This document shows, one piece after another, positions 1-64,000 of a DNA stretch of 64,000 nt. Below the pieces are notes generated by a model. The model was given only the letters and a program-made list of their open reading frames with translations. It ran no database searches and was not told the origin of the DNA. The translations under genes were made by a program, and so were the position numbers. The DNA comes from Escherichia phage vB_EcoM_ULIM9, in the sequence record OQ850288, one strand, 5' to 3'. Every line of letters begins with the position of its first letter. Within the stretch, counting starts at the first letter, position 1.

Positions 1-1115
1 GCGTGACCAACTGCCATAGCAAACTCATCAGCAGATGCTGTGTAGAACATGTCATAGAGTTTTGGTGCATCTTTGTAAGAGAATAGCAACCAATCTGTAT
101 CATACTGAACACACTGCCAGAAATAATCGTTTGTGCCGAATGAGTAGTCCATCTCATTAATACGTTTAGAAGGAACCGTTGTAGGGTGCTTCAAACGCAG
201 TAAGTCTTCAATCTGCGGGTCTAGCGCAGTGTAGAAGTTATTAGCTGAACCACCACGACTCTTCTGTTTATTTGCCTCTACAGATGAACGTACAAGCTTG
301 TAATAAGGTAGCTTACCCATGTGCTCAATAGTATTTTGACGGATACCATCACCAATAGTGCGAGTCTCCATCAGCATACCAATACCAGCTTGCTTTGTAG
401 TCATATCATAAGCAACCTTTGCAGCAATACCAAGTGATTCAGCAGTATCATTTGCCTTAATCAAACAGCATGACGCATAACCTGATTTAGTTGCTCTTAA
501 ACCGTTTAAATAAGGCGTAGGAGCGTTAATCTTCAGGTCAGATAGGTAAGTGTACAGCTTGATAACATCTTGCAGTCTACGGTGCTTTGGTTGCTTCTCA
601 AAGGCTTTCATAGCCATACCCATAAACATAAATTGTGGTGACTCAAAAAGTCTTCCAGTTTTAATATCACGGATACCATACTTGTCTCTGAACTGTTTCA
701 ATACTGCATAGCCGTAAGAGATATCTTTTGAGTGTACGATGTAACCTTGCAGATATTCAAGCTCTTCCTGTGAATAATCCATCTTCTCCCAAAGTCCTGC
801 TCTCTCCATATTTTTAACGAAGGTAATCAGCGTAGGAACCTTAGTAAAGCCTCCAAAGGCTTCTTTGTAGATAATCCCCAGAAGTAGCCGTCCAGCCATA
901 TCTGAGTACTCTTGAGTTTGTTTATCAACACAAACATCAATCATGGCTTGGTGCATCTCTTTTGTAGTACAACCCTCATAGACACGTTTCATAGCTTCCA
1001 TAGTGACTTCTGACCAGATAATTCCACGCTTATCTGCCCATGATGCCCACTTATTCAGTCTTTCTGGGTCAAAGCTTACCACTGTACCATTTGATTTTTT
1101 AATTGTCTTAATCAT
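1..1115 (-). CDS. nrdA: ribonucleotide reductase large subunit (class I), N-terminal part; gene continues beyond window start
   Basis: Open minus-strand frame from ATG at 1113-1115 (MIKTIKKSNGT...) to the window edge; hand-translated segment KVAYDMTTKQAGIGMLMETRT fits the conserved NrdA core; absent from ORF track because no stop lies inside the window. Confidence 0.75.
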   Translation of the reverse strand, partial: MIKTIKKSNGTVVSFDPERLNKWASWADKRGIIWSEVTMEAMKRVYEGCTTKEMHQAMIDVCVDKQTQEYSDMAGRLLLGIIYKEAFGGFTKVPTLITFVKNMERAGLWEKMDYSQEELEYLQGYIVHSKDISYGYAVLKQFRDKYGIRDIKTGRLFESPQFMFMGMAMKAFEKQPKHRRLQDVIKLYTYLSDLKINAPTPYLNGLRATKSGYASCCLIKANDTAESLGIAAKVAYDMTTKQAGIGMLMETRTIGDGIRQNTIEHMGKLPYYKLVRSSVEANKQKSRGGSANNFYTALDPQIEDLLRLKHPTTVPSKRINEMDYSFGTNDYFWQCVQYDTDWLLFSYKDAPKLYDMFYTASADEFAMAVGH

Positions 1116-1161
1116 TTTCGAATCCTACAGGTGAAAAGAGCCTCCGAAGAGGCTCCCTAGT

Positions 1162-1497
1162 TTAAATCTTGAAAATTTGCTCATTCTGCCACATATCGTA
1201 AAACTTATCACTTACCTTTGTGATTGACGATGTGTGCATACAATTCAGGAACCATGATGGCGTGTGGTTATCCATAACTGTTTCAAGCTTTTGTGTAACA
1301 TTCACATCCATGTCTGCAACAACGTAATTACCTCGTATCTTGCAAACAATTCTTCCAAACAAGATTGCACTTCTTCCCCTTCGGTCGTCACAGTACATCA
1401 CTGTATCCCCGTGCTTGACATCTTGTCCGATACTATCAACACCTAATTTAGCACCTGAGATAATGTCATCATAAGATAGATTTTTTGCTTTAGACAC
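1162..1497 (-). CDS. hypothetical protein (111 aa)
   Basis: ORF track; same-strand tight packing with neighbours. Confidence 0.5.
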   Translation of the reverse strand: MSKAKNLSYDDIISGAKLGVDSIGQDVKHGDTVMYCDDRRGRSAILFGRIVCKIRGNYVVADMDVNVTQKLETVMDNHTPSWFLNCMHTSSITKVSDKFYDMWQNEQIFKI

Positions 1498-1822
1498 GGT
1501 ATTTCTCCAAGTTTCTTTTTAGATACAACCAACCATAGTCAGTCCTTTCTACACCCATAAAGAGTGGAGCCATCACAACTTTACCGAAAGTATTCCTGTG
1601 TTGGCAGATTTCAAAGGAATACTCTTTCTCAATATCAATCCCGTATTTGTACAGGACTGCTTTTAAAACTTGTTCATTGTCCAGAAGTGTATCTGGAGTC
1701 TCACCATACTTCTCAAGTAACGGGTCATACATAAACACCGTCATAGAAATATTGTAGTTTGAGAAGTGGCTCTTCTGAGCCACACCCTCTTTATTAATGT
1801 TCTGTGAATCCATTATAACCAA
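1490..1822 (-). CDS. hypothetical protein (110 aa)
   Basis: ORF track; overlaps neighbours by a few nt in operon-like fashion. Confidence 0.5.
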   Translation of the reverse strand: MVIMDSQNINKEGVAQKSHFSNYNISMTVFMYDPLLEKYGETPDTLLDNEQVLKAVLYKYGIDIEKEYSFEICQHRNTFGKVVMAPLFMGVERTDYGWLYLKRNLEKYRV

Positions 1823-2549
1823 CCCCTTTTAACCAGCACTTCAGGTTATTAGCATCATAATTCAGTTTCGGGTATGAGGTTACATGGAACTGCTCACCAT
1901 CATAATAGACAATATCTGCAATCCATAGTCCATTCTCTTTACAGAAGTCTTTATCTGCTTTAGAGGTAATTGGATTAACTTCTACAAAACCATCTACACC
2001 CAAATCCTTTAAGCTACCTACAATACCTTTGCAGATAACGCATGTCTCAGATACTACCACAAAAAGTTCTTGGCTTTCAAGTTCTACAATGTATTCGCCA
2101 AGCTGTACTTTAGGGAGGTTCGATTGCTTCATAACCTTTCCATCGGCTGCACGAACAATCGCATACCATTCTTTACCATCAACTACTGACATTCTGATAA
2201 TACACTCTTGACCAGTGCGCTTTTCAATGTCTGCAAGACGTTTTAAAGCTTCTTCATAGTCATCTGTGTACTTCAGGTCATTATTATGGCAAACAGCTTT
2301 CATAGCACCGTTATGGTCATGCTGTGACAGGTAAATCAAACCATCAAGAACATATTGCAAATCTGCCTGAGCATCCAGTGTCTCAATGGGGTCTTTCTCT
2401 TCAATTGCTTTTACAAGCTCTTTTGCTTCTTCAAGCATACACAGAGACTGGGATTTTAAAGACTCCCAATACTCATCACTGTAAGGTTGCTTTTGAGTGT
2501 TTCCACAACGAAGATTCCAGTTTTTTACTGCTTCTCTTGAGTTAAACAT
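1794..2549 (-). CDS. hypothetical protein with MazG-like (NTP pyrophosphohydrolase) N-terminal motif
   Basis: 251 aa; segment EEAKELVKAIEEKDPIETLDAQADLQYVLDGLIY resembles the acidic EExxE...D...L helix pair of MazG-type NTP-PPases; weak motif-level call. Confidence 0.3.
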   Translation of the reverse strand: MFNSREAVKNWNLRCGNTQKQPYSDEYWESLKSQSLCMLEEAKELVKAIEEKDPIETLDAQADLQYVLDGLIYLSQHDHNGAMKAVCHNNDLKYTDDYEEALKRLADIEKRTGQECIIRMSVVDGKEWYAIVRAADGKVMKQSNLPKVQLGEYIVELESQELFVVVSETCVICKGIVGSLKDLGVDGFVEVNPITSKADKDFCKENGLWIADIVYYDGEQFHVTSYPKLNYDANNLKCWLKGVGYNGFTEH

Positions 2550-2787
2550 TTGGACTCCTTAAAAATCTGTTAACCTTTAGCTCTCGTGTTTCAATATATT
2601 CCAGATGCTCACGTAACTCTTGACGTTTAAGCATTAGGTGTTGCATTTGAGATTCAACAGCTTCAACTTCTTTAATTATTGACTCTCTGGCATTTGCAAG
2701 AATGCGCTCAAGTTCTTCAATCTTGCTGTCAACCTTTGCTACATGACTCACAGCTTTACTTTTGTTAAACATTTTATTCTCTCTCAA
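2542..2787 (-). CDS. hypothetical coiled-coil protein (81 aa)
   Basis: ORF track; charged heptad-like sequence. Confidence 0.4.
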   Translation of the reverse strand: MRENKMFNKSKAVSHVAKVDSKIEELERILANARESIIKEVEAVESQMQHLMLKRQELREHLEYIETRELKVNRFLRSPNV

Positions 2788-2793
2788 TAGTTA

Positions 2794-3294
2794 TCAAGCA
2801 CAATTCGCTTTCATTACCTTATGGATTCTTTTTTCAGCATCTTCATAAGTTTCTTTAGTAATAAACTTAATTGCTGCAATATTGGCATTGTAGAAGAGTC
2901 TGAGCTTAGAGTCAATCCTTTTTGTCATTACATCGAATTTATGTTGGAGGTTTGCTTCACCATAAACTAGACCACCTTTCGTGTAGTAGGTTTGTATAAT
3001 GTAAAAGTCAAAAAATTCTTTTCCAAAGCTCTCAATATCCTTTTTAATATACTCAGAAGAAGTCTCATAAGTCATCCAATCACTTTCCTTAGTGACTATC
3101 TTCTTCCGAGTCTTCCCAGCAACTTTTCTTTTAGTAACACTGTTAAACTGTTTCTTACCCAAATAATACTGTCCAGTCTTTTTGCAGTACACTAGGTAGA
3201 CAAAACCAAAGTGCTTTGCTGGGTCAACTTCACCACATAGTGAAATCCAATGTCCATATTCAGGGCAATTGCCAAAACCTTTTATTTTTCTCAT
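2794..3294 (-). CDS. putative GIY-YIG family nuclease
   Basis: 166 aa; N-terminal FGFVYLVYCKKTGQYYLGKK fits the GIY...YIG pattern; lies beside an HNH endonuclease gene. Confidence 0.4.
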   Translation of the reverse strand: MRKIKGFGNCPEYGHWISLCGEVDPAKHFGFVYLVYCKKTGQYYLGKKQFNSVTKRKVAGKTRKKIVTKESDWMTYETSSEYIKKDIESFGKEFFDFYIIQTYYTKGGLVYGEANLQHKFDVMTKRIDSKLRLFYNANIAAIKFITKETYEDAEKRIHKVMKANCA

Positions 3295-3806
3295 TCATCA
3301 CCTTTATTAGCAAACTCTTTGTGTAAACGTTGACGTTCCCTATTTACAACCTCTGCTGCTTCAGCAATCGTGTCATAGTTGCCGAAGAAGTAAACCCTCT
3401 TCTTAAAAGTTATCTGTGTAGCCCACTTACCATACTGTTTATTGTAGTACACACCTTTAACACCTGATTTATTGTTCTTATTGAGCAATCTATTACATTG
3501 GTTCTCTGATAACGTACATGCTCTAAGATTTACCCAGCGATTATCTAATGTTACATGATTTTTATGGTCAACACACTCAGGGAGGTAACCATCCATATAC
3601 AGAACAGCTAGTGTATGTGCATAATAACCCTTACCAAACAAATAAATTCTGATGTAACCTTTTAAGTTTGTACCTGCAACAGAGCCAATTTTTGTGTGTC
3701 TAGCAGACTTCTTAATCCAAGTAAAGACCCCTGTTTCGGGGTCATAGTGCAGGTATTCTTTAAGAGTTTGTTGGGTTAACATTTGGTGTCCATCCATACT
3801 TGTCAA
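3291..3806 (-). CDS. HNH homing endonuclease with AP2-like DNA-binding domain
   Basis: YLHYDPETGVFTW N-terminus, HNH core ...CVDHKNHVTLDNRWVNLR..., AP2-like GVKGVYYNKQYGKWATQI; true start probably an internal Met (about 3782) because the 5' end overlaps the exonuclease gene. Confidence 0.7.
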   Translation of the reverse strand: MTSMDGHQMLTQQTLKEYLHYDPETGVFTWIKKSARHTKIGSVAGTNLKGYIRIYLFGKGYYAHTLAVLYMDGYLPECVDHKNHVTLDNRWVNLRACTLSENQCNRLLNKNNKSGVKGVYYNKQYGKWATQITFKKRVYFFGNYDTIAEAAEVVNRERQRLHKEFANKGDE

Positions 3807-4806
3807 AAGTGAAATCGTCTTTCTTGTTTCTTTCCTGATAAGCTAAGAAAAAGTGTTGCTGCATTAACTCTAAAGGTGTTCTGGTAATTGTTTGACCATC
3901 CCATGATACATAAGTGTATGACTCTTTCTTAGCATAAAGTTCATAGATAGCATCAAGACACTCTTTATAAGTATTTTTACCTTCAAGGGCTTTCATTACA
4001 GTAGCCTTACCAACGCCCTTTAAACCAAAATAATTATCAGCATTGTCACCAGCCACAGCTTGATAACAAAGGAATTTAAAACCTACACCAACTGTCTTCT
4101 TAGCTTTTGGTGTTGATTTTATTGGGCAATCCCAAATTTCACCTACGTTGTTGTCAGCAATGAAAATCAAAGGCGACTTTTCATAGGTCATATCAATGCA
4201 GTAAGTCCCTTCAGCTTGGCGAAGGTCTTTATCAATACTCATCAAGGCAGCCTTTTTACCCATCTTTTCAGCTTTAGCAATAACGATAGAATCGGCTTCA
4301 AATCCATCAAGAATTAGTTTGAACTCTGGTCTTGACAGAAGGTATTCACGACAAGCGACTAAGTGTGTTGGTGTGACGGCATCTTTACGGTTACCTTGAT
4401 ATTGGTGCTCAAGACCTTTAATGTCTTTATGCTTATGTACACCTTTCTCTGTTAAATAACCTACCCAAGTTCTCTCTTTACCAACCACCTTAAGCCATTC
4501 CTGAAGAACCTGTTGAGTAGCCATGATAGCTTCTTTTTCACTCTTAGCTTCTTTCCAAGTCTGTCTTTCCCATTCATCTTCATCAAATGTCAGGCCAAGT
4601 TCTTCCACAAGGATTCTCTGGTCTGCTAACCATCTTGCAGCATCTTTCGCATTATCAAATGGCTCAGACTCTTCTGCTGTGAGTTTATTGACATATTTAT
4701 ATTTTGCTTTCTCAACTACACAAGCCCCTTTATAGGCAATACTATCAGAGTCAATAAAGACATGTGTAACTGAATCGGGAAGCTTTGTTAATGTGTACTT
4801 CTCCAT
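3760..4806 (-). CDS. 5'-3' exonuclease / flap endonuclease (RNase H-like)
   Basis: 348 aa; acidic active-site clusters (VFIDSDSIAYKG, AGDNADNYFGLKGVGKAT helix-3-turn-helix motif) typical of phage FEN/RNase H. Confidence 0.7.
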   Translation of the reverse strand: MEKYTLTKLPDSVTHVFIDSDSIAYKGACVVEKAKYKYVNKLTAEESEPFDNAKDAARWLADQRILVEELGLTFDEDEWERQTWKEAKSEKEAIMATQQVLQEWLKVVGKERTWVGYLTEKGVHKHKDIKGLEHQYQGNRKDAVTPTHLVACREYLLSRPEFKLILDGFEADSIVIAKAEKMGKKAALMSIDKDLRQAEGTYCIDMTYEKSPLIFIADNNVGEIWDCPIKSTPKAKKTVGVGFKFLCYQAVAGDNADNYFGLKGVGKATVMKALEGKNTYKECLDAIYELYAKKESYTYVSWDGQTITRTPLELMQQHFFLAYQERNKKDDFTFDKYGWTPNVNPTNS

Positions 4807-4868
4807 TATGGCTCTCCATATGAAAAAGCCCCATACTAAGTACAGGGCTTTAAAGTAACTTTTAGAGA

Positions 4869-5726
4869 TTAATCTTCTGTATCGAAGTCTTCATCTTCTT
4901 CGTCATCTGGGTCTGGCAAGTCTTCATCATCGCCATCATCAGAATTATTCGAAGGTTTGTGGTCTGTTGCGTCTTCTTCAGTGATTTCACCGTTATCTTC
5001 AACACCATCAAGACCAAGCATAGCCAGTTCGTCTTCATCCAGTTCAGGTTCACCATTAGCACCGTTACCACCAGTGTAAGGTACAAGAGTATCAATGATA
5101 AACTGTTCCTGAATAGGTTTTGTCAGAACATTGTTCTCAAAAGTGTAGAAGTGAGTAGAAAGAATCACACTACCAAAAGAACCGTTACCAACTGCAATAT
5201 CTGGATGAATTACATCATAGTTCTTGTCATCTTCATGTTTATCAGATGCTTGAGCTTTGATTTTCTTCATTGGCTGCTTAACAGCTACACGCTTACCATT
5301 TACTTCTTCAATCAGCATTACAGGGAATGACTGTTTAGCTGTCCATACAGCACCATCCTTATAAGCTGCTGCACGACTTACTTTCAAGATGTAGTAAGTG
5401 TCTGCTTCAAATGGTGGTTTGCAGCCAAACTTCTCTTCGAAGTCATCTGCATCAACTGCTTCAGTAGTAACTTTATCCCACCCTTCTGGATTTTTCTTAG
5501 ACTTAGTAAACTCTTTAAAGAGCTTGTTACCGTCTTCTGCCAGAATTGATACGCTGTAGTTACAGTCTTTTCCTGGGAATTTCTTATCAATTGATTTACC
5601 TTTTCCCGGACGTGGTGAAGTGTTCAGGTAATAAAACCAGACATCTTTCAGCAGGTAACGCAGAGTTTGACGTTCAGTACCGTTGTACTTCTCTACCGGA
5701 GCTTTCATTTTAACAACTTTAGACAT
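4869..5726 (-). CDS. putative single-stranded DNA-binding protein with acidic C-terminal tail
   Basis: 285 aa; C-terminal 40 residues almost entirely D/E ending DEDFDTED, as in phage SSBs; sits in the replication module. Confidence 0.4.
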   Translation of the reverse strand: MSKVVKMKAPVEKYNGTERQTLRYLLKDVWFYYLNTSPRPGKGKSIDKKFPGKDCNYSVSILAEDGNKLFKEFTKSKKNPEGWDKVTTEAVDADDFEEKFGCKPPFEADTYYILKVSRAAAYKDGAVWTAKQSFPVMLIEEVNGKRVAVKQPMKKIKAQASDKHEDDKNYDVIHPDIAVGNGSFGSVILSTHFYTFENNVLTKPIQEQFIIDTLVPYTGGNGANGEPELDEDELAMLGLDGVEDNGEITEEDATDHKPSNNSDDGDDEDLPDPDDEEDEDFDTED

Positions 5727-5798
5727 TATTTAAACCTCTATCTCAATTTATGAAGAGTACCAATTCTAATTTGTTGATACTCTATTGTCAAACATTAA

Positions 5799-5948
5799 TT
5801 ACTGGAAGTTGTGCTTATCTTTAGAAGCTGCTTTACGTGCAGTTTTTCCAGTTCTTACACGTTTTTCTTCATAGTATTTTGCTGGTTTTCCAGCAGTGGC
5901 TTTTAAGGAATCCCCAAAAACTTTTTCAAATGCTTTAGAGTGTTTCAT
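5799..5948 (-). CDS. small basic protein (49 aa), below ORF-track size cutoff
   Basis: Hand translation MKHSKAFEKVFGDSLKATAGKPAKYYEEKRVRTGKTARKAASKDKHNFQ; ATG at 5946-5948 overlaps the stop of the upstream gene (ATGA). Confidence 0.35.
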   Translation of the reverse strand: MKHSKAFEKVFGDSLKATAGKPAKYYEEKRVRTGKTARKAASKDKHNFQ

Positions 5949-6238
5949 GATATTCTCCGATATACTTGATATTCAAACACATTTTCTTTCATTATAAACA
6001 GCCAACCAATATTATGCTGAGGCAGTGTAATGATGACTGTAATCATACTTTGATGGAACTGTTGTTCTATTTCAACTTCTCCATCGCATTTCATGTGGAG
6101 CATTCTATAGAACCTATCAATCTTTGTCAAACACTCTTCATGAAATTTATTTAAACTTTTTTCTTCAAATAAGGGTGTGAACCCCTCTCTTTTATAGCTA
6201 TCACTCAGTTTCGAACGGGCAGTCATCTGCATCCTCAC
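5945..6238 (-). CDS. hypothetical protein (97 aa)
   Basis: ORF track; start overlaps primase-helicase 3' end. Confidence 0.35.
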   Translation of the reverse strand: MRMQMTARSKLSDSYKREGFTPLFEEKSLNKFHEECLTKIDRFYRMLHMKCDGEVEIEQQFHQSMITVIITLPQHNIGWLFIMKENVFEYQVYRRIS

Positions 6239-8192
6239 TTAATACAGGTGGAATCGTTGAGCTTTGACGCTGCTCTTCAGTATAGACTTCACCAGTCTCA
6301 CGGTCAAACACTTCATCCTCATAATGTGGCAAAGAGTCATCGTAATGGTCTTCAGCTTCACCAATACCAAACTGTTGGCGAATATTTTCTGCTGCACCAT
6401 CAATGTCAACTCCACAACCAGAGGCTTTAATGAGACGTCCTGTATCTGGATTGTACCAAGTATGACCAGCAATACCTGTTGACTTACCGTGACGACGGCA
6501 TTTAGTTAACTTGATTTTTGTCAAGTTTTTCTTAACAGGGTCTGGGTCAACCTTGTTACGCATTAACAGAATGTTGTTCATAGAAATCTGGAAATACGCA
6601 CCAGAACCTTTAATATCCTCTTCAGAGATATCTCCACCTTCGGAGTTAGCCTTCTGACCACCTGCACTCTTACGAACGTGACAGACGTTCACCTGTGCAT
6701 ACTGGTAGCGTTTGCAACGACGCAATAGCTCAGACAAAACTTCTTCTTCATCCGTATCAGAACGTGACAGGGCTAACGTGATAGGGTCAAGAATGATAAT
6801 CTTACAGTCTAAACTGTTAACAAGATAGTCAACAAACTCTAGCAGGTTATCTTGGTCAATTGCCCCTTGATGGTCTACGATGTGGATACGACGACCTTTA
6901 GACAGTTCTGCGTGTGCTTCCTTCAATTCATCCCAATCACGTTCGTCATAAGGAATCTCAGAAATCTGCTTGCTCAGGTGGATTGCACAAAGCATCTCCA
7001 TCAACTCTTCATAGGTATCTTCTACAGGAATTACACCAATATTGTAATCGGTATCTTTCCAAGCAGTATAAATCATTTCACGAGTGTATGCAGATTTACC
7101 CACTGAAGATGGTGCTGCCAGAGTTGTAATCTCACCTAAACCGTAACCACCATAAGTCAGTCTGTTCAAATCCCCGAAAGATTCTGGGAAAGGAATCAAT
7201 GGAATCTGACCACGATTCTTCATTGCCTCAAAACCATCTGCGAAGTTCTTGATACCAGCAGGACAGTAACGAGGTGCATTGTAGATACGCTGCTTAAACC
7301 CCTCCAGAACTGTATCTTTCTCTTTATAGAACTTTGTCCACCACTCGTTAAGGTCTTTTACACCTTCTGGATACTGGAATAAACGAACCTTCTCAATAGG
7401 TAGGATACCAGCAGCCTCTTTAGTGGCTTTAGCACCTGCTTCATCGTTATCAAAGCACAAGTAAATCTCATCAAATGATGTAATGTACTGATAGTTATCC
7501 TTGATAGACTTGATGTTTGCACCTGATGGAACAGATACGTGACAGTAATTCTTACGACGAGACTTATCTTTAATCGCAAGAGAAGTCATATAGATTGCTG
7601 TCGCACATTCCATCTCACCTTCCCAGATGAATAGACGGTTACCACCTTCTGGAGCAATCCATGAACCGAACATTGCCAGTTCGCCTTTAATGTCTCCAAC
7701 ACCACCTGAGAAGTCTTTTAGCTTACCTCGTAGGTGTTCTTTTGGATGGTCTTCTGGATAGCGATGACGTACACGGTAGCCAACGTGCTCTAGCTTACCA
7801 TCTTCATTACGTTTGTAAGTTGGATAGAAATGCGCATCAATTTCACCGTCACTGTCAATGTCAACCTTGATACCCAATCGCTCAAGAACTTTTGCAGGAA
7901 TCTTCCTGTCTTTTAAGTCCATTGCTTCAAGGTTTTCTTTTACATCGTCTAAATCCATTCCACGGAAAGTACGGTTTTTATTGTCTGAACCAGTAGAATA
8001 AGTGCTCACGATTTGTCCTTTATCAAAATCCCACTCTGGGAAACCTTTGTTACAACTAAAGCAAGTCATTGAATAAGAATCATCGTCATGATGATAGATT
8101 GAACCAGCATCTGATGAACCACAACGTGGACATGCGCAATGACCAACAAACTGACCAGCCTCTTTCAATTTACGACCTTTAGACATTAGCAC
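6201..8192 (-). CDS. DNA primase/helicase (T7 gp4-like)
   Basis: 663 aa; N-terminal zinc ribbon (CPRCGSSD...CFSCNKG), TOPRIM-like LCFDNDEAGAKATKEA, helicase Walker A LAAPSSVGKSAYT and Walker B IIILDPIT. Confidence 0.8.
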   Translation of the reverse strand: MLMSKGRKLKEAGQFVGHCACPRCGSSDAGSIYHHDDDSYSMTCFSCNKGFPEWDFDKGQIVSTYSTGSDNKNRTFRGMDLDDVKENLEAMDLKDRKIPAKVLERLGIKVDIDSDGEIDAHFYPTYKRNEDGKLEHVGYRVRHRYPEDHPKEHLRGKLKDFSGGVGDIKGELAMFGSWIAPEGGNRLFIWEGEMECATAIYMTSLAIKDKSRRKNYCHVSVPSGANIKSIKDNYQYITSFDEIYLCFDNDEAGAKATKEAAGILPIEKVRLFQYPEGVKDLNEWWTKFYKEKDTVLEGFKQRIYNAPRYCPAGIKNFADGFEAMKNRGQIPLIPFPESFGDLNRLTYGGYGLGEITTLAAPSSVGKSAYTREMIYTAWKDTDYNIGVIPVEDTYEELMEMLCAIHLSKQISEIPYDERDWDELKEAHAELSKGRRIHIVDHQGAIDQDNLLEFVDYLVNSLDCKIIILDPITLALSRSDTDEEEVLSELLRRCKRYQYAQVNVCHVRKSAGGQKANSEGGDISEEDIKGSGAYFQISMNNILLMRNKVDPDPVKKNLTKIKLTKCRRHGKSTGIAGHTWYNPDTGRLIKASGCGVDIDGAAENIRQQFGIGEAEDHYDDSLPHYEDEVFDRETGEVYTEEQRQSSTIPPVLSEDADDCPFETE

Positions 8193-8379
8193 CTCTTCGT
8201 TGTAGTTCTGCCTTCAATCCGTTTTCAATCTTGTCCAGTTCATGAATTTCATCTGCAATCTCTTTCCTTCGTGATTCAACTCTCTTAAGACGTTCAATCA
8301 TTACCTCATTGGAAAGAGATGAGAGTTCCACTAAACGGTGGTCAATAACTTTAAAATTGTCTTTTACTCTCATCTTCAT
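8179..8379 (-). CDS. hypothetical protein (66 aa)
   Basis: ORF track. Confidence 0.35.
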   Translation of the reverse strand: MKMRVKDNFKVIDHRLVELSSLSNEVMIERLKRVESRRKEIADEIHELDKIENGLKAELQRRGANV

Positions 8380-8387
8380 TCTCTCTT

Positions 8388-9131
8388 TTAAACTTTAATG
8401 ATGGCTCTTAGCTTGTTCTCAAGGTCTGCAAGAGTACCATTATTATGAATAATGTCACGCTCATATTTTGTAGAAATCCCATTTTCTGAAACATGTGATG
8501 AAACTTTGTCCACATTGTCTCTTTTTACTTCAATAGTTTGGTGTGCAAATCTACTCAGCCATTCAGCTTCAGAGTCAAATCTTAAATCACTGATTAAGAC
8601 AAAACCATATTGATTTCTGAGTGAGCACATTTCATGGAATCTAACCATTCTTTTTTCAAGGTCTTTAGACCAGAACTTGTCGCCCATAACTTTACGGATA
8701 ACTTCAGTACCCCAAATCTGTTGAATTTGTCTTGATGAGAATTTATACTTTTTGCTAAACCCCAGACGTGTCAATAGAGTCGGTTTAGCAACCTTCTTAA
8801 GCTCCATGATTAATCGTCCGGTTAACTCTGACATAAGCTTGAAGTCCATATGGTAACGTTCATCTCTGAAGGTGAACTCCATAGCTTCCGTAACTTTAAA
8901 CATCAGTTCAGGATATGATAAGTCAAAAACCTGCGGAGCCTCTTTAGTTTCACCGTACAGGTCATTCCAAGTCAAGTCAAATATCTTTGATGCAGATAGT
9001 TTAAGGTTGTCTGCAAAGGCCATTACTTCAACATTGTAGCCATACTCATCCTCTAAGATGTTCTTCACAATAGAACATGAGGTGTCTTTTCCAGAACGTG
9101 CCTTTCCAGTAAATGCGATAATATTACTCAT
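8388..9131 (-). CDS. deoxynucleoside monophosphate kinase-like P-loop protein
   Basis: 247 aa; N-terminal P-loop IAFTGKARSGKDT as in phage dNMP kinases. Confidence 0.55.
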   Translation of the reverse strand: MSNIIAFTGKARSGKDTSCSIVKNILEDEYGYNVEVMAFADNLKLSASKIFDLTWNDLYGETKEAPQVFDLSYPELMFKVTEAMEFTFRDERYHMDFKLMSELTGRLIMELKKVAKPTLLTRLGFSKKYKFSSRQIQQIWGTEVIRKVMGDKFWSKDLEKRMVRFHEMCSLRNQYGFVLISDLRFDSEAEWLSRFAHQTIEVKRDNVDKVSSHVSENGISTKYERDIIHNNGTLADLENKLRAIIKV

Positions 9132-9192
9132 TTTATCTCCCTTAATTACTAAAAAGCCCCCAACTAAGGAGGCTTGTAAGATTTATAAAGAC

Positions 9193-9993
9193 TTAGTGCA
9201 GTTGCTCAGCATACTCTTTTTCAGCCATAGCTGAGATTTGCTTCACAAAATCATCACCGAAGTTAATGCGTAGTTTCTCTTCAATGATGGAAGCACCAAT
9301 GTTCACCAAAACATCATTGATTGCTTGCATACTGACGCCACCAGTCATCTCTTCAATGAACTCAATACTCACACCCATCATCTGTGAAAGTTGGATTAGT
9401 GCAACGATATTCATCATCGTAGAGATAGCTGGAATCATCAGTGCAACTTTCACCTGAAGCGGTTCTATATCAGCTACAGAGTCATTCTCAACAGCTTCTT
9501 CCAAAGACTCTTTAGTTTGCTGGATAATCTCCTTGATTCGTGGGTTTAGTTCTTCTACACCCCAATCAAGTTTTTCATATCGTGACAACTTCTCTTCCAT
9601 TCGCTTCTCAAGAGCAGCCATAACAGAACTGGTTGATGAAATTAACAGGTCAATTAGCTCATCATTACCTGCGAGTAGTAGCAAGTCTTTTTCTTCAGTG
9701 GTCATGGCAATATAGTCATTTTTCTGCATCTCATAAAAAATGAACTCTGCAAGAGCATCAACACCTACAACGATAGATGCTAAAGCAAGTGTTTTGTCGC
9801 AAAGCATCATGTTAACCTGTTCTGCAAAAGCACCGTTATCAGACTTGTCTTCAGGCAAGTTATAGCTTGAAGGCATAAACTGTTCTGTGTAGTTGTTGCC
9901 ACGAAGAATCATAGCCATGCTTTCTACGGCATTGATTAAGAATGCTTCATCAACACCTTTCTCTTCAAGCATCTTTTCTACATCGATATTCAT
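9193..9993 (-). CDS. hypothetical protein (266 aa)
   Basis: ORF track; no motif recognised. Confidence 0.5.
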   Translation of the reverse strand: MNIDVEKMLEEKGVDEAFLINAVESMAMILRGNNYTEQFMPSSYNLPEDKSDNGAFAEQVNMMLCDKTLALASIVVGVDALAEFIFYEMQKNDYIAMTTEEKDLLLLAGNDELIDLLISSTSSVMAALEKRMEEKLSRYEKLDWGVEELNPRIKEIIQQTKESLEEAVENDSVADIEPLQVKVALMIPAISTMMNIVALIQLSQMMGVSIEFIEEMTGGVSMQAINDVLVNIGASIIEEKLRINFGDDFVKQISAMAEKEYAEQLH

Positions 9994-9994
9994 A

Positions 9995-10417
9995 TTATTT
10001 CTCTCTCAGTTGGTTAAGTTTCTTTCTAGAACATTTTAAGTTTTCAGATGAAGAAAAGTCAAGTGTCTTTTCAGAACGTGGATAATAGTGCCTATCCCAA
10101 GAAGTTTCAACATCGTTAATCAGTGACGCTAGATTACACAGGTCTGTACCACTTTGCAACTTCTTTTTAAGAGAATCTAGTAAAGCAACTGTGTCTTTAG
10201 CTTTACGTCTCGCTGTAGCAACATCTTTCATATGCTCAAATACAGAGCATTTTAAGTCATCTTCATAGTTTTCAGACAACTCTATTTCATGTTGTATATC
10301 AACCATTCTCCTGTGATGGTGAGCATATTCCCGTTGAGCAGCAATGTCAAGTTCTTCCAACTTCTGCAAAGCTCTAACAAAGTCAGCTATGTCTGGGTGA
10401 ACAAACATTTTCTGCAT
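9995..10417 (-). CDS. hypothetical protein (140 aa)
   Basis: ORF track; first gene of the minus-strand block at a divergent promoter region. Confidence 0.5.
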   Translation of the reverse strand: MQKMFVHPDIADFVRALQKLEELDIAAQREYAHHHRRMVDIQHEIELSENYEDDLKCSVFEHMKDVATARRKAKDTVALLDSLKKKLQSGTDLCNLASLINDVETSWDRHYYPRSEKTLDFSSSENLKCSRKKLNQLREK

Positions 10418-10674
10418 GTAAGCCTCTTTTAAGTAACTATTAAGTTTTAATCTTTTATCTTAACGTATTCTATACGTTATACTTTAAAGCTTTTTAAAAG
10501 CTATTAAATAATCTTTTAAGAGTTTTAAAGTATCTGTATAGTTAAACTGTTAAGTAACCTTTTAAGTAAAAACCCACTTCGCAAAGATTAACACCTTGTC
10601 AAGTACATTGTCAACTTGCTTTTTATAATTTTTTGCAGTAATGTATGAGGTTAATGATTTTAGAGGGAGTAAAA

Positions 10675-13374
10675 ATGGAAAACGTAGATTTTAAGAACTT
10701 ACATTTAGTTGGTGATACAGAAACTGATGGTTTACTCCTTGAGTTCACTAAAGTTCACGTAATGGCTTTTGCAGACTATAAATCTGACGATGAAGAGCCA
10801 CCTGTATGGGTCTTCACAGATGAGCCTATCCTCGGTCACAAGTACACTAAGTACATTAAGGGTGGTTTACGTGAAGGTGTTGAGTTTGCGTTAAAGGCAA
10901 AACGACTTTGTATCCATAATGGTCTCGGTTATGACTGGTGGGTTTTCAATCACATTGCACCGGATTTATGGAACTTTGATAATCCAAAATGTAAGCCGTG
11001 GAGTAATTTCTTTCAGGACTCTCTTATCCAGTCTCGTGTTCAGTGGATGGATAGACCAACTCCAAAGGGTTATAAAGGTGCTCATGGTTTGGCTGCATGG
11101 GGTGCTCGTGTTGGTGTTCGTAAGCCAGAGATTGAGCATTGGGGTGTGTGGAATGCAGAAATCTTCACTCGTGTTGTAGAAGATATTCGTATTAACGCCA
11201 AAACTAAACGGGCACTTGATAATGAGTATCTCAAGCTTAAGAAGTGTGGCATAGACACTTATGAAACCTACATGCGAGCTAAAGAAACATCTTTCTGGAT
11301 GAGTCAACAAGCTATCAATGGCTGGAAAGCTGATAAAGAGCTTATGGAGTTCCATGTAAAGGAACTTGACAAGTTGACTAATGAGCTTGCTTCAGAGGTT
11401 GAACCACATCTACCACCAACTATTAAGACCAAAGGTAAAGTCACTGGAGAAGAGTTTGCAAAAGCTTGGAATGAGTATGTTGAAACATTTGGTCATGCAG
11501 ATGGACTGAAAAGAATTACCAAGTACCCTAAGACAAAGTATCGTCAGCAGGTACGTAATGGTGAGATGCAGACATATGAAATCAAGCCATTTGGTAAGCC
11601 AACTACAAAGATTTTTAACATTGAAAAGAGAAATTGCTATACACCAACCAACTCTGTAACTGGTGAAGAGTACAAGGAAGGCTTTGTAGCAATGAAGGAT
11701 GCTCGTGCAATTTGCAATGAGTTGAATGCAAAGATTGGTAAGAAATGCAAAGACTGGAAGCCAGTAAAAACAGTCAAAACTGTGAAGTACTATAACAGCC
11801 ACGTTGTTAACCACTTTGAGCTTGAGTCAAGTCGCTACACAGGTTTGATTGATGCACCATATACACCAATTGAGTTTGAAGTTTCTCGTATGACTCAGGT
11901 AGCAGTTGTTAAAGACTACTTGAAATCAGTTGGTTGGATTCCAGATGACTGGAACTACAAGAAAGACTCAGACGGTCGCCCTATCAAAGTTTGTCGTTTC
12001 AAAGACAATAAAAAGATGATTACAAAACATCCTAAGTGGCAGGAAATGGTTGAGCGGTGCGGTTTGAGCTATGTTGAGCATGAAGGTGTACAGTACATTG
12101 AGCATAACTGGTCTGTTAAGAAGTACACAGACTTACTTGAACCTTGTCTGATTAGGACTTCACCAAAACTTACTGAATCATCTTATGATACGATTGAAGG
12201 TGAGCTTGGACAGAAGATTGCTAAGTACTATACTTTGATGCACCGACGCAGAACTATTGAGAACTCAAAGGATGATGAAAAAGGTTGGTTGAACCAGATT
12301 CGTCCTGATGGTCGCCTTAGTGCTGGTGCAATGGTGTTTGGTACTTCAACTGGACGTATGACACAATATGGTATTGTAAACGTACCGTCTGGTGCTGCTG
12401 TCTATGGAGCACCTATGAGGGCAGTGTGGATTTGTGAAGAGGGGACTAACATTGTTTCTGTTGACCAGAACTCAGCCCAGCTAGTTCTTCTTTGTAACTT
12501 TATGGGTGATGAAGACTTCACTAAAGCGGTAACTGAGGGTAAAGAGTCAGTAGAATTTACCAAGCAAGAAGATGGGAGATATTATTGCAAACATCTTGAT
12601 AAGTACCTTAATCCAGAAACTGATAAGTATCTTCGTTATGATGCTGAGAATGACCTCTATGAAGTCTACACAGGTACTGATGCACATACACTGAATAGTA
12701 TTTACTTTGGTCTGAACAAGGAAGAAGACATTGTTCGTTGTAGGGAGACACAGGATGAGGAACTTCTCCACGAGATTACAAAAGGTCGTAAGAAGAGCAA
12801 AAATGGCATCTACGCCCTGTTATTTGGAGCCGGAGACGAGAAGTTTGCAAAAACTATCAAGGCATCATCTACGGAAGAAGGTGCATTGACTAAACAAACT
12901 TACTATATGCGTCTGCCAAAGATTAAGAAGTTGCTTGATAGCTTAGAAGCCGATTTTAAGGCGTCTAAAAAGGCTCTGGAAGAGGTTTTTGGGAAGAATT
13001 CTTCAATTGCTAAAGGTGGTTATATCAGGGTCGCTGGAGCATGGATATGGTGCAAATCTCCACATAAACTACTGAACTACCTCCTGATGAGTTCGGAAGC
13101 ACAGATTCAGAATGAGGCCATCAACCTAGCAGCAAGAAAAGCCTGTGAAGATGGCCTGACAAAACTGAATGCTCGAAAACCAGCTATCGGAGCAAGGTTA
13201 CTTCTGGCATATCACGATGAAAATAGTTGGGAATGCCCAGAGGGTATGACACATGATATGAAAGCAATTGCTGACTGGATGTATGGACAAGCTTCAAAAA
13301 ACTTAGGTTTGAGGAAAGAAACACTTGTAACTGGTACAGCAAAGGTTGGTAAGAGCTGGTTGGAGGTACATTGA
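10675..13374 (+). CDS. DNA polymerase, family A (Pol I-like) with 3'-5' exonuclease domain
   Basis: ORF track frame 10645-13374; start moved to ATG 10675 (MENVDFKNL), which follows an AGGGAG Shine-Dalgarno; DTETDG exonuclease motif near N-terminus; about 900 aa. Confidence 0.85.
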   Translation: MENVDFKNLHLVGDTETDGLLLEFTKVHVMAFADYKSDDEEPPVWVFTDEPILGHKYTKYIKGGLREGVEFALKAKRLCIHNGLGYDWWVFNHIAPDLWNFDNPKCKPWSNFFQDSLIQSRVQWMDRPTPKGYKGAHGLAAWGARVGVRKPEIEHWGVWNAEIFTRVVEDIRINAKTKRALDNEYLKLKKCGIDTYETYMRAKETSFWMSQQAINGWKADKELMEFHVKELDKLTNELASEVEPHLPPTIKTKGKVTGEEFAKAWNEYVETFGHADGLKRITKYPKTKYRQQVRNGEMQTYEIKPFGKPTTKIFNIEKRNCYTPTNSVTGEEYKEGFVAMKDARAICNELNAKIGKKCKDWKPVKTVKTVKYYNSHVVNHFELESSRYTGLIDAPYTPIEFEVSRMTQVAVVKDYLKSVGWIPDDWNYKKDSDGRPIKVCRFKDNKKMITKHPKWQEMVERCGLSYVEHEGVQYIEHNWSVKKYTDLLEPCLIRTSPKLTESSYDTIEGELGQKIAKYYTLMHRRRTIENSKDDEKGWLNQIRPDGRLSAGAMVFGTSTGRMTQYGIVNVPSGAAVYGAPMRAVWICEEGTNIVSVDQNSAQLVLLCNFMGDEDFTKAVTEGKESVEFTKQEDGRYYCKHLDKYLNPETDKYLRYDAENDLYEVYTGTDAHTLNSIYFGLNKEEDIVRCRETQDEELLHEITKGRKKSKNGIYALLFGAGDEKFAKTIKASSTEEGALTKQTYYMRLPKIKKLLDSLEADFKASKKALEEVFGKNSSIAKGGYIRVAGAWIWCKSPHKLLNYLLMSSEAQIQNEAINLAARKACEDGLTKLNARKPAIGARLLLAYHDENSWECPEGMTHDMKAIADWMYGQASKNLGLRKETLVTGTAKVGKSWLEVH

Positions 13375-13377
13375 TTA

Positions 13378-13911
13378 ATGGATTTAATTTTACAAAAACG
13401 TTTAAAGGAGCTGCTGCACTATGACCCCGAAACAGGGGTCTTTACTTGGCTTCGTAGAGAAGGTAAATCAAGAGCTGTTAGTGTTTTTAACAGTAATTAT
13501 GCAGGAAAGGTGGCAGGTAATATCCAGACTGATTCAAGTGGTCATAAACAGATTAGTATCTATTTTGACAAGAAAGCACATAAAGCACACAGGCTCGCAT
13601 GGCTTTACGTGTATGGCAAGATGCCAAAAGGTATCATTGACCATATCAACGGAGACTCGCTTGACAACAGGATTGTAAACTTAAGGGAAGCAGATGATTT
13701 TCAAAGTGCTTGGAATAAAGGTAAACCAGTCACCAATAAATCTGGGTACAAGGGTGTAAGTCTTAAGAAGAAGTCTGGTAAGTGGGTCGCACAGATAAGT
13801 TATAAAGGTAAGAAGATGTTTTTAGGTCACCATGACACACCAGAAGAAGCCCATAAAGCTTACTGTGAAGCTGCTATTAAACTCCACGGAGAGTTTGCAA
13901 AACTAAGTTGA
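13378..13911 (+). CDS. HNH homing endonuclease with AP2-like domain (free-standing, directly after DNA polymerase)
   Basis: 177 aa; LHYDPETGVFTW, HNH core GIIDHINGDSLDNRIVNLR, AP2-like YKGVSLKKKSGKWVAQISYKGKK; paralog of 3291-3806. Confidence 0.8.
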   Translation: MDLILQKRLKELLHYDPETGVFTWLRREGKSRAVSVFNSNYAGKVAGNIQTDSSGHKQISIYFDKKAHKAHRLAWLYVYGKMPKGIIDHINGDSLDNRIVNLREADDFQSAWNKGKPVTNKSGYKGVSLKKKSGKWVAQISYKGKKMFLGHHDTPEEAHKAYCEAAIKLHGEFAKLS

Positions 13912-13962
13912 CAAGGTTCTCATGGAAGAGTACCTTATACTATATCTTATATAGGAGGGCTT

Positions 13963-14172
13963 ATGAGCCACCGTGGAAGAACCCATGCAGCGATGATGAA
14001 AGATGCTTCAAAGGAAACTATCAAGAACCGTAAACAGAAGTTGTTTGAGAGGATGAACAGGTTAATTGACAATTCATCTCTTTCTGGTTCTGAGAAGGTT
14101 TTCTTGAAAGGTAATCTGAAAAGCATTGCACAAGAACTTATTGACATTGAGTATTGGAGACATCAAAAATGA
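13963..14172 (+). CDS. hypothetical protein (69 aa)
   Basis: ORF track; first of four short overlapping plus-strand ORFs. Confidence 0.4.
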   Translation: MSHRGRTHAAMMKDASKETIKNRKQKLFERMNRLIDNSSLSGSEKVFLKGNLKSIAQELIDIEYWRHQK

Positions 14173-14387
14173 CACTTGCAGACGTTATTCAGCAACTTCA
14201 TGATAACTGCTATACTCCAGAGTTGATTCAGGAGATGCTTATTGTAGTGATGCCTAGTAAGTTCGTAAAAGGTTTTAATAGTGAATCTTTAAAGTCTGCG
14301 CATATCCTTATTGTTGACGGTAAGATTGCAAGAGACCGCACAGGAGTCCTTAAGGGCGAACGTATTGATATTGACTTAGTCTTTTAA
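14154..14387 (+). CDS. hypothetical protein (77 aa)
   Basis: ORF track. Confidence 0.4.
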   Translation: METSKMTLADVIQQLHDNCYTPELIQEMLIVVMPSKFVKGFNSESLKSAHILIVDGKIARDRTGVLKGERIDIDLVF

Positions 14388-14396
14388 GGGAAAACT

Positions 14397-14603
14397 ATGG
14401 AAGTCCTAGTAAACTATATCTATTGTTATGATGTTGTTCACTCCACTACAACGGTAGCTCAACGTAACCCAATCGTCCCACGAGAAGGTGAGTTTGTTCG
14501 CATTGATGGTTGGACTTACACTGTTGAAAGCATCATTCATAAGTTTGATGTTGCTGGCGATGTTCAAGTTATCGACGTAGAGATTGGTGGTAAGAGAAAA
14601 TGA
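14397..14603 (+). CDS. hypothetical protein (68 aa)
   Basis: ORF track; GGAA-type RBS upstream. Confidence 0.4.
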   Translation: MEVLVNYIYCYDVVHSTTTVAQRNPIVPREGEFVRIDGWTYTVESIIHKFDVAGDVQVIDVEIGGKRK

Positions 14604-14791
14604 ACAAAGAAGACAAGCATAAAAATGCTGTACGAACTCCTGATGGGAAGATTCAATCATTCACCCTGACAGTTGGTGGAAAGCCATTCCGTTGCCACTG
14701 CGGAGCAAACTGCTTTCATAAACCAGATAAAAATGACTTAGAGCTTTACGCATGTAATGCTTGCAATACTTGGTATCATTCAGAGGAATAA
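14600..14791 (+). CDS. small zinc-ribbon protein (63 aa)
   Basis: CHCGANC...CNACNTW four-Cys arrangement. Confidence 0.4.
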   Translation: MNKEDKHKNAVRTPDGKIQSFTLTVGGKPFRCHCGANCFHKPDKNDLELYACNACNTWYHSEE

Positions 14792-14792
14792 A

Positions 14793-15896
14793 ATGACAAC
14801 ACTGTACAAACAAAATAAAGATGGTTCCTTCAACGTCTGGTCATGTGTTGCTGTAGGTGATAAAGTTATTACAACCTATGGTAAAGAAAATGGCAAGATG
14901 ATGTTTGAAGAGTATACAGCAGAACCGAAAAACATCGGTAAAAAGAATGAGCGTAACGCTGAACAGCAAGCTCTCTTTGAAGTTGCTGCTAAGTATAAAA
15001 AGCAAGTTGACCGCAAAGGTTATGCTTACACAAAAGAATCTGCACAGAATACTGAGAAGGTAGGTGTACAGCTTGCTCATGATGCTGCAAAGGTTAGTCA
15101 TGCAAAGTATCTGAAGTTCCCTGCTGATACTCAACCAAAACTTGATGGTGTTCGTTGTAGAATTTCAAGACACTTAAGTATTGGCAGTGTATTTACAGCA
15201 TATTCTCGTGAGAACACTATTTATAAAATTCCTACTGAGCTAATACCTGACATTATGGCAATGTTAAGGCTCCATAAAGACGTTGATGAATTTGATGGTG
15301 AAATCTATGCTCATGGGTTGGACTTAGAAGATATTGTCTCCATGATTAAAAATGAAGACAATCCTGACCGACACCTACTCAAGTTTTACTGGTATGATAT
15401 CTGTGACAGTACTAAGACGTGGCCTGAGCGTAGAGATATTATTGAGACTTCACCATTGAATGACTTTAGAGACGGCTGTAAAGTTGTTCCTGTTAAGTCT
15501 CGTCGTGTAAATTCTTGGGAAGAGTTTGATGAAGCTCATGATAAGTGGGTTGAAGCTAAGTTTGAAGGTGCAATGTACCGTTCAATCTCTGAAGACTCCT
15601 TCTATGAGTGTTGTCACCGTTCATACTTCTTGATTAAACACAAGAAGATGCACACTGAAGAGTTTAAAGTGACTGGTGTCAAGACCGATAAACGTGGTCA
15701 TGGCAAGTTCGTTGTAGAGACGCTTCCTAACGTCTTTGTAGATGTTTCATGGAAAACTACCCATGAGAAGAAGCAGTATCTTGCTGAGCATCCTGAAGAG
15801 TTTATCGGGAAACCTTTAACGGTACAGTTTCAGAAGATGACTCGTAAGGGGTCTTTACAGTTCCCTGTTGGTCTCGTTATTCGAGACTACGAATAA
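14793..15896 (+). CDS. ATP-dependent DNA ligase
   Basis: Start moved from 14757 to ATG 14793 (MTTLYKQ) preceded by GAGG; adenylation motif KLDGVRC, plus FDGEIY, EGAMYR and LIKHKK motifs in ligase order. Confidence 0.8.
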   Translation: MTTLYKQNKDGSFNVWSCVAVGDKVITTYGKENGKMMFEEYTAEPKNIGKKNERNAEQQALFEVAAKYKKQVDRKGYAYTKESAQNTEKVGVQLAHDAAKVSHAKYLKFPADTQPKLDGVRCRISRHLSIGSVFTAYSRENTIYKIPTELIPDIMAMLRLHKDVDEFDGEIYAHGLDLEDIVSMIKNEDNPDRHLLKFYWYDICDSTKTWPERRDIIETSPLNDFRDGCKVVPVKSRRVNSWEEFDEAHDKWVEAKFEGAMYRSISEDSFYECCHRSYFLIKHKKMHTEEFKVTGVKTDKRGHGKFVVETLPNVFVDVSWKTTHEKKQYLAEHPEEFIGKPLTVQFQKMTRKGSLQFPVGLVIRDYE

Positions 15897-15903
15897 AAAG
15901 TTG

Positions 15904-15931
15904 TTGACATAGAAAATTTGGTGAGTATACT
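15904..15931 (+). promoter_or_regulatory. sigma70-like promoter (TTGACA-16 nt-TATACT)
   Basis: TTGACA at 15904-15909, 16-nt spacer, TATACT at 15926-15931, directly after the ligase stop. Confidence 0.45.
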
Positions 15932-16111
15932 GAGCAGCATAAACCAACGGGTACTCACCAGCATCACTTAAGAGTCTTTTAAAAGGGTTTTTAAGTGATG
16001 TTTGGTTCGGTATGGTCTAGTAGGCTCTGGTTTGGCAGGGTTTGGTGTGGTTTGGTATGGAAGGATGGCAGTAGCCTTATAAAAAATCTGCCAAATAAGC
16101 TATAAAATCTG

Positions 16112-16140
16112 TTGACAAGTCAGGTGTTATAGCTTATTTT
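16112..16140 (+). promoter_or_regulatory. sigma70-like promoter (TTGACA-17 nt-TATTTT)
   Basis: TTGACA 16112-16117, 17-nt spacer, TATTTT 16135-16140, about 45 nt upstream of ATG 16185. Confidence 0.4.
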
Positions 16141-16184
16141 TATACCCAATGTAATACAAAATTTAATATAACTTTGAGGTCATT

Positions 16185-16568
16185 ATGAAAAAGGTTTTAT
16201 TAGCTGCTGCAATGGTTATGGCAATGAACTTACCAGTCAATGCAACAGAACTTCCAAATGTGGACTTATCAGGTGTTCCAGAAGATACTTGCCAGATTGT
16301 AAAAGGTGTTGCGCTATCTAAAGGTGAGTTACTTAAACCAATCTCTGAAGAGTCTTTAACAGAGATGACTGATAAGGTGACTGACTACCAGTATCGTGTT
16401 CTTGCAGAGTATTTCCTGCAATCTGCAAATATTAAAGAGAAACACCATGATGATATTGATGTACAGGTTATGCTCAATCATCGTATCCAGTTTAAAGAAG
16501 ATTTGATGCAAAAAGCTATGTATGGTGTTGAGTATTTCTTAGAAAACAGAAGCTGCACAGGTATTTGA
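16185..16568 (+). CDS. secreted/periplasmic protein with N-terminal signal peptide
   Basis: 127 aa; MKKVLLAAAMVMAMNLPVNA followed by polar mature region. Confidence 0.5.
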   Translation: MKKVLLAAAMVMAMNLPVNATELPNVDLSGVPEDTCQIVKGVALSKGELLKPISEESLTEMTDKVTDYQYRVLAEYFLQSANIKEKHHDDIDVQVMLNHRIQFKEDLMQKAMYGVEYFLENRSCTGI

Positions 16569-16569
16569 T

Positions 16570-16782
16570 ATGGCTCTTAAAAAGTTACATCCCAGAAGCG
16601 GTTATGGTAAGATAATTGACGATACAGACGGCTTTACAGTCTTTACAGTTATCTGCCAAGATGATTCACAGATTGAAAAGGCTCTTGACGATTATCTTAA
16701 CGATGAACGTGAAAAGGTTCGGGCTACAAACATAGATTCATTGATTGACACTTCACGCAAACGGAAGAAGAAAGATGAATGA
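16570..16782 (+). CDS. hypothetical protein (70 aa)
   Basis: ORF track. Confidence 0.4.
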   Translation: MALKKLHPRSGYGKIIDDTDGFTVFTVICQDDSQIEKALDDYLNDEREKVRATNIDSLIDTSRKRKKKDE

Positions 16783-17074
16783 GGTTTTTGACCCTTATGC
16801 CCCACAAGATGATTGGGAGGCTGATAGAGAGGCTGAAATGGAGAGTTATATTTGTCCAATGGATGTAGACGAAATGAGAGACTTCGTTTCACATCGTTTT
16901 AAGAGAGAGATTAAATCCAGAGGTCTTTCTCAAGAACAAGTTGCTAAAATTTGTGGTATCTCTCAGGCTCGTGTATCCAACATAATCCACCTCACTGGGA
17001 ATGTTTCCCTTGAGTATATGTTGGAAGTATGTGAAAAATTTGGTGTTAGTTTTAATTTAAGGTTGGCAGATTAA
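16775..17074 (+). CDS. putative helix-turn-helix DNA-binding regulator
   Basis: ORF track frame 16745-17074; start moved to internal ATG 16775 (MNEVFDPY); LSQEQVAKICGISQARVSNI resembles an XRE/Cro-type HTH. Confidence 0.4.
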   Translation: MNEVFDPYAPQDDWEADREAEMESYICPMDVDEMRDFVSHRFKREIKSRGLSQEQVAKICGISQARVSNIIHLTGNVSLEYMLEVCEKFGVSFNLRLAD

Positions 17075-17075
17075 T

Positions 17076-17435
17076 ATGAAACGTGAAAACATTATCCACT
17101 CTGAAAACTTCGCATTAGGCTTTTATGGCGTACCCACTCACCTTGAAAAGTATTATGGTGTGAAGATTCTCTCCAATCTCATTATGGCTTACAAAGATGG
17201 TAAGATTAAGCATACCGAGAAGAAACGTGTCATGGGTTATATGGCTGTAGGTTCAGCAATCTCGAACATTAAGCTGGAAACAACTAGCAGTCAGGTTGTG
17301 AAAGACCACTTCATCAAAGAGCTTTACCAGAATCTTGATGGTGTAGATGTTCAGGCTGTTTGGCTGGATGTTGATGGTCATAACTACACAAGTTTCGTTT
17401 TCAAAAACGATGACATTAAGTGTTTGTTCCCATAA
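17076..17435 (+). CDS. hypothetical protein (119 aa)
   Basis: ORF track. Confidence 0.45.
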   Translation: MKRENIIHSENFALGFYGVPTHLEKYYGVKILSNLIMAYKDGKIKHTEKKRVMGYMAVGSAISNIKLETTSSQVVKDHFIKELYQNLDGVDVQAVWLDVDGHNYTSFVFKNDDIKCLFP

Positions 17436-17448
17436 TAGGTGATTAACT

Positions 17449-17964
17449 ATGATTGATATCTACTTACAAGATGCTCATGCAGATTTCCTTAAAGAGATGC
17501 TTAAAAAGTTTATGGCTTCACAGTATGAGAATGAAGCATCTTTTAAAATAGTTACATGTGGCGACGAAGCTGGTTTTGTTGAGATTGAACATGAAGGTAC
17601 TGGAAAGACTGTTTGTAAGTTACCTGATAGTATGTTCTCTAAAACGTTCTTAACAAAGACTAGTATAAATGTTAAGCTTGTACCGCAGATTGAAACATAC
17701 TCTGGTACAGATTACCCTAAAGGTTTTAAGTCACTAATGAAGTACTTCTTAGATGACTTTGTGAGTAATCTTCTGAGGGAGGTAAAAGAAAGTCGTACAG
17801 TGTTAACTGTAGAGAACATGGGAGGAACTATCAAGGTCACTTCTGACTGTTTTGTTATGAGCCTCTTCGACTTCGTTCCTAAGAACTTTGATGGTATTCT
17901 GGATGAAGAAGATGACTGTGTAGATTTTATATTGGTTCTTGAGCCAGTTTTTGAGGTTAAATAG
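17449..17964 (+). CDS. hypothetical protein (171 aa)
   Basis: ORF track. Confidence 0.45.
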   Translation: MIDIYLQDAHADFLKEMLKKFMASQYENEASFKIVTCGDEAGFVEIEHEGTGKTVCKLPDSMFSKTFLTKTSINVKLVPQIETYSGTDYPKGFKSLMKYFLDDFVSNLLREVKESRTVLTVENMGGTIKVTSDCFVMSLFDFVPKNFDGILDEEDDCVDFILVLEPVFEVK

Positions 17965-18225
17965 ATGAAAATTGAACACTGCTATGAGTCTGATGGAACA
18001 CCTATCCGATGTCCACATTGTGGGTGTACAGACTTACAAGGCGAGGTAAGTGAAATAGTCAACGGTCATATTGCTGAAGAGAGTACAAGGTGTACAGGAT
18101 GTAATGAAATCATTGCTTTCTGGGCTTATGGTTCATACCAGCCTACACCACACTTAATCTACCATAGCAATAAAGCTGTGAAGAGTGTTATCAACTGGTT
18201 CATTAAGAAAGGATTTACAAAATGA
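17965..18225 (+). CDS. small zinc-ribbon protein (86 aa)
   Basis: CPHCGC...CTGCNE four-Cys motif. Confidence 0.4.
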   Translation: MKIEHCYESDGTPIRCPHCGCTDLQGEVSEIVNGHIAEESTRCTGCNEIIAFWAYGSYQPTPHLIYHSNKAVKSVINWFIKKGFTK

Positions 18226-18767
18226 TTAAATTAATCTTTGCAAGTGGTGAAAATGGGGAGTTTGGTACTCCAACTGGTATGCCGTGGCCTCGACATAAAC
18301 AGGATATGCAAGAGTTTAAGAGACTCACTAAAGATAACTTAGTAGTAATGGGTAATGAGACTTTTAAGACTCTGGGTAGCAAACCATTACCAGAACGTAC
18401 AAACCTCGTCTTAACGAACTCTGTTCCATATTTGGGTATAGACTTTGACAAAGATGATGTAATGTATGCTAAGGCCAGTAAAGAGTCCTTTGGAGCATTT
18501 TTGAAATATCTTGATAGCTCTATTGATGAAGATGTCTTTGTAATTGGTGGTGCAGGTGTTCTTGTCAATGCTTTGCCGTATGCTGGTGTAGTTTTCCATA
18601 CAGTTTTCCATAAAGTTACTGAAGAGGCCACTGTGTATTTACCTTTTGAAAACTTCTTCGATAAACTGTATGATAGCCGTGTATTTGCAAAGGTGCAGTC
18701 AAGACCCTCAGATGATGGTAAAGCAACCTTTGAGATTTATGTTCCACAAGTAAAAGGACACTTTTGA
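18222..18767 (+). CDS. folA: dihydrofolate reductase
   Basis: 181 aa; N-terminal MIKLIFASGENGEFGTPTGMPW and VMGNETFKTLG...PLPERTNLVLT match the DHFR fold signature. Confidence 0.75.
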   Translation: MIKLIFASGENGEFGTPTGMPWPRHKQDMQEFKRLTKDNLVVMGNETFKTLGSKPLPERTNLVLTNSVPYLGIDFDKDDVMYAKASKESFGAFLKYLDSSIDEDVFVIGGAGVLVNALPYAGVVFHTVFHKVTEEATVYLPFENFFDKLYDSRVFAKVQSRPSDDGKATFEIYVPQVKGHF

Positions 18768-18768
18768 T

Positions 18769-19668
18769 ATGTCACAAGCAGATTCAAGTTATAAAAATAT
18801 CCTGAACCATGTTTTATCAGTTGGTGAACTGCGTACTACACGAACTGGAGATGTTATCTCTGCATTTGCTCCACCTAAGTTTCGTTTTGATATGCGAACT
18901 GGTTTTCCACTCTTAACATCTAAACAGGTGTTTACAAGGCAAGTTATTGGGGAAGCTTTATGGTTCCTGAATGGTGAGAATAAACTTGGTGAACTTCGTT
19001 ACCGCACTTGGGGTGAAAATGATGGAGAACGCTGGACTATCTGGTCAGATGATTTTAAACGCTGGTTAAGCTCTAACTATTCTTCTGAGCAAGACTGGTT
19101 AGAAGATGCAGGTGGGAGAATCTACGGGGTTCAGTGGAGAAACTTTGAAGGTCATAATGGTTGTGTTGTAGACCAGTTAGAAACCTTAGTAACGAAGATG
19201 AAGGGTGATATCACAGACCGCTACATGCTTGTTAATGCTTGGAATGCAGCAGATATTGCAGCTAACTCTATGGCTTTAGCACCTTGCCATGTACTGTTTC
19301 AGATTTATATCACTAACGAAGGTGAAGTTGACTTACAATGGTATCAACGTTCTGTAGACACCTTTTTAGGACTTCCGTTTAACATTGCATCTTATGGTTT
19401 TATTCTGGAAGTTCTTTGCAAGATGACTGGATACACTCCACGGTACTTGATAGGTGTCTTTGGAGATACTCAGATTTATCAGAACCATATGAAGCAGGTT
19501 TATGAACTGATGAACAATGAAGAGTTCCATGCACCTACTTTTGAGATTGGTGTGCAGCTTAACACCCTAAGTGATTTAAAACACCTTACTGCAAGTGATT
19601 TTATTGGCGGCATTAACAACTACCAACATGCAGGGAAGATTGAAGCACCTCTGTCAGTAGGTAAGTAA
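18769..19668 (+). CDS. thyA: thymidylate synthase
   Basis: 299 aa; catalytic-site block PCHVLFQIY...YQRSVDTFLGLPFNIASYGF is the classical ThyA signature. Confidence 0.85.
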   Translation: MSQADSSYKNILNHVLSVGELRTTRTGDVISAFAPPKFRFDMRTGFPLLTSKQVFTRQVIGEALWFLNGENKLGELRYRTWGENDGERWTIWSDDFKRWLSSNYSSEQDWLEDAGGRIYGVQWRNFEGHNGCVVDQLETLVTKMKGDITDRYMLVNAWNAADIAANSMALAPCHVLFQIYITNEGEVDLQWYQRSVDTFLGLPFNIASYGFILEVLCKMTGYTPRYLIGVFGDTQIYQNHMKQVYELMNNEEFHAPTFEIGVQLNTLSDLKHLTASDFIGGINNYQHAGKIEAPLSVGK

Positions 19669-19671
19669 AAC

Positions 19672-19712
19672 AAAAAAGGCTCCCGTAAAAAGGAGCCTTA
19701 AACTTTATTTTT
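19672..19712. terminator. bidirectional intrinsic terminator between convergent genes
   Basis: Hairpin GGCTCC-cgtaaaaa-GGAGCC flanked by A-run upstream and T-run downstream; lies between thyA (+) and the minus-strand gene ending at 19705. Confidence 0.6.
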
Positions 19713-20076
19713 CAGTATTCTTTGTGTTCTTTTCAGTAATAGCTTGGAGGGCTGATACTGATTGAGCCAGATTGTTCACACTGTCAGAGAATTTATCAAG
19801 AGTTTTGGTAAGTTTTGCGTTTTCACCCTTAACATTCTCTAACTGAACTTTCTGGTTCTCCATCCCTAGCTGAATCAGTCTCATGTCAGACTGTAAATCA
19901 CGAATAGCTGAATAGTTACTTTTGGAATAATTATCTAGCTGCTGTAACTTTGTTGTGACAGACACTTCTTGCTTACCACTTGAAACTTGCATAGTGGTAT
20001 ACATCCCAATAACACTAAAAATACCAACTACAATTGCACCAATATTATTTTTAAAAGCTTCCTCTAGCCACTTCAT
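19705..20076 (-). CDS. membrane-anchored coiled-coil protein (possible i-spanin-like or fiber-assembly protein)
   Basis: 123 aa; one N-terminal transmembrane helix (GAIVVGIFSVIGMYTTM) then heptad-rich domain. Confidence 0.3.
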   Translation of the reverse strand: MKWLEEAFKNNIGAIVVGIFSVIGMYTTMQVSSGKQEVSVTTKLQQLDNYSKSNYSAIRDLQSDMRLIQLGMENQKVQLENVKGENAKLTKTLDKFSDSVNNLAQSVSALQAITEKNTKNTEK

Positions 20077-20271
20077 TTATTTCTCCCCCTTAAAAGCTTT
20101 TTCTAAGTTATCTACGAACTCATCATCAATAGGTGTGTCTGTTTTACTCGCAAGGTATCTTGCAAGCTTAAAGAACACTTTCTCAATCATGTATTCACTT
20201 AGAAGGGATAAAATGAGTTTCCAGAAGAAGCTACCTAGATTTTTTAGAAGAATTGCTAGGATTGTAGGCAT
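20077..20271 (-). CDS. small membrane protein (holin-like candidate)
   Basis: 64 aa; hydrophobic N-terminal half, charged C-terminus. Confidence 0.25.
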   Translation of the reverse strand: MPTILAILLKNLGSFFWKLILSLLSEYMIEKVFFKLARYLASKTDTPIDDEFVDNLEKAFKGEK

Positions 20272-20350
20272 TTAATCACCTCATCAGCCAAGATGGTGAG
20301 AATACCCATAAAGAATATTAACACCATCTTAACAATCAGTCAACAAGGGA

Positions 20351-22699
20351 TTAAGCAGTTCTCACCCAAGCCATTAACTTGTAGAACTGGTTAGTAACAC
20401 TAAATGCTGAACCAGAACCTGTACCACCAGTGTTACCACTAACTGTGTGACTGTGAGCACCAATACCTACAGAGTGAGCATGGTCGCCAGCAGATGCAGC
20501 AGTACCACTGACTGAGTGAGTGTGCGCACCATCATTTTCAGTCCAACCAACATGGGTCTGTCTAGAGTTTGAAGACGCGACTCTACCTGATGAAACGTTA
20601 GCGTTGTCACCCTGTGAAATTCTGTGTGCGTGTTGCCCAGAAGTTGCAGCAGTACCACTAACTGAGTGAGTGTGTGCACCAGTACCATTAGTGTTCTTCG
20701 TACCATAATCAAAAGATGAAGTGGTAGCAGAGAAACTATGGGTATGTGATGGTAAGTTACCAACAGCTAACGTCACAGAATCTGAGCCGCCTGTTGTAGC
20801 AACATCTGAACCGTTTGCTGCTGCGATTCTGATAGTTCTACCAACACCATTGTTCAGGTAAGTCCAAGTTAACCCAGGAAGTGCTGTATTAGGGTCAACA
20901 TTGCTGTTAAACCACGTTACAATACCTACTGGATAGATTTTATTAAGGTCTGTAGAGTCACTAATTGCTGTTGCAATTTTCTGGTCAGTTTCTGCTTTAG
21001 TATATGCACCAATCTCTGAAGGAGTTGGTTTAAAATCAGTTGTGTAAAGCTGTGCCTCTCCGGCATAGTCACCATTTCCGTCATAGGCATAGGTGAATGT
21101 TGCCAAACCGTTTGAACCGTATACAAAAGAGATACCCCTTGCGTGTGCAGCAGTCTTACTAGAGTGAGCAACATGAATTGCCAACTCTTTCAGACCACTA
21201 GTCACATTGTTGTTTCTGACAAAACCTGAATACCCAAGATTAAATGCTGAAGGGTTTCCAAGATTATCTACAGATGCAGTCATCAAAGATTGATTTAATA
21301 ACTGAGTCTTAACAAAGTATCTAGCATCTAAGTTAGACCAATTTTGTGGTTGAACCTGCCCATTAATATACAGATTCTTATTCATACTAACCAATGTTGG
21401 CTCTAGGGAAATTTGAGTGCCTGAAAAGCTGTTGCTCAAGGTTACCACGTTAGAATTAGCAGTTCCTACGCCCAGCCACCACCTAGATACGTTCGCAGTA
21501 TCCACACCACGGATATATTGTGGCTGTCCCTGTGTTAAGTTCCTCAATACTAGGCCTTCATTGTTAGATACAATAGTCTGCACATTCGTGAAAGTGTTTG
21601 CCACATTAATCTTAGCAAGACTACTCAAAGTAGCTGCTGGAATGTATCTAGAGTCGATATTAGCCCAATCAGAAGGTTGAACTTGACCTCCAATTTGGAC
21701 TGTTCTGCTCATGGTAATGGTGTTACCTAATGAGATTTGTGTTTTTGCTAAATAGTTATAGATGTTTACAATGTTTTCATCACCATCATTACCAATGTAC
21801 CACTTATTAGTTCCATCTGATTTCCTTGCTTGGATATACAAAGCCGCAGTTGTATCTACATTTTGAATAGTAATAGCATTAGCATTCTTCTTAATAACAA
21901 AATTAGTGAAAATATTAGAACCACTAAATGTGTTATTGCCAGCTAACTGCGCAAATCTCTGATTAGCTGCTGTCTGAGTAAAGTATCTAGAATCTAAGTT
22001 AGCCCAATCAGATGGTTGAACTTGACCAGTAATCTGGATAGATTTGTTCACAGAAATTAGGTTATCCAAAAGAGCTAAATACGCACCGGATTTGACATTT
22101 TTGATAACAAGATTGTCTGTACCTCTATTATCATTACCTAGATACCACCTGTTAGTGCCATCTACATCTTGACCACGAATATAGAGTGGCATATCCTGTG
22201 TGATATTTTTAACAATAAGAGCTTCATTGTCAGAGAGAATAGCTTGAGTACCTCTAAAGGTGTTATTTACAGCTAGTCTTGCATACCTTGCATCATTCTC
22301 TTCATTAGTTCTCATCCCAAGTTCATTAGGACTTGGCTTATTCAGAGTATGATAGACAGTTGCTGACCTTGAAGCATCTGCAATAGTTAGTTTAAGGCCG
22401 TTTGCGTTGATTTTAAAAGTCTTTAAAACATCCCCAACAGTAATCTCAGAAGAGCCTGTAGGGTCGAATACAGCCTTGCCACCGTAAAGTAGCTTAACAA
22501 TTCCTAAGTCACCCGTCATAGTGCTACCAGCAATCTGAACAAATCTTTCAAGTTTAAAAGATGCTAAGAAATCTTGATAGGTCATTCGACGGTCTTCATC
22601 ACCCAGCATTTCAGGTCTCTTTTTAACCCTGACATGAAGAAGGTCGTCTGAACGAATTGTGTCGATTGAGTTTAATTCACTCAACTTGTAGTCTGCCAT
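20351..22699 (-). CDS. tail fiber protein with three internal repeats and His-rich C-terminal tip
   Basis: 782 aa; three roughly 110-aa repeats each ending GQVQPSDWANLDSRY-like; C-terminal HxH array (GAHTHSVSGTAA...HAHSVGIGAHSHTVSG). Confidence 0.7.
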   Translation of the reverse strand: MADYKLSELNSIDTIRSDDLLHVRVKKRPEMLGDEDRRMTYQDFLASFKLERFVQIAGSTMTGDLGIVKLLYGGKAVFDPTGSSEITVGDVLKTFKINANGLKLTIADASRSATVYHTLNKPSPNELGMRTNEENDARYARLAVNNTFRGTQAILSDNEALIVKNITQDMPLYIRGQDVDGTNRWYLGNDNRGTDNLVIKNVKSGAYLALLDNLISVNKSIQITGQVQPSDWANLDSRYFTQTAANQRFAQLAGNNTFSGSNIFTNFVIKKNANAITIQNVDTTAALYIQARKSDGTNKWYIGNDGDENIVNIYNYLAKTQISLGNTITMSRTVQIGGQVQPSDWANIDSRYIPAATLSSLAKINVANTFTNVQTIVSNNEGLVLRNLTQGQPQYIRGVDTANVSRWWLGVGTANSNVVTLSNSFSGTQISLEPTLVSMNKNLYINGQVQPQNWSNLDARYFVKTQLLNQSLMTASVDNLGNPSAFNLGYSGFVRNNNVTSGLKELAIHVAHSSKTAAHARGISFVYGSNGLATFTYAYDGNGDYAGEAQLYTTDFKPTPSEIGAYTKAETDQKIATAISDSTDLNKIYPVGIVTWFNSNVDPNTALPGLTWTYLNNGVGRTIRIAAANGSDVATTGGSDSVTLAVGNLPSHTHSFSATTSSFDYGTKNTNGTGAHTHSVSGTAATSGQHAHRISQGDNANVSSGRVASSNSRQTHVGWTENDGAHTHSVSGTAASAGDHAHSVGIGAHSHTVSGNTGGTGSGSAFSVTNQFYKLMAWVRTA

Positions 22700-22745
22700 T
22701 ATAAATTTTCCTCTAAAAAGGGGCTATAAAGCCCCTGTAAAGAAA

Positions 22746-23918
22746 TTAAGCTGTTCTCTGCCATACATACAGTACGAAGGATGGCTGCTCAATATTAACT
22801 GCCTGACCTCCACCAACGCTATTTGTATTGCCACTATGTGTATGTTCAGAAGAAGAAACTGTTACAGTGCCACTGTGCGTGTGTGAACCAATACCAACTG
22901 TATGGCTGTGAGCACCAATACCAACCGTGTGGCTGTGGTCACCTGATGCACCAGATGTGACGTTAAAGCTGTGTGAGTGCGCACCGTCACTAGAAGTCCT
23001 TGATGTTCTTCTTGCACCACCACCATCAGAGTCAGCTACAGCATTACCAGTGCCATCATTTTCTCTAGGATACACATCATGGTTGTGAGTACCATTGGTG
23101 CTAGTGTTACCTGACACACCGTGTGTATGGTTGCCAGTTGTGTTAGTAGCTTTTGTTCCATAGTCAAAAGAGCTAGTAGTCTTAGTCCCATAGTCAAAAG
23201 CTGAAATTGACACAGTTGCATTATGAGTGTGACCACCACCACTAAGAGATACAGAGTGGGAGTGTTGAGGCATGTTATTAACTGACAAAGTAACAGTTGA
23301 AGCACCAAATACAGAACCTGCTGGTCTTGCATCAGAGGCATAACCAACCAATGCCCTACCTTTTGAAACCAACTCCCAAGTACCTCCACAAATTAAATAT
23401 GTAGAAGGGTTTGCAGAGTTCATGGAAAGATGGATAGTACCTACCGGATAGGAAGCCTGAACAGCCTTGTACAAGTTATTTACTGCTCTCGCTGTAGCAT
23501 ACTTATCTGCATCTTCATTATAAAGGTTAGATGTTGTCCAGTTCTGGACATTACTCAACCCTACCTGTACCTTAGTTGTATTGTGCGGATTACTCTTATC
23601 ATTAATATGCTGTTGAACAAGGCTATTAACCTCTTCGGAAGACATAATCTGTAGATTTGCTCTTGCCTCAGCTACATTAACAATATCTGATAAGTTATTT
23701 GCAGCAACTAACTGAAGAGCATTAATAACATTATCTAAACCAATTTGTGTTTTAGTAACACCATGAGGGTTATTTCTTAGGCTTGAGTGTGGAGCAAGCA
23801 ATTGCTCAAGAGTGCATCTCTTATCCTCAATACCCTGCTTAAGATGGAAGATATCACTAAGGTCAATTGGTAAGGCTGCTTGAGGCAAGGCACTAATTTG
23901 AATTTCACCTACTGCCAT
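22746..23918 (-). CDS. tail fiber / receptor-binding protein with His-rich C-terminal tip
   Basis: 390 aa; C-terminal HxH array (GNHTHGVSGN...GAHSHTVGIGSHTHSG) and terminal ...YVWQRTA similar to ...MAWVRTA of the neighbouring fiber. Confidence 0.65.
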   Translation of the reverse strand: MAVGEIQISALPQAALPIDLSDIFHLKQGIEDKRCTLEQLLAPHSSLRNNPHGVTKTQIGLDNVINALQLVAANNLSDIVNVAEARANLQIMSSEEVNSLVQQHINDKSNPHNTTKVQVGLSNVQNWTTSNLYNEDADKYATARAVNNLYKAVQASYPVGTIHLSMNSANPSTYLICGGTWELVSKGRALVGYASDARPAGSVFGASTVTLSVNNMPQHSHSVSLSGGGHTHNATVSISAFDYGTKTTSSFDYGTKATNTTGNHTHGVSGNTSTNGTHNHDVYPRENDGTGNAVADSDGGGARRTSRTSSDGAHSHSFNVTSGASGDHSHTVGIGAHSHTVGIGSHTHSGTVTVSSSEHTHSGNTNSVGGGQAVNIEQPSFVLYVWQRTA

Positions 23919-23920
23919 TA

Positions 23921-31915
<7,995 letters not shown>

Positions 31916-31916
<1 letters not shown>

Positions 31917-32155
31917 TACATTTTTCCTGCTCTTCTAAGTTCGTTGTAAGCAATTTCCTCTTTATACGACCTCTGAATTTCAAGAAATTGTCTCAATGAT
32001 AATAAATCAGAGAATGTCATAGCAAAGAGTTGGTCAAGTGTTTCTTTACACCCTTCCATACCATAAATAGCAAGCACAAATTTCATCTCGTCTGCTTCTT
32101 CATAGGTTGCCTCTACAGCAGCATCAGTTAGTGGTGTCTGTAGAGTGTTACCCAT
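31916..32155 (-). CDS. tail assembly chaperone, frameshift-extension segment
   Basis: 79-aa ORF in the -1 frame relative to 32158-32556; that frame stays open across the upstream T6 run. Confidence 0.5.
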
Positions 32156-32157
32156 GT

Positions 32158-32556
32158 TTACTGAGAAGTTAGGCTTTTGAAAATGCTTGCTTCGAAAAAA
32201 CTTCCGAAGTTTGCCTCCAGCGCAAATGCTAAGTAATCAATAAATTCACCATAGTTTGCTTGGAAGTACGTATCAATATTAAGTGGGAAGTCATCAACAG
32301 TTGCCCCTTGAAATAGTAATGTAGCCATCTCTTCAAGGTTAATTTCTTCAATTCTGTCAAAACAAGCTTCAACAAGTTCTTTAAATGGAACCATTGGAGC
32401 TTCTTTCTTACCCTTGTCAGTCAGACTTGATAGCATCTGTGCAAAAGTTGGAACAACAATTTTACCCAACTTCATAGACATCTTAATACCATCTCTTGCC
32501 CCAAGCAGAACGATATTTACTTTCTTGCCGTTAATTACTCTAGATTCTGTTTTCAT
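32158..32556 (-). CDS. tail assembly chaperone
   Basis: 132 aa; between tail tube and tape measure; TTTTTTC slippery run near its 3' end. Confidence 0.55.
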   Translation of the reverse strand: MKTESRVINGKKVNIVLLGARDGIKMSMKLGKIVVPTFAQMLSSLTDKGKKEAPMVPFKELVEACFDRIEEINLEEMATLLFQGATVDDFPLNIDTYFQANYGEFIDYLAFALEANFGSFFEASIFKSLTSQ

Positions 32557-32583
32557 TGTGATTCCTTAATACTTTTAAAAGAA

Positions 32584-32618
32584 ACAAAAAAGGGGAAGAC
32601 CTTTTAAAGTCTCCCCCT
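32584..32618 (-). terminator. intrinsic terminator after tail tube gene
   Basis: Minus-strand hairpin GGGGAGAC-loop-GTCTTCCCC followed by TTTTTTGTTTC. Confidence 0.55.
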
Positions 32619-32629
32619 TATAGGATTTA

Positions 32630-33076
32630 TTAAACACTTGACGCTGGAATTGTAGAAGTGTAGTCTAGCTTCTCACAACCAAAAATCCAAGTTTTAGAGT
32701 TTTGGTCACGACCAAGTTCAACCTGTGGTAATTCCTGCAACCAAGCGTTAATACCAGTTGCCAGAACAGAGCCTGATGGGTCGTAGATTACGAAGTTAGA
32801 AGAGATATCTTCTTCAAGTTCCATATTGTCTTGTTTAGCTTGAATTGCAGAAAGCATCTGGTTAGAGAGGGAAGTCTGCATTAGCTCAATCTCAATAGTA
32901 CCTGTCTTGTCTGCATTTCTTGTCAGAGCAACTTGACCACCTGCACCAACAACTGGTGTTACAAGTGGTGATGTTCTCTGTAGACGCAAGAATGAGTCTG
33001 GGGCAAAGCCTTCAATGGCAATACCATTCCAGCTACATACAACGTCTTTAGGGGAATATTGCTGATACATAGCCAT
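32630..33076 (-). CDS. tail tube protein
   Basis: 148 aa; directly downstream of the sheath gene, followed by a strong terminator. Confidence 0.55.
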   Translation of the reverse strand: MAMYQQYSPKDVVCSWNGIAIEGFAPDSFLRLQRTSPLVTPVVGAGGQVALTRNADKTGTIEIELMQTSLSNQMLSAIQAKQDNMELEEDISSNFVIYDPSGSVLATGINAWLQELPQVELGRDQNSKTWIFGCEKLDYTSTIPASSV

Positions 33077-33091
33077 TCCAATTTACCTCTA

Positions 33092-34444
33092 TTATTCGTA
33101 AGCCACTGTACCTTTCAAGTCAACATCCAAGATAGCCCCTGCTAAGACACCTGCGAAGGTAACGTCTTTCAGGATACGCGCTTTCTTGTCTGCCAAAGCA
33201 ACTTGAGAGGCTTTAGGAACATTAACTGTGTAAGATGACAGGAAGTTTCTGTTGACTGCTCTTTGCAGAGAGGTTTCAATGACTTGACGAATACGGGTAA
33301 TACCAGTATCATCATAAGTAATCTTACCACCCTTCTGATTAATTAGCAAGTCTCTCAGAGAAGTTTTCAGGTCTGATTCTAACCAGTCAACACCACGGAT
33401 GATATCAATCCATTCCCCACCAGAAGTAATCCCTCTACGAACCACCGGAACACCACCATCAAGGTCGATAAAGTTACAGTGACGTGCATCTAAAGCTGAC
33501 TTCTGAATACTTGTCAGAGGTCTCTTATTAGCTGGCTGTAGAGAAGCAGCTACACCAGTTAGCTGAGCATTACCCCAAGCAATTGAACCTGCATCATATG
33601 GAGCACCATAAGCAATGTATGCCATCTCTGGATAATCTTCTGCTGCTGTGTGATGCCACAAGCAAACTGTGCGAGTATACATACTCTTAGCAAGCTGTGC
33701 TGGAACATCATTTGCACTGTTTAATTCTGTACCTTGTAGTGCTGATACATCAGAGTTAGCAGTGAAGAAGATTTTCTTACGAGCCTGAATCTCAGAAGCC
33801 ATTGCTAAGACAAACTGTTGAGTTCTGTCTTCTGCTGCAATGAAATACCAGTCGGTAGAATAAGCTTCAATGGCTGCCAGAGCAGTTGATGCTGTATCGG
33901 CAGTTGTACTTGCAATATATACAGTCTGTGCTGTGGTTGTTACTTTCACAAAGTCATTATCACCAGCTTTGGTAATAATCATTGTGGCAGAACCAGCACT
34001 ACCAGTTACATTCACAGAAACCTTATCTTTGATTGTTGGGTCAGCTTCAATCTGTGTTTTAAACTGTTGCAAAACTTTCTCAGCAGTATCTGAGCTTTTT
34101 GATGTGTACTGATATGGTTGAGAAATTCCACCACCAACAGCTACAGTAATTGAGTAGTCTGTACTTTCGGTAACAGTATTAGGAATTGATACAGTGTACT
34201 GCATAGTACGTCTACCAATATAAAGCTGAGTTACTTTAGGAGTCTGACTCCAAAGTTGTTTAGCAGCCTTATATGCAGCAGACCTCTCATCGAAATCTTC
34301 AGCAACTTCAGTTAAGGAAGTGTAGCCACGTACTCTTTCTTCAAAGTTATCTGTTGAAGCTAAGAATAGTGGCAAACCAAAACCTTCTCTTGTAGTTCCT
34401 GCGGTGTTCAATGTAATATCTACATTAACAATTGGATTCCACAT
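33092..34444 (-). CDS. contractile tail sheath protein
   Basis: 450 aa; size and position upstream of tube, chaperones and tape measure. Confidence 0.55.
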   Translation of the reverse strand: MWNPIVNVDITLNTAGTTREGFGLPLFLASTDNFEERVRGYTSLTEVAEDFDERSAAYKAAKQLWSQTPKVTQLYIGRRTMQYTVSIPNTVTESTDYSITVAVGGGISQPYQYTSKSSDTAEKVLQQFKTQIEADPTIKDKVSVNVTGSAGSATMIITKAGDNDFVKVTTTAQTVYIASTTADTASTALAAIEAYSTDWYFIAAEDRTQQFVLAMASEIQARKKIFFTANSDVSALQGTELNSANDVPAQLAKSMYTRTVCLWHHTAAEDYPEMAYIAYGAPYDAGSIAWGNAQLTGVAASLQPANKRPLTSIQKSALDARHCNFIDLDGGVPVVRRGITSGGEWIDIIRGVDWLESDLKTSLRDLLINQKGGKITYDDTGITRIRQVIETSLQRAVNRNFLSSYTVNVPKASQVALADKKARILKDVTFAGVLAGAILDVDLKGTVAYE

Positions 34445-35044
34445 TTATTTTACCCCTTTGGAGTCTACATCTAGATGGATAGTATATTCTGGTGGCTCTT
34501 GTCCTTCTTCATAAACCAACTCACCATCAACAATGACACGCTCAATAATACTTCCACGTTCATCCTTCAGGACTGAGTTTTTTACAAGAGTTACAACAAG
34601 AGGTGCAGAATTTTCGAAATCTGTATTGAGATAAGTGTAATCATTTGGGATTGCTCCAGTGTCTAGTACTGTAGCCCCTGTTTCTTCAAGGATTAAATCT
34701 CTGACTGAACTCATCTCTAATCGTTGTTTAAGCTCAAGCATAATACTGTGAGCACCTTTACCATTCACCGTAATTAATACTGGAATCTGAAAAGCAATTC
34801 TGTAGCAAACTACATCATCCTCAACAAACTTATCAAGAACCCAACCATAAGGTGTTGCAGCATCTTGACAGTATACGGTAATAAATGGCTGGTCAGGTTT
34901 TAAACCTTTGTCATTTGAGTTATCAGAAGGGTAAGCTCTAATTACGTTTGGTCTATTATTTTTATCACGAGCTAGTCTGTGACCAATAACATCCACTAAG
35001 GTTCTAACTAGACCTTTTTCAAGTTCTGCTGTTTCTAACTGCAT
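34445..35044 (-). CDS. neck / tail completion protein
   Basis: 199 aa; synteny between capsid and sheath. Confidence 0.35.
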   Translation of the reverse strand: MQLETAELEKGLVRTLVDVIGHRLARDKNNRPNVIRAYPSDNSNDKGLKPDQPFITVYCQDAATPYGWVLDKFVEDDVVCYRIAFQIPVLITVNGKGAHSIMLELKQRLEMSSVRDLILEETGATVLDTGAIPNDYTYLNTDFENSAPLVVTLVKNSVLKDERGSIIERVIVDGELVYEEGQEPPEYTIHLDVDSKGVK

Positions 35045-35420
35045 TCATTTTATCCCTTCTAATAATAATATATTCATAATGGGACGTATGGGCTAATTGC
35101 TGTGACCAATCCATAGTCATAAATACTTCATACTCATGACCATCAATCATAACAATATCAGACTCATTCCACTCTACATCATCTGAAGTTCTAAGTTTAT
35201 ATGTGGTATACAGGATTCTTGTATCGGTAAGTCTGATACCTTCCGGTAAAGCAATCTGTGTACCATTCTTTACAGAACCTTTGATATATGGCTGGATATT
35301 ACCTTTACAGTTAACCTCTACAATATCTTGTGAAGCTACCCAATCACCATCATCATTGTAATAACCGTCTTCAGAGACTTTACGCTTTACTACAAAGCTG
35401 TGTCTGTTTAAGAGTCTCAT
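35019..35420 (-). CDS. head-tail connector protein
   Basis: 133 aa; synteny. Confidence 0.35.
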   Translation of the reverse strand: MRLLNRHSFVVKRKVSEDGYYNDDGDWVASQDIVEVNCKGNIQPYIKGSVKNGTQIALPEGIRLTDTRILYTTYKLRTSDDVEWNESDIVMIDGHEYEVFMTMDWSQQLAHTSHYEYIIIRRDKMNAVRNSRT

Positions 35421-35899
35421 TTCTTAATACCCTTCTTAGTAGAAATTTTATAAGCAAGATTATCTCTTAAGTCACCTGTCTCAACAAGAGGTGCGTTAAA
35501 GCCTTTTTTCTTGACTGTGGAAGGTGCGTTAGGAGGGAGGATAGCAGAATTACCAAAACCCCTTTTAATTGCCTTTTGAGCATTCTTTGCAAATGCTTCT
35601 AAGGTATTTGAAGGGTCTGTGTTGAGACTGCTAAGTTGCTTATATAGATTCTTCTTAGTCTGCTCTAACAAGGTCTGTTTGTTTAGCATCATAGTGATTT
35701 CAAACAACCTACGATATACTTTACCAGAAGCTGAAGGAACCCCAATAACTTCTTGTAAATACATTAAAGCAGGATAAGAAAAACCAGAGCTATGTTGACC
35801 TTGTTCTTGAAAATACCCAACTTGAGCATTAGCCGTTTGCAAGTTCTTCATAGCCCCGACTAATTTTGCTCTAGCGGGGTGAATAACCCTTTTAACCAT
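35417..35899 (-). CDS. head-tail joining protein
   Basis: 160 aa; synteny. Confidence 0.35.
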   Translation of the reverse strand: MVKRVIHPARAKLVGAMKNLQTANAQVGYFQEQGQHSSGFSYPALMYLQEVIGVPSASGKVYRRLFEITMMLNKQTLLEQTKKNLYKQLSSLNTDPSNTLEAFAKNAQKAIKRGFGNSAILPPNAPSTVKKKGFNAPLVETGDLRDNLAYKISTKKGIKK

Positions 35900-36348
35900 T
35901 ATTCATCTCGCTCGATAATAAATACGCCATTAACACGGTTGCAGTAATCTCTGCCTTCGTATCTGGCAGCATCACCATATTCTGTGTATTTCTTGACAGA
36001 GCAAGGATTCTGACGACGCATGTCAATATCACACTGATTAATACCACCTGCATAGGGTAGTCCTGAAACAGAGCTTTTAACAAGGTCGTCATAAACAGCT
36101 TTCAGAGACTTGAATCTGGAAGAGTTACGTAAATAAACACCACCAACCTTCTCATCTCCCATCTTGGCTACTTGAAAGAGTAAATATTTAAGAGCTTTGA
36201 TGGCTGCTTTCTTTTCATCCTTTCCAGATTCTAGGTAGAACCACTCTAGCACAGACTGCTCAATAAGAATTTCATCATTATTAGTGTCTGTGCAGAGGAT
36301 TCTTACTCTATCAAGAGGGTTATTGGCTGGGTCGCCTGTATAACACAT
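35899..36348 (-). CDS. head completion / adaptor protein
   Basis: 149 aa; synteny. Confidence 0.35.
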   Translation of the reverse strand: MCYTGDPANNPLDRVRILCTDTNNDEILIEQSVLEWFYLESGKDEKKAAIKALKYLLFQVAKMGDEKVGGVYLRNSSRFKSLKAVYDDLVKSSVSGLPYAGGINQCDIDMRRQNPCSVKKYTEYGDAARYEGRDYCNRVNGVFIIERDE

Positions 36349-36368
36349 TCATAACCCTCCTAAGTTTA

Positions 36369-37475
36369 TTAGCCACCTTGAGCGTCAGCGCGAACATCTA
36401 CCAGCAACTGAGGACGAGTACAGTATGGCAGCATGTAAGAGTGAGCTTCGAAGTCAATACCTTCGTCACGGTCTTTTTCGTATTCAAATACGTACAGTTC
36501 CTGACCAAGTGTATTTGCGTAACCCATCTTAGGACATGGGCCATATGCCACTTCGAAGATGTTGTTAGCTTCACCCAGCATAGATACGTTAGGGAAGGCA
36601 TGACCAACACCAACAGTTGCTGCTACACTGTCAATGCTCACCAGAGTGTGAACATTACCACGCTTGTCTTTGAACTTACCGTTGTACTGGACAAACTTAA
36701 CACCACCGTAGTAGAAGGTGTTCATATGAGCCTGAACGCCGTCAGTACCACCAGTTCTCAGAGAACCAGTAATCTGTTGCCAAGCCAGCGGAGTCTGCTG
36801 TGCAAGATAAGCATCACGAATCTTCGGATGCTTGGTAAGTTTACTGAAGAAAGTTCTGTCAACAACTACGTGAATCTCTTCACCGTTGATTACAGTACCA
36901 GTCTTAGCTTCGTCTTCCATGTGCATACGTAGTTCTTCGATGTGAGCATCAATATCAGAGTTCGGATTGTCAAGGTCGAAGTAAACAGTCTTCTTCTCAA
37001 CGTCGAACTGCTTGTACAGGTCAGCGTACAGAGTACCACGAGCATCAACAACTTTACCCTTCAGAGCTTGCATAAACAGGAACTCACGAGTAATATCGAA
37101 CTTGGTACGAATCTTCATCAGCTTCTTAGCACGTACTACAGCTTCAGTAGTCAGTTCATTTGCAGTGCCTGGCTGACGTACACCCTGAATCTCATCAGGA
37201 GTAATGCTTTCAACTTCTTTGAAGTACATCATTGGGAAGCTGATTTGACGAACACGCTCAGGTGCGCTAGTCTCTGCTTTACGGCTATCACGGTCTACCG
37301 CATCAAGCAAGCTAACATCCCAATCTGTCAAGTCCATAAGGAAAGTAGTTTGGGTGATTGGTGCTGAACGGAACAGACCTAAGTTGGAAATATACCCATA
37401 AGTATTTGGGATAGACTGGACTTCACCAGTCAGGTCAGCAAGGAAAAATCTGCTTTTTTCAGAATTAGTCAACAT
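36369..37475 (-). CDS. major capsid protein
   Basis: 368 aa; follows protease and a small decoration-like gene; strong AGGAGG-type RBS region. Confidence 0.6.
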   Translation of the reverse strand: MLTNSEKSRFFLADLTGEVQSIPNTYGYISNLGLFRSAPITQTTFLMDLTDWDVSLLDAVDRDSRKAETSAPERVRQISFPMMYFKEVESITPDEIQGVRQPGTANELTTEAVVRAKKLMKIRTKFDITREFLFMQALKGKVVDARGTLYADLYKQFDVEKKTVYFDLDNPNSDIDAHIEELRMHMEDEAKTGTVINGEEIHVVVDRTFFSKLTKHPKIRDAYLAQQTPLAWQQITGSLRTGGTDGVQAHMNTFYYGGVKFVQYNGKFKDKRGNVHTLVSIDSVAATVGVGHAFPNVSMLGEANNIFEVAYGPCPKMGYANTLGQELYVFEYEKDRDEGIDFEAHSYMLPYCTRPQLLVDVRADAQGG

Positions 37476-37508
37476 TGTAAAATTCTCCAGAATGTCTTAT
37501 TATTGTTA

Positions 37509-37886
37509 TTACAGGCCAGTTGGTACGAAATCAATACCTTTAGCAGCCAGAGCTTTCTTGACTTCAGCAGCATCAACGCTTGATTCAAGAATTAGCAGGT
37601 CTTTTAGTTCTGCATCACGGTGGATACCAACAACTTTCAACTGACCGTGGTAAGACAGTTGCAGGTCTGCATAAAAGTTAACGATACATACAGAATCAGC
37701 CTGAGATTCTTCTCCTGCTGCAACTTTAGAGCCATCTGCTTTCAGAACTTCACCTACACGGTATTCTGTAGAAGCTTTTGGAGTGTACTCTTTGCGAGAG
37801 TGACCTGTTGGGGTAATCTGTTCCCAAAGAATGATATCATTCAGAGGTTCTCTGTTACCTAACTTAGTAAAACCTTGATATGCCAT
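37509..37886 (-). CDS. putative head decoration protein
   Basis: 125 aa; sits between prohead protease and major capsid genes. Confidence 0.35.
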   Translation of the reverse strand: MAYQGFTKLGNREPLNDIILWEQITPTGHSRKEYTPKASTEYRVGEVLKADGSKVAAGEESQADSVCIVNFYADLQLSYHGQLKVVGIHRDAELKDLLILESSVDAAEVKKALAAKGIDFVPTGL

Positions 37887-37897
37887 TATTGTGTTCC

Positions 37898-39244
37898 TTA
37901 TTTGATAAGAGATTTTAGAGCATTCTGGAGAGCCAGTTTGCGTTGTTCAGCGGTGTCTTCGGAAGCATTCTTAGCTGGTTCTTTTTCTTCTTCAACCAAA
38001 TCAGCTTCGCCGTCATTACCCACTTCTTCCATAGCGTTGGAATGTTCAAGAACAGCACCAGCAGTTTCTTTCAACTTGGTAATTTCTGATTCTTTTTCTT
38101 CCATTGCAGAAGCATGGGACGCGATAGTTTCATTAAGTTTCTGGTTAGCACCTTCCATAGCATTCATAAACAGAACGCTCAGAGGGTTATCAAGACCAGC
38201 ACCTAAAATAGTCGTTGCAGCTTCTTTTGCATCAAATCCAAAAGCTTCAGCAGAAGCAGAAATCTTATTAGTCAAATCTGACAAAGCAGCTTCCTGTTCT
38301 TTAGCTTTCATTTGAGCAACCTGAAGACGCAAAGCTTCTAGTTCTTGCTTTTCTTGTTCAGTCATTTCTTCACCTGAATTGTTAACGTTTAAACTTACAG
38401 GAGCCTCTTCAGAACCTTGTAAGTAATTTAAGAAATCATCTTGAGACATGATTGAGTTAATTAAACCAAGTTCAAGAGCTTCCTGAGCAGAATAAACATT
38501 CGCCTCAGTATTCTTTACAGCTTCTTCAGAGAGATTACGAGATTCAGCTACAAAACCTGTAAAGGTTGTGTAGGTATCATTAATTCTCTTTTGAAGTCTT
38601 TCTTTGCTTTCTTCTGAGAGTGCTTGGAATGGTGAACCCATACCTTTAAACTCACCAGCTTTGATGACGTTAATTGTTACGCCATTCTTTTCAAATGCCT
38701 TAGTTAATTCCTGATGAACCATAATTACACCAATAGAACCAACATCTGCATCTGGTGATGCAATAATTTCTTCAGCAGAAGATGCAAGAGCGTATGCAGC
38801 GGAACAAGCGAACTCATCTACATAAGCAATAATTTTCTTTTGGCCTCTTGAAGCCATAATGTGACGTGCTAATTCAAAGCAACCTGAAGCTTCACCACCA
38901 CCAGAATCAATGTGCAGAACGATAGTCTTAATTGACTCATCTGCTAAAGCTTCGTCAAAGCCTCTACGCAAACCTTCATAAGAGCTTAATCCACCTGTAC
39001 ACATTGCATCAATGAATGTCATACGATGGGTTAAACCACCCATAATAGGGATAATAGCAATGTCATCTTTTACTTTTAAAAGACTTCTTGCTTCACCTTT
39101 GGGTTTATCAAAGTTTACTGCTGCTTGGACATCACCCAGCAATCTGTTATTCACATAAGTTGCTGCTGAGTGAGCTAATGATTCAGTGGCTAGTAAAGGT
39201 TGGTTGAATAATCTATCAGCAAGTCTGAAGATATTCGAACTCAT
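37898..39244 (-). CDS. prohead protease (S49/ClpP-like) fused to acidic coiled-coil scaffold-like C-terminus
   Basis: 448 aa; N-terminal 270 aa carry peptidase-like blocks (HIDSGGGEASG, FACSAAYALASSAEEII); C-terminal 170 aa are E/K/A-rich. Confidence 0.55.
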   Translation of the reverse strand: MSSNIFRLADRLFNQPLLATESLAHSAATYVNNRLLGDVQAAVNFDKPKGEARSLLKVKDDIAIIPIMGGLTHRMTFIDAMCTGGLSSYEGLRRGFDEALADESIKTIVLHIDSGGGEASGCFELARHIMASRGQKKIIAYVDEFACSAAYALASSAEEIIASPDADVGSIGVIMVHQELTKAFEKNGVTINVIKAGEFKGMGSPFQALSEESKERLQKRINDTYTTFTGFVAESRNLSEEAVKNTEANVYSAQEALELGLINSIMSQDDFLNYLQGSEEAPVSLNVNNSGEEMTEQEKQELEALRLQVAQMKAKEQEAALSDLTNKISASAEAFGFDAKEAATTILGAGLDNPLSVLFMNAMEGANQKLNETIASHASAMEEKESEITKLKETAGAVLEHSNAMEEVGNDGEADLVEEEKEPAKNASEDTAEQRKLALQNALKSLIK

Positions 39245-39255
39245 TTTTACTCACC

Positions 39256-39588
39256 CTATTTGTTTAAATCTACAGAGACTGAAGAGATAACATAGATACC
39301 TTCTTCAGCAAAGAATTGAGGTTTGCTAAGAGCACCAGTTGCCACGCATTTATCGTTAGCATCCCACAAGCTATAGTGTGAGACCGTTGCAGAAGCTGGG
39401 ACAGTGATGTTAACTGTGTCTTCTGAGGCAATTAAGCCATTATCCGGTTCAGAAAAATAAATAGCCACTGGCTGAGTAACCTTATTTGCTGTAGGGTCTG
39501 CCGTTGGGTCTACATTGTGTAAAATAATAGTCGTTGGGGTTAGCGTGGCGAGGATTTTATTCTTACCATCAATAGTTAATGTTCCCAT
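39256..39588 (-). CDS. virion-associated hypothetical protein (110 aa)
   Basis: ORF track; in head module. Confidence 0.4.
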   Translation of the reverse strand: MGTLTIDGKNKILATLTPTTIILHNVDPTADPTANKVTQPVAIYFSEPDNGLIASEDTVNITVPASATVSHYSLWDANDKCVATGALSKPQFFAEEGIYVISSVSVDLNK

Positions 39589-40088
39589 TAATTAAACCTT
39601 ACTTTTTGTTTAAGGACTGTTGAATGGTTACCAGATTCATCTACCACATTTACAATCATAGCATATACTTTGCCTTTGACAAGTACTTTGTAATCATTTT
39701 GTGAAAAAATGTATTCAAGTCTGTTTGTTTCTTTATTAACTGTCATTGGAGATTGAAATGCAGTGTCGAGGGTAATGAAAGCGGCTTCAATGCTATTAAC
39801 ATTGATACGTTTATTCTCGCAGTTATATAACTTTACACCCAAAAGGCATGAACTGTCAAATGGAATTTTAACAATTTCACTACAATTTCCTGAAATAAAC
39901 GGTTTTCCACTCATTGGAGCATCAAGTAACCTGCAAATAGTGAAAACGTCAGAGGTTCCACCATCACTTACGTAACCTGAAAGGCTGACCCTTGAGCCAG
40001 CCTCTACAGATAATTTGTCAGTGATGATAAGAACACCTCTATACGAATGCACTCGTGTAGCATTTGAAATAGAGATAACTTCAGCCAT
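39588..40088 (-). CDS. virion-associated hypothetical protein (166 aa)
   Basis: ORF track; in head module. Confidence 0.4.
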   Translation of the reverse strand: MAEVISISNATRVHSYRGVLIITDKLSVEAGSRVSLSGYVSDGGTSDVFTICRLLDAPMSGKPFISGNCSEIVKIPFDSSCLLGVKLYNCENKRINVNSIEAAFITLDTAFQSPMTVNKETNRLEYIFSQNDYKVLVKGKVYAMIVNVVDESGNHSTVLKQKVRFN

Positions 40089-41563
40089 TATTTATTTGCC
40101 TTATTTGCTGTGCTTGGGTCTTTCGCTGAAGGTGTCTTTGCAGTACCTTCTCCAGCGGTCTTATAACCATCTCCTGAACGGCTTTGGCTATTTGGAGAAA
40201 GCTTTTCAGATACTGGCTGAGACTCATCAGCAGGAGGAAGACCAATATGCTCTCTAAGCTTGTTAGATAGCTCTTTGTCAACTTCCAAAGCACCTACTGC
40301 AACAGTCTTCTGGATATAAGAACCAATTACTTCAAGGTCTGGGGTTTCGATATCATCATATGTGATTTGTACATGTTCTTCATCGTCCCACATATTAAGA
40401 GCATAAGTCTGTGCAACTAAATCACGGTTAATTACGTTCTTAATTTGCTTCAGCAGAATATCTACTGACATTGCTAGTAAGCTTGTCTTAGAATCTGCAA
40501 GAGAGAATGAACCGTATTTTGACTGACCCATAGCAAGAATATCTGACATAAATGCCATCATAATCTGCTTAGAATATCTGTCAATAATAGAACCTGTATC
40601 GTATGCTTTAGCACCCTGTCTAGAAACTAATGAGAACTCAAAAATATCCTCTTTAGTATCTGGGTCGATATATCTAGGCCAGATTAAACCTGCTCTATCA
40701 TTAGCAATCATATCGTTAACAACAGTTTTGCAGTATTGTACGAAAGCTTTCTTTTCAGGTTCTGCATTTTCATCCAGATAATCTGGTGGTAAACCAATCT
40801 TTGGCATACCTACCAAGTCTCTTGAAACACCAACGGCTTCGTACTCTTCAATCTGAACTTTATACTTCCACGGTACATAGGCATTAAGTAATGGTGAACG
40901 ACCTTCTGGGTTTCCATATTCATCATCATACTTAAACAGCATGAATTTAGCTCGTGGAAGTTTTCTTGTTAGTGGCCTTTCTCCGAGATTAATTGCCCCA
41001 GCAATATGTGAAACATTTCTCAGATTCTGTCTAACACCAGTAACTTTTCTAAAGTCTTCGTCAAAATACCACTTATCAAGTGTTGATTGGTTTCTGATTG
41101 GTAATTTAGCCCATCCAATCAGACCATCATCAAATTTTGACTGGTACTTTCCTTTTTTACCCTGTCGCTTCTTATAAACTTTCTCGTTAACACAGAACCC
41201 ATAAGTGCAGAATGACATTACAGAATTAATAAAATCTGCCCAATCATGCTCCATGTCATCCATTAAAGAATTAAAGAAGTCTGCTCTTTCAAGCATTTTA
41301 GGGTCTTGCTCTTTTCCCTTTGGAGGTACGAATCTCCAGTTGACTTTTCTGACAAACATCTTAATAATATTTACAGATGCTGCTACAGCAGGGTCACGCA
41401 TCATTAATTGGAAAGTTTTAATACTTTCAGGGAACCTTAGTGCCTGACGAGGTTCTTCATAGATTCTTCCATTCTTAACCTTCAGACCCAAAGAACCTAC
41501 TTCACCCATTCTAAATGGTGGTAAGCTTTCTTGTGTTTCTGTAATATCTGCCATTCTTCTCAC
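40088..41563 (-). CDS. portal protein
   Basis: 491 aa; directly downstream of large terminase, upstream of protease. Confidence 0.6.
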   Translation of the reverse strand: MRRMADITETQESLPPFRMGEVGSLGLKVKNGRIYEEPRQALRFPESIKTFQLMMRDPAVAASVNIIKMFVRKVNWRFVPPKGKEQDPKMLERADFFNSLMDDMEHDWADFINSVMSFCTYGFCVNEKVYKKRQGKKGKYQSKFDDGLIGWAKLPIRNQSTLDKWYFDEDFRKVTGVRQNLRNVSHIAGAINLGERPLTRKLPRAKFMLFKYDDEYGNPEGRSPLLNAYVPWKYKVQIEEYEAVGVSRDLVGMPKIGLPPDYLDENAEPEKKAFVQYCKTVVNDMIANDRAGLIWPRYIDPDTKEDIFEFSLVSRQGAKAYDTGSIIDRYSKQIMMAFMSDILAMGQSKYGSFSLADSKTSLLAMSVDILLKQIKNVINRDLVAQTYALNMWDDEEHVQITYDDIETPDLEVIGSYIQKTVAVGALEVDKELSNKLREHIGLPPADESQPVSEKLSPNSQSRSGDGYKTAGEGTAKTPSAKDPSTANKANK

Positions 41564-41570
41564 CTAGCTA

Positions 41571-43187
41571 TCAACGTCTAAGCCCCTCATATGGGTTTCC
41601 TCTCACTAAATCTGTGTGAGCACCCATTGATGGTGGCTTGAATAATTTAACTTCGTTAAGACTGTTGAAAGCATCACTGGTAGCATCCACTTGGTCATCT
41701 TTAGTTTTACCGTCACCACAAAAGCCTTCAAGTTCTTGAAAGTAAGCTTCATTCCAACTACCTCTCAAGACTTTTACAAGTCCAGCTTCAGAAGCAGCAG
41801 AAAATCCCGCAAAGCGGGTAACTTTATCTTTATTTGTTGGTTTGGCTCTTGCTCGATAACCTTTCTCGGCAAGTTTCCTGATGAGGGATGTTGCGTAGGA
41901 TTTACCAGCAGCGCCTGGGTCTTGAGGGATAAAAATACCAGTTCGCTTACCGTCACTTTCAGCAGTCAAATTAATTTGTGTTTCGACTCCAGAGGGTCTA
42001 TCTCTAAATCTTACTACATCAATGATATAATAGCAACCGTCTTTTTTAGATTTACCCATCTTAACACCTGCTGTCCAGTCTGGATTAGGGTTAACCTCAG
42101 ATGGTAAAGTTGCTGCTAAGTCCCATGCTCTAACATCAAATACATCTTCTGGGAGTGAATCAACAATTTCACACCATTGTCTTTGCCAATAGTTTGAACC
42201 TTCTGCACGAGCCTTCCAGTTACCGAAACGAAGTCTTGCAACGTTTACAGGAGTGTTGTTTTCAAGCTTACCGCGATACTTTGGTTCTAAGAAGTCAAGA
42301 ATCGGGTTATCATCAATCGTACCAGAGATGAAGGTGTATGTTTGAGGAATCTCAAGAGGGAACATTTCAAGAATCTTGTCTCTCTCCCAATCAGAAACCA
42401 TCACACCATCATTCATTACATACCAACGAATACGACCACACTTTTCAGGGTCTGGATAACCTTCTTCATCTAAGAATGGCTCTACCCAATCGTAAATAAA
42501 GTGGTCTCTGTCTGGGTTCATGGAAATCTTCATGTATGAATCGCCTTCAGCACCAGAACGTAGACGGGTTTGTAGGTATGAAATCTGTGAAGCAGAGAAG
42601 TGTGTACCTTCGTCAAAGTAAATAGCTGAGTATTCAATACCCTGATGACCTTCAGCGTGCTTTTCAAGTTCTAGGTAGGTAAACTTGATAGTTGCCCCAG
42701 AAGGGAACGTGATAGTCATTTTCTGCTCGTGAGGAATCCCACCAAACTTACCAAATAGTTTCTTTGCAGCAGGCCATAAACCACCTTGTAGCTGTGTTGT
42801 ATTTCGACGGAAATATACAGCATTATAGTTAGGGTCTTCAATAAATCTTAAAGAGTCCATTAACAATGCAGCAGTTTTACCAGCACCAGCAGCACCACCA
42901 TAGAGAACCAAGTCAGCATTAGTATTTAAAAAGACCTCTTGAGAACCCGGTTGAGGGGCTACATAGTTCTTATCAGTCATCAATTTAAAGATGAGGCGAA
43001 CTTGGTCTGGTGTATATCTTAATAAAGTCAGAATTTGAGTTGGAAGGAATTTAGAGGGGTCTTTACCGAATGACTTGATAATTTCTTTTACTTCATCAGA
43101 AAGCCCCAACTCTCCAGCTAGGACTTTCCTAACATCTTCCACTCGCTTCTGCTTAACAGCATTTAAGTCCATTAAGCGCCTCCGCAA
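41571..43187 (-). CDS. terminase large subunit
   Basis: 538 aa; Walker A LVLYGGAAGAGKTAAL near N-terminus, acidic nuclease-like C-terminal half. Confidence 0.8.
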   Translation of the reverse strand: MRRRLMDLNAVKQKRVEDVRKVLAGELGLSDEVKEIIKSFGKDPSKFLPTQILTLLRYTPDQVRLIFKLMTDKNYVAPQPGSQEVFLNTNADLVLYGGAAGAGKTAALLMDSLRFIEDPNYNAVYFRRNTTQLQGGLWPAAKKLFGKFGGIPHEQKMTITFPSGATIKFTYLELEKHAEGHQGIEYSAIYFDEGTHFSASQISYLQTRLRSGAEGDSYMKISMNPDRDHFIYDWVEPFLDEEGYPDPEKCGRIRWYVMNDGVMVSDWERDKILEMFPLEIPQTYTFISGTIDDNPILDFLEPKYRGKLENNTPVNVARLRFGNWKARAEGSNYWQRQWCEIVDSLPEDVFDVRAWDLAATLPSEVNPNPDWTAGVKMGKSKKDGCYYIIDVVRFRDRPSGVETQINLTAESDGKRTGIFIPQDPGAAGKSYATSLIRKLAEKGYRARAKPTNKDKVTRFAGFSAASEAGLVKVLRGSWNEAYFQELEGFCGDGKTKDDQVDATSDAFNSLNEVKLFKPPSMGAHTDLVRGNPYEGLRR

Positions 43188-43193
43188 ATAGAA

Positions 43194-43394
43194 TTATTCA
43201 GAGTCTGTAGTAGTCTCTTCTTTCTTAACTTCGAACTTTGCATCAACAGCATCAAGAAGTGCATCCATAGATGCTTCTTTAATATCAATACCTGTTGCTA
43301 CAGATAGTCTGTCTGCAATTGCCATAATAGTATTCTGCATAAACTCTAACTTCTTGTTAGCTTCATAAAGTTCTTTATAAACGTTCTCGCTCAT
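43194..43394 (-). CDS. hypothetical protein (66 aa) upstream of terminase
   Basis: ORF track; too small for a typical small terminase. Confidence 0.35.
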   Translation of the reverse strand: MSENVYKELYEANKKLEFMQNTIMAIADRLSVATGIDIKEASMDALLDAVDAKFEVKKEETTTDSE

Positions 43395-43518
43395 TATGTT
43401 TTCTCCAAATAATTAATATTGTTTCCCCTTAAAAAAGACGGCACAGAGACCGTCAAGGAGAAACCACAATGTACGTCAGAGACATACTGTATAAGTCTTC
43501 CTATAAAGTATAACTCTG

Positions 43519-43580
43519 TAAAAAAGCCCTGTCTAAAAATACTCTTCGGTAGCGAAAGGAAGAATACTTATAGCAGGGCA
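43519..43580 (-). terminator. long hairpin plus U-tract downstream of the tRNA array
   Basis: AGCCCTG...CAGGGC outer stem (43525-43579); on minus strand followed by TTTTTT. Confidence 0.4.
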
Positions 43581-43605
43581 TTATTATTATTTTAATTGAG
43601 AGAGA

Positions 43606-43681
43606 GTAAAATAACTTGGAGAATCCGAAGGGACTCGAACCCTTATAAACCTGTTTTGCAGACAGGCACATAGCCATTTCT
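43606..43681 (-). tRNA. tRNA-Cys (anticodon GCA), CCA encoded
   Basis: Hand fold: acceptor GAATCCG/CGGATTC, anticodon loop CUGCAAA, T-arm with TTCGAGT. Confidence 0.55.
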
Positions 43682-43685
43682 GTCA

Positions 43686-43778
43686 CGGATTCAAATTGGA
43701 GGAAGATACCAGACTTGAACTGGTACACCGATTTCTCAGCTACTGGCAGTTTAGCAAACTGCTCCCTTACCTTTTAGG
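43686..43778 (-). tRNA. tRNA-Ser (anticodon GCU), type II long variable arm
   Basis: 93 nt; acceptor GGAAGAT/ATCTTCC, anticodon stem GCAGT/ACTGC with loop UUGCUAA, long variable arm, T-loop TTCAAGT. Confidence 0.55.
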
Positions 43779-43791
43779 GTTAATCTTCCAT

Positions 43792-44526
43792 TTATTTCTG
43801 TAATGCGCTCTTCATTTCTGGTGTTGCAATAGTGTCAATCACACCAGTTTTACAGGCATCGTCAAACCAGTCTGGTAAGATACCTGCTAAGAACCCATTG
43901 ATATTCGTTTTAAGGTACTCTGCAATAAGGGCAGCTTCTTCTTCAATCATCTGCACAACTTCATCTGCATAAGCTGTAATCTTTGAAATACCTTCATTAA
44001 TCTTACTGACAGCTTGGTTAGCTAAATCAGAAACAGTATCAAGACCCTTATCAATAGCATCTTGTAAGTCACTTAACACACCGTTAACACTGTCTAGTGT
44101 GCTGTTAATCATGTCAATAGCTTGCTGACCATACTCTGTAGCAACACCCATAATACCACTAAATGGTGTACAACCAACTTGTTCTCCTGCTGCACCCATA
44201 ACATTGGAATACCCCTTTGCTACCTGCATACGTGATGAAAACTCATCAATAGACTTTTGACCATAGTCTGTTAGGGTCTTAGTAGTTGCTGTAGTGCTTG
44301 TCAGGCTTGTTGTAAAGCTGTTTAGAAGGACTGTTGTAAGTCCAGCAGCAACAAGCTTCTCCTTCATTGTAGGGTCTGTTACAGAGCTAATAGAGCTTAC
44401 AAGTGATGTAGAGGCAGCTACGGTTCCACCGAGAACTGCTGCACCAGTAATAAGTGGGTTAGAAAACCCTTTACCGGTTTTTAAGAGATTAAAAATCTCC
44501 TTACCTTGTTCTGTCATCTCTTTCAT
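43792..44526 (-). CDS. hypothetical S/T-rich protein embedded in tRNA array
   Basis: ORF track frame 43792-44742 trimmed to Met at 44524-44526 (MKEMTEQ) because the upstream 72 codons run through two tRNA genes. Confidence 0.5.
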   Translation of the reverse strand: MKEMTEQGKEIFNLLKTGKGFSNPLITGAAVLGGTVAASTSLVSSISSVTDPTMKEKLVAAGLTTVLLNSFTTSLTSTTATTKTLTDYGQKSIDEFSSRMQVAKGYSNVMGAAGEQVGCTPFSGIMGVATEYGQQAIDMINSTLDSVNGVLSDLQDAIDKGLDTVSDLANQAVSKINEGISKITAYADEVVQMIEEEAALIAEYLKTNINGFLAGILPDWFDDACKTGVIDTIATPEMKSALQK

Positions 44527-44542
44527 TAAGCACCTTTGAAAT

Positions 44543-44618
44543 TGGTAGTCCAGTGGGATTTGAACCCTCTTCTCATGTTTTTCAGACACGCGCTTTACCA
44601 TATAAGCTACTTGGACTA
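44543..44618 (-). tRNA. tRNA-Phe (anticodon GAA)
   Basis: Anticodon loop CUGAAAA, T-arm GGTTCAAATCC. Confidence 0.5.
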
Positions 44619-44623
44619 TAAAT

Positions 44624-44699
44624 TGGGGTGACCTACGGGATTTGAACCCGTATAGACCATGTTCACAGCATGGGTCATTACCATTTATGATAAGGCCAC
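44624..44699 (-). tRNA. tRNA-His (anticodon GUG)
   Basis: Anticodon stem CCATG/CATGG with loop CUGUGAA; T-arm ACGGG/CCCGT. Confidence 0.55.
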
Positions 44700-44730
44700 A
44701 TTTAAGGACTCTCGTAAGAACCCTTAGAAG

Positions 44731-44806
44731 TGGCAGCGGCATAAGGATTTGAACCTTAATAGGACAGCTTCAGAGACTGCTGCATTGCCAGTTATGCTAT
44801 ACCGCT
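44731..44806 (-). tRNA. tRNA-Gln (anticodon CUG), tentative
   Basis: D-arm GCAT/ATGC, anticodon loop CUCUGAA, T-arm TAAGG/CCTTA. Confidence 0.45.
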
Positions 44807-44811
44807 AAAAT

Positions 44812-44882
44812 TGGTACTCCATATCGGATTCGAACCGATACATAACACAGATTTTAAGTCTGGCCTCTCTGCCAATTGGAGT
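44812..44882 (-). tRNA. tRNA, anticodon read as UAA (Leu-type) but short variable arm; isotype uncertain
   Basis: 71 nt; T-arm ATCGG/CCGAT perfect; anticodon loop CUUAAAA. Confidence 0.4.
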
Positions 44883-44892
44883 AATGGAGCAT

Positions 44893-44968
44893 TGGCGGGG
44901 GATGTTGGAATTGAACCAACTTCTTCGATTTCAAAGACCGAGGTTTTAACCTTGTAAACTAATCCCCT
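44893..44968 (-). tRNA. tRNA-Gln (anticodon UUG), tentative
   Basis: D-stem GTTT/AAAC, anticodon loop CUUUGAA, T-arm GTTGG/CCAAC. Confidence 0.45.
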
Positions 44969-44976
44969 TTAATTCT

Positions 44977-45534
44977 TTACTTTCTCAGTGGATGAATAAA
45001 GAATGCCAACATAACTCTTTCCCTTGAGAATGCTCTTTCTTCTGGGACAACACTTTTTAGTTTCCATCCAATATAAATTCTCCAGTAAAACTGTTTACCA
45101 AAGACTTTAATTGATGGGATAAAAGCGAATAATCCCCAAGCATTACTGTTCCACATTAGGAGATAACCAGTCTGATTATCTTCAGGGTCAGAACTTACGT
45201 TGATATTACCTTTCCACTTAGTAACATCTTTGACATCTCTTCCTAATACATGGTAAGAGAAGTTATAAGCTTTGTTTCTCCAGAGCCATCCGACTCTCTG
45301 CATGTAGACACCAAACTTACCAATCTTTCTAATCTTAGCCCATCTTTTAACGTGACCTTCATCACCATCAATCGGGTTGTCATAGGTTTCCATCCATCTG
45401 AATCCAAAAGGTAGATGTCCTTTCTTCTCACTGTAGAATGGAACTACGAAAGGTGCTAAGATGACTGCTAGGGTTGCTGCAAATGGTTCTAGTAAAGCTA
45501 GGAAAATCCATGAAGCATACTTCAAATATCTCAT
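44977..45534 (-). CDS. membrane protein embedded in tRNA array
   Basis: 185 aa; N-terminal hydrophobic helix (WIFLALLEPFAATLAVILAPFVVPF). Confidence 0.5.
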   Translation of the reverse strand: MRYLKYASWIFLALLEPFAATLAVILAPFVVPFYSEKKGHLPFGFRWMETYDNPIDGDEGHVKRWAKIRKIGKFGVYMQRVGWLWRNKAYNFSYHVLGRDVKDVTKWKGNINVSSDPEDNQTGYLLMWNSNAWGLFAFIPSIKVFGKQFYWRIYIGWKLKSVVPEERAFSRERVMLAFFIHPLRK

Positions 45535-45553
45535 CTAAATAGCCTCTTAAAAT

Positions 45554-45631
45554 TGGTGTTCCAAGACGGATTCGAACCGTCACTAATACAAGGTTTGAGC
45601 TTGCATCCTCTGCCAATTGGGATACTGGAAC
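45554..45631 (-). tRNA. tRNA, anticodon read as CAA; isotype uncertain
   Basis: T-arm GACGG/CCGTC; anticodon stem GCAAG/CTTGT with loop CUCAAAC. Confidence 0.4.
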
Positions 45632-45632
45632 A

Positions 45633-45707
45633 TGGTACTCACTAAAGGACTTGAGCCTTTTTCTTCATCTTGTAAGGGTGATGTTTTACCATATAAACTA
45701 AGCGAGT
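45633..45707 (-). tRNA. tRNA-Val (anticodon UAC), tentative
   Basis: D-stem GTTT/AAAC, anticodon loop CUUACAA, T-stem AAAGG/CCTTT. Confidence 0.45.
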
Positions 45708-45802
45708 GTGAAAGAGGTCTGAAGTTGTGCCGCTAACTCAACTCCGTGGAATTTGTTACGGTCTTCAGTTGACACCAGCGGTCTTTCACTTGACCTCTGA
45801 AT

Positions 45803-45879
45803 TGGTGCTGCTCACAGGACTCGAACCTGCATTTCCATCCTTACAAGGGATGTGTAATAGCCAATTATACGAAAGCAGC
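45803..45879 (-). tRNA. tRNA-Thr (anticodon UGU)
   Basis: Anticodon stem CATCC/GGATG perfect, loop CUUGUAA; T-loop TTCGAGT. Confidence 0.55.
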
Positions 45880-45885
45880 TTTATT

Positions 45886-53884: not shown

Positions 53885-54177
53885 TGAGTAAAGTACAGGT
53901 TATTTTCCCTATTTGTGACTTCTCACTAGAGCGTGAACTTGACCTGTACGAAGAAATTACTGACGATATTATCTGGTCTGTTGTAGAAGAGGCTATCAAG
54001 AAGCTGTATGGTGGCCTCTTAAACACATCAAGTAAGAAGTTAAGCACTAAGCAAGTAGCTGACCCATATGTTTCATATGATGCCTACAACAAACCTTTTG
54101 AAAATACCTGCTTTGACCTTATGGTAGGTAATAACAAAGTCAACTATTTCTTCGTCAGAGAGTTTAACGATGAGTAA
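53884..54177 (+). CDS. hypothetical protein (97 aa)
   Basis: ORF track. Confidence 0.45.
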   Translation: MSKVQVIFPICDFSLERELDLYEEITDDIIWSVVEEAIKKLYGGLLNTSSKKLSTKQVADPYVSYDAYNKPFENTCFDLMVGNNKVNYFFVREFNDE

Positions 54178-54514
54178 GCTCCATGTCACAGTGTACAAAA
54201 ACTTCTCAGATATCAAAGAGTCTTTAACAAATAAGCTTGACTTACAACGTAAAAGGCTCTTTTTAATGTATGATATCGACAACTACGACCATCCTAAAGA
54301 GTTTAACTACAAAGATGGTACAAAGGTCGTTGAATTTGAAGATTCTGTAACGGTGTATGTCAAACATGACTTACCAGCAAAGTATATAGGGATGTTAGAG
54401 TACTACATATTCAAACATACCGGTATGCGTGGTGAATCTGTAAAGATATCTTCTATAGAAGTTTTTGAGAAACCTAACACACAACTTAAAAAGTATTTAA
54501 TGAGGAAACTGTAA
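54170..54514 (+). CDS. hypothetical protein (114 aa)
   Basis: ORF track. Confidence 0.45.
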   Translation: MSKLHVTVYKNFSDIKESLTNKLDLQRKRLFLMYDIDNYDHPKEFNYKDGTKVVEFEDSVTVYVKHDLPAKYIGMLEYYIFKHTGMRGESVKISSIEVFEKPNTQLKKYLMRKL

Positions 54515-55095
54515 TGTCCGAAGAGCAACAGAATATCACTCCACAAGTTACACTAGTACAACATTTTGGAAATATTGAAGGGTGTATTGCACTTTTTCAA
54601 CCAAGTATCAACTCTCCTGCAAAAGTTTGCAAGTTGACTATGAATGTTAACAACATCAGTGTTTGCCTTGTTGATGAAGTACAATACTTCAAATTCAATG
54701 ACAGAGAGGTTGATGCTGCACTATTGAAGTATCGAGCAAGCCTTGAAAAAGACATTGACCATAAAGAGCTTGTCACACTGTTTGGTGACCTACACAAGCT
54801 TCTTGAAAAGGTTATTAAGCGTACATACTACATGAACAATGGTTCAATCGTCACAACTTTGATTTCACCATGTATCTCAGAGCCGATTCTGACTGATGAA
54901 GGTGGATACTACGTAGTGGCATCAGCAGATTCTGATTGGTGGATGAAGAATACAGCACTTAAGACGGTTATTGAGGCTATTCGTGAACATATCCCCTCAT
55001 TCAGCCCGTGGAAAGGTAAAGGTGACGATTTTATCGCACTATTGAGTGAAGAAAGTAATAAGCGTAGCGCATTGCTGCCTAAAAAATACTCTTGA
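54514..55095 (+). CDS. hypothetical protein (193 aa)
   Basis: ORF track. Confidence 0.5.
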   Translation: MSEEQQNITPQVTLVQHFGNIEGCIALFQPSINSPAKVCKLTMNVNNISVCLVDEVQYFKFNDREVDAALLKYRASLEKDIDHKELVTLFGDLHKLLEKVIKRTYYMNNGSIVTTLISPCISEPILTDEGGYYVVASADSDWWMKNTALKTVIEAIREHIPSFSPWKGKGDDFIALLSEESNKRSALLPKKYS

Positions 55096-55167
55096 CCAAG
55101 TATACAATATTAACTATGATGGGAGCTATCGAGAGGTAGTTCCCTTTTTAGTTTCTGGAGAATAGAT

Positions 55168-55713
55168 ATGCCTAAAGTGAAAGAACACGATAAAATTATT
55201 CTGTATGTTAAACAGAACCCTTCGAAAAGTGTTGAGGCTGTTGTGACACATGTCTCACACAATGGTACAGTCTATTTTCGACCCCTGAAGAACTTAGACT
55301 TTGATACTACACCAAACCACACATTTAGTACTTCTGCAAGATTGTGTGCAGGGACTGTTTACTCAACCGCTGAGATTGAGTCATTAGCTTTCACAGGTGC
55401 TTATAAGAACTTTATAGGAATTGCTTTAAAGGATTCTGAAGAAACTTTTAAGTTTTTCATGGAGACTAATAAAGGCTGTTATGAACATGTCATGCCAGTT
55501 TTTAAGAGGGTTGGTACAGAACTTACCAGTAAGTGCGAAGAAATTAGCAGTGACCTGAAGGAGCGCAAAACAGCTATTCAGAATGCCATTTACATCATTG
55601 AGAGGAACCATTTAGAAGTTCTTTTCAGAGATATGCTAAAAGCAGGGTTTACTCCAAACGAAATTACAAGAGAAACTCAACGCCAGTTCAGAAATGCTAT
55701 GGTGAAAGAATGA
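55168..55713 (+). CDS. hypothetical protein (181 aa)
   Basis: ORF track. Confidence 0.5.
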   Translation: MPKVKEHDKIILYVKQNPSKSVEAVVTHVSHNGTVYFRPLKNLDFDTTPNHTFSTSARLCAGTVYSTAEIESLAFTGAYKNFIGIALKDSEETFKFFMETNKGCYEHVMPVFKRVGTELTSKCEEISSDLKERKTAIQNAIYIIERNHLEVLFRDMLKAGFTPNEITRETQRQFRNAMVKE

Positions 55714-55928
55714 AAAAGTTAACTACAGTTGAAGACTACTATAAACTGTCCCTGTTAGAACAGTATCGCAGGAGCCAGAATATCAGAAAATGCTATGGTA
55801 AACACGCTGAAGGTGACTTTTACCGTTGCTACGATGCAGATTTAAAAGGTGTAACACCTAGAGGGAAAGTACTGCAAAGACTTGTTGACCTTGAGTGGGA
55901 CAAACGATTGAGAGGGGTTGGGAAATGA
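55710..55928 (+). CDS. hypothetical protein (72 aa)
   Basis: ORF track. Confidence 0.4.
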   Translation: MKKLTTVEDYYKLSLLEQYRRSQNIRKCYGKHAEGDFYRCYDADLKGVTPRGKVLQRLVDLEWDKRLRGVGK

Positions 55929-56368
55929 TTTACGAAGAAAGATACAAGATAGATTTTCAGGATACTCGCCATCATACTTCTTTAAGAGTGACCAAACCAA
56001 ATGGAGAGACTGGTATCATAGCACATTTTGGTGGTGATTATTGGTACGGTACAGGATGCTTTGAAGGTTACACTCAAGAATACTTGAAAGCTTTTTACAG
56101 AGACTTTGCAAACGACTACAACAGGGTTGTTGATGAAAAGAACAAGTGTATTAAGCATGAACACCATGCCAGAGGCTGCCTAAGTATTGTTATGGTACTT
56201 GCGTTCTTCTTAGCAATGTTACTGGCAGTATCAGCAATTAGCTGCATAGCTCAAGATTTGACAATTACACAGATTACTGCAAAGCTACATGATATCTGGT
56301 ACTTGTATGCTGTCCCTTTAGCTGGTATCATCATCTCACTAATTAGGTTCAGAGTTCATAAGAAATGA
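55895..56368 (+). CDS. membrane protein with two C-terminal transmembrane helices
   Basis: 157 aa; LSIVMVLAFFLAMLLAVSAISCIA and YLYAVPLAGIIISLI hydrophobic segments. Confidence 0.45.
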   Translation: MGQTIERGWEMIYEERYKIDFQDTRHHTSLRVTKPNGETGIIAHFGGDYWYGTGCFEGYTQEYLKAFYRDFANDYNRVVDEKNKCIKHEHHARGCLSIVMVLAFFLAMLLAVSAISCIAQDLTITQITAKLHDIWYLYAVPLAGIIISLIRFRVHKK

Positions 56369-56504
56369 CTTAAGGATTCTGAGGTTAAACTTGAAGAGGT
56401 AAGTAAAGAATGCAACCTACAATTATAGCTGTATGTGTTCGTTTTGCAATCGCTGAAATGATTAACAAGGCAATCTTGAAAGATGCCTATGGAGAAACTA
56501 AGTA

Positions 56505-56729
56505 ATGATTAAGACACCTGTACCAATTTTTGGATTTCCTTCTATAGAGGAATTTAAAGTTTATCTTGACAAAAACTTCTATAATGAACAGCCTGTTACT
56601 TTGCTGAAGAGTGACTTATCAGAGCTTCTTGATATGGTTATCAAGGTAACTTCTGAGAAGGAACCTGAGCAGAAAGCTGAGAAGAAGACTAGTAAGAAGT
56701 CCGATAAGAAGACTGAAAAGTCTGAGTAG
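56505..56729 (+). CDS. hypothetical protein with K/E-rich tail (74 aa)
   Basis: ORF track. Confidence 0.4.
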   Translation: MIKTPVPIFGFPSIEEFKVYLDKNFYNEQPVTLLKSDLSELLDMVIKVTSEKEPEQKAEKKTSKKSDKKTEKSE

Positions 56730-56782
56730 TAGCTTGAGGGGTTACTTGATAGCCCCTTTGTAGAAACTTAGAAGGTAGCGAA

Positions 56783-57205
56783 ATGAAAGAGCTTATTGGT
56801 AAAAGATTGACAGTTTACTGCTCTAAAACAAAGACACCACTCACTTCTATGAAGGTCTTTGATGTTGACGACACTGGTGTAGAGTATCCAATCCAATGCA
56901 CAATAATTACTCCATTCAACGCAGATGATATGGATTTTAAAGAATGTGAAGTGATATCTTTTAATGCTGATGGGTATTGGAGAGGTAAGTTAAATAAGCA
57001 ATCAAAAGATTTTGATATGCAAATACTTATCAATGGAGGCTATATCGGTGTAAAAGATATCCTTGTAGAAGCCTATGAAGAAGGTATAATAGATGTTGTG
57101 CATGATGTTGAAGAAGCTTTAAAGCTCATTATGCCACATTTAGAATCTGGAAAGCTGACTTTAGAGATGCTTAATAGGGTTATTCGGAGAGCTTATGAAA
57201 ATTAA
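56783..57205 (+). CDS. hypothetical protein (140 aa)
   Basis: ORF track. Confidence 0.45.
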   Translation: MKELIGKRLTVYCSKTKTPLTSMKVFDVDDTGVEYPIQCTIITPFNADDMDFKECEVISFNADGYWRGKLNKQSKDFDMQILINGGYIGVKDILVEAYEEGIIDVVHDVEEALKLIMPHLESGKLTLEMLNRVIRRAYEN

Positions 57206-57659
57206 AGAAGTAGTCCAAAAAGCAATGCTTGACAACTCAACTAAAGATGACATGTACAAAGAGATTTGTGATAAGTTGAATTGCTCAAGACATGCTGCTA
57301 AAGTTCTTGTACATTGTTTTATCTGGGAATGCTCAGAAGCCTATATGCAATATGTAGCGTTTGAAAGTTCTCACTTACTAGGTGATGTAGAAGCTGGTGA
57401 GAAGCTAAAAGAGCCTGAAGTGAAAACAGTTCCCAAAGTTGGTAATGTATACCCTCTTAAAGATTTCAAGACTGGAAAGATTGTTGCAAAAGGTGTAGTA
57501 GAATCTGTTTATCACGATGGTAAATACTTACTTAAAATATTTGAGTATGATAGCCACTACACACACTTGTGTGGGATTACATTCTTAGTAACAGAAGAAG
57601 ACCTCATTAAGAACAACGGCAACAAGTTTGCAGTTCCAGCTTACCAAGTTTTACGATAA
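57195..57659 (+). CDS. hypothetical protein (154 aa)
   Basis: ORF track. Confidence 0.45.
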   Translation: MKIKEVVQKAMLDNSTKDDMYKEICDKLNCSRHAAKVLVHCFIWECSEAYMQYVAFESSHLLGDVEAGEKLKEPEVKTVPKVGNVYPLKDFKTGKIVAKGVVESVYHDGKYLLKIFEYDSHYTHLCGITFLVTEEDLIKNNGNKFAVPAYQVLR

Positions 57660-58221
57660 TGGTGTGATAGCTATGGAAAAAGATAACTTAAAAGAAGTTG
57701 AAGGTAACTATCTAGTCCTTGACTGGAGTGATATTCGGGAAGCACTCTCCGAAGAAAATCTTGACTGGCTCCAACAAATCATCTTTGCAGTACGGCATAA
57801 CAGAGAGACTGTAAATGGTAAAGAGCCATTAGAAGGAATCTTTGTAGAGAGGTCTTATCCGTTCTATGAAGACACTTTACAGAAAGTTAAGATGTACTTT
57901 AGACAGAAGAACCGTAAAGTAGTCACTATGGTCTCTCTTGGTGGACAGAGTATGTCTATCATGGAAGATATCAACCCTAAGAGACCGAGTAAAGGTGTTT
58001 GTATAAAAATCACAGGTCATGAAGAGTATATCTCAGTGGACGATTTTAGTGTATTCTGTAATGGTTCTGCTGTCTTTAATGGGTTTCACTATGATATCCG
58101 AGTGTACCCAATCAAGGGTGATGCTGTTATGATGCAGATATTTGATAACAACAATGGGTTTACTCATTTTTATCAGACAACTAAGTCATCACTAAAAACA
58201 GTTTTAGAAAGCTTGATTTAA
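57628..58221 (+). CDS. hypothetical protein (197 aa)
   Basis: ORF track; last gene before a terminator. Confidence 0.5.
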   Translation: MQFQLTKFYDNGVIAMEKDNLKEVEGNYLVLDWSDIREALSEENLDWLQQIIFAVRHNRETVNGKEPLEGIFVERSYPFYEDTLQKVKMYFRQKNRKVVTMVSLGGQSMSIMEDINPKRPSKGVCIKITGHEEYISVDDFSVFCNGSAVFNGFHYDIRVYPIKGDAVMMQIFDNNNGFTHFYQTTKSSLKTVLESLI

Positions 58222-58232
58222 AATATCTTAAG

Positions 58233-58265
58233 AGCCTCCTTAATTGGGGGCTTTTTAATTTTTAT
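58233..58265 (+). terminator. intrinsic terminator ending the plus-strand gene block
   Basis: AGCCTCC-ttaattg-GGGGGCT followed by TTTTTAATTTTT. Confidence 0.55.
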
Positions 58266-58269
58266 AAAA

Positions 58270-59798
58270 TTTTATCGGTTGTCCCAACCTCTGGGTCACC
58301 ATCATATGTGAATAAAATATCTACCCTTCTTAACAACCTTCTTAATCTTACTCTCTATATAGTTATATAGTACTATATAGTATCTTAGTATCTATCTAGT
58401 GGTCTTAATAGCCCCTCTGTATAGACCTTCTAAACACTCTTCTAACAAGCCTTCTTAACAACCTATACAATCACCTTAACCATCTCTCTATACCCTCTTA
58501 GAAGCCCCTATACACCTCTTAATCTCTAGGTAAGCTATGTTACCCTCTATAGGTGTTCACTAGGTATTACTAAGCCTCTATATAGACTGTTTTAACAAAC
58601 TTAACAGGAATATCTTTACAGACCTTATCTCACAAGGTCTAACACGGTACTAACAAGGTATCTTATAAGCCTGTTATTACCTGTATTTTAGAAAGACTGT
58701 ATAGGTAATTATTCAGATTTTTAAAATTTTTATAAAATAGGACTGTCAAGTCATTTTTTAGGGTCTTTGAAGGAACTGAAAAATATCTGTAGAAGATGTA
58801 TATCTGCTTGGTAGCCCTTAACATCCCTGTAACATCCCCTTTGCAAAATTTTAAAATATCCTTAACAATCTCTTAACAACTCTCTCAAGCTCTTAACATC
58901 TCTTCAGAGGTCTTAACAGATTCTTAACAGAACTAACAAAGCTGTAACAAGTTCTTAACAGTCGATACATGGTCTTTATAGTTTCTTAACAGATGACTAA
59001 CAAGAGCTAACAAGTTAATTTTTAAGAGTTATTTTGTTAAGACAATTAACAAGTTCCTAACAAGTGTCTAATCTTTTTAACAAGCTATTAACATGGTCAC
59101 TATCTCTTTTCTTATCGTTCCCTTTCACTCTTAGTGATTCTCTAAATAGCCCTCTTAAAAGCTCTCTATAGCTCTTTGTAAGCTCTTTTAAGTCTCTTCC
59201 TAGTAATTACACCCCAACTATGAAGAAAGCTCTTTATAGGGCTTTACAGGGGCTTTAAAGGCTCTTACAAGGCTTTTACTTGGTCTTAACAGAGATTTAA
59301 CAAGGGGCTAACAAGTTGCTAACAAGTGCCTTAAAAGCATAACTATGTAGGGATTGTTAAGAAATTGTTAAGAAAATGTTAAGGGGGCTAGCATTTACGT
59401 AACTTTTAAGCAACTTTTAATCTACTTCATAGCCCCTATAACATACTTTTAAGACTCTAACAAGCCCTTTTTAGTTATTCACAAGAATACTGACGAGATG
59501 ATAAAGCTTACACCCTTATAAGATTCTTTTAAGCCTCTATAAAGCCCTGTAAAGAGCTTTTTAAGGTTGGTTAATGCAATCCCTTAAGTTAGGTTGATAA
59601 GGCTGTTATAGAGCTTTATAGAGCGTTTTAGGGGTTGCCCTTCCCTTTCGGGTTATGGGCTTATATTTAAGTTGATTTGATAAGGGGCTATAGAGTAATC
59701 TATAGAGTTATTGCTTTTTAAGGTATGAGATAGATTCTATCGAATTAGTGGGATAGATTCTGGAAAGGGAAAGGATTGTATAGGGATTTGATAAGACG
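58270..59798. repeat. ORF-free, strand-skewed region dense in short direct repeats
   Basis: No ORF of 60 aa or more except one overlapping the flanking terminator; plus strand very G-poor; recurring CTTAACA(A/G), CTAACAAG, (C)TATAGAG, TGTTAAG x3 near 59350, GGGATAGATTCT x2 near 59730. Confidence 0.6.
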
Positions 59799-59826
59799 TA
59801 AAAAAGCCCCTATGAGAAAGGGGCTG
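59799..59826 (-). terminator. intrinsic terminator ending the minus-strand small-gene block
   Basis: Minus-strand hairpin AGCCCC-loop-GGGGCT followed by TTTTTT. Confidence 0.55.
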
Positions 59827-59863
59827 TTGAGGTATCTGGGGCTATTTAGCCCCGCTGCGTCGA

Positions 59864-60112
59864 TTAGTTGTAACCTTGTTTATTGTAGTACAGGGAAACA
59901 ATCAAGTCACCCCAGTAATGATAGTGATGCTCGTCGTTTAATGCCTCTTTTACAGCATCTTTCCAGAAGTCATCAGTAGGGTTATAATCTGGAATAACTT
60001 GTTTGATAACTGTCTTCACTAATGAAAAACACTCATCAGTTCCACCAATATCGAATTTAACGTCCAGAGTATAACAGCCATAGGCATTGACAGTAGCGCG
60101 GATAGTTGCCAT
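59864..60112 (-). CDS. hypothetical protein (82 aa)
   Basis: ORF track; preceded by type A cassette. Confidence 0.5.
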   Translation of the reverse strand: MATIRATVNAYGCYTLDVKFDIGGTDECFSLVKTVIKQVIPDYNPTDDFWKDAVKEALNDEHHYHYWGDLIVSLYYNKQGYN

Positions 60113-60120
60113 TTTTGAAT

Positions 60121-60184
60121 CTCCTAGTTTAAGGGTTTTATTTAGTGGGGAGGTTATCGCCTCCCGTTGATTAGTAATTTACTG
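60121..60184 (-). repeat. type A upstream cassette, copy 1 (variant)
   Basis: CTCCTAGTTTAAGGGTTTTATTTAGTGGGGAGG-ttatcg-CCTCCCCGTTGATTAG; hairpin kept by compensatory changes. Confidence 0.6.
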
Positions 60185-60442
60185 CATATTGGCGTATGTT
60201 GCAAGCCTTTTTTCGTTGTATTTTGTAAGAATCTCACAAGATACGACATCATACTTTGTGACAGCGTTGCCTTTGTCGAGGTCAAAAAAGCCAAACGCTT
60301 TACCATCTTTGAATCCGACAACTTCGTAAGACTCTTTGATGATTTCACCATTGAATAAATCGCTTTCGATACGGTGAAACAGTGCTACATCTTCTTTGTC
60401 AGTTGCAATTTGTAAAAGTGTGGTTAATTCTACGTTTTCCAT
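60179..60442 (-). CDS. hypothetical protein (87 aa)
   Basis: ORF track; preceded by type A cassette. Confidence 0.5.
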   Translation of the reverse strand: MENVELTTLLQIATDKEDVALFHRIESDLFNGEIIKESYEVVGFKDGKAFGFFDLDKGNAVTKYDVVSCEILTKYNEKRLATYANMQ

Positions 60443-60451
60443 CTTGATAAC

Positions 60452-60520
60452 TCCAGTTTAGGACTTTATTTAGTGGGGAAGGTCATTCCCTCCCCGTTGA
60501 TTGACAATTTACAGACTTTT
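60452..60520 (-). repeat. type A upstream cassette, copy 2
   Basis: CTCCAGTTTAGGACTTTATTTAGTGGGGAAGG-tcatt-CCCTCCCCGTTGATTGACAATTTACAGAC; hairpin 60476-60496. Confidence 0.65.
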
Positions 60521-61039
60521 TATTGTCTCGTCAATATCTTTTTCAATATCTTTTAAAGTTTTTTCTAAGTTCTTGATATTGAACGTTAAACCTTCACCGA
60601 GAGTCTTAGAGTAACCGTTAGGTCGATGGTCGTAAAGCTCGATTTCTTCCACTTCGAAGAGACTAACAGTCCAACCGCCTACGCCATAGGCTGAAGCAAC
60701 AGAGTTTTCAGGGGCTTTATAGAACTTGTTTAGTGACTTGATAGAACGTTCATAAGCCATTTTATAACCGTTTAAAAGGTTTTTAACGTGGTTGTGAACG
60801 TTTTTACACTCATCTAAGTAAATCTCTAAGAATAACGGTAATAATTCCGCTACAGCTTGCATAAAGTGAGAGACTACAACGGTTGAAACATTACGACGAT
60901 GAACGTAATAAGCCCCGTTTTCTGATTTGGTGATTGTTGCGAAATGTACCCCATTACAACGGAATTCGTATGTATCTTTTACAGGCTTAGACATTACAGC
61001 ATTTGAACGAATGAAGTTGATAGCTTGAAATTTGTTCAT
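60509..61039 (-). CDS. hypothetical protein (176 aa)
   Basis: ORF track; preceded by type A cassette; my hand count puts the stop about 1 nt from the track coordinate. Confidence 0.5.
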   Translation of the reverse strand: MNKFQAINFIRSNAVMSKPVKDTYEFRCNGVHFATITKSENGAYYVHRRNVSTVVVSHFMQAVAELLPLFLEIYLDECKNVHNHVKNLLNGYKMAYERSIKSLNKFYKAPENSVASAYGVGGWTVSLFEVEEIELYDHRPNGYSKTLGEGLTFNIKNLEKTLKDIEKDIDETIKSL

Positions 61040-61047
61040 TTTAGAAT

Positions 61048-61112
61048 CTCCAGTTTAGGACTTTATTTAGTGGGGAGGTTATTGCCTTCCCGTTGATTAG
61101 TAATTTACTTGT
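61048..61112 (-). repeat. type A upstream cassette, copy 3 (variant)
   Basis: Hairpin variant GGGGAGG-ttattg-CCTTCCC. Confidence 0.6.
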
Positions 61113-61259
61113 TTTGATAGTTGATTGCAAGTAATTTTTTGAGCTTATCTATAAAGAATCTTTTAAGTGAATCCCTTTTAGATAAACCCCCTCGAACAAA
61201 GTTACCAATGTCAAGGGGTATTGTCAACACTTTTTTAAAAGTTTTTTGTAAGTTATTGA

Positions 61260-61601
61260 TTAACTGATGAATATTTTTTCAGGTTTTACATAGCTGATAC
61301 GTTGGTTTTTTAGCAGGTCATCCCAGATTAACGCGGCGATATGGGCATAACCGGATTCACGTAAAAGCTTCATTGTTTTACTTCTCGTTTCAAAACGGCT
61401 TGCGTAGTACTCACTATTTAAAACCGTTTTATTCCCTTCATTATCTACATGGATAATCTGCATCACTTGAAAGGGGCTTGTGTCCTCGCCTTTGTTCCAC
61501 TGTTCAAAGTATTTTAGGCACTGCATAGGTGACATCTTATCACTTACTTGAGTTGACCAAGATGCGCCAGCTTTATCGGTAATTACGGTTACATAAGCCA
61601 T
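61260..61601 (-). CDS. hypothetical protein (113 aa)
   Basis: ORF track; preceded by type A cassette. Confidence 0.5.
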   Translation of the reverse strand: MAYVTVITDKAGASWSTQVSDKMSPMQCLKYFEQWNKGEDTSPFQVMQIIHVDNEGNKTVLNSEYYASRFETRSKTMKLLRESGYAHIAALIWDDLLKNQRISYVKPEKIFIS

Positions 61602-61610
61602 TTTTTGAAT

Positions 61611-61680
61611 CTCCTAGTTTAAGGATTGTACTTAGTGGGGAAGGTCATTCCCTCCCCGTTGATTGACAATTTACAGACTT
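61611..61680 (-). repeat. type A upstream cassette, copy 4
   Basis: Near-identical to copy 2 over hairpin and 3' flank. Confidence 0.65.
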
Positions 61681-61693
61681 TTATCAGGCTTGT

Positions 61694-61927
61694 CTAGTCT
61701 TTTTCAATGATAATTTCATATTGACCGTCAACACTGTCGAAATAGATTCCGTCGTCATCTTCTGTCTTAAAGTAACATTGTATATCATCACTGGCGGGAT
61801 AGTCTTGCCTTGCTATCTGGCAAACTTGAATAGCATTTTCTTTACTTCCTGTAAACTCTTCAAGCCCTTTAAAGTCACATGAATGGCCATTACAAATTGA
61901 GAGGATGAGATAAACGGTTGTAAGCAT
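61694..61927 (-). CDS. small Cys-containing protein with hydrophobic N-terminus (77 aa)
   Basis: MLTTVYLILSICNGHSC resembles a signal/lipoprotein-like leader. Confidence 0.4.
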   Translation of the reverse strand: MLTTVYLILSICNGHSCDFKGLEEFTGSKENAIQVCQIARQDYPASDDIQCYFKTEDDDGIYFDSVDGQYEIIIEKD

Positions 61928-61993
61928 GATTTAAGCCCTCTAAAAGCCCCTACAAGGGGCTGATTAGTGTTTATAAGGTGATTGCATAGGTTT

Positions 61994-62536
61994 TTAGAAA
62001 AAGCTCTTTAAATCCTCTTCTGCAATGTTTCCTGTCAGTGTATCTATGATGTCACAAAAAACCTGAATACTGTCCGACTGTTGAACACTTTTAGCAAGTA
62101 GTTCTAATGTCTCATCAAGATAGTTCATATTTGGGTTATCCAGTGAAGGAAGACAAAAAGGCGAATACATAGCGTTAAACTCTGTTGTATAGACCTTTTT
62201 AATCCAGTTTACATCAAAGTACTCTGTAAAACTTGCTACACTCGACATATTATCACAAGAATAATCATCATTTAGCTCATCATCTGGAATATCGAGTTCT
62301 AAGATAACAATATTTTGGGTTTTCATCTGGAAGGCCGCCGTAATAGTGGCGTTCCCTAGAGCTTGCTGAATGCCCTCCGATGTTATCTCTTCATCATCGT
62401 CGCCATAGATTTTATTTTCTGGATACACGTAAAAATTGCCGTCCATATCCGAACAATTCCATGCGCCTGATGGTTTATCACCGTTATTAATCAGGTTGAG
62501 GAAATTTTCTTGAGTAGTTCCGTGATAACATCTCAT
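61994..62536 (-). CDS. hypothetical protein (180 aa)
   Basis: ORF track; preceded by type B cassette. Confidence 0.5.
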   Translation of the reverse strand: MRCYHGTTQENFLNLINNGDKPSGAWNCSDMDGNFYVYPENKIYGDDDEEITSEGIQQALGNATITAAFQMKTQNIVILELDIPDDELNDDYSCDNMSSVASFTEYFDVNWIKKVYTTEFNAMYSPFCLPSLDNPNMNYLDETLELLAKSVQQSDSIQVFCDIIDTLTGNIAEEDLKSFF

Positions 62537-62544
62537 TTTTGAAT

Positions 62545-62625
62545 CTCCAGTTTAGGATTGAGTAGTAAAGCTCTTTATCTGGGGCTTAAGATATCAACTT
62601 TTAAGCCCCTTGTAAAGTACTTTAT
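62545..62625 (-). repeat. type B upstream cassette, copy 1
   Basis: CTCCAGTTTAGGATTGAGTAGTAAAGCTCTTTATCTGGGGCTTAA-loop-TTAAGCCCCTTGTAAAGTACTTTA; 9-bp perfect hairpin. Confidence 0.6.
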
Positions 62626-62825
62626 TTGTTATTTTTGACAACTTTTAAAACTGCAAGATAGCCTAAGCAATAAGAATCACCGAAGAGAGTCCTACCCATG
62701 AAAGAATCCTCTTTGATATCCTTTGCAGTGACAGTTTTTTCTACGCCGTGGGAAAGGACTATATCACCAACTTTGATATCTTTGATGTGTGTAGTTTCAA
62801 TGGTTAAACCATTAATAATAGCCAT
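62622..62825 (-). CDS. hypothetical protein (67 aa)
   Basis: ORF track; preceded by type A cassette. Confidence 0.45.
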   Translation of the reverse strand: MAIINGLTIETTHIKDIKVGDIVLSHGVEKTVTAKDIKEDSFMGRTLFGDSYCLGYLAVLKVVKNNK

Positions 62826-62834
62826 TTTCAGAAT

Positions 62835-62930
62835 CTCCAGTTTAGGACTTTATTTAGTGGGGAAGGTCATTCCCTCCCCGTTGATGTGTAATTTAATCTA
62901 TCTAAAAACCAGTGTCAACAAAAATTTTTT
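62835..62930 (-). repeat. type A upstream cassette, copy 5 (extended)
   Basis: About 90-nt near-identical to copy 6, including GTTGATGTGTAATTTAATCTATCTAAAAACCAGTGTCAACA extension. Confidence 0.65.
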
Positions 62931-63348
62931 ATAGTTCTGCATAAATTGCATCGCAGATATTACGGAAATCGTGATTTGCCAAATTACGCTGCAACCAAGT
63001 GGCGAAAAAGTCAGCGATTGCAAAGTTAGCATCATACTCGACAGATAACCACACTTTAACAGCAAATCGGAACATTTTCAAATCTAACTCTTTATTCATT
63101 ACCTTAGATTTGCCTAACATGTCGGCCATTTCATGTTGTGCACCGTCTAGCGTGATACCTGCTGCAACGTCAGTCAATGAGTTTTTTACGCTTTCAACGT
63201 CTAAGATAACACTTTGAATCTTCCCAATAATGTTTTGCAGTGTTTCATCTGGTGCTGATGACGTGATAACATTAATCCGGTTAACGGTCAAACGTGCTTT
63301 TAAAATTGATAATTCACGGTTATTAATAGCCATTTTTAAGTTCTCCAA
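62929..63348 (-). CDS. hypothetical protein (139 aa)
   Basis: ORF track; preceded by type B cassette. Confidence 0.5.
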   Translation of the reverse strand: MENLKMAINNRELSILKARLTVNRINVITSSAPDETLQNIIGKIQSVILDVESVKNSLTDVAAGITLDGAQHEMADMLGKSKVMNKELDLKMFRFAVKVWLSVEYDANFAIADFFATWLQRNLANHDFRNICDAIYAEL

Positions 63349-63425
63349 TTTAGGATTTAGTGGTAAAGCTCTTTATCTGGGGCTTACTTTATCGAACTAT
63401 AAGCCCCTTGTAAAGTACTTTACAT
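63343..63425 (-). repeat. type B upstream cassette, copy 2
   Basis: Same flanks; hairpin GGGGCTTA-loop-TAAGCCCC with different loop. Confidence 0.6.
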
Positions 63426-63734
63426 TAAATGCAGTTTTTTGCCTTTTACTATAATGTAACTCGATGCGCTATTGCTTTGCACATCTTGATAAATTCTGCG
63501 TAAACGTCCTTCGTAGTATACTTTCCAACTGGTTGGAATCTTTTTCCCGTATCCTGTAGCAGTTTTTTGGAGTCCTGCAACTTGCCAATTTAAGATGTGT
63601 TGCTCAGCCCGTAAATCTTCAAAGCACATCACACCGTCTACATAGTGACGCAAGGTGACATTTAAGGTGCGACCATTGTTAGTAGTGTACATTTTAAAAG
63701 CTCCTAGTTTAAGGGTTTTATTTTGACAGTTCAC
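63420..63734 (-). CDS. hypothetical protein (104 aa)
   Basis: ORF track; ATG at 63732-63734 lies inside the partial type A copy. Confidence 0.45.
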   Translation of the reverse strand: MNCQNKTLKLGAFKMYTTNNGRTLNVTLRHYVDGVMCFEDLRAEQHILNWQVAGLQKTATGYGKKIPTSWKVYYEGRLRRIYQDVQSNSASSYIIVKGKKLHLM

Positions 63735-63740
63735 TAATTA
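63701..63740 (-). repeat. type A cassette, partial copy (no hairpin)
   Basis: CTCCTAGTTTAAGGGTTTTATTTTGACAG; only the RBS-proximal part is retained. Confidence 0.5.
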
Positions 63741-63878
63741 AGACATCAAAGATTATATCATTATCTGCTACAGTTGCAACACCAGTGATATAATCAATTT
63801 CTAGGATAACAACAACTTTCGTACATAAACCGTCATCTATATCATTCCAGACAACTTTATCACCTGCACAAAACATTT
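63741..63878 (-). CDS. small ORF (about 45 aa) below track cutoff
   Basis: Hand translation MFCAGDKVVWNDIDDGLCTKVVV...; preceded by a full type A cassette at 63886. Confidence 0.3.
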
Positions 63879-63885
63879 TCAGAAT

Positions 63886-63972
63886 CTCCAGTTTAGGACT
63901 TTATTTAGTGGGGAAGGTCATTCCCTCCCCGTTGATGTGTAATTTAATCTATCTAAAAACCAGTGTCAACAG
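63886..63972 (-). repeat. type A upstream cassette, copy 6 (extended)
   Basis: Same as copy 5. Confidence 0.65.
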
Positions 63973-64000
63973 TTTTGTTTTCGTTTGCTCAATTCTTGAA

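What the first reader, a model, noticed from the sequence alone, without database searches (positions are those of the whole stretch)
45708..45802. Gap in the tRNA array with strong nested inverted repeats but no canonical T-loop
Between two tRNA genes lies about 90 nt with nested complementary segments (AGAGGTC...GACCTCT; TGAAG...CTTCA; CCGCT...AGCGG), giving a tRNA-sized structured element that lacks the GTTCGA/TTCRA T-loop signature present in its neighbours. It could be a highly divergent tRNA, a tRNA-derived regulatory RNA or a processing structure.
Basis: seen in the sequence. Interest (0 to 1): 0.4.

Follow-up and report, generated by a model that had tools for sequence, protein, structure and literature searches.

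The report
Orphan structured RNA in tRNA array
A tRNA-sized gap in the tRNA gene cluster of a Felix O1-like phage holds an unannotated, very strongly conserved folded RNA that is not a tRNA and matches no known RNA family. Selection clearly keeps it, but what it does is unknown.

Summary
The window is a Felix O1-like phage. Its tRNA array lies on the minus strand.

It is not a tRNA: Rfam, ARAGORN and relaxed ARAGORN all find nothing. It matches none of 4227 Rfam families.

It is the most conserved segment of its neighbourhood, with a nearly invariant 27-nt core. It occurs in about 253 Felixounavirus, Mooglevirus and Suspvirus records and in 6 Avunavirus records, always on the tRNA strand.

Compensatory changes support three helices: the terminal helix P1, the helix P2, and an unexpected helix P-alt. 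P-alt excludes the central hairpin of the rod fold and forms a pseudoknot with P2. G.U pairs place the RNA on the minus strand.

Best reading: a small stable RNA excised from the tRNA precursor that acts through its invariant strand.

A Y-RNA role is possible, because a Ro60-like gene heads the array. It is weakened because Avunavirus keeps the element without that gene, and because four other elements in the array are better Y-RNA candidates.

Function is unproven and no expression data exist.

The parts
45708..45802 (-). E0: the whole gap element. The RNA sense is the minus strand. The P1-to-P1 body is 45713-45798 (86 nt).
   Evidence: The gap lies between ARAGORN tRNAs. It is conserved in 259 phage records. 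There is no Rfam hit.
45792..45798 (-). P1 5' strand, AGAGGUC (alignment columns 1-7)
   Evidence: It pairs with 45713-45719. Pair 4:84 is GC in 14 sequences, UA in 2 (Avunavirus) and GU in 1.
45713..45719 (-). P1 3' strand, GACCUCU (columns 81-87)
45778..45781 (-). P2 5' strand, CCGC (columns 18-21)
   Evidence: Pair 20:68 is GC in 15 sequences, AU in 1 (L048/L049) and GU in 1 (L070). The helix is 100% paired.
45730..45733 (-). P2 3' strand, GCGG (columns 67-70). It lies inside the loop of P-alt, so P2 and P-alt together form a pseudoknot.
45739..45745 (-). P-alt 5' strand, GGAGUUG (columns 55-61). It overlaps the 3' strands of P3 and P4, so P-alt and P3/P4 are mutually exclusive.
   Evidence: All 7 pairs are paired in all 17 distinct sequences and 4 pairs vary. 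57:77 is AU/GC/GU and 56:78 is GU/GC/AU. It is the best-supported of all possible helices.
45721..45727 (-). P-alt 3' strand, CAACUUC (columns 73-79). One nucleotide (A80) separates it from the P1 3' strand.
45747..45773 (-). Nearly invariant 27-nt core, GUCAACUGAAGACCGUAACAAAUUCCA
   Evidence: Only 1 of 27 columns varies among 24 distinct Felix-like regions. The core is identical in Avunavirus.
45738..45772 (-). Central hairpin of the rod fold. P3 is UCAACU (45767-45772) with AGUUGA (45738-45743). A GAAGA bulge follows. P4 is CCGU (45758-45761) with ACGG (45744-45747). The loop is AACAAAUUCC.
   Evidence: This hairpin is part of the minimum-free-energy fold in Felix-type sequences. It has no compensatory change, and 4 sequences break a pair.
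45803..45879 (-). Upstream neighbour, tRNA-Thr(UGU), with an encoded CCA. Four nucleotides (AUUC) separate it from P1.
45633..45707 (-). Downstream neighbour, tRNA-Val(UAC). RNase P cleavage at its 5' end would set the 3' end of E0 (inferred).

Best explanation
E0 is a gene for a small, stable, non-coding RNA of about 86-95 nt that rides in the polycistronic tRNA transcript of Felix O1-like phages.

Proposed mechanism:
1. The array is transcribed on the minus strand.
2. 3' maturation of tRNA-Thr (4 nt upstream) and RNase P cleavage at +1 of tRNA-Val (5 nt downstream of P1) release E0 as a by-product of normal tRNA processing.
3. The 7-bp terminal helix P1 seals both ends against exonucleases.
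4. Inside, helix P-alt stacks on P1, and its loop GCGG pairs with an upstream CCGC (P2). This gives a compact pseudoknotted body. A rod-like hairpin (P2-P3-P4) is an alternative, mutually exclusive conformer.
5. The body presents a nearly invariant 27-nt strand. I infer that this strand is the working surface, and that it binds a partner common to infections of E. coli, Salmonella, Shigella and Citrobacter. A protein partner is more likely than an RNA partner.

Shown: the element exists, it is under strong purifying selection, it sits on the tRNA strand, helices P1, P2 and P-alt covary, and it is not a tRNA or any Rfam family.

Inferred: that it is transcribed, how it is excised, that it is stable, and that it works in trans.
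For: - Position and strand. The gap is tRNA-sized, with 4-nt and 5-nt spacers like those between neighbouring tRNAs. In Avunavirus the element lies just downstream of tRNA-Gly, in the same orientation relative to the tRNAs.
- Purifying selection. Mean pairwise difference is 0.021 for the E0 body, against 0.026-0.20 for the five nearby tRNAs scored, 0.27 for a spacer and 0.22 for the adjacent coding sequence. The 27-nt core scores 0.003.
- Retention. E0 is about 82% identical between Felix-like phages and Avunavirus, with sharp ends at P1, while the flanking tRNAs differ (Thr, Val and Leu are absent from the Avunavirus block).
- Structure. Both-sided changes occur in P1 (4:84), P2 (20:68, with its GU intermediate) and P-alt (57:77, 56:78). 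P2 and P-alt are 100% paired in 17 distinct sequences. For P1+P2+P-alt, 0/500 shuffles reach the observed covariation score, paired fraction or number of both-sided-change cells, 4/500 reach the number of pairs changed on both sides, and 45/500 the number of further pair types.
- Strand. P1, P2 and P-alt contain 19 G.U cells on the minus strand, which would be A.C on the plus strand. Only 1 cell shows the reverse.
- Not coding. The ORFs over it run into antisense tRNAs, and the flanks are not shared with Avunavirus.
- No sigma-70-like promoter or intrinsic-terminator match lies on it.
- Precedent. T4 carries two annotated 'small, stable RNAs' (rnaD 119 nt, rnaC 139 nt) 1 and 6 nt from their neighbours in its tRNA cluster.
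Against: - No expression, processing or binding data were available. Transcription and excision are inferred from position alone.
- Phylogenetic depth is shallow. There are essentially two lineages plus singletons, so each covarying pair rests on one to three events.
- Two incompatible folds compete. In Felix-type sequences the rod is favoured by 7 kcal/mol (-30.1 against -23.0). In Avunavirus the two are nearly equal (-21.3 against -22.5). The native fold is therefore unsettled.
- No partner was found. Predicted duplexes with phage transcripts are no better than for shuffled cores. There is no match in 5426 E. coli genomes and no rRNA mimicry beyond chance.
- E0 is absent from more distant Ounavirinae-like phages that keep the same array layout.
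Confidence: 0.5

Rival explanations
1. E0 is a Y-RNA-like partner of the phage Ro60-like protein, of the hairpin type (like YrlB and Yrn2). Its terminal stem would bind the Ro60-like ring encoded at the head of the array. Its invariant loop would tether an effector such as host PNPase.
For: - The ORF at 48462-49877(-), directly upstream of the array, has a Ro60 fold. The AF2 model has pLDDT 87.9, and the top 10 Foldseek PDB hits are all Ro60/TROVE (E 3e-8 to 4e-6, TM 0.54-0.66). It is 33-35% identical to mycobacteriophage 'Ro-like RNA binding proteins'.
- E0 lies 2.7 kb downstream on the same strand. This is within the 4-kb, same-strand rule reported for bacterial Y RNAs (PMC4201824).
- E0 is 86 nt, its 5' and 3' ends pair, and a 10x10-nt internal loop follows. 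Y RNAs are described as 80-130 nt with a long terminal stem and a large internal loop, and each species has one long-hairpin Y RNA.
- The 5' strand GGUCAAG(U)G loosely resembles GGUCCGA / GNCGAAN0-1G.
- PMC11482910 already guessed that some Bas63 'tRNAs' are Y RNAs.
Against: - The defining GNCGAA/CGAA motif is absent (sequence; motif).
- The Avunavirus phage Av-05 keeps E0, with compensatory changes, but has no Ro60-like gene anywhere in its genome. TH18 has none within the 50-kb segment around E0.
- Three more distant relatives keep the Ro60-like gene but have no E0.
- Four other elements in the array (E1-E4) track the Ro60-like gene in all four lineages examined, and E4 has a YrlA-like permuted tRNA domain. 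They are the better Y-RNA candidates.
- Covariation favours P-alt over the rod.
Confidence: 0.15
2. E0 is a cis-acting element of the polycistronic transcript. It could be a processing or insulator hairpin (an RNase III or RNase E entry site, or an exonuclease barrier). It could also be a conformational switch that tunes read-through or maturation of the downstream tRNA-Val, tRNA-Leu and the DUF7338 gene.
For: - It sits between tRNAs.
- The rod fold resembles the long irregular hairpins that act as RNase III sites in T7 early RNA (own knowledge).
- Two mutually exclusive helices share the strand GGAGUUG, and the competing strands UCAACU and CAACUU are near-duplicates. This is the layout of a switch.
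- E0 travels with the downstream DUF7338 gene. The protein is 79% identical in Av-05, and E0 is about 37 nt upstream of the ORF that precedes it there.
Against: - A 27-nt stretch that is loop or bulge in every fold is nearly invariant, which a structural barrier does not require.
- No terminator-like U-run follows it.
- The other tRNA junctions in the array manage with 1-10-nt spacers.
- T4-like phages carry DUF7338 next to tRNAs without any E0.
Confidence: 0.2
3. E0 is a decaying relic, either a dead tRNA or a dead copy of the E-type elements, conserved only because the phages are closely related.
For: - The distribution is narrow.
Against: - E0 is less variable than the functional tRNAs beside it.
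- It carries compensatory changes.
- It survives in Avunavirus while adjacent tRNAs were lost.
- An nhmmer profile of 14 E-type 5' parts does not hit E0 even at E<=100.
- tRNA models do not score it.
Confidence: 0.04
4. E0 is a DNA-level signal (a protein binding site, a recombination or homing site, or a promoter) or a short plus-strand coding sequence.
For: - The inverted repeats are equally present in DNA.
- The plus strand folds as well as the minus strand.
- GenBank records annotate ORFs across it (Felix O1 ORF107, wV8 51A, HY02).
- The complement of the core reads GICYGLQL.
Against: - G.U asymmetry strongly favours the minus-strand RNA, 19 cells against 1.
- There is no promoter-like match.
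- The annotated ORFs overlap antisense tRNAs and are not conserved in Avunavirus.
- The invariant core shows no third-position variation, unlike the neighbouring coding sequence.
Confidence: 0.04

Closest known systems
Phage T4 species 1 and species 2 RNAs (rnaC, rnaD)
   Same: They are small, stable, non-tRNA RNAs encoded inside a phage tRNA cluster on the tRNA strand, 1-6 nt from their neighbours, with unknown function (annotation in NC_000866). This is the same genomic logic as E0.
   Different: There is no sequence similarity (local alignment scores 14-18, the same range as other chance-level alignments here; no shuffle control was run for this pair). They are longer (119 and 139 nt). rnaC carries a canonical T arm (CCGGGUUCGAAUCCCGG) and E0 has none. 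Model R1 was not run on the T4 locus itself; in three other T4-like tRNA regions it finds nothing.
Bacterial and phage Y RNAs (YrlA, YrlB, Yrn1/2, Thermus phage Yrl1/2)
   Same: [quoted passage not shown]
   Different: E0 lacks the GNCGAA/CGAA motif. It persists in Avunavirus without a Ro60-like gene. It is absent from relatives that have the gene. Covariation supports a pseudoknot rather than the Y-RNA rod.
E-type elements of the same array (E1-E4), which resemble Dictyostelium Class I RNAs (RF01414)
   Same: They are also non-tRNA cassettes between tRNAs on the same strand. E0 shares the string GAAGACCGU and an ACA..AA remnant with them.
   Different: E-type elements have a covarying two-part stem with an A-N-A internal loop and a UWUWCAGCAA box. 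E0 has neither, and a profile of the E-type 5' part does not detect it.
tRNA (RF00005)
   Same: A 7-bp terminal helix, tRNA-like length, and position in the array. In the covariation-supported fold, a second helix stacks on P1 and its loop pairs with the region where a D arm would be. This loosely recalls the acceptor/T-arm 'top half' (inference).
   Different: There is no cloverleaf, no T-loop, no D arm and no encoded CCA. No tRNA tool detects it at any threshold.
RNase III processing hairpins of phage T7 early transcripts
   Same: A long irregular hairpin with internal loops between cistrons of a polycistronic phage transcript (own knowledge).
   Different: Those sites are defined by helix geometry, not by a long invariant single-stranded sequence. 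No cleavage data exist for E0.

Membership tests
tRNA (Rfam RF00005 / ARAGORN) | The cloverleaf scores above the family threshold (29 bits) | tested here: not met
   No tRNA or tRNA-Sec hit over 45708-45802 at E<=10, either in the 6-kb search or when E0 is searched alone. All 21 neighbours score 44-63 bits or are found by ARAGORN.
tRNA (Rfam RF00005 / ARAGORN) | T arm with a GTTCRA-type T-loop | tested here: not met
   No GTTCGA, GTTCAA or TTCRA on either strand.
tRNA (Rfam RF00005 / ARAGORN) | Detectable when heuristic thresholds are relaxed | tested here: not met
   ARAGORN -t at ps50 and ps20 finds 0 genes in the Felix and Av-05 copies. Relaxed -mt mode gives inconsistent calls whose ends do not match P1.
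Y RNA (bacterial/phage YrlA/YrlB type) | 80-130 nt, with the 5' and 3' ends paired in a long stem next to a large internal loop | tested here: met
   86 nt. P1 is 7 bp with a compensatory change. A 10x10-nt internal loop follows. The definition comes from PMC4201824.
Y RNA (bacterial/phage YrlA/YrlB type) | GNCGAAN0-1G (bacteria), CGAA (phage) or GGUCCGA (animals) motif near the 5' end | tested here: not met
   The sequence reads GGUCAAGUG in Felix-type copies and UGUCAAUG in Av-05. There is no CGAA anywhere in E0.
Y RNA (bacterial/phage YrlA/YrlB type) | Encoded within about 4 kb of a Ro60 orthologue, on the same strand | tested here: inconclusive
   Met in the window: the Ro60-fold ORF at 48462-49877 lies 2.7 kb upstream on the same strand. 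Not met in Avunavirus, where Av-05 has no Ro60-like gene.
Y RNA (bacterial/phage YrlA/YrlB type) | Co-occurrence with the Ro60 gene across genomes | tested here: not met
   E0 occurs without the Ro-like gene in Avunavirus. The Ro-like gene occurs without E0 in L042-L044.
Y RNA (bacterial/phage YrlA/YrlB type) | Bound by Ro60, and stability depends on Ro60 | not testable with these tools
   Needs immunoprecipitation or gel-shift.
Rfam YrlA (RF02553) | Covariance-model score | tested here: not met
   The only YrlA hit in the array is 17.3 bits (E 8.5), over tRNA-Phe/His and not over E0.
E-type elements of this array (Class I-like: stem plus UWUWCAGCAA box) | Conserved 5' part: lower helix, A-N-A loop, upper helix, CAGCAA box | tested here: not met
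   The nhmmer profile of 14 members hits E4, E2 and E1 at E 6e-4 to 3e-3 and E3 more weakly at E 0.13. It does not list E0 at E<=100.
T4 rnaC/rnaD stable RNAs | Sequence or structure homology | tested here: not met
   Local alignment scores are 14 and 18, the same range as other chance-level alignments here (no shuffle control was run for this pair), and the folds differ.
T4 rnaC/rnaD stable RNAs | A non-tRNA cassette abutting tRNAs on the tRNA strand in a phage tRNA cluster | tested here: met
Intrinsic terminator | G+C-rich hairpin directly followed by a U-run | tested here: not met
   No terminator-like site on E0 in the scan of 43400-48600. The tail is UUCAC.

The most novel reading that the evidence does not exclude
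E0 founds a new class of phage RNA. It would be a tRNA-sized, pseudoknotted passenger in tRNA arrays whose P1/P-alt coaxial stack and P2 loop contact imitate the acceptor/T-arm top half of a tRNA. That would let the tRNA-processing machinery excise and stabilise it. Its invariant 27-nt strand would then act as a decoy or tether for a host RNA-handling or defence protein, independently of the phage Ro60-like system.
Probability: 0.15. Interest if true: 0.65.

Novelty: new variant of a known kind. Interest (0 to 1): 0.45.

Why it matters
Felix O1-like phages are classic Salmonella typing phages and candidates for phage therapy and biocontrol. Their tRNA arrays are currently viewed as translation aids or as counters to tRNA-cleaving defences.

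E0 shows that the array also carries at least one strongly selected RNA that no pipeline annotates. GenBank records either leave the gap blank or place spurious ORFs on it.

If E0 is a trans-acting RNA, it adds a new player to phage-host RNA biology. It also offers a compact test case of 86 nt with two competing folds and a 27-nt invariant surface.

E0 shares the array with a Ro60-fold gene and four Y-like elements. This locus therefore looks like a phage RNA-handling module rather than a simple tRNA cluster.

Tried and rejected
1. tRNA or tRNA-like detection: Rfam and ARAGORN, including relaxed modes, find nothing.
2. Any Rfam family: E0 searched alone with lax filters gives only two noise fragments on the plus strand.
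3. More distant homologues:
   - Two degenerate-pattern scans of IMG/VR returned only the same clades plus chance coding hits.
   - One metagenome scan and one GTDB genome scan returned only Felix-like and Avunavirus-like contigs. The other hits were guaA genes.
   - The covariance model R1, run with filters off on three distant Ounavirinae-like arrays and three T4-like tRNA regions, gave a best E of 0.55-3 with no convincing alignment.
4. E0 as a degenerate copy of the E-type elements: the nhmmer profile does not see it.
5. Antisense targets in the phage or in Av-05: the best duplex energies (-27 kcal/mol) are no better than for shuffled cores (-27 to -32).
6. Copies or long complementarity in 5426 E. 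coli genomes: none.
7. Mimicry of the 16S rRNA decoding-site strand (UGAAGUCGUAACAA against UGAAGACCGUAACAA): the local alignment to the rrn operon is not above shuffles, with 284 of 300 shuffles scoring as high.
8. Hammerhead reading of CUGAAGA plus GAAA: the order and spacing of the core elements do not fit (by inspection), and no ribozyme family hit was found.
10. A functional link to the DUF7338 gene: the gene occurs next to tRNAs in T4-like phages without E0.
11. Homology to T4 rnaC/rnaD: none.
12. Experimental fitness data for the locus from the Bas63 PhageMaP screen: no supplementary tables are held.

Full report
**What the window is.** A 901-nt stretch around the finding is 97-99% identical to many Felixounavirus genomes (L27, REP8-12, Felix O1 relatives). 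The 111 nt centred on the finding are 100% identical to Felix O1 itself. ARAGORN finds 21 tRNA genes, all on the minus strand, between 43617 and 48295. The finding is the gap between tRNA-Thr (45803-45879) and tRNA-Val (45633-45707).

**The observation.**
- The gap is exactly 45708-45802, 95 nt.
Two further pairs exist.
- There is no T-loop signature on either strand.
- One detail is wrong: TGAAG/CTTCA crosses CCGCT/AGCGG rather than nesting with it.
- Either strand folds into a long irregular hairpin. Stability is moderately beyond chance (z -2.3 and -2.6).

**Not a tRNA and not a known family.**
- In a permissive Rfam scan of 43000-49000, every neighbouring tRNA scores 44-63 bits and nothing covers the gap at E<=10.
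- With the element searched alone, so that filters are laxest, only two noise fragments appear on the plus strand.
- ARAGORN finds no tRNA at 50% or 20% of its thresholds in either the Felix or the Avunavirus copy. Relaxed mitochondrial mode gives inconsistent calls.
- GenBank records leave the gap blank or place ORFs on it that run antisense into tRNAs (Felix O1 ORF107, wV8 51A, HY02).

**Distribution.**
- blastn finds the element (called E0 here) in 259 phage records. About 253 are Felixounavirus, Mooglevirus or Suspvirus. Six are Avunavirus-like Vequintavirinae (Av-05 twice, TH18, 18-1-2, 19-1-2, 24-2-1). The Avunavirus copies are about 82% identical, and the alignment ends at the outer stem.
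- In Av-05 and TH18, E0 lies immediately downstream of tRNA-Gly(UCC), in the same orientation relative to the tRNAs. Two ORFs follow it instead of tRNA-Val and tRNA-Leu.
- The second of those ORFs is a DUF7338 protein 79% identical to the one downstream in the window. A block from tRNA-Gly through E0 to DUF7338 was therefore exchanged between the two phage groups. E0 was kept while tRNA-Thr, tRNA-Val and tRNA-Leu were not.
- Pattern scans of IMG/VR, JGI metagenomes and GTDB genomes return only these clades. The remaining hits are chance matches in coding sequence.
- Three more distant Ounavirinae-like phages with the same array layout have no E0. Their Ro-like proteins are 53-63% identical. 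In Yersinia phage P778 the Thr-Val gap holds a 42-codon ORF. In another it is 35 nt.
- T4-like phages carry DUF7338 beside their tRNAs, also without E0.

**Selection.** I aligned 24 distinct Felix-like regions and measured mean pairwise difference:

| Segment | Mean pairwise difference |
|---|---|
| E0 body | 0.021 |
| E0 27-nt core GUCAACUGAAGACCGUAACAAAUUCCA | 0.003 |
| tRNA-Leu | 0.026 |
| tRNA-Val | 0.065 |
| tRNA-Thr | 0.14 |
| 19-nt spacer | 0.27 |
| DUF7338 coding sequence | 0.22 |

The same core is identical in Avunavirus. E0 is therefore under purifying selection at least as strong as that on the tRNAs. This rules out a decaying relic.

**Structure.** Seventeen distinct sequences were aligned (A2). 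Column numbers below refer to that alignment.
- The obvious rod is the minimum-free-energy fold of Felix-type sequences, at -30.1 kcal/mol. It consists of P1 (columns 1-7/81-87), P2 (18-21/67-70), P3 (28-33/57-62) and P4 (39-42/53-56).
- The variation does not favour its centre. P3 and P4 show only wobble changes, and four sequences break a pair.
- An alternative helix, P-alt (columns 55-61 with 73-79), reads GGAGUUG/CAACUUC in Felix-type copies and GGGGUUG/CAACCCU in Avunavirus. It is paired in every sequence although four of its seven pairs vary. Pair 57:77 is AU, GC or GU. Pair 56:78 is GU, GC or AU.
- In an exhaustive scan of all possible helices of the alignment, P-alt ranks first for variable pairs and for compensatory pairs. 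P1 and P2 follow.
- P1 has GC, UA and GU at 4:84. P2 has GC, AU and the GU intermediate at 20:68; the variants are L048/L049 and L070.
- For P1+P2+P-alt, 0 of 500 column shuffles reach the observed paired fraction, covariation score or number of both-sided-change cells. Four of 500 reach the count of pairs changed on both sides and 45 of 500 the count of further pair types. Slid registers collapse to 32-45% paired.
- P-alt is incompatible with P3/P4. With P2 it forms a pseudoknot, because the P2 3' strand GCGG lies in the P-alt loop. P-alt abuts P1 with one nucleotide between them, so the two could stack.
- In Avunavirus the P1+P-alt fold is the minimum-free-energy fold, and the rod is within 1.2 kcal/mol of it.
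- Caveats: the depth is two lineages plus singletons, and the shuffle control ignores relatedness. I treat P1, P2 and P-alt as supported, and the rod as a possible alternative conformer.

**Strand.** In P1, P2 and P-alt there are 19 G.U cells on the minus strand that would be A.C on the plus strand. Only one cell shows the reverse. Together with the conserved orientation relative to the tRNAs, this places the functional molecule on the tRNA strand as RNA.

**Context: a Ro60-like gene and Y-like RNAs.**
- The ORF heading the array (48462-49877, minus strand, 471 aa) is Pfam DUF2828+DUF7788.
- It is 33-35% identical to mycobacteriophage 'Ro-like RNA binding proteins'.
- Its AF2 model (pLDDT 87.9) matches Ro60/TROVE structures as the top ten PDB hits.
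- A preprint on the Felixounavirus Bas63 noted the same similarity and guessed that some 'tRNAs' are Y RNAs (PMC11482910).
- I therefore tested E0 as a Y RNA. Size, terminal stem, internal loop and position (2.7 kb downstream, same strand) fit the published description (PMC4201824).
- Against it, the GNCGAA/CGAA motif is absent. Av-05 has E0 but no Ro-like gene anywhere in its 121 kb, and TH18 has none within the 50-kb segment around E0. The three distant relatives have the gene but no E0.
- Four other gap elements in the array (E1-E4) are much better candidates:
  - They share a covarying two-part stem, an A-N-A internal loop and a UWUWCAGCAA box.
  - They recur in all three distant relatives.
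  - They are absent from Av-05.
  - One of them (E4) encloses a permuted tRNA-like domain, as YrlA does.
- E0 shares the string GAAGACCGU with them, but a profile of their 5' part does not detect E0 at E<=100.

**Search for a partner or a mimic.**
- Duplexes between the core and either phage genome are no better than for shuffled cores.
- No copy or long complement exists in 5426 E. coli genomes.
- An apparent resemblance to the 16S decoding-site strand is not above chance.
- No promoter-like or terminator-like site lies on E0.
- T4's annotated small stable RNAs rnaD and rnaC occupy the equivalent position in its tRNA cluster but are not homologous.

**Conclusion.** E0 is a real, unannotated, strongly selected structured RNA cassette on the tRNA strand. 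It is not a tRNA and not a member of any described family.

The most economical mechanism is the one long assumed for T4 species 1 and 2 RNAs. E0 would be co-transcribed with the tRNAs, released by the enzymes that mature its neighbours, and protected by its terminal helix. It would then act through its invariant 27-nt strand on a partner still to be found.

A cis role in processing and a Y-RNA-like role remain open. Nothing about expression or binding could be tested here.

Noticed in passing
window 48462-49877 (-): The 471-aa ORF directly upstream of the tRNA array (Pfam DUF2828+DUF7788) has a Ro60/TROVE+vWA fold. The AF2 model has pLDDT 87.9, and the top 10 Foldseek PDB hits are all Ro60 (E 3e-8 to 4e-6). 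Homologues occur in 709 phage records, including Vibrio, Listeria, Mycobacterium, Campylobacter and Bacillus phages.
   Followed up: yes
window, minus strand: E1 about 48130-48051, E2 about 47963-47892, E3 about 47570-47491, E4 about 47483-47344; also L042 9223/9381/9671 and several gaps of L043 and L044: This is a family of non-tRNA elements between the tRNAs. Each has a lower helix, a 5' A-N-A internal loop (one G or A opposite), a 6-7-bp upper helix, a box UWUWCAGCAA, a variable insert, and the closing strands. Both helices covary richly across 4 phage lineages: AGACCG/CGGUCU, GGACUG/CAGUCC, GGAUUC/GAAUCC, AGUAUC/GAUACU and others. The motif GAAGACCRWWWACA has 4 hits against 0.43 expected. 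The elements track the Ro60-like gene and are absent from Av-05. They are likely its Y-RNA-like partners.
   Followed up: partly
window 48055-48121 (-) and 47494-47561 (-): The E-type elements weakly hit Rfam Dicty_Class_I_RNA (RF01414; 19.7 and 14.8 bits, against a gathering score of 41.5). The aligned part is the family's hallmark: a stem followed by (C)UUACAGCAA, then the closing strand. Class I RNAs are reported as unique to dictyostelid amoebae (PMC7919456). The shared box plus stem could be convergence or could reflect a common binding protein. This was not resolved.
   Followed up: partly
window about 47344-47483 (-), element E4: E4 encloses a circularly permuted tRNA-like domain. The order is T arm (GAAGGUUCGAUUCCUUC), acceptor 3' strand, loop, acceptor 5' strand (GUCGAGU), then D arm (GUGUAAUGGUAGCAC). 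This is the order expected for YrlA-type Y RNAs. Similar inserts occur in L043 12718-12894 and L044 12883-13098 and 13484-13594. The Rfam YrlA model does not score it.
   Followed up: partly
window about 46797-47153 (-): A possible phage tmRNA-like gene. The reading frame GCAAACGACAAUGUUUUUCUGGCAGUAGCUUGAUAG gives the tag ANDNVFLAVA**, preceded by a resume-like AAUAAAU. ARAGORN calls it only at relaxed thresholds. Rfam tmRNA and permuted-tmRNA hits are weak (15.9 and 21 bits). A similar weak tmRNA hit occurs in Yersinia phage P778 (L043 13009-13149).
   Followed up: partly
window 47136-47198 (-) and 46796-46875 (-): Two tRNA-like genes are missed by default ARAGORN. One scores 32.9 bits with the Rfam tRNA model, and relaxed ARAGORN calls it tRNA-Lys(UUU). 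The other resembles a long-arm tRNA (tRNA-Sec model 23 bits; possible anticodon loop CUUCUAA).
   Followed up: partly
L029 9072-9093 (-), L042 9972-10049, L043 13901-13982: A third type of tRNA-sized non-tRNA cassette has a covarying 6-7-bp closing stem (GCCUCU/AGAGGC against ACCCUU/AAGGGU) and an invariant 22-nt core GCGGCUGGAAACACCCACUCAA. It is present in Citrobacter phage Michonne and two distant relatives and absent from this window.
   Followed up: no
window 46210-46463 (-): The 254-nt gap upstream of tRNA-Leu(UAG) folds into a very stable set of hairpins (-72.6 kcal/mol). These include a roughly 30-bp perfect stem at the 3' end. The layout is conserved in L042 11217-11468. It gives miRNA-precursor-like noise hits in Rfam.
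   Followed up: no
window 45747-45773, plus strand; L071-L074: The complement of the E0 core reads GGA ATT TGT TAC GGT CTT CAG TTG, which translates to GICYGLQL. This is the active-site motif of the GMP synthase glutamine amidotransferase domain. All non-phage hits of the 22-nt pattern that were translated are guaA genes, in CPR bacteria, an archaeon and Ignavibacteria. The similarity does not extend beyond 8 codons and is probably coincidence.
   Followed up: partly
L001 2667-2815 (Av-05, minus strand): A 149-nt unannotated stretch lies between tRNA-Gly and tRNA-Tyr in Av-05. Together with tRNA-Tyr it matches Salmonella phages 19 and 41 at 91% and Klebsiella jumbo-like phages at 88%. It is another candidate non-tRNA cassette.
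   Followed up: no
window 44977-45534 (-); L001 1697-2239; L045-L047 about 2501-3050: The DUF7338 membrane-protein gene (annotated 'holin' in some records) sits inside or beside tRNA clusters in three unrelated phage groups: Felix-like phages, Avunavirus and T4-like phages. This suggests that tRNA regions are shared exchange hot spots.
   Followed up: partly
window 47079-47107 (-): A near-consensus sigma-70 promoter (TTGACA, 17 nt, TATAGT; 11/12) lies inside the array just upstream of the tmRNA-like tag region. Two more lie upstream of the first tRNA (48442-48414 and 48351-48322).
   Followed up: no

Follow-up and report, generated by a model that had tools for sequence, protein, structure and literature searches.

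A gene-free region of a Felix O1-like phage genome that probably carries its direct terminal repeat, with arrays of phased TAACA boxes

The 64,000-nucleotide stretch of phage DNA analysed here (the window) is, by sequence comparison, a Felixounavirus genome, that of a Felix O1-like myovirus: 256 phage records match it at 80-93% identity, and all of them belong to Felixounavirus or its relatives. We examined the region 58270-59798, which lies between the last plus-strand gene (57628-58221) and the last minus-strand gene (59864-60112) of two converging blocks. As the first-pass annotation had stated, there is no ORF of 60 aa or more here (58222-59775). Its statement that this is the longest such stretch in the window did not hold, as 45937-47964, within a cluster of 21 tRNA genes, is longer (2028 bp); at 1554 bp the region ranks second, yet it is the longest without a gene of any kind. 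The claimed bracketing by convergent terminators was borne out by terminator-like hairpins at 58230-58255 (plus strand) and 59825-59805 (minus strand), and homologous terminators are annotated on both sides in AYO145A and Moogle. The seven flanking ORFs gave no Pfam match, and their PHROGs matches were all of unknown function. Within the region we found no tRNA, and an Rfam scan at a permissive threshold returned two chance-level matches only (best E = 0.13, far under gathering scores). A structured non-coding RNA gene was rejected on the lack of an Rfam family match and on a dyad (described below) whose register is not conserved. Promoters were not enriched in the region (11 found, 8.8 expected). 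The small 'hypothetical proteins' annotated across it in some records are almost certainly spurious. The features of the region and its edges are as follows.

58230-58265, plus strand: intrinsic terminator at the end of the plus-strand gene block (10 bp stem with 5 GC pairs, T-run)
58270-58809, no strand: unique non-coding flank of one copy of the direct terminal repeat (DTR), with forward CTCTATA/TATATAG units (58340-58590) and a few TAACA boxes
58795-58824, plus strand: left boundary block GATGTATATCTGCTT/GGTAGCCCTTAACAT, with the DTR start at 58810 (58808 if taken from UAB_69 and M7)
58810-59388, no strand: DTR of 579 bp, placed by terminal duplications and annotations in relatives
58817-59095, plus strand: main forward array of ~17 (C/T)TAACA(A/G) boxes, at spacings of 9-12, 20-22 or 31 bp
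59100-59285, plus strand: array of related ~11 bp units in the DTR (GCTCTTTATAG, GGCTTTACAG, GGCTTTAAAG, GCTCTTACAAG), with periods of 11 and 20-21
59226-59560, no strand: large imperfect dyad, arms 59226-59272 and 59514-59560, 85% complementary
59285-59326, plus strand: second forward array of 4 boxes spaced exactly 11 bp (period 11, 85% matches)
59354-59383, minus strand: three inverted boxes (TGTTAAG) exactly 11 bp apart (95% matches), extending into the right DTR boundary
59376-59400, minus strand: right boundary block ATGTTAAGGGGGC/TAGCATTTACG, nearly invariant among 9 genomes
59389-59798, no strand: unique non-coding flank of the other DTR copy, with inverted units CTTTTAAG and TATAGAG
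59633-59668, plus strand: invariant hairpin-like block GGTTGCCCTTCCCTTTCGGGTTATGGGCTTATATTT, identical in 9/9 aligned genomes and conserved in phiSUSP1
59727-59761, no strand: variable palindromic insert (GATAGATTCTATCGAAT...), not a core part of the element
59799-59826, minus strand: intrinsic terminator at the end of the minus-strand gene block

The composition of the region is strongly biased between strands. GC skew falls to -0.6 at 58300-58500 and rises to +0.5 at 59600-59800, in agreement with the skew first noted there, and the plus strand is G-rich in 59389-59798 because the motif units are inverted in that flank. G is indeed depleted in 58300-58560, but with 22 of 261 bases (8.4%) the description "almost devoid" went too far. 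The short direct repeats that had been reported were readily counted: CTTAACA occurs 12 times in the region, CTAACAAG 8 times and CTTAACA[AG] 10 times, and the three TGTTAAG copies (59355/59366/59377) are spaced exactly 11 bp. Relative to the remaining 62.5 kb, where CTAACAAG occurs only 5 times on both strands, this motif is ~110-fold enriched, TAACAAG is enriched 66-fold, and box density by PWM is 19.6/kb in the region versus 1.26/kb outside. Autocorrelation at lag 11 was high (z = 11.2), and a periodicity of ~10.7 bp spans the DTR together with its two flanks; a coding control segment shows a weak periodicity of 10-11 bp too. A further pair reported by the first-pass annotation, GGGATAGATTCT, is a true duplication (G[GA]GATAGATTCT at 59727 and 59750) but sits where the region is least conserved and looks like a variable palindromic insert rather than a core element. 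Overall, what the annotation had observed is real, with small corrections to its details.

The position of the DTR was taken from relatives with mapped or duplicated ends. In the E9 record, the two ends are exact 580 bp duplicates that map to 59388 and 58810. The ECP2307 record, which has the opposite orientation, likewise repeats 592 bp exactly at its ends, with identical boundaries. The exact DTR of Erwinia phage M7 (vB_EamM-M7) measures 444 bp, and its boundary sequences are homologous. The 'DTR' annotated in the UAB_69 record equals window 58808-59390, and the 581 bp 'short direct terminal repeat' of Pr103Blw starts at 58810. Beyond E9 and ECP2307, at least 8 more records break exactly at the DTR boundaries, and ZX4221, D4, I14.1, CRP22, H12 and GE_vB_7A start or end there. 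Identical break coordinates in at least 10 independent records are consistent with fixed, unique ends. Boundary positions differ by 2-3 bp, with PhageTerm-derived records at 58810/59388 versus UAB_69 and M7 at 58808/59390-59391; the relatives mapped by PhageTerm are E9, Pr103Blw and Ro111lw, and published PhageTerm DTRs measure 581 bp (PMC8303462) and 613 bp (PMC6454146). In UAB_Phi87, the ends were mapped by Bal31 and run-off sequencing: Bal31 trims two specific SpeI fragments, the run-off signal drops at the ends, the DTR is 608 bp without cos ends, the restriction pattern is unchanged by heat, and the terminase clusters in a 'Felixounalikevirus DTR group' (PMC4837284). A cos site was rejected on the terminal duplications of 444-592 bp in relatives and the negative heat test in UAB_Phi87 (PMC4837284). 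Three other records were set aside: the 127 bp terminal overlap of NJ12 near 58801-58927 is an assembler k-mer artefact and not a DTR, the record ends of RPN213 (58731/58732) are an arbitrary opening point, and the BPS15Q2 record starts at 59402 without a duplication.

These placements strongly support the earlier suggestion of a genome terminus or terminal-repeat boundary, with both DTR boundaries of mapped relatives, 58810 and 59388, falling within the region. We consider it very probable that in this region the linear virion chromosome is joined head to tail, as it would appear in a collapsed assembly or a replicative concatemer. Read against the relatives, the junction is made up of right-end unique non-coding DNA (59389-59798), one DTR copy (58810-59388) and left-end unique non-coding DNA (58270-58809). 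The DTR would be single in the window because the assembly collapsed or circularised. As the repeat appears just once in the window, the ends of this phage are read from its homologues, and from these we infer that the DTR stands at both ends of its virion DNA. Homology shows the virion ends to lie at the pair of invariant boundary sequences, and the DNA enclosed by these would stand at both ends of the packaged DNA. The DTR as such is already known in close relatives; the box architecture is a modest new detail.

Both boundaries are marked by conserved blocks. The left block is invariant in 9 genomes of two genera and present in phiSUSP1, and the record ends of E9, ECP2307, Pr103Blw and SPJ41 map to it; its M7 homologue reads TGTATATCTAC/TTAGTGGCC. 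The right block, read inward on the minus strand, is GCCCCCTTAACAT and mirrors GCCCTTAACAT of the left boundary, with ATGTAAAAGTGGCTAA/CC as its M7 homologue. Both blocks are also present in Suspvirus and recognisable in Kolesnikvirus. Common to the two is an inverted GCCC(CC)TTAACAT. The pattern GCCC(N0-2)TTAACAT, derived post hoc, has only two sites in the 64 kb window, both at DTR boundaries and in opposite orientations; because the motif was defined after viewing both boundaries, this uniqueness is descriptive and not a test. An IMG/VR scan with the boundary block returned 23 contigs, mostly of the same isolates, which served for DTR length statistics. Among Ounavirinae relatives the DTR falls in a length class of 444-658 bp and changes by increments of ~11 bp. 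Slippage in an 11 bp repeat array would produce 11 bp indels too, without selection for phase.

Between the boundaries, TAACA boxes recur in the DTR with an 11 bp phase, 21 of them forward and 3-4 inverted, and the spacings of the main array place its boxes on one helical face. Box cores are 94-97.5% conserved versus 84-86% for the spacers (permutation p < 0.0002). Box numbers are stable among relatives (18-23 forward, 3-6 inverted) despite the ~11 bp steps in DTR length, and the TTAACA box is kept in Erwinia phage M7, whose flank motifs differ. In searchable published accounts of these DTRs, which give only DTR length and packaging class, we found no description of the box arrays, the boundary motif or the dyad, and the array of helically phased TTAACA boxes seems to be previously undescribed.

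The dyad arises because the polarity of the units switches, and its centre lies within ~5 bp of the right DTR boundary. Its DNA fold is stable (-53.7 kcal/mol, z = -5.4), and 9 genomes retain the folding potential (z = -3.2 to -7.1); no comparable dyad was found at the left boundary. We rejected a register-conserved hairpin at the right boundary, as one arm contains an additional unit in relatives and the M7 dyad lies mid-DTR (z = -4.9). Since the register is not conserved and the dyad sits in another place in M7, a specific hairpin intermediate is speculative. Outside the DTR, the left flank contains a well conserved 60 bp stretch of 82% A+T near 58685-58760, just beyond the boundary, and the GGTTGCCCTTCCCTTTCGGGTTATGGGCTTATATTT block lies ~245-280 bp outside the right boundary. 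The palindromic insert is missing from its 59727-59761 site in most relatives and occurs at other sites in mio, UAB_69 and Moogle. The published 57 bp intergenic repeat of Felix O1 (CTTTAnAG motif style) is absent from the window. The repeated intergenic elements at 60110-60183 and 60451-60512 are stem-loops unrelated to the flank motifs, which are therefore not general promoter or terminator elements.

Across four genera, the terminal non-coding DNA is better conserved than the genes beside it, which supports a cis-acting function. In cross-genus comparisons, 62-81% of positions in the non-coding DNA are identical versus 21-63% in adjacent genes; for the 58270-58809 flank the values are 75-80% versus 28-46%, and the flanking protein is only 49-56% identical to its homologues in those genera.

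Several functions could be assigned to such a region. The first-pass annotation had offered a replication origin as one reading, in which the boxes would be initiator iterons and the A+T-rich stretch at 58685-58760 an unwinding element. Iterated, phased and conserved short repeats in a gene-free, transcription-free island, with that A+T-rich DNA just outside the DTR, speak for such a reading, and both gene orientation and GC skew switch in the region. Perfect matches to the DnaA box (TTATTCACA) also occur twice (58307-58315 and 59475-59483), against ~0.24 expected at window density; however, neither is conserved within the genus, and M7 lacks both. No IHF consensus was found in the region, and the seven flanking ORFs, searched with Pfam and PHROGs, include no adjacent initiator-like gene. 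Convergent genes and the polarity of the motifs explain the skew switch. A primase-helicase resembling T7 gp4 is encoded by the phage, and T7-type origins depend on promoters, yet promoters are not enriched here. Because the physical ends map to the region, a conserved cis-acting site is already accounted for. On this evidence the origin reading was not supported, and we regard it as very unlikely that the region is or includes an origin. Little probability also attaches to a structural role, in which ~10.7 bp curvature or wrapping would help the first or last DNA fit the portal or capsid with no protein recognising the sequence itself, or to the repeats being neutral products of slippage. The periodicity that spans the DTR and both flanks, its weak counterpart in the coding control and the unit-sized indels are all in keeping with these possibilities. 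Neither curvature nor slippage would need a TAACA pentamer that is far better conserved than its spacers and kept in Erwinia phages, and the greater conservation of the region than of neighbouring genes argues against neutrality.

The boxes might instead serve the DNA ends after injection as sites for a phage or host protein, through protection from RecBCD, tethering or circularisation, or DTR-DTR recombination into concatemers. Since the boxes lie within the DTR, they would be present at both ends of each injected genome; they are conserved and phased, and Bas63 may lack a RecBCD inhibitor, which would possibly expose its ends (PhageMaP preprint, 10.1101/2024.10.10.617714). Invariant boundaries and inverted boxes abutting one of them favour site-specific cutting over generic end binding. 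We judge an end-binding function unlikely, but it is compatible with a role in packaging.

Packaging is the function that we prefer. The earlier reasoning from iterated motifs in an untranscribed island to a cis-acting DNA site was sound, and we infer that the region is a candidate packaging site. In phages with short DTRs, the terminase works at the concatemer junction. Following the T7-type model for short exact DTRs, packaging from concatemers would begin with the terminase acting at the junction in 58270-59798. Each boundary would be cut or nicked a few bases outside the inward-facing GCCC(CC)TTAACAT, and strand-displacement synthesis would duplicate the repeat, so that each genome would get a full copy per end. 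The ~25 TAACA boxes, with a conserved core of 5-7 bp, variable spacers and an 11 bp phase, form a putative one-face binding array for a recognition protein, which from the anatomy of the array may bind the boxes in tandem in a winged-helix or small-terminase manner. With inverted boxes and a conserved dyad near the right boundary, the two ends are not alike, and this asymmetry may set the direction of packaging or supply a hairpin or cruciform intermediate like the one reported for T7. The convergent terminators, from their placement, would keep transcription out of the junction. The large terminase TerL is encoded at 41571-43187 with Terminase_6N and Terminase_6C domains, and no recognisable small terminase was found among the ORFs upstream of it. 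A 66-aa ORF in frame with TerL was considered and set aside as an ordinary acidic gene in its own right; the TerL ATG is preceded by a Shine-Dalgarno sequence, and the ORF has no PDB relative. We tentatively suggest, at somewhat less than even probability, that the box array, the mirrored boundary motif and the dyad constitute a recognition and processing apparatus for a putative small-terminase-like protein conserved across Ounavirinae.

Felix O1-like phages are widely used in biocontrol of Salmonella and E. coli and in engineering. If the physical ends lie at ~58810 and ~59388, the record should be opened there and ~579 bp added to the virion length. The phased boxes, mirrored boundaries and dyad form a clear grammar that offers concrete mutational targets for recognition and duplication of short DTRs, and this terminal grammar offers a way to look for the small terminase that these phages seem to lack. 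Even for T7, the recognition and duplication of a short terminal repeat are only partly solved. Should the boxes and boundaries prove to be a processing apparatus, they would provide a second, independently evolved system beside T7 for dissecting this duplication, including nick positions, repeat copying and packaging direction. Natural variation would then be helpful, with box number changing in 11 bp quanta and the dyad moved in Erwinia phages.

The nearest known counterparts are the DTRs of other Ounavirinae (UAB_Phi87, Pr103Blw, Ro111lw, UAB_69, M7), which are orthologous, 80-93% identical, have the same boundaries and the same 444-658 bp length class, and lie between the same convergent gene blocks. 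Nothing essential separates them from the sequence described here, which has a 579 bp copy and the palindromic insert in its right flank. Iteron origins share with the region phased direct repeats with a conserved core and variable spacer, a non-coding island and a nearby A+T-rich stretch, but here there is no adjacent initiator gene, there are no conserved DnaA or IHF sites, and physical ends map to the region. In lambda cosB and SPP1-type pac sites, arrays of small-terminase binding sites lie beside the cleavage site. The repeated short putative binding boxes by the presumed terminase cut are similar in kind and could likewise wrap a multimeric DNA-binding subunit. Unlike at those sites, the ends here would be non-permuted and, judging from the heat test in UAB_Phi87 (PMC4837284), non-cohesive; the boxes are far more numerous (~25), and there is no recognisable small terminase.

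The T7 concatemer junction (SRL/SRR) resembles the region in having a short exact DTR, in the need to duplicate the repeat while packaging from concatemers, and in one heptamer, mostly unidirectional, whose many copies recur at a regular period across the right-unique, repeat and left-unique parts. T7 is reported to form a hairpin intermediate (review, PMC4281155). By our computation, 13 CCTAAAG heptamers, all in one direction, lie in and around the 160 bp terminal repeat of T7 at a period of 13 bp. The two systems differ in detail: 13-20 heptamers in T7 versus 25 forward boxes here, unrelated motifs (CCTAAAG versus CTTAACA), a period of 13 bp versus 11 bp and a repeat of 160 bp versus 579 bp. 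The left flank of T7 carries early promoters and all of its genes read rightward, whereas here both terminal gene blocks read endward and stop at terminators. T7 also lacks an inverted box set like the one that abuts a boundary here (CCTAAAG has 0 minus-strand copies), and the two phages belong to different virus families. The CCTAAAG arrays of T7 are the closest analogue of the TAACA arrays, as a match of architecture only, with no homology and no membership of one family by descent.

The ends of related genomes place the 1.5 kb gene-free island of ULIM9 (58270-59798) at a chromosome terminus. We mapped onto the window the ends of public records that begin or end inside this region. E9, whose termini were assigned with PhageTerm (PMC11737134), has identical first and last 580 bp, its record starting at window position 59388 and ending at 58810. 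ECP2307, deposited in the opposite orientation, carries a 592 bp duplication that is likewise exact and has these two boundaries. When 58810-59388 was searched by itself, ZX4221, D4, I14.1, CRP22, H12, GE_vB_7A and ECOH1 also proved to start or end at 58810/59388, and the SPJ41 record likewise starts at 58810. Two records are annotated accordingly: UAB_69 with a 'DTR' (direct terminal repeat) at window 58808-59390, and Pr103Blw with a 581 bp 'short direct terminal repeat region' from 58810. Three further candidates were rejected, namely the 127 bp overlap of NJ12 (an assembler artefact), the record end of RPN213 (opened at an arbitrary point) and the start of BPS15Q2, which lies near a boundary but without a duplication.

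Published end mapping concerns the same genus. In the sister phage UAB_Phi87, Bal31 digestion removed two specific SpeI fragments, the run-off sequencing signal fell away at the ends and heating made no difference, giving a 608 bp DTR and no cos ends (PMC4837284). PhageTerm assigned DTRs of 581 bp to Pr103Blw (PMC8303462) and 613 bp to Ro111lw (PMC6454146); in the original paper on Felix O1, 'short terminal repeats' were deduced solely from a size difference (PMC3185647). Boundaries lie 2-3 bp further inside in PhageTerm-derived records than in those of UAB_69 and Erwinia phage vB_EamM-M7 (58808-58810, 59388-59391), which could reflect short overhangs, library end-polishing or annotation imprecision. 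The UAB_69 record comes from the laboratory that experimentally mapped UAB_Phi87.

Together, the mapped record ends and the published end mapping identify the island as the collapsed junction of a linear chromosome. It comprises the unique non-coding DNA of the right end (59389-59798), a single copy of the DTR (58810-59388) and the unique non-coding DNA of the left end (58270-58809). Orthology to the mapped relatives shows that the packaged DNA ends at the two boundary blocks, with the intervening ~579 bp duplicated. In the virion, both terminal gene blocks read toward the ends, and their terminators stand just short of the non-coding terminal DNA. The first-pass annotation had proposed a genome terminus or terminal-repeat boundary here, a reading that is supported, and its observation is confirmed with minor corrections as a feature of known kind. 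Since the DTR of the genus is already published and annotated in GenBank, this main idea is a rediscovery for an orthologous sequence. We infer that the region would also serve as a packaging site, as the first-pass annotation had likewise suggested.

The region and its surroundings matched 256 phage-collection records at 80-93% identity, all Felix O1-like myoviruses of Felixounavirus, with Mooglevirus at the low-identity end. One of these records is labelled Staphylococcus, probably a mislabel, and the 109 kb GE_vB_B3 carries the region twice, probably a misassembly. The window also encodes a portal gene, a T7 gp4-like primase-helicase, a DNA polymerase and the following:

41571-43187: large terminase gene (TerL)
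43617-48295, minus strand: cluster of 21 tRNA genes

We recognised no small terminase near TerL or elsewhere among the scanned ORFs, in agreement with the Felix O1 paper (PMC3185647). A 66-aa acidic ORF (43194-43394, PHROG_4397) lies directly upstream of TerL in the same frame with one stop codon between, and the ATG of TerL has a Shine-Dalgarno sequence ahead of it. This ORF lacks relatives in Pfam and PDB and gives no clear indication of being a DNA-binding protein. The 75-aa mechanical ORF 43501-43728 matches PHROG_20550 (E = 6e-53) yet overlaps tRNA-Cys (43617-43692), and looks like a spurious ORF family spread through annotations. The tiny 'hypothetical proteins' annotated across the DTR region in several records (E9, UAB_69, LMP phages) appear likewise spurious. 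Within the tRNA cluster, 1074 bp between tRNA-Ser (ending at 46553) and tRNA-Asp (starting at 47628) hold no called gene.

No ORF of at least 60 aa occurs within 58222-59775, as had been noted. The island was also described as the longest such stretch, but it ranks second to 45937-47964 in the tRNA cluster. The converging gene blocks each end in a terminator-like hairpin (58230-58255, plus; 59825-59805, minus), and both are also annotated in AYO145A and Moogle. Strand skew is pronounced, with GC skew as low as -0.6 in the left part and as high as +0.5 in the right part; at about 58300-58560 the plus strand, reported as almost devoid of G, is only depleted in it (8.4%). The short repeats occur in the numbers originally given, far above chance; compared with the remainder of the window, CTAACAAG is enriched ~110-fold and TAACAAG 66-fold. 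A PWM derived from the boxes themselves (short TAACA-core motifs) gave 19.6 hits/kb inside the region vs 1.26/kb outside. A ~10.7 bp periodicity runs across the whole 1.5 kb (autocorrelation z of 11.2 for lag 11, 6.3 for lag 21 and ~4 for lags 31-32) and is strongest in 58810-59388, and TRF reported numerous period-11 arrays in the region.

The DTR contains 21 forward TAACA cores with the consensus (C/T)TAACA(A/G), arranged in two arrays beside an inverted set; the list also gives a block in the right flank:

58817-59095, plus strand: forward box array 1
59285-59326, plus strand: forward box array 2
59354-59383, minus strand: three inverted boxes, TGTTAAG, spaced exactly 11 bp apart and extending into the right boundary
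59633-59668: hairpin-like 36 bp block GGTTGCCCTTCCCTTTCGGGTTATGGGCTTATATTT, ~250 bp outside the right DTR boundary

Box spacings of 9-12, 20-22 or 31 bp place the boxes on one helix face. The stretch separating the arrays, like the right flank, carries related units of ~11 bp, among them GCTCTTTATAG, GGCTTTACAG and GGCTTTAAAG; CTCTATA units are forward in the left flank and inverted, as TATAGAG, in the right. This switch in unit polarity accounts for both the strand skew and a long imperfect dyad with 85% complementary arms (59226-59272 and 59514-59560), whose centre falls no more than ~5 bp from the right boundary. Folded as a single strand of DNA, the dyad gives -53.7 kcal/mol vs -33.7 ± 3.7 for shuffles (z = -5.4); the left boundary has no comparable fold (z = -0.7). 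The left boundary reads ...CTGCTT up to the boundary and GGTAGCCCTTAACAT beyond it, and is mirrored on the other strand by the right boundary, ...AAATGCTA followed by GCCCCCTTAACAT. The pattern GCCC(N0-2)TTAACAT, defined after both sites had been seen, occurs in the window at the two boundaries only.

Other repeats occur nearby. Two families of 22-27 bp palindromic inserts, whose behaviour resembles that of very small mobile hairpins or of repair footprints, occupy differing sites in different genomes. GATAGATTCTATCGAAT(C/T)A lies here at 59727-59761; in mio it sits inside the loop of the terminator, in UAB_69 near 59462 and in Moogle immediately to the left of the DTR. TAGGGATTGGTAACAATACCAAT, absent from the window, is found in heid, UAB_69 and typing phage 12, at a different site in each. 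On the minus strand, a ~65 bp intergenic element that bears no relation to the DTR motifs is repeated at 60110-60183 and 60451-60512, following the stop codons of small genes that lie one after another; it comprises a GGGGAGG...CCTCCCC stem-loop, then ACTAAATAAA..CCTAAACT.GAG and the next start codon, and may be an attenuator or RNA-processing element.

In an alignment of nine Felixounavirus and Mooglevirus genomes, 30 bp bins were mostly 85-98% identical, both boundary blocks were invariant or nearly so, and block 59633-59668 was identical in all nine (it is also conserved in phiSUSP1). Indels were sized in 11 bp units. Among 23 distinct DTR sequences, metagenomic contigs included, lengths ranged from 569 to 658 bp, with differences from 579 clustering at -10, 0, +11-13, +22-24, +33-35, +44-46, +54 and +79, and box numbers were steady (18-23 forward, 3-6 inverted). 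Such unit-sized indels are no proof of selection for phase, because slippage alone gives the same result. Dyad potential around the right boundary was kept in 9/9 genomes (z = -3.2 to -7.1); its register was not conserved among the relatives compared. The Suspvirus phiSUSP1 has kept the entire region at 77% identity, and its boundaries are the same. In M7 (Kolesnikvirus), blastn detects the left boundary block only; its exact 444 bp DTR has homologous boundaries and a mid-DTR dyad (z = -4.9). The left half of this DTR bears CTTAACA boxes in forward orientation and the right half ~15 TGTTAA boxes, inverted and spaced 11 bp apart; TTAGAAG and CTGAGAAG are the motifs of the M7 flanks, which thus differ from those here.

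Purely structural or neutral repeats are unlikely to explain this pattern: TAACA cores were 94-97.5% conserved vs 84-86% for spacers in the nine genomes (permutation p < 0.0002), and across genera 62-81% of non-coding positions were identical vs 21-63% in adjacent genes, flanking protein identity being only 49% (Moogle) and 56% (phiSUSP1). An origin of replication, also proposed at first, would be compatible with phased repeats and an A+T-rich stretch, but is not supported, as the two DnaA-box matches are not conserved, the region has no IHF consensus and no enrichment of promoters, and no initiator gene lies nearby; nor is a reading as non-coding RNA supported. The boxes may possibly serve end protection or concatemer formation after injection, which is compatible with a packaging role too.

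No description of the box arrays, mirrored boundary motif, dyad or 11 bp length quantisation was found in the literature searched (including the Felix O1 genome, UAB_Phi87, Felixounavirus comparative-genomics and Bas63 cryo-EM papers and the PhageMaP preprint), which is weak evidence given that few subscription journals were covered. These features constitute a modest addition with clear experimental handles.

The model for short exact DTRs derives from T7 (PMC4281155), for which a hairpin intermediate has been reported (PMC4281155), and the classification is given in PMC4837284. Following T7, replication would generate concatemers with one repeat per junction, terminase would cut or nick each boundary there, and the repeat would then be copied by strand displacement or primed synthesis, leaving both daughter ends with a repeat. 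The anatomy of the phased boxes, with conserved core, variable spacer and 11 bp period, suggests a one-face binding array for a putative recognition protein. Tandem binding of the winged-helix kind, known from small terminases or PhoB/OmpR-type proteins, gives exactly such a 7+4 bp pattern. The inverted boxes and dyad render the two boundaries unequal, and might fix direction or serve as a fold-back.

We rebuilt the T7 concatemer junction from V01146. It holds 13 exact CCTAAAG copies (20 by a degenerate pattern), all on one strand, that span the right-unique, terminal repeat and left-unique parts; their period is 13 bp (z = 8.5). The two junctions are of one kind in architecture. They have no homology, they differ in sequence, period, repeat length and gene orientation, and T7 is without an inverted set.

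Follow-up and report, generated by a model that had tools for sequence, protein, structure and literature searches.

PeSL (promoter-early stem-loop) elements have been defined in T4-like phages only (RB49/phi1, T4/PST and KVP40/nt-1; Arbiol et al. 2010, PMC2839356; Comeau et al. 2014, PMC4122927). By definition they combine a sigma-70 early promoter, a variably placed G(n)-loop-C(n) stem-loop, and a Shine-Dalgarno sequence (SD) with start codon, and they lie at indel junctions, grouped ahead of ORFans in hyperplastic regions (PMC2839356, PMC4122927). Escherichia phage vB_EcoM_ULIM9 is a Felix O1-like myovirus of Felixounavirus; 255 phage records match, nearly all from Felixounavirus and relatives, and the taxonomy is Ounavirinae. 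Within the 64,000-nt stretch analysed here (record OQ850288; hereafter the window), the cassettes in front of a run of small genes carry all sequence-level features of PeSLs, a likeness already proposed in a sequence-only reading of the same DNA, and represent a known architecture in a different subfamily. The promoter is of sigma-70 type with N17, the T4/PST form TTTACW-N17-TAYWAT closely resembling that of type B; the G(n)-loop-C(n) stem-loop sits in the -35/-10 spacer, overlaps the -10 or lies past it; an upstream stop codon marks the 5' edge, SD and ATG mark the 3' edge; and the cassettes cluster in a hyperplastic region ahead of small genes of unknown function, where indels and replacements between close relatives have their junctions. 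They differ from PeSLs in host lineage (Ounavirinae, not T4-like), in having only two discrete geometries in this genus, each kept within ~1 nt, in the long conserved genus-specific leader past the hairpin, and, as regards promoter activity, termination and mini-circles, in being known from sequence alone.

The cassettes, six of type A and two of type B, and a single leader-only remnant all lie on the minus strand, serve nine genes and are confined to 59.8-64.0 kb of the window. The sequence-only reading had reached the same totals, counting the leader-only copy as partial, and had rightly placed near-identical repeats here. They are far above chance: TAAATTNNNNATCAACGGG matches 6 times where 0.13 matches are expected, each time on the minus strand. 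The leader 14-mer, allowing up to 2 mismatches, occurs in this block only, and no type A copy is present elsewhere in the 64 kb window, a covariance model matching exactly six. A repeat search returned a 98-nt family and an 81-nt type B pair with 88% identity. That each small gene in the block is preceded by an element, as had been stated, does not hold for a 77-aa gene (61927-61694), the sole gene of the block that lacks a cassette; it is directly preceded instead by a terminator-like hairpin (AGCCCCTTGTAGGGGCT then TTT; 61945..61961, minus strand), marked as a terminator in the wV8 record. The block is closed by a canonical intrinsic terminator (AGCCCCTTTCTCATAGGGGCT then TTTTTT; 59805..59825, minus strand), equivalent to Felix O1 terminator t23. 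All ten block proteins are of unknown function.

Type A cassettes, displaying a TTGACA-like -35, 17 nt and a TAAATT -10 followed by the hairpin, are six in number. Cassette 1 (63877..63969), serving a 52-aa ORF starting at 63876, has its -35 TTGACA at 63969-63964, -10 TAAATT at 63946-63941, predicted start at ~63934/63933, hairpin GGGGAGGG-AATGA-CCTTCCCC at 63930-63910, leader ACTAAATAAAGTCCTAAACT and SD GGAG at 63889-63886. Cassette 2 (62826..62918; -35 62918-62913, -10 62895-62890, hairpin 62879-62859), serving a 67-aa gene starting at 62825, is 100% identical to cassette 1 across 98 nt (62823-62920 and 63874-63971). In cassette 3 (61602..61696; 113-aa gene starting at 61601) the -35 TAGACA (61696-61691) overlaps the upstream stop codon, with the -10 at 61673-61668 and the hairpin at 61657-61637. 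Cassette 4 (61040..61130; 176-aa gene starting at 61039) has a -35 TTGCAA (61130-61125), a -10 at 61107-61102 and an imperfect hairpin, GGGAAGG...CCTCCCC (61091-61072). The -35 TTGACG (60534-60529) of cassette 5 (60443..60534; 87-aa gene starting at 60442) lies within the end of the upstream gene, and the TAA of its -10 TAAATT (60511-60506) is the upstream stop codon; the hairpin is at 60495-60475. The same holds for the TAA of the -10 (60181-60176) in cassette 6 (60113..60204; 82-aa gene starting at 60112), which has a -35 TTGCAA (60204-60199) and the hairpin GGGAGG-CGATAA-CCTCCC (60165-60148). The leader-only copy (AAAATAAAACCCTTAAACTAGGAG; 63693..63724) precedes a 90-aa gene starting at 63692 and is the downstream junction of a 149-bp segment (the 52-aa ORF) absent from Felix O1.

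Type B cassettes, displaying a TTTACA -35, 17 nt and a TAnnnT -10, carry a hairpin that fills the spacer, the -10 lying within its loop and 3' arm. Cassette 1 (63334..63422; 134-aa gene starting at 63333) starts at the upstream stop TAA (63422-63420), with its -35 TTTACA at 63414-63409 and the hairpin GGGGCTTAT...GTAAGCCCC at 63407-63379, the -10 TAAAGT (63391-63386) being within it; a AGATAAAGAGCTTTAC box and an SD follow. Cassette 2 (62537..62624; 180-aa gene starting at 62536) has its stop TAA at 62624-62622, -35 TTTACA at 62616-62611 and hairpin GGGGCTTAA...TTAAGCCCC at 62609-62581, with the -10 TATCTT (62593-62588) inside. This placement of the type B hairpin within its own promoter had escaped the sequence-only reading.

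Every full cassette of either type is a predicted sigma-70-type promoter, a feature the sequence-only reading overlooked. In each of the six type A copies a hexamer matching TTGACA at 4/6 positions or more lies exactly 17 nt from TAAATT, and their -35 regions are mutually non-homologous despite the constant spacing. Across 11 genomes, a TAnnnT -10 with a -35 hexamer at exactly 17 nt is found in 41 of 42 distinct sequence contexts. At spacing 17 the -35 averages 4.93/6 matches and 98% of the contexts reach at least 4/6, whereas the mean match at the other spacings from 8 to 28 is 2.5 or less. Spacing 29 gives a mean of 3.2 (38% of contexts with at least 4/6); the probable cause is a coding repeat that adds another ATTGA-like hexamer 12 nt farther upstream. 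In the type B loop the sole invariant positions are the T, A and T at -12, -11 and -7 of TAnnnT, a hexamer that takes at least 13 different forms. After the hairpin the leader is A-rich and genus-specific, and its SD, GGAG, precedes the ATG by 8-10 nt. In the sister genera Mooglevirus, Suspvirus and Kolesnikvirus the cassettes keep the promoter and, in most copies, the hairpin.

The hairpin geometry is fixed: in 33/33 variants the type A hairpin starts 9-11 nt past the -10, at ~+3/+4 of the predicted transcript. Between this hairpin and the SD the distance is variable, at 12 to 21 nt. The arms are G/C-clamped as first described, the arm sequences then quoted being inexact. In the window, four type A copies have GGGGAGGG/CCTTCCCC with one G.U pair, cassette 6 has a perfect GGGAGG/CCTCCC, and cassette 4, one of several copies with mismatched stems, has GGGAAGG/CCTCCCC with an A.C mismatch or bulge (-6 to -11 kcal/mol, according to the stretch folded). 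The compensatory substitutions claimed earlier, for which the evidence within the window alone is thin, were borne out by a covariation check in type B and were overstated for type A. With relatives included, type B covariation is significant: 95% of cells are paired, the covariation score is 0.228 against 0.107 in shuffles, and 0/500 shuffles equal the observed pairing or score. Variants used in all comparisons with relatives are related sequences and do not count as independent events. RNAalifold independently predicts the type B hairpin. Column-wise covariation of type A, relatives included, is not significant (80.1% paired vs 78.8% in shuffles; 84% with the register slid by -1), a test made equivocal by runs of G and C, which can pair whatever the register. 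A test that swapped arms among 20 distinct stem classes favours arms matched to each other, the native arms folding at -10.1 kcal/mol and chimeras at -6.4, with 0/5000 permutations as good as native. Whole-leader folding z-scores range from -1.5 to -3.5. The type B sense strand folds better than the antisense in 30/40 variants (p = 5e-4); the type A asymmetry is weak (p = 0.06). Hairpin potential is kept despite altered arms; the role of the hairpin is an inference.

With fairly low probability, that role would be mainly one of terminators or attenuators which stop upstream transcripts, with the adjacent promoter restarting transcription. Such a role has been proposed for PeSL stem-loops, one of which cut lacZ expression as much as rrnB T1 (Arbiol et al., PMC2839356). 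Consistent with this, the ASO1A record labels type A hairpins 'rho-independent terminator predicted by WebGeSTer', and the type B hairpin begins 13-15 nt past the upstream stop codon. However, neither hairpin type is followed by a T-run, the next bases being ACTAAATAAAG or AGATAAAGAG, and a terminator scan flagged the T-run-bearing hairpin at 59825-59805 and no cassette hairpin, in keeping with the earlier remark that these are not classical terminators. The type A hairpin is, moreover, downstream of its own promoter, and an efficient terminator there would therefore kill its own transcript.

It is improbable, though worth weighing, that in read-through RNA type B and its flanking boxes form a two-tier helix of ~19 bp, an intercistronic processing site of RNase III type, as between T7 early genes, that would turn polycistronic RNA into stable monocistronic units. 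Both MFE folding and RNAalifold pair AAAGUNCUUUA with UAAAGAGCUUU below the G/C hairpin; this lower helix is 97.5% paired across 44 sequences of four genera and includes one covarying pair, G-C in 33 sequences and U-A in 7. Yet 5/10 lower-helix pairs never vary and are uninformative either way, the boxes may be conserved for other reasons, one spanning the -35 and stop codon and the other the start site and 5' UTR, and the helix is broken by a 3x3 internal loop and a 1x1 mismatch, cleavage itself being hypothetical.

Slightly less probable again is that the inverted repeats are double-stranded DNA operators at which a dimeric phage or host repressor jointly shuts off the early promoters, binding over the spacer and -10 in type B and at +3 to +23 in type A. 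Inverted repeats over a core promoter or start site are in classical operator positions, AAAGTACTTT adjoining the type B -35 is a perfect palindrome, and early shut-off in Felix O1 is without explanation (PMC3185647). Against this, the arms vary in sequence and length within one genome (GGGGAGGG, GGGAGG, GGGGCTTAA) and the loops run from 4 to 14 nt, hard to fit to one sequence-specific protein. Both sides of pairs change (G-C to U-A; C-G, U-G, U-A), G.U outnumbers every other pair at two positions of type B, and the better folding of the type B sense strand points to a single-stranded structure.

Comparison with relatives places gene gain and loss at the cassettes, as the sequence-only reading had anticipated in proposing a search of gene junctions: gene indels end inside cassettes, with junction overlaps of 22-98 nt. 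Cassettes make up 20% of the sequence and hold 272/316 indel endpoints, an enrichment that is partly trivial because viable whole-gene indels end intergenically and cassettes fill almost all intergenic DNA; only the long overlaps are specific. Type B cassette 2, single in the window, aligns to both ASO1A type B copies, which there flank an extra 240-bp gene. Cassette-bounded segments of 149, 1147 and 269 bp distinguish the window from Felix O1. The sequence after GGAG is ATTC in Felixounavirus and AATC in Mooglevirus in both cassette types: leaders are homogenised within each genus, a pattern of concerted evolution.

Such homogenised copies, the tandem type B copies that enclose no gene in phage Mordin, and the near-identical 13-nt boxes TAAAGTACTTTAC and TAAAGAGCTTTAC flanking type B might suggest selfish or passively spreading repeats (recombination scars, MITE-like) with no regulatory role. 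This is very unlikely: the -35 comes from non-homologous sequence, often the end of the upstream gene, and still always lies at 17 nt, the three critical -10 positions alone are invariant inside a variable loop, and every copy is on the gene strand and ends in an SD correctly spaced from the ATG, all of which are signatures of selection for expression. The earlier proposal that the TAAATAAAG / CCCCACTAAA box could be a phage-specific promoter, which would then be T4-late-like or T3-type, is favoured by its conservation across Felixounavirus type A cassettes and by the agreement by eye of TCCCCACTAAAT with the T3 promoter core, CCCTCACTAAAG (9/12 bases). It has next to no standing, as the box is missing from the cassettes of the three sister genera, fails to match TATAAATA and has a complete sigma-70 promoter just upstream, and as the Felix O1 paper reports neither a phage RNA polymerase nor a polymerase-modifying factor (PMC3185647).

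Other described systems share parts of this architecture. Stabilising stem-loops at the 5' terminus occur in the E. coli ompA 5' UTR and in the T7 gene 10 leader (GGGAGACCACAACGGUUUCCC, then an A/U-rich enhancer and SD). Similarly, the G/C-clamped type A hairpin would sit ~3-4 nt from the RNA 5' end, fixed relative to the promoter and not the SD, with an A/U-rich unstructured leader and strong SD after it; here the 5' end and stabilisation are predicted only, and type B transcripts would have no such hairpin. Morons, described by Hendrix and colleagues, are autonomous promoter-gene-terminator units inserted between phage genes. Like them, the small accessory genes have a promoter each and can be present or absent between otherwise collinear genomes; unlike them, the units are in tandem and share a homogenised promoter, hairpin and leader that provide homology for exchange. 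The SAS/ESAS (start-associated sequences) of cluster K mycobacteriophages are short conserved RBS-containing motifs before many genes, comparable to the 14-bp repeat that the Mordin record marks right before the RBS. To our knowledge SAS elements are neither tied to a sigma-70 promoter and hairpin nor reported as recombination junctions, in both of which the present cassettes differ.

In existing records the cassette is annotated only piecemeal. The Felix O1 paper gives direct repeats of 57 bp and 39 bp (PMC3185647), the wV8 record marks these as DR_1 to DR_9, and the ASO1A record marks 'promoter' plus 'terminator'; the composite cassette, the link to gene shuffling and the type B promoter-in-hairpin are in none of these three. 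By RT-PCR in Felix O1, ORFs 16, 20, 21 and 22 of the block are maximal 5 min after infection and ORFs 14, 17, 19 and 23 peak at 25 min, thus not all block genes behave as immediate-early (PMC3185647). Mapped transcription starts or ends were not found in the literature for any Felix O1-like phage, and promoter use, timing and the 5'-terminal hairpin position are therefore predictions.

The block is best explained, with a probability of roughly 0.75, as a hyperplastic early-gene region in which nearly every small gene has its own PeSL-equivalent expression cassette. Host sigma-70 RNA polymerase would read each cassette promoter, with early firing and one transcription unit per gene. The type A hairpin would form right at the start of its mRNA, where it may slow 5'-end-dependent decay. 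In a cassette the A-rich unstructured leader with its GGAG comes last, before the ATG. In read-through RNA both hairpin types would lie on the 3' side of the preceding gene, a position from which they could attenuate transcription or block 3' exonucleases. As repeats of 60-100 nt, the cassettes may also serve as substrates for homologous recombination by which intervening genes are deleted, inserted or exchanged, and they are the sites where related phages gain, lose or swap genes.

The repeats on which the sequence-only reading was built are present where that reading placed them. The sequence TAAATTNNNNATCAACGGG occurs six times, always on the minus strand, against 0.13 occurrences expected, and the leader CCTAAACTGGAGAT, at up to two mismatches, is found only in the block of small minus-strand genes at 59.8-64.0 kb. 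Type A cassettes 1 to 6 lie at 63877-63969, 62826-62918, 61602-61696, 61040-61130, 60443-60534, and 60113-60204, type B cassettes 1 and 2 at 63334-63422 and 62537-62624, and a partial copy consisting of the leader at 63693-63724, all on the minus strand and in agreement with the earlier tally of six, two, and one. Repeat search recovered a 98-nt family that includes two 100% identical copies, as well as the 81-nt type B pair at 88% identity, and a covariance model built from the type A copies gave exactly six matches in the 64 kb window. Scans by regular expression over the remainder of the window, the initial 8 kb of Felix O1, and the 15.6 kb of phage vB_EcoM_ASO1A outside the window's coverage found no further cassette. 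Two details of the earlier account need correction. A cassette had been credited to every gene of the block, but the gene at 61927-61694 has none, and the quoted hairpin arms were inexact, the window holding GGGGAGGG/CCTTCCCC four times, GGGAGG/CCTCCC once, and an imperfect GGGAAGG/CCTCCCC once. Between the last gene and the terminator, GGGGCTAAATAGCCCCAGATACC (59830-59851, minus strand) looks like a truncated type B copy, comprised of the hairpin and AGATA with neither -35 nor leader.

In a database search the region 59500-64000 matched 255 phage records at up to ~92% identity, nearly all of them Felix O1-group phages of Escherichia, Salmonella, Shigella, or Citrobacter, the taxonomy of the matching records being Ounavirinae, Felixounavirus. 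The minus strand of the window corresponds to the plus strand of Felix O1, genes 14-23, and the counterpart of Felix O1 terminator t23 closes the block. The nearest among the records compared is vB_EcoM_ASO1A, at 98-99.5% identity across the block. A conserved phosphatase gene flanks the block on one side and a terminator on the other, beyond which lie 1.6 kb of non-coding DNA; among the relatives compared, the number of small genes varies from 9 to ~20 depending on the phage. None of the ten window proteins of the block has a Pfam match, all ten belong to PHROG families of unknown function, and protein family searches of the ten genes found no function. A regular expression for the leader recovered 141 cassettes from the window and 10 relatives, all of them (141/141) on the gene strand and within the block. 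Kolesnikvirus phages of Erwinia and Hafnia keep the architecture with a leader of their own, AAACAAACAACCCTTAyAAAGGAATC, and their cassettes display more positional classes, including a hairpin with the -10 as its loop and a terminator with the -35 as its loop.

Repeats of other kinds were seen elsewhere in the window. A cluster at 43600-48200 with GGGAATCGAACCC-like cores (five repeat families) is most likely a phage tRNA gene array on the minus strand; the Felix O1 genome carries 22 tRNAs. Diverged direct repeats of 50-90 nt within coding sequence at 20400-23200 (four families) are probably those noted in genes 76 and 77 of Felix O1 (PMC3185647). The 1.6 kb at 58222-59860, without a credible ORF, is dense in the short repeats TTGTTAAGA, CTTGTTAG, and TCTTAACAA, in both orientations and often 11 or 31 nt apart, and a 47-nt inverted repeat, 85% complementary, joins 59226-59272 and 59514-59560. 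This stretch looks like an iteron-rich origin, packaging, or genome-end region; terminal repeats of 608 bp have been reported for a relative, UAB_Phi87 (PMC4837284).

Every cassette contains a sigma-70-type promoter, and the promoter that had been placed in the TAAATAAAG box was thus misplaced. In type A, TAAATT stands upstream of each hairpin and a TTGACA-like hexamer 17 nt further upstream (6/6), the six window copies reading TTGACA, TTGACA, TAGACA, TTGCAA, TTGACG, and TTGCAA. These -35 regions share no homology with one another. The DNA upstream is A/T-rich for cassettes 1 and 2 and coding sequence for cassettes 3, 5, and 6, in which the -35 lies within the preceding gene or overlaps its end; in cassettes 5 and 6 the stop codon of the upstream gene is the TAA of the -10. 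Across 11 genomes the -35 is found at exactly 17 nt in 41 of 42 distinct upstream contexts. The hexamer at this spacing averages 4.93 of 6 matches to TTGACA, with 98% of contexts reaching at least 4/6, versus a mean of at most 2.5 at the other spacings from 8 to 28. The mean of 3.2 at spacing 29 probably arises because a coding repeat gives a second ATTGA-like hexamer 12 nt upstream. Type B displays TTTACA, a spacer of 17 nt (18 in three copies), and TAnnnT. When 40 type B variants from four genera are aligned, the loop varies save for T, A, and T at the would-be positions -12, -11, and -7. At least 13 different -10 hexamers occur, every one TAnnnT; selection for a -10 element predicts these invariant bases, whereas selection for the loop does not. 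At the cassette edges, type B starts on the 5' side at TAA, the stop codon of the upstream gene, and on the 3' side GGAG stands 8-10 nt ahead of the ATG in all copies.

Other promoter candidates were considered and rejected. The TAAATAAAG box is missing from sister genera, which removes it as a phage-specific promoter, and it has no TATAAATA match, as a T4 late TATAAATA-type promoter should. In type A cassettes (e.g. 63917-63900), TCCCCACTAAAT agrees by eye at 9 of 12 bases with the T3 RNA polymerase promoter core CCCTCACTAAAG. The likeness of CCCCACTAAA to this core was set aside, and the resemblance is probably coincidence, since no phage RNA polymerase is reported in the published analysis of Felix O1 (PMC3185647). 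An orphan promoter on the minus strand at 61199-61227 comprises an AT-rich tract, TTGACA, 17 nt, and TGG-TAACTT (an extended -10), with neither a leader nor a convincing gene ahead of cassette 4. The matching spot in Mooglevirus and phage SflM_004 has a leader-equipped start codon (ATGTTAG), and a 46-aa gene is annotated there, in Sf13 as a predicted membrane protein. Given this gene in relatives, the orphan promoter may be the remnant of a deletion.

The hairpins can be grouped by position into two classes, type A downstream of the -10 and type B between the -35 and -10, overlapping the -10. The type A hairpin starts 9-11 nt past the -10 hexamer in all 33 distinct variants, and its distance to the Shine-Dalgarno sequence (SD) ranges from 12 to 21 nt, varying between genera, which ties it to the promoter and start site and not to the ribosome-binding site. 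From a predicted start 7-8 nt past the -10 (the CA of an invariant ATCAAC), the RNA would begin AACGGGG with a stem from about +4, and over all variants the hairpin start is predicted at +3 to +5 of the transcript, and the predicted 5' UTR folds as this hairpin plus an otherwise open leader with the SD free. The type B hairpin extends from 1 nt after the -35 to inside or just past the -10. It would thus be missing from the cassette's own predicted transcript, which starts at the A of AGATAAAG, and would appear only in RNA read through from upstream. The SD core GGAGG is part of the type A 5' arm GGGGAGGG, and CCUCC/CCUUCC in the 3' arm resembles the 16S anti-SD; this likeness is probably incidental, because the GGGGC/GCCCC and GGGC/GCCC stem classes lack it.

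Compensatory change in the hairpin, as claimed from the sequence, is borne out by the column test for type B and was overstated for type A, in which that test is not significant. In type B, 95% of cells are paired, none of 500 shuffles reached the pairing or covariation score, and slid registers are all far worse. Pairs switch from G-C to U-A, among C-G, U-G, and U-A, and among A-U, U-A, U-G, and G-C. Column-wise covariation of type A on the covariance-model alignment was not significant, with pairing of 80.1% versus 78.8% in shuffles and 84% when the alignment was slid to the -1 register; the test is equivocal because G-run and C-run arms can pair in whichever register they are set, and because the stems are not all of one length. 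Since the column test failed and a MAFFT alignment of type A was not structural, per-sequence folding and arm-swapping were used instead. Folding showed 20 distinct stem classes at the same position, e.g. GGGGAGGG/CCTTCCCC, GGGAGG/CCTCCC, GGGGGA/TCCCCC, GGGGAAG/CTTCCCC, GGGGC/GCCCC, GGGC/GCCC, and GGGA/TCCC, with GGTTCA/TGAACC and GGTTGA/TCAACC in the Erwinia and Hafnia phages. Native type A arms fold at -10.1 kcal/mol versus -6.4 kcal/mol when swapped, and none of 5000 permutations was as good. A pattern scan of IMG/VR added more type A stem variants with matched arms; degenerate hairpin copies also exist, window cassette 4 among them. Of 40 type B variants, 30 fold better as the sense than as the antisense strand (p = 5e-4), and type A is split 16 vs 14 (p = 0.06). 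Conservation of hairpin potential is indicated by good evidence in type B and by moderate evidence in type A, and for type B the evidence favours a single-stranded form of the sense strand, RNA being the simplest. A search of 58-64 kb against Rfam gave only two sub-threshold chance matches, both off the cassettes.

The IMG/VR scan, for whose pattern ~150 chance matches were expected, also gave ~20 unrelated contigs, probably chance or unrelated hairpins. Eleven unrelated viral contigs of 5 to 320 kb show TTAATCAAC, a perfect G/C hairpin with a GAAA, GCAA, or UUCG loop, and ACTAAC, with no -10 at the Felix O1 distance; it is not obvious that chance accounts for stable tetraloop hairpins that are also similar in their flanks.

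Folded with its flanks, type B may form a larger structure in which AAAGUNCUUUA, covering the stop codon and -35, pairs with downstream UAAAGAGCUUU. RNAalifold on 44 sequences also predicts this two-tier helix, of ~19 bp. The lower helix is 97.5% paired, with one covarying pair (G-C in 33 and U-A in 7, among the 44 sequences) and half of its pairs invariant, and the two-tier helix is put forward as a lead only. At ~19 bp, the predicted type B helix may be compared with the intercistronic sites of T7 early RNA, irregular helices of ~20 bp that RNase III cleaves.

Comparison of related phages places junctions of gene gain, loss, and replacement in the cassettes. When eight Felixounavirus blocks were compared pair by pair, cassettes, which make up ~20% of the sequence, held 272 of the 316 endpoints of indels or replacements. 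Part of this enrichment is trivial, since an indel of whole genes has to end in the space between genes. The specific evidence for exchange is instead the overlap of 22-98 nt typically shared by the two flanking alignments in the genome without the segment, the mark of exchange between direct repeats. The window takes part in four such events, relative to ASO1A and Felix O1. Two type B copies enclose a 240-bp gene in ASO1A, and the single window copy (62627-62533) aligns to both. Segments extra in the window relative to Felix O1 measure 149 bp (52-aa ORF), 1147 bp (three genes), and 269 bp (87-aa gene), each bounded by cassette sequence with an overlap of 35-78 nt. The bases after GGAG are ATTC in Felixounavirus and AATC in Mooglevirus, in both cassette types, and the preceding hexamers differ too. 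This homogenisation of leaders within genera, though the downstream genes are orthologous, points to ongoing exchange among copies. In Citrobacter phage Mordin (~1790-1870), two type B cassettes stand in tandem with no gene between them, the expected residue of excising an intervening gene.

The likeness to promoter-early stem-loop (PeSL) cassettes drawn in the sequence-only reading was correct, and all sequence-level features of the published definition are present: a sigma-70 promoter, a G(n)-loop-C(n) stem-loop, and an SD with start codon, the stem-loop positions including between the -35 and -10, overlapping the -10, and after the -10 (PMC2839356, PMC4122927). PeSLs are set in hyperplastic regions, with ORFans and indel junctions (PMC2839356, PMC4122927), and so are the present cassettes. 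PeSLs are further characterised by demonstrated promoter and terminator activity and by the formation of mini-circles. They were defined in T4-like myoviruses and have been described only there, so the cassettes of Ounavirinae fall outside the definition by lineage. The cassettes are a real feature of the known PeSL type and not a new principle. Within Felix O1-like phages only fragments of a prior description were found, the phiEa21-4 paper (Lehman et al. 2009) lying outside the comparison. The Felix O1 genome paper lists direct repeats without comment (PMC3185647), the wV8 record has repeats DR_1 to DR_9, the ASO1A record annotates a 'promoter' plus a 'terminator', and the Mordin record a 14-bp repeat; the AYO145A and Moogle genome announcements and the wV8 paper make no mention of repeats.

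The preferred reading, to which we give a probability of about 0.75, is a composite one: each gene forms a unit under an early promoter read by the host polymerase, and the genes are shuffled as modules through the repeats. At the 5' end of its mRNA the type A hairpin would act as a cap, a predicted position that may be likened to that of the 5'-terminal hairpins in the ompA and T7 gene 10 leaders. In read-through RNA, a hairpin of either type would stand as attenuator or exonuclease barrier at the 3' side of the gene before it. Early timing is only partly supported by RT-PCR of Felix O1, in which ORFs 16, 20, 21, and 22 peak at 5 min and ORFs 14, 17, 19, and 23 at 25 min (PMC3185647). A literature search found no mapped 5' ends or RNA-seq for Felix O1-like phages.

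A more far-reaching but doubtful reading, in which the cassettes would be more than shared promoters, joins a two-state code of RNA ends to an integron-like gene-capture array. Type A would yield mRNA with a protective 5'-terminal hairpin and type B an unprotected 5' end, while also giving the preceding gene a long processing helix on its 3' side, and the difference would set differing lifetimes of early genes. The uniform GGAG leader would let one phage factor shut off the whole set, and promoter-plus-gene modules would be exchanged across four Ounavirinae genera, possibly via excised mini-circles. A role of the hairpins as pure terminators is unlikely because no U-tract follows them, their tails being ACTAAATA or AGATAAAG; a terminator scan lists none of them, and where termination is expected the block uses a hairpin with a T-run, in accord with the earlier remark that this is not a classical terminator. 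That the inverted repeats are a double-stranded DNA operator is unlikely given arms and loops that vary within one genome.

Read as complete units of host-type promoter, hairpin, and leader, the cassettes give a much-used phage group a testable transcription map, in which ~14 early transcription units are predicted for each genome. Felix O1-like phages serve Salmonella typing, biocontrol, and therapy, and their promoter usage and temporal control were called unknown in the Felix O1 genome paper (PMC3185647). The cassettes would explain the differing gene content of the block among otherwise collinear phages and would carry the PeSL idea of modular shuffling beyond T4-like phages. They may also serve as natural insertion points, with ready expression signals, for engineering payload genes. 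The genes they would drive, all of unknown function, are candidates for host-takeover or anti-defence roles.
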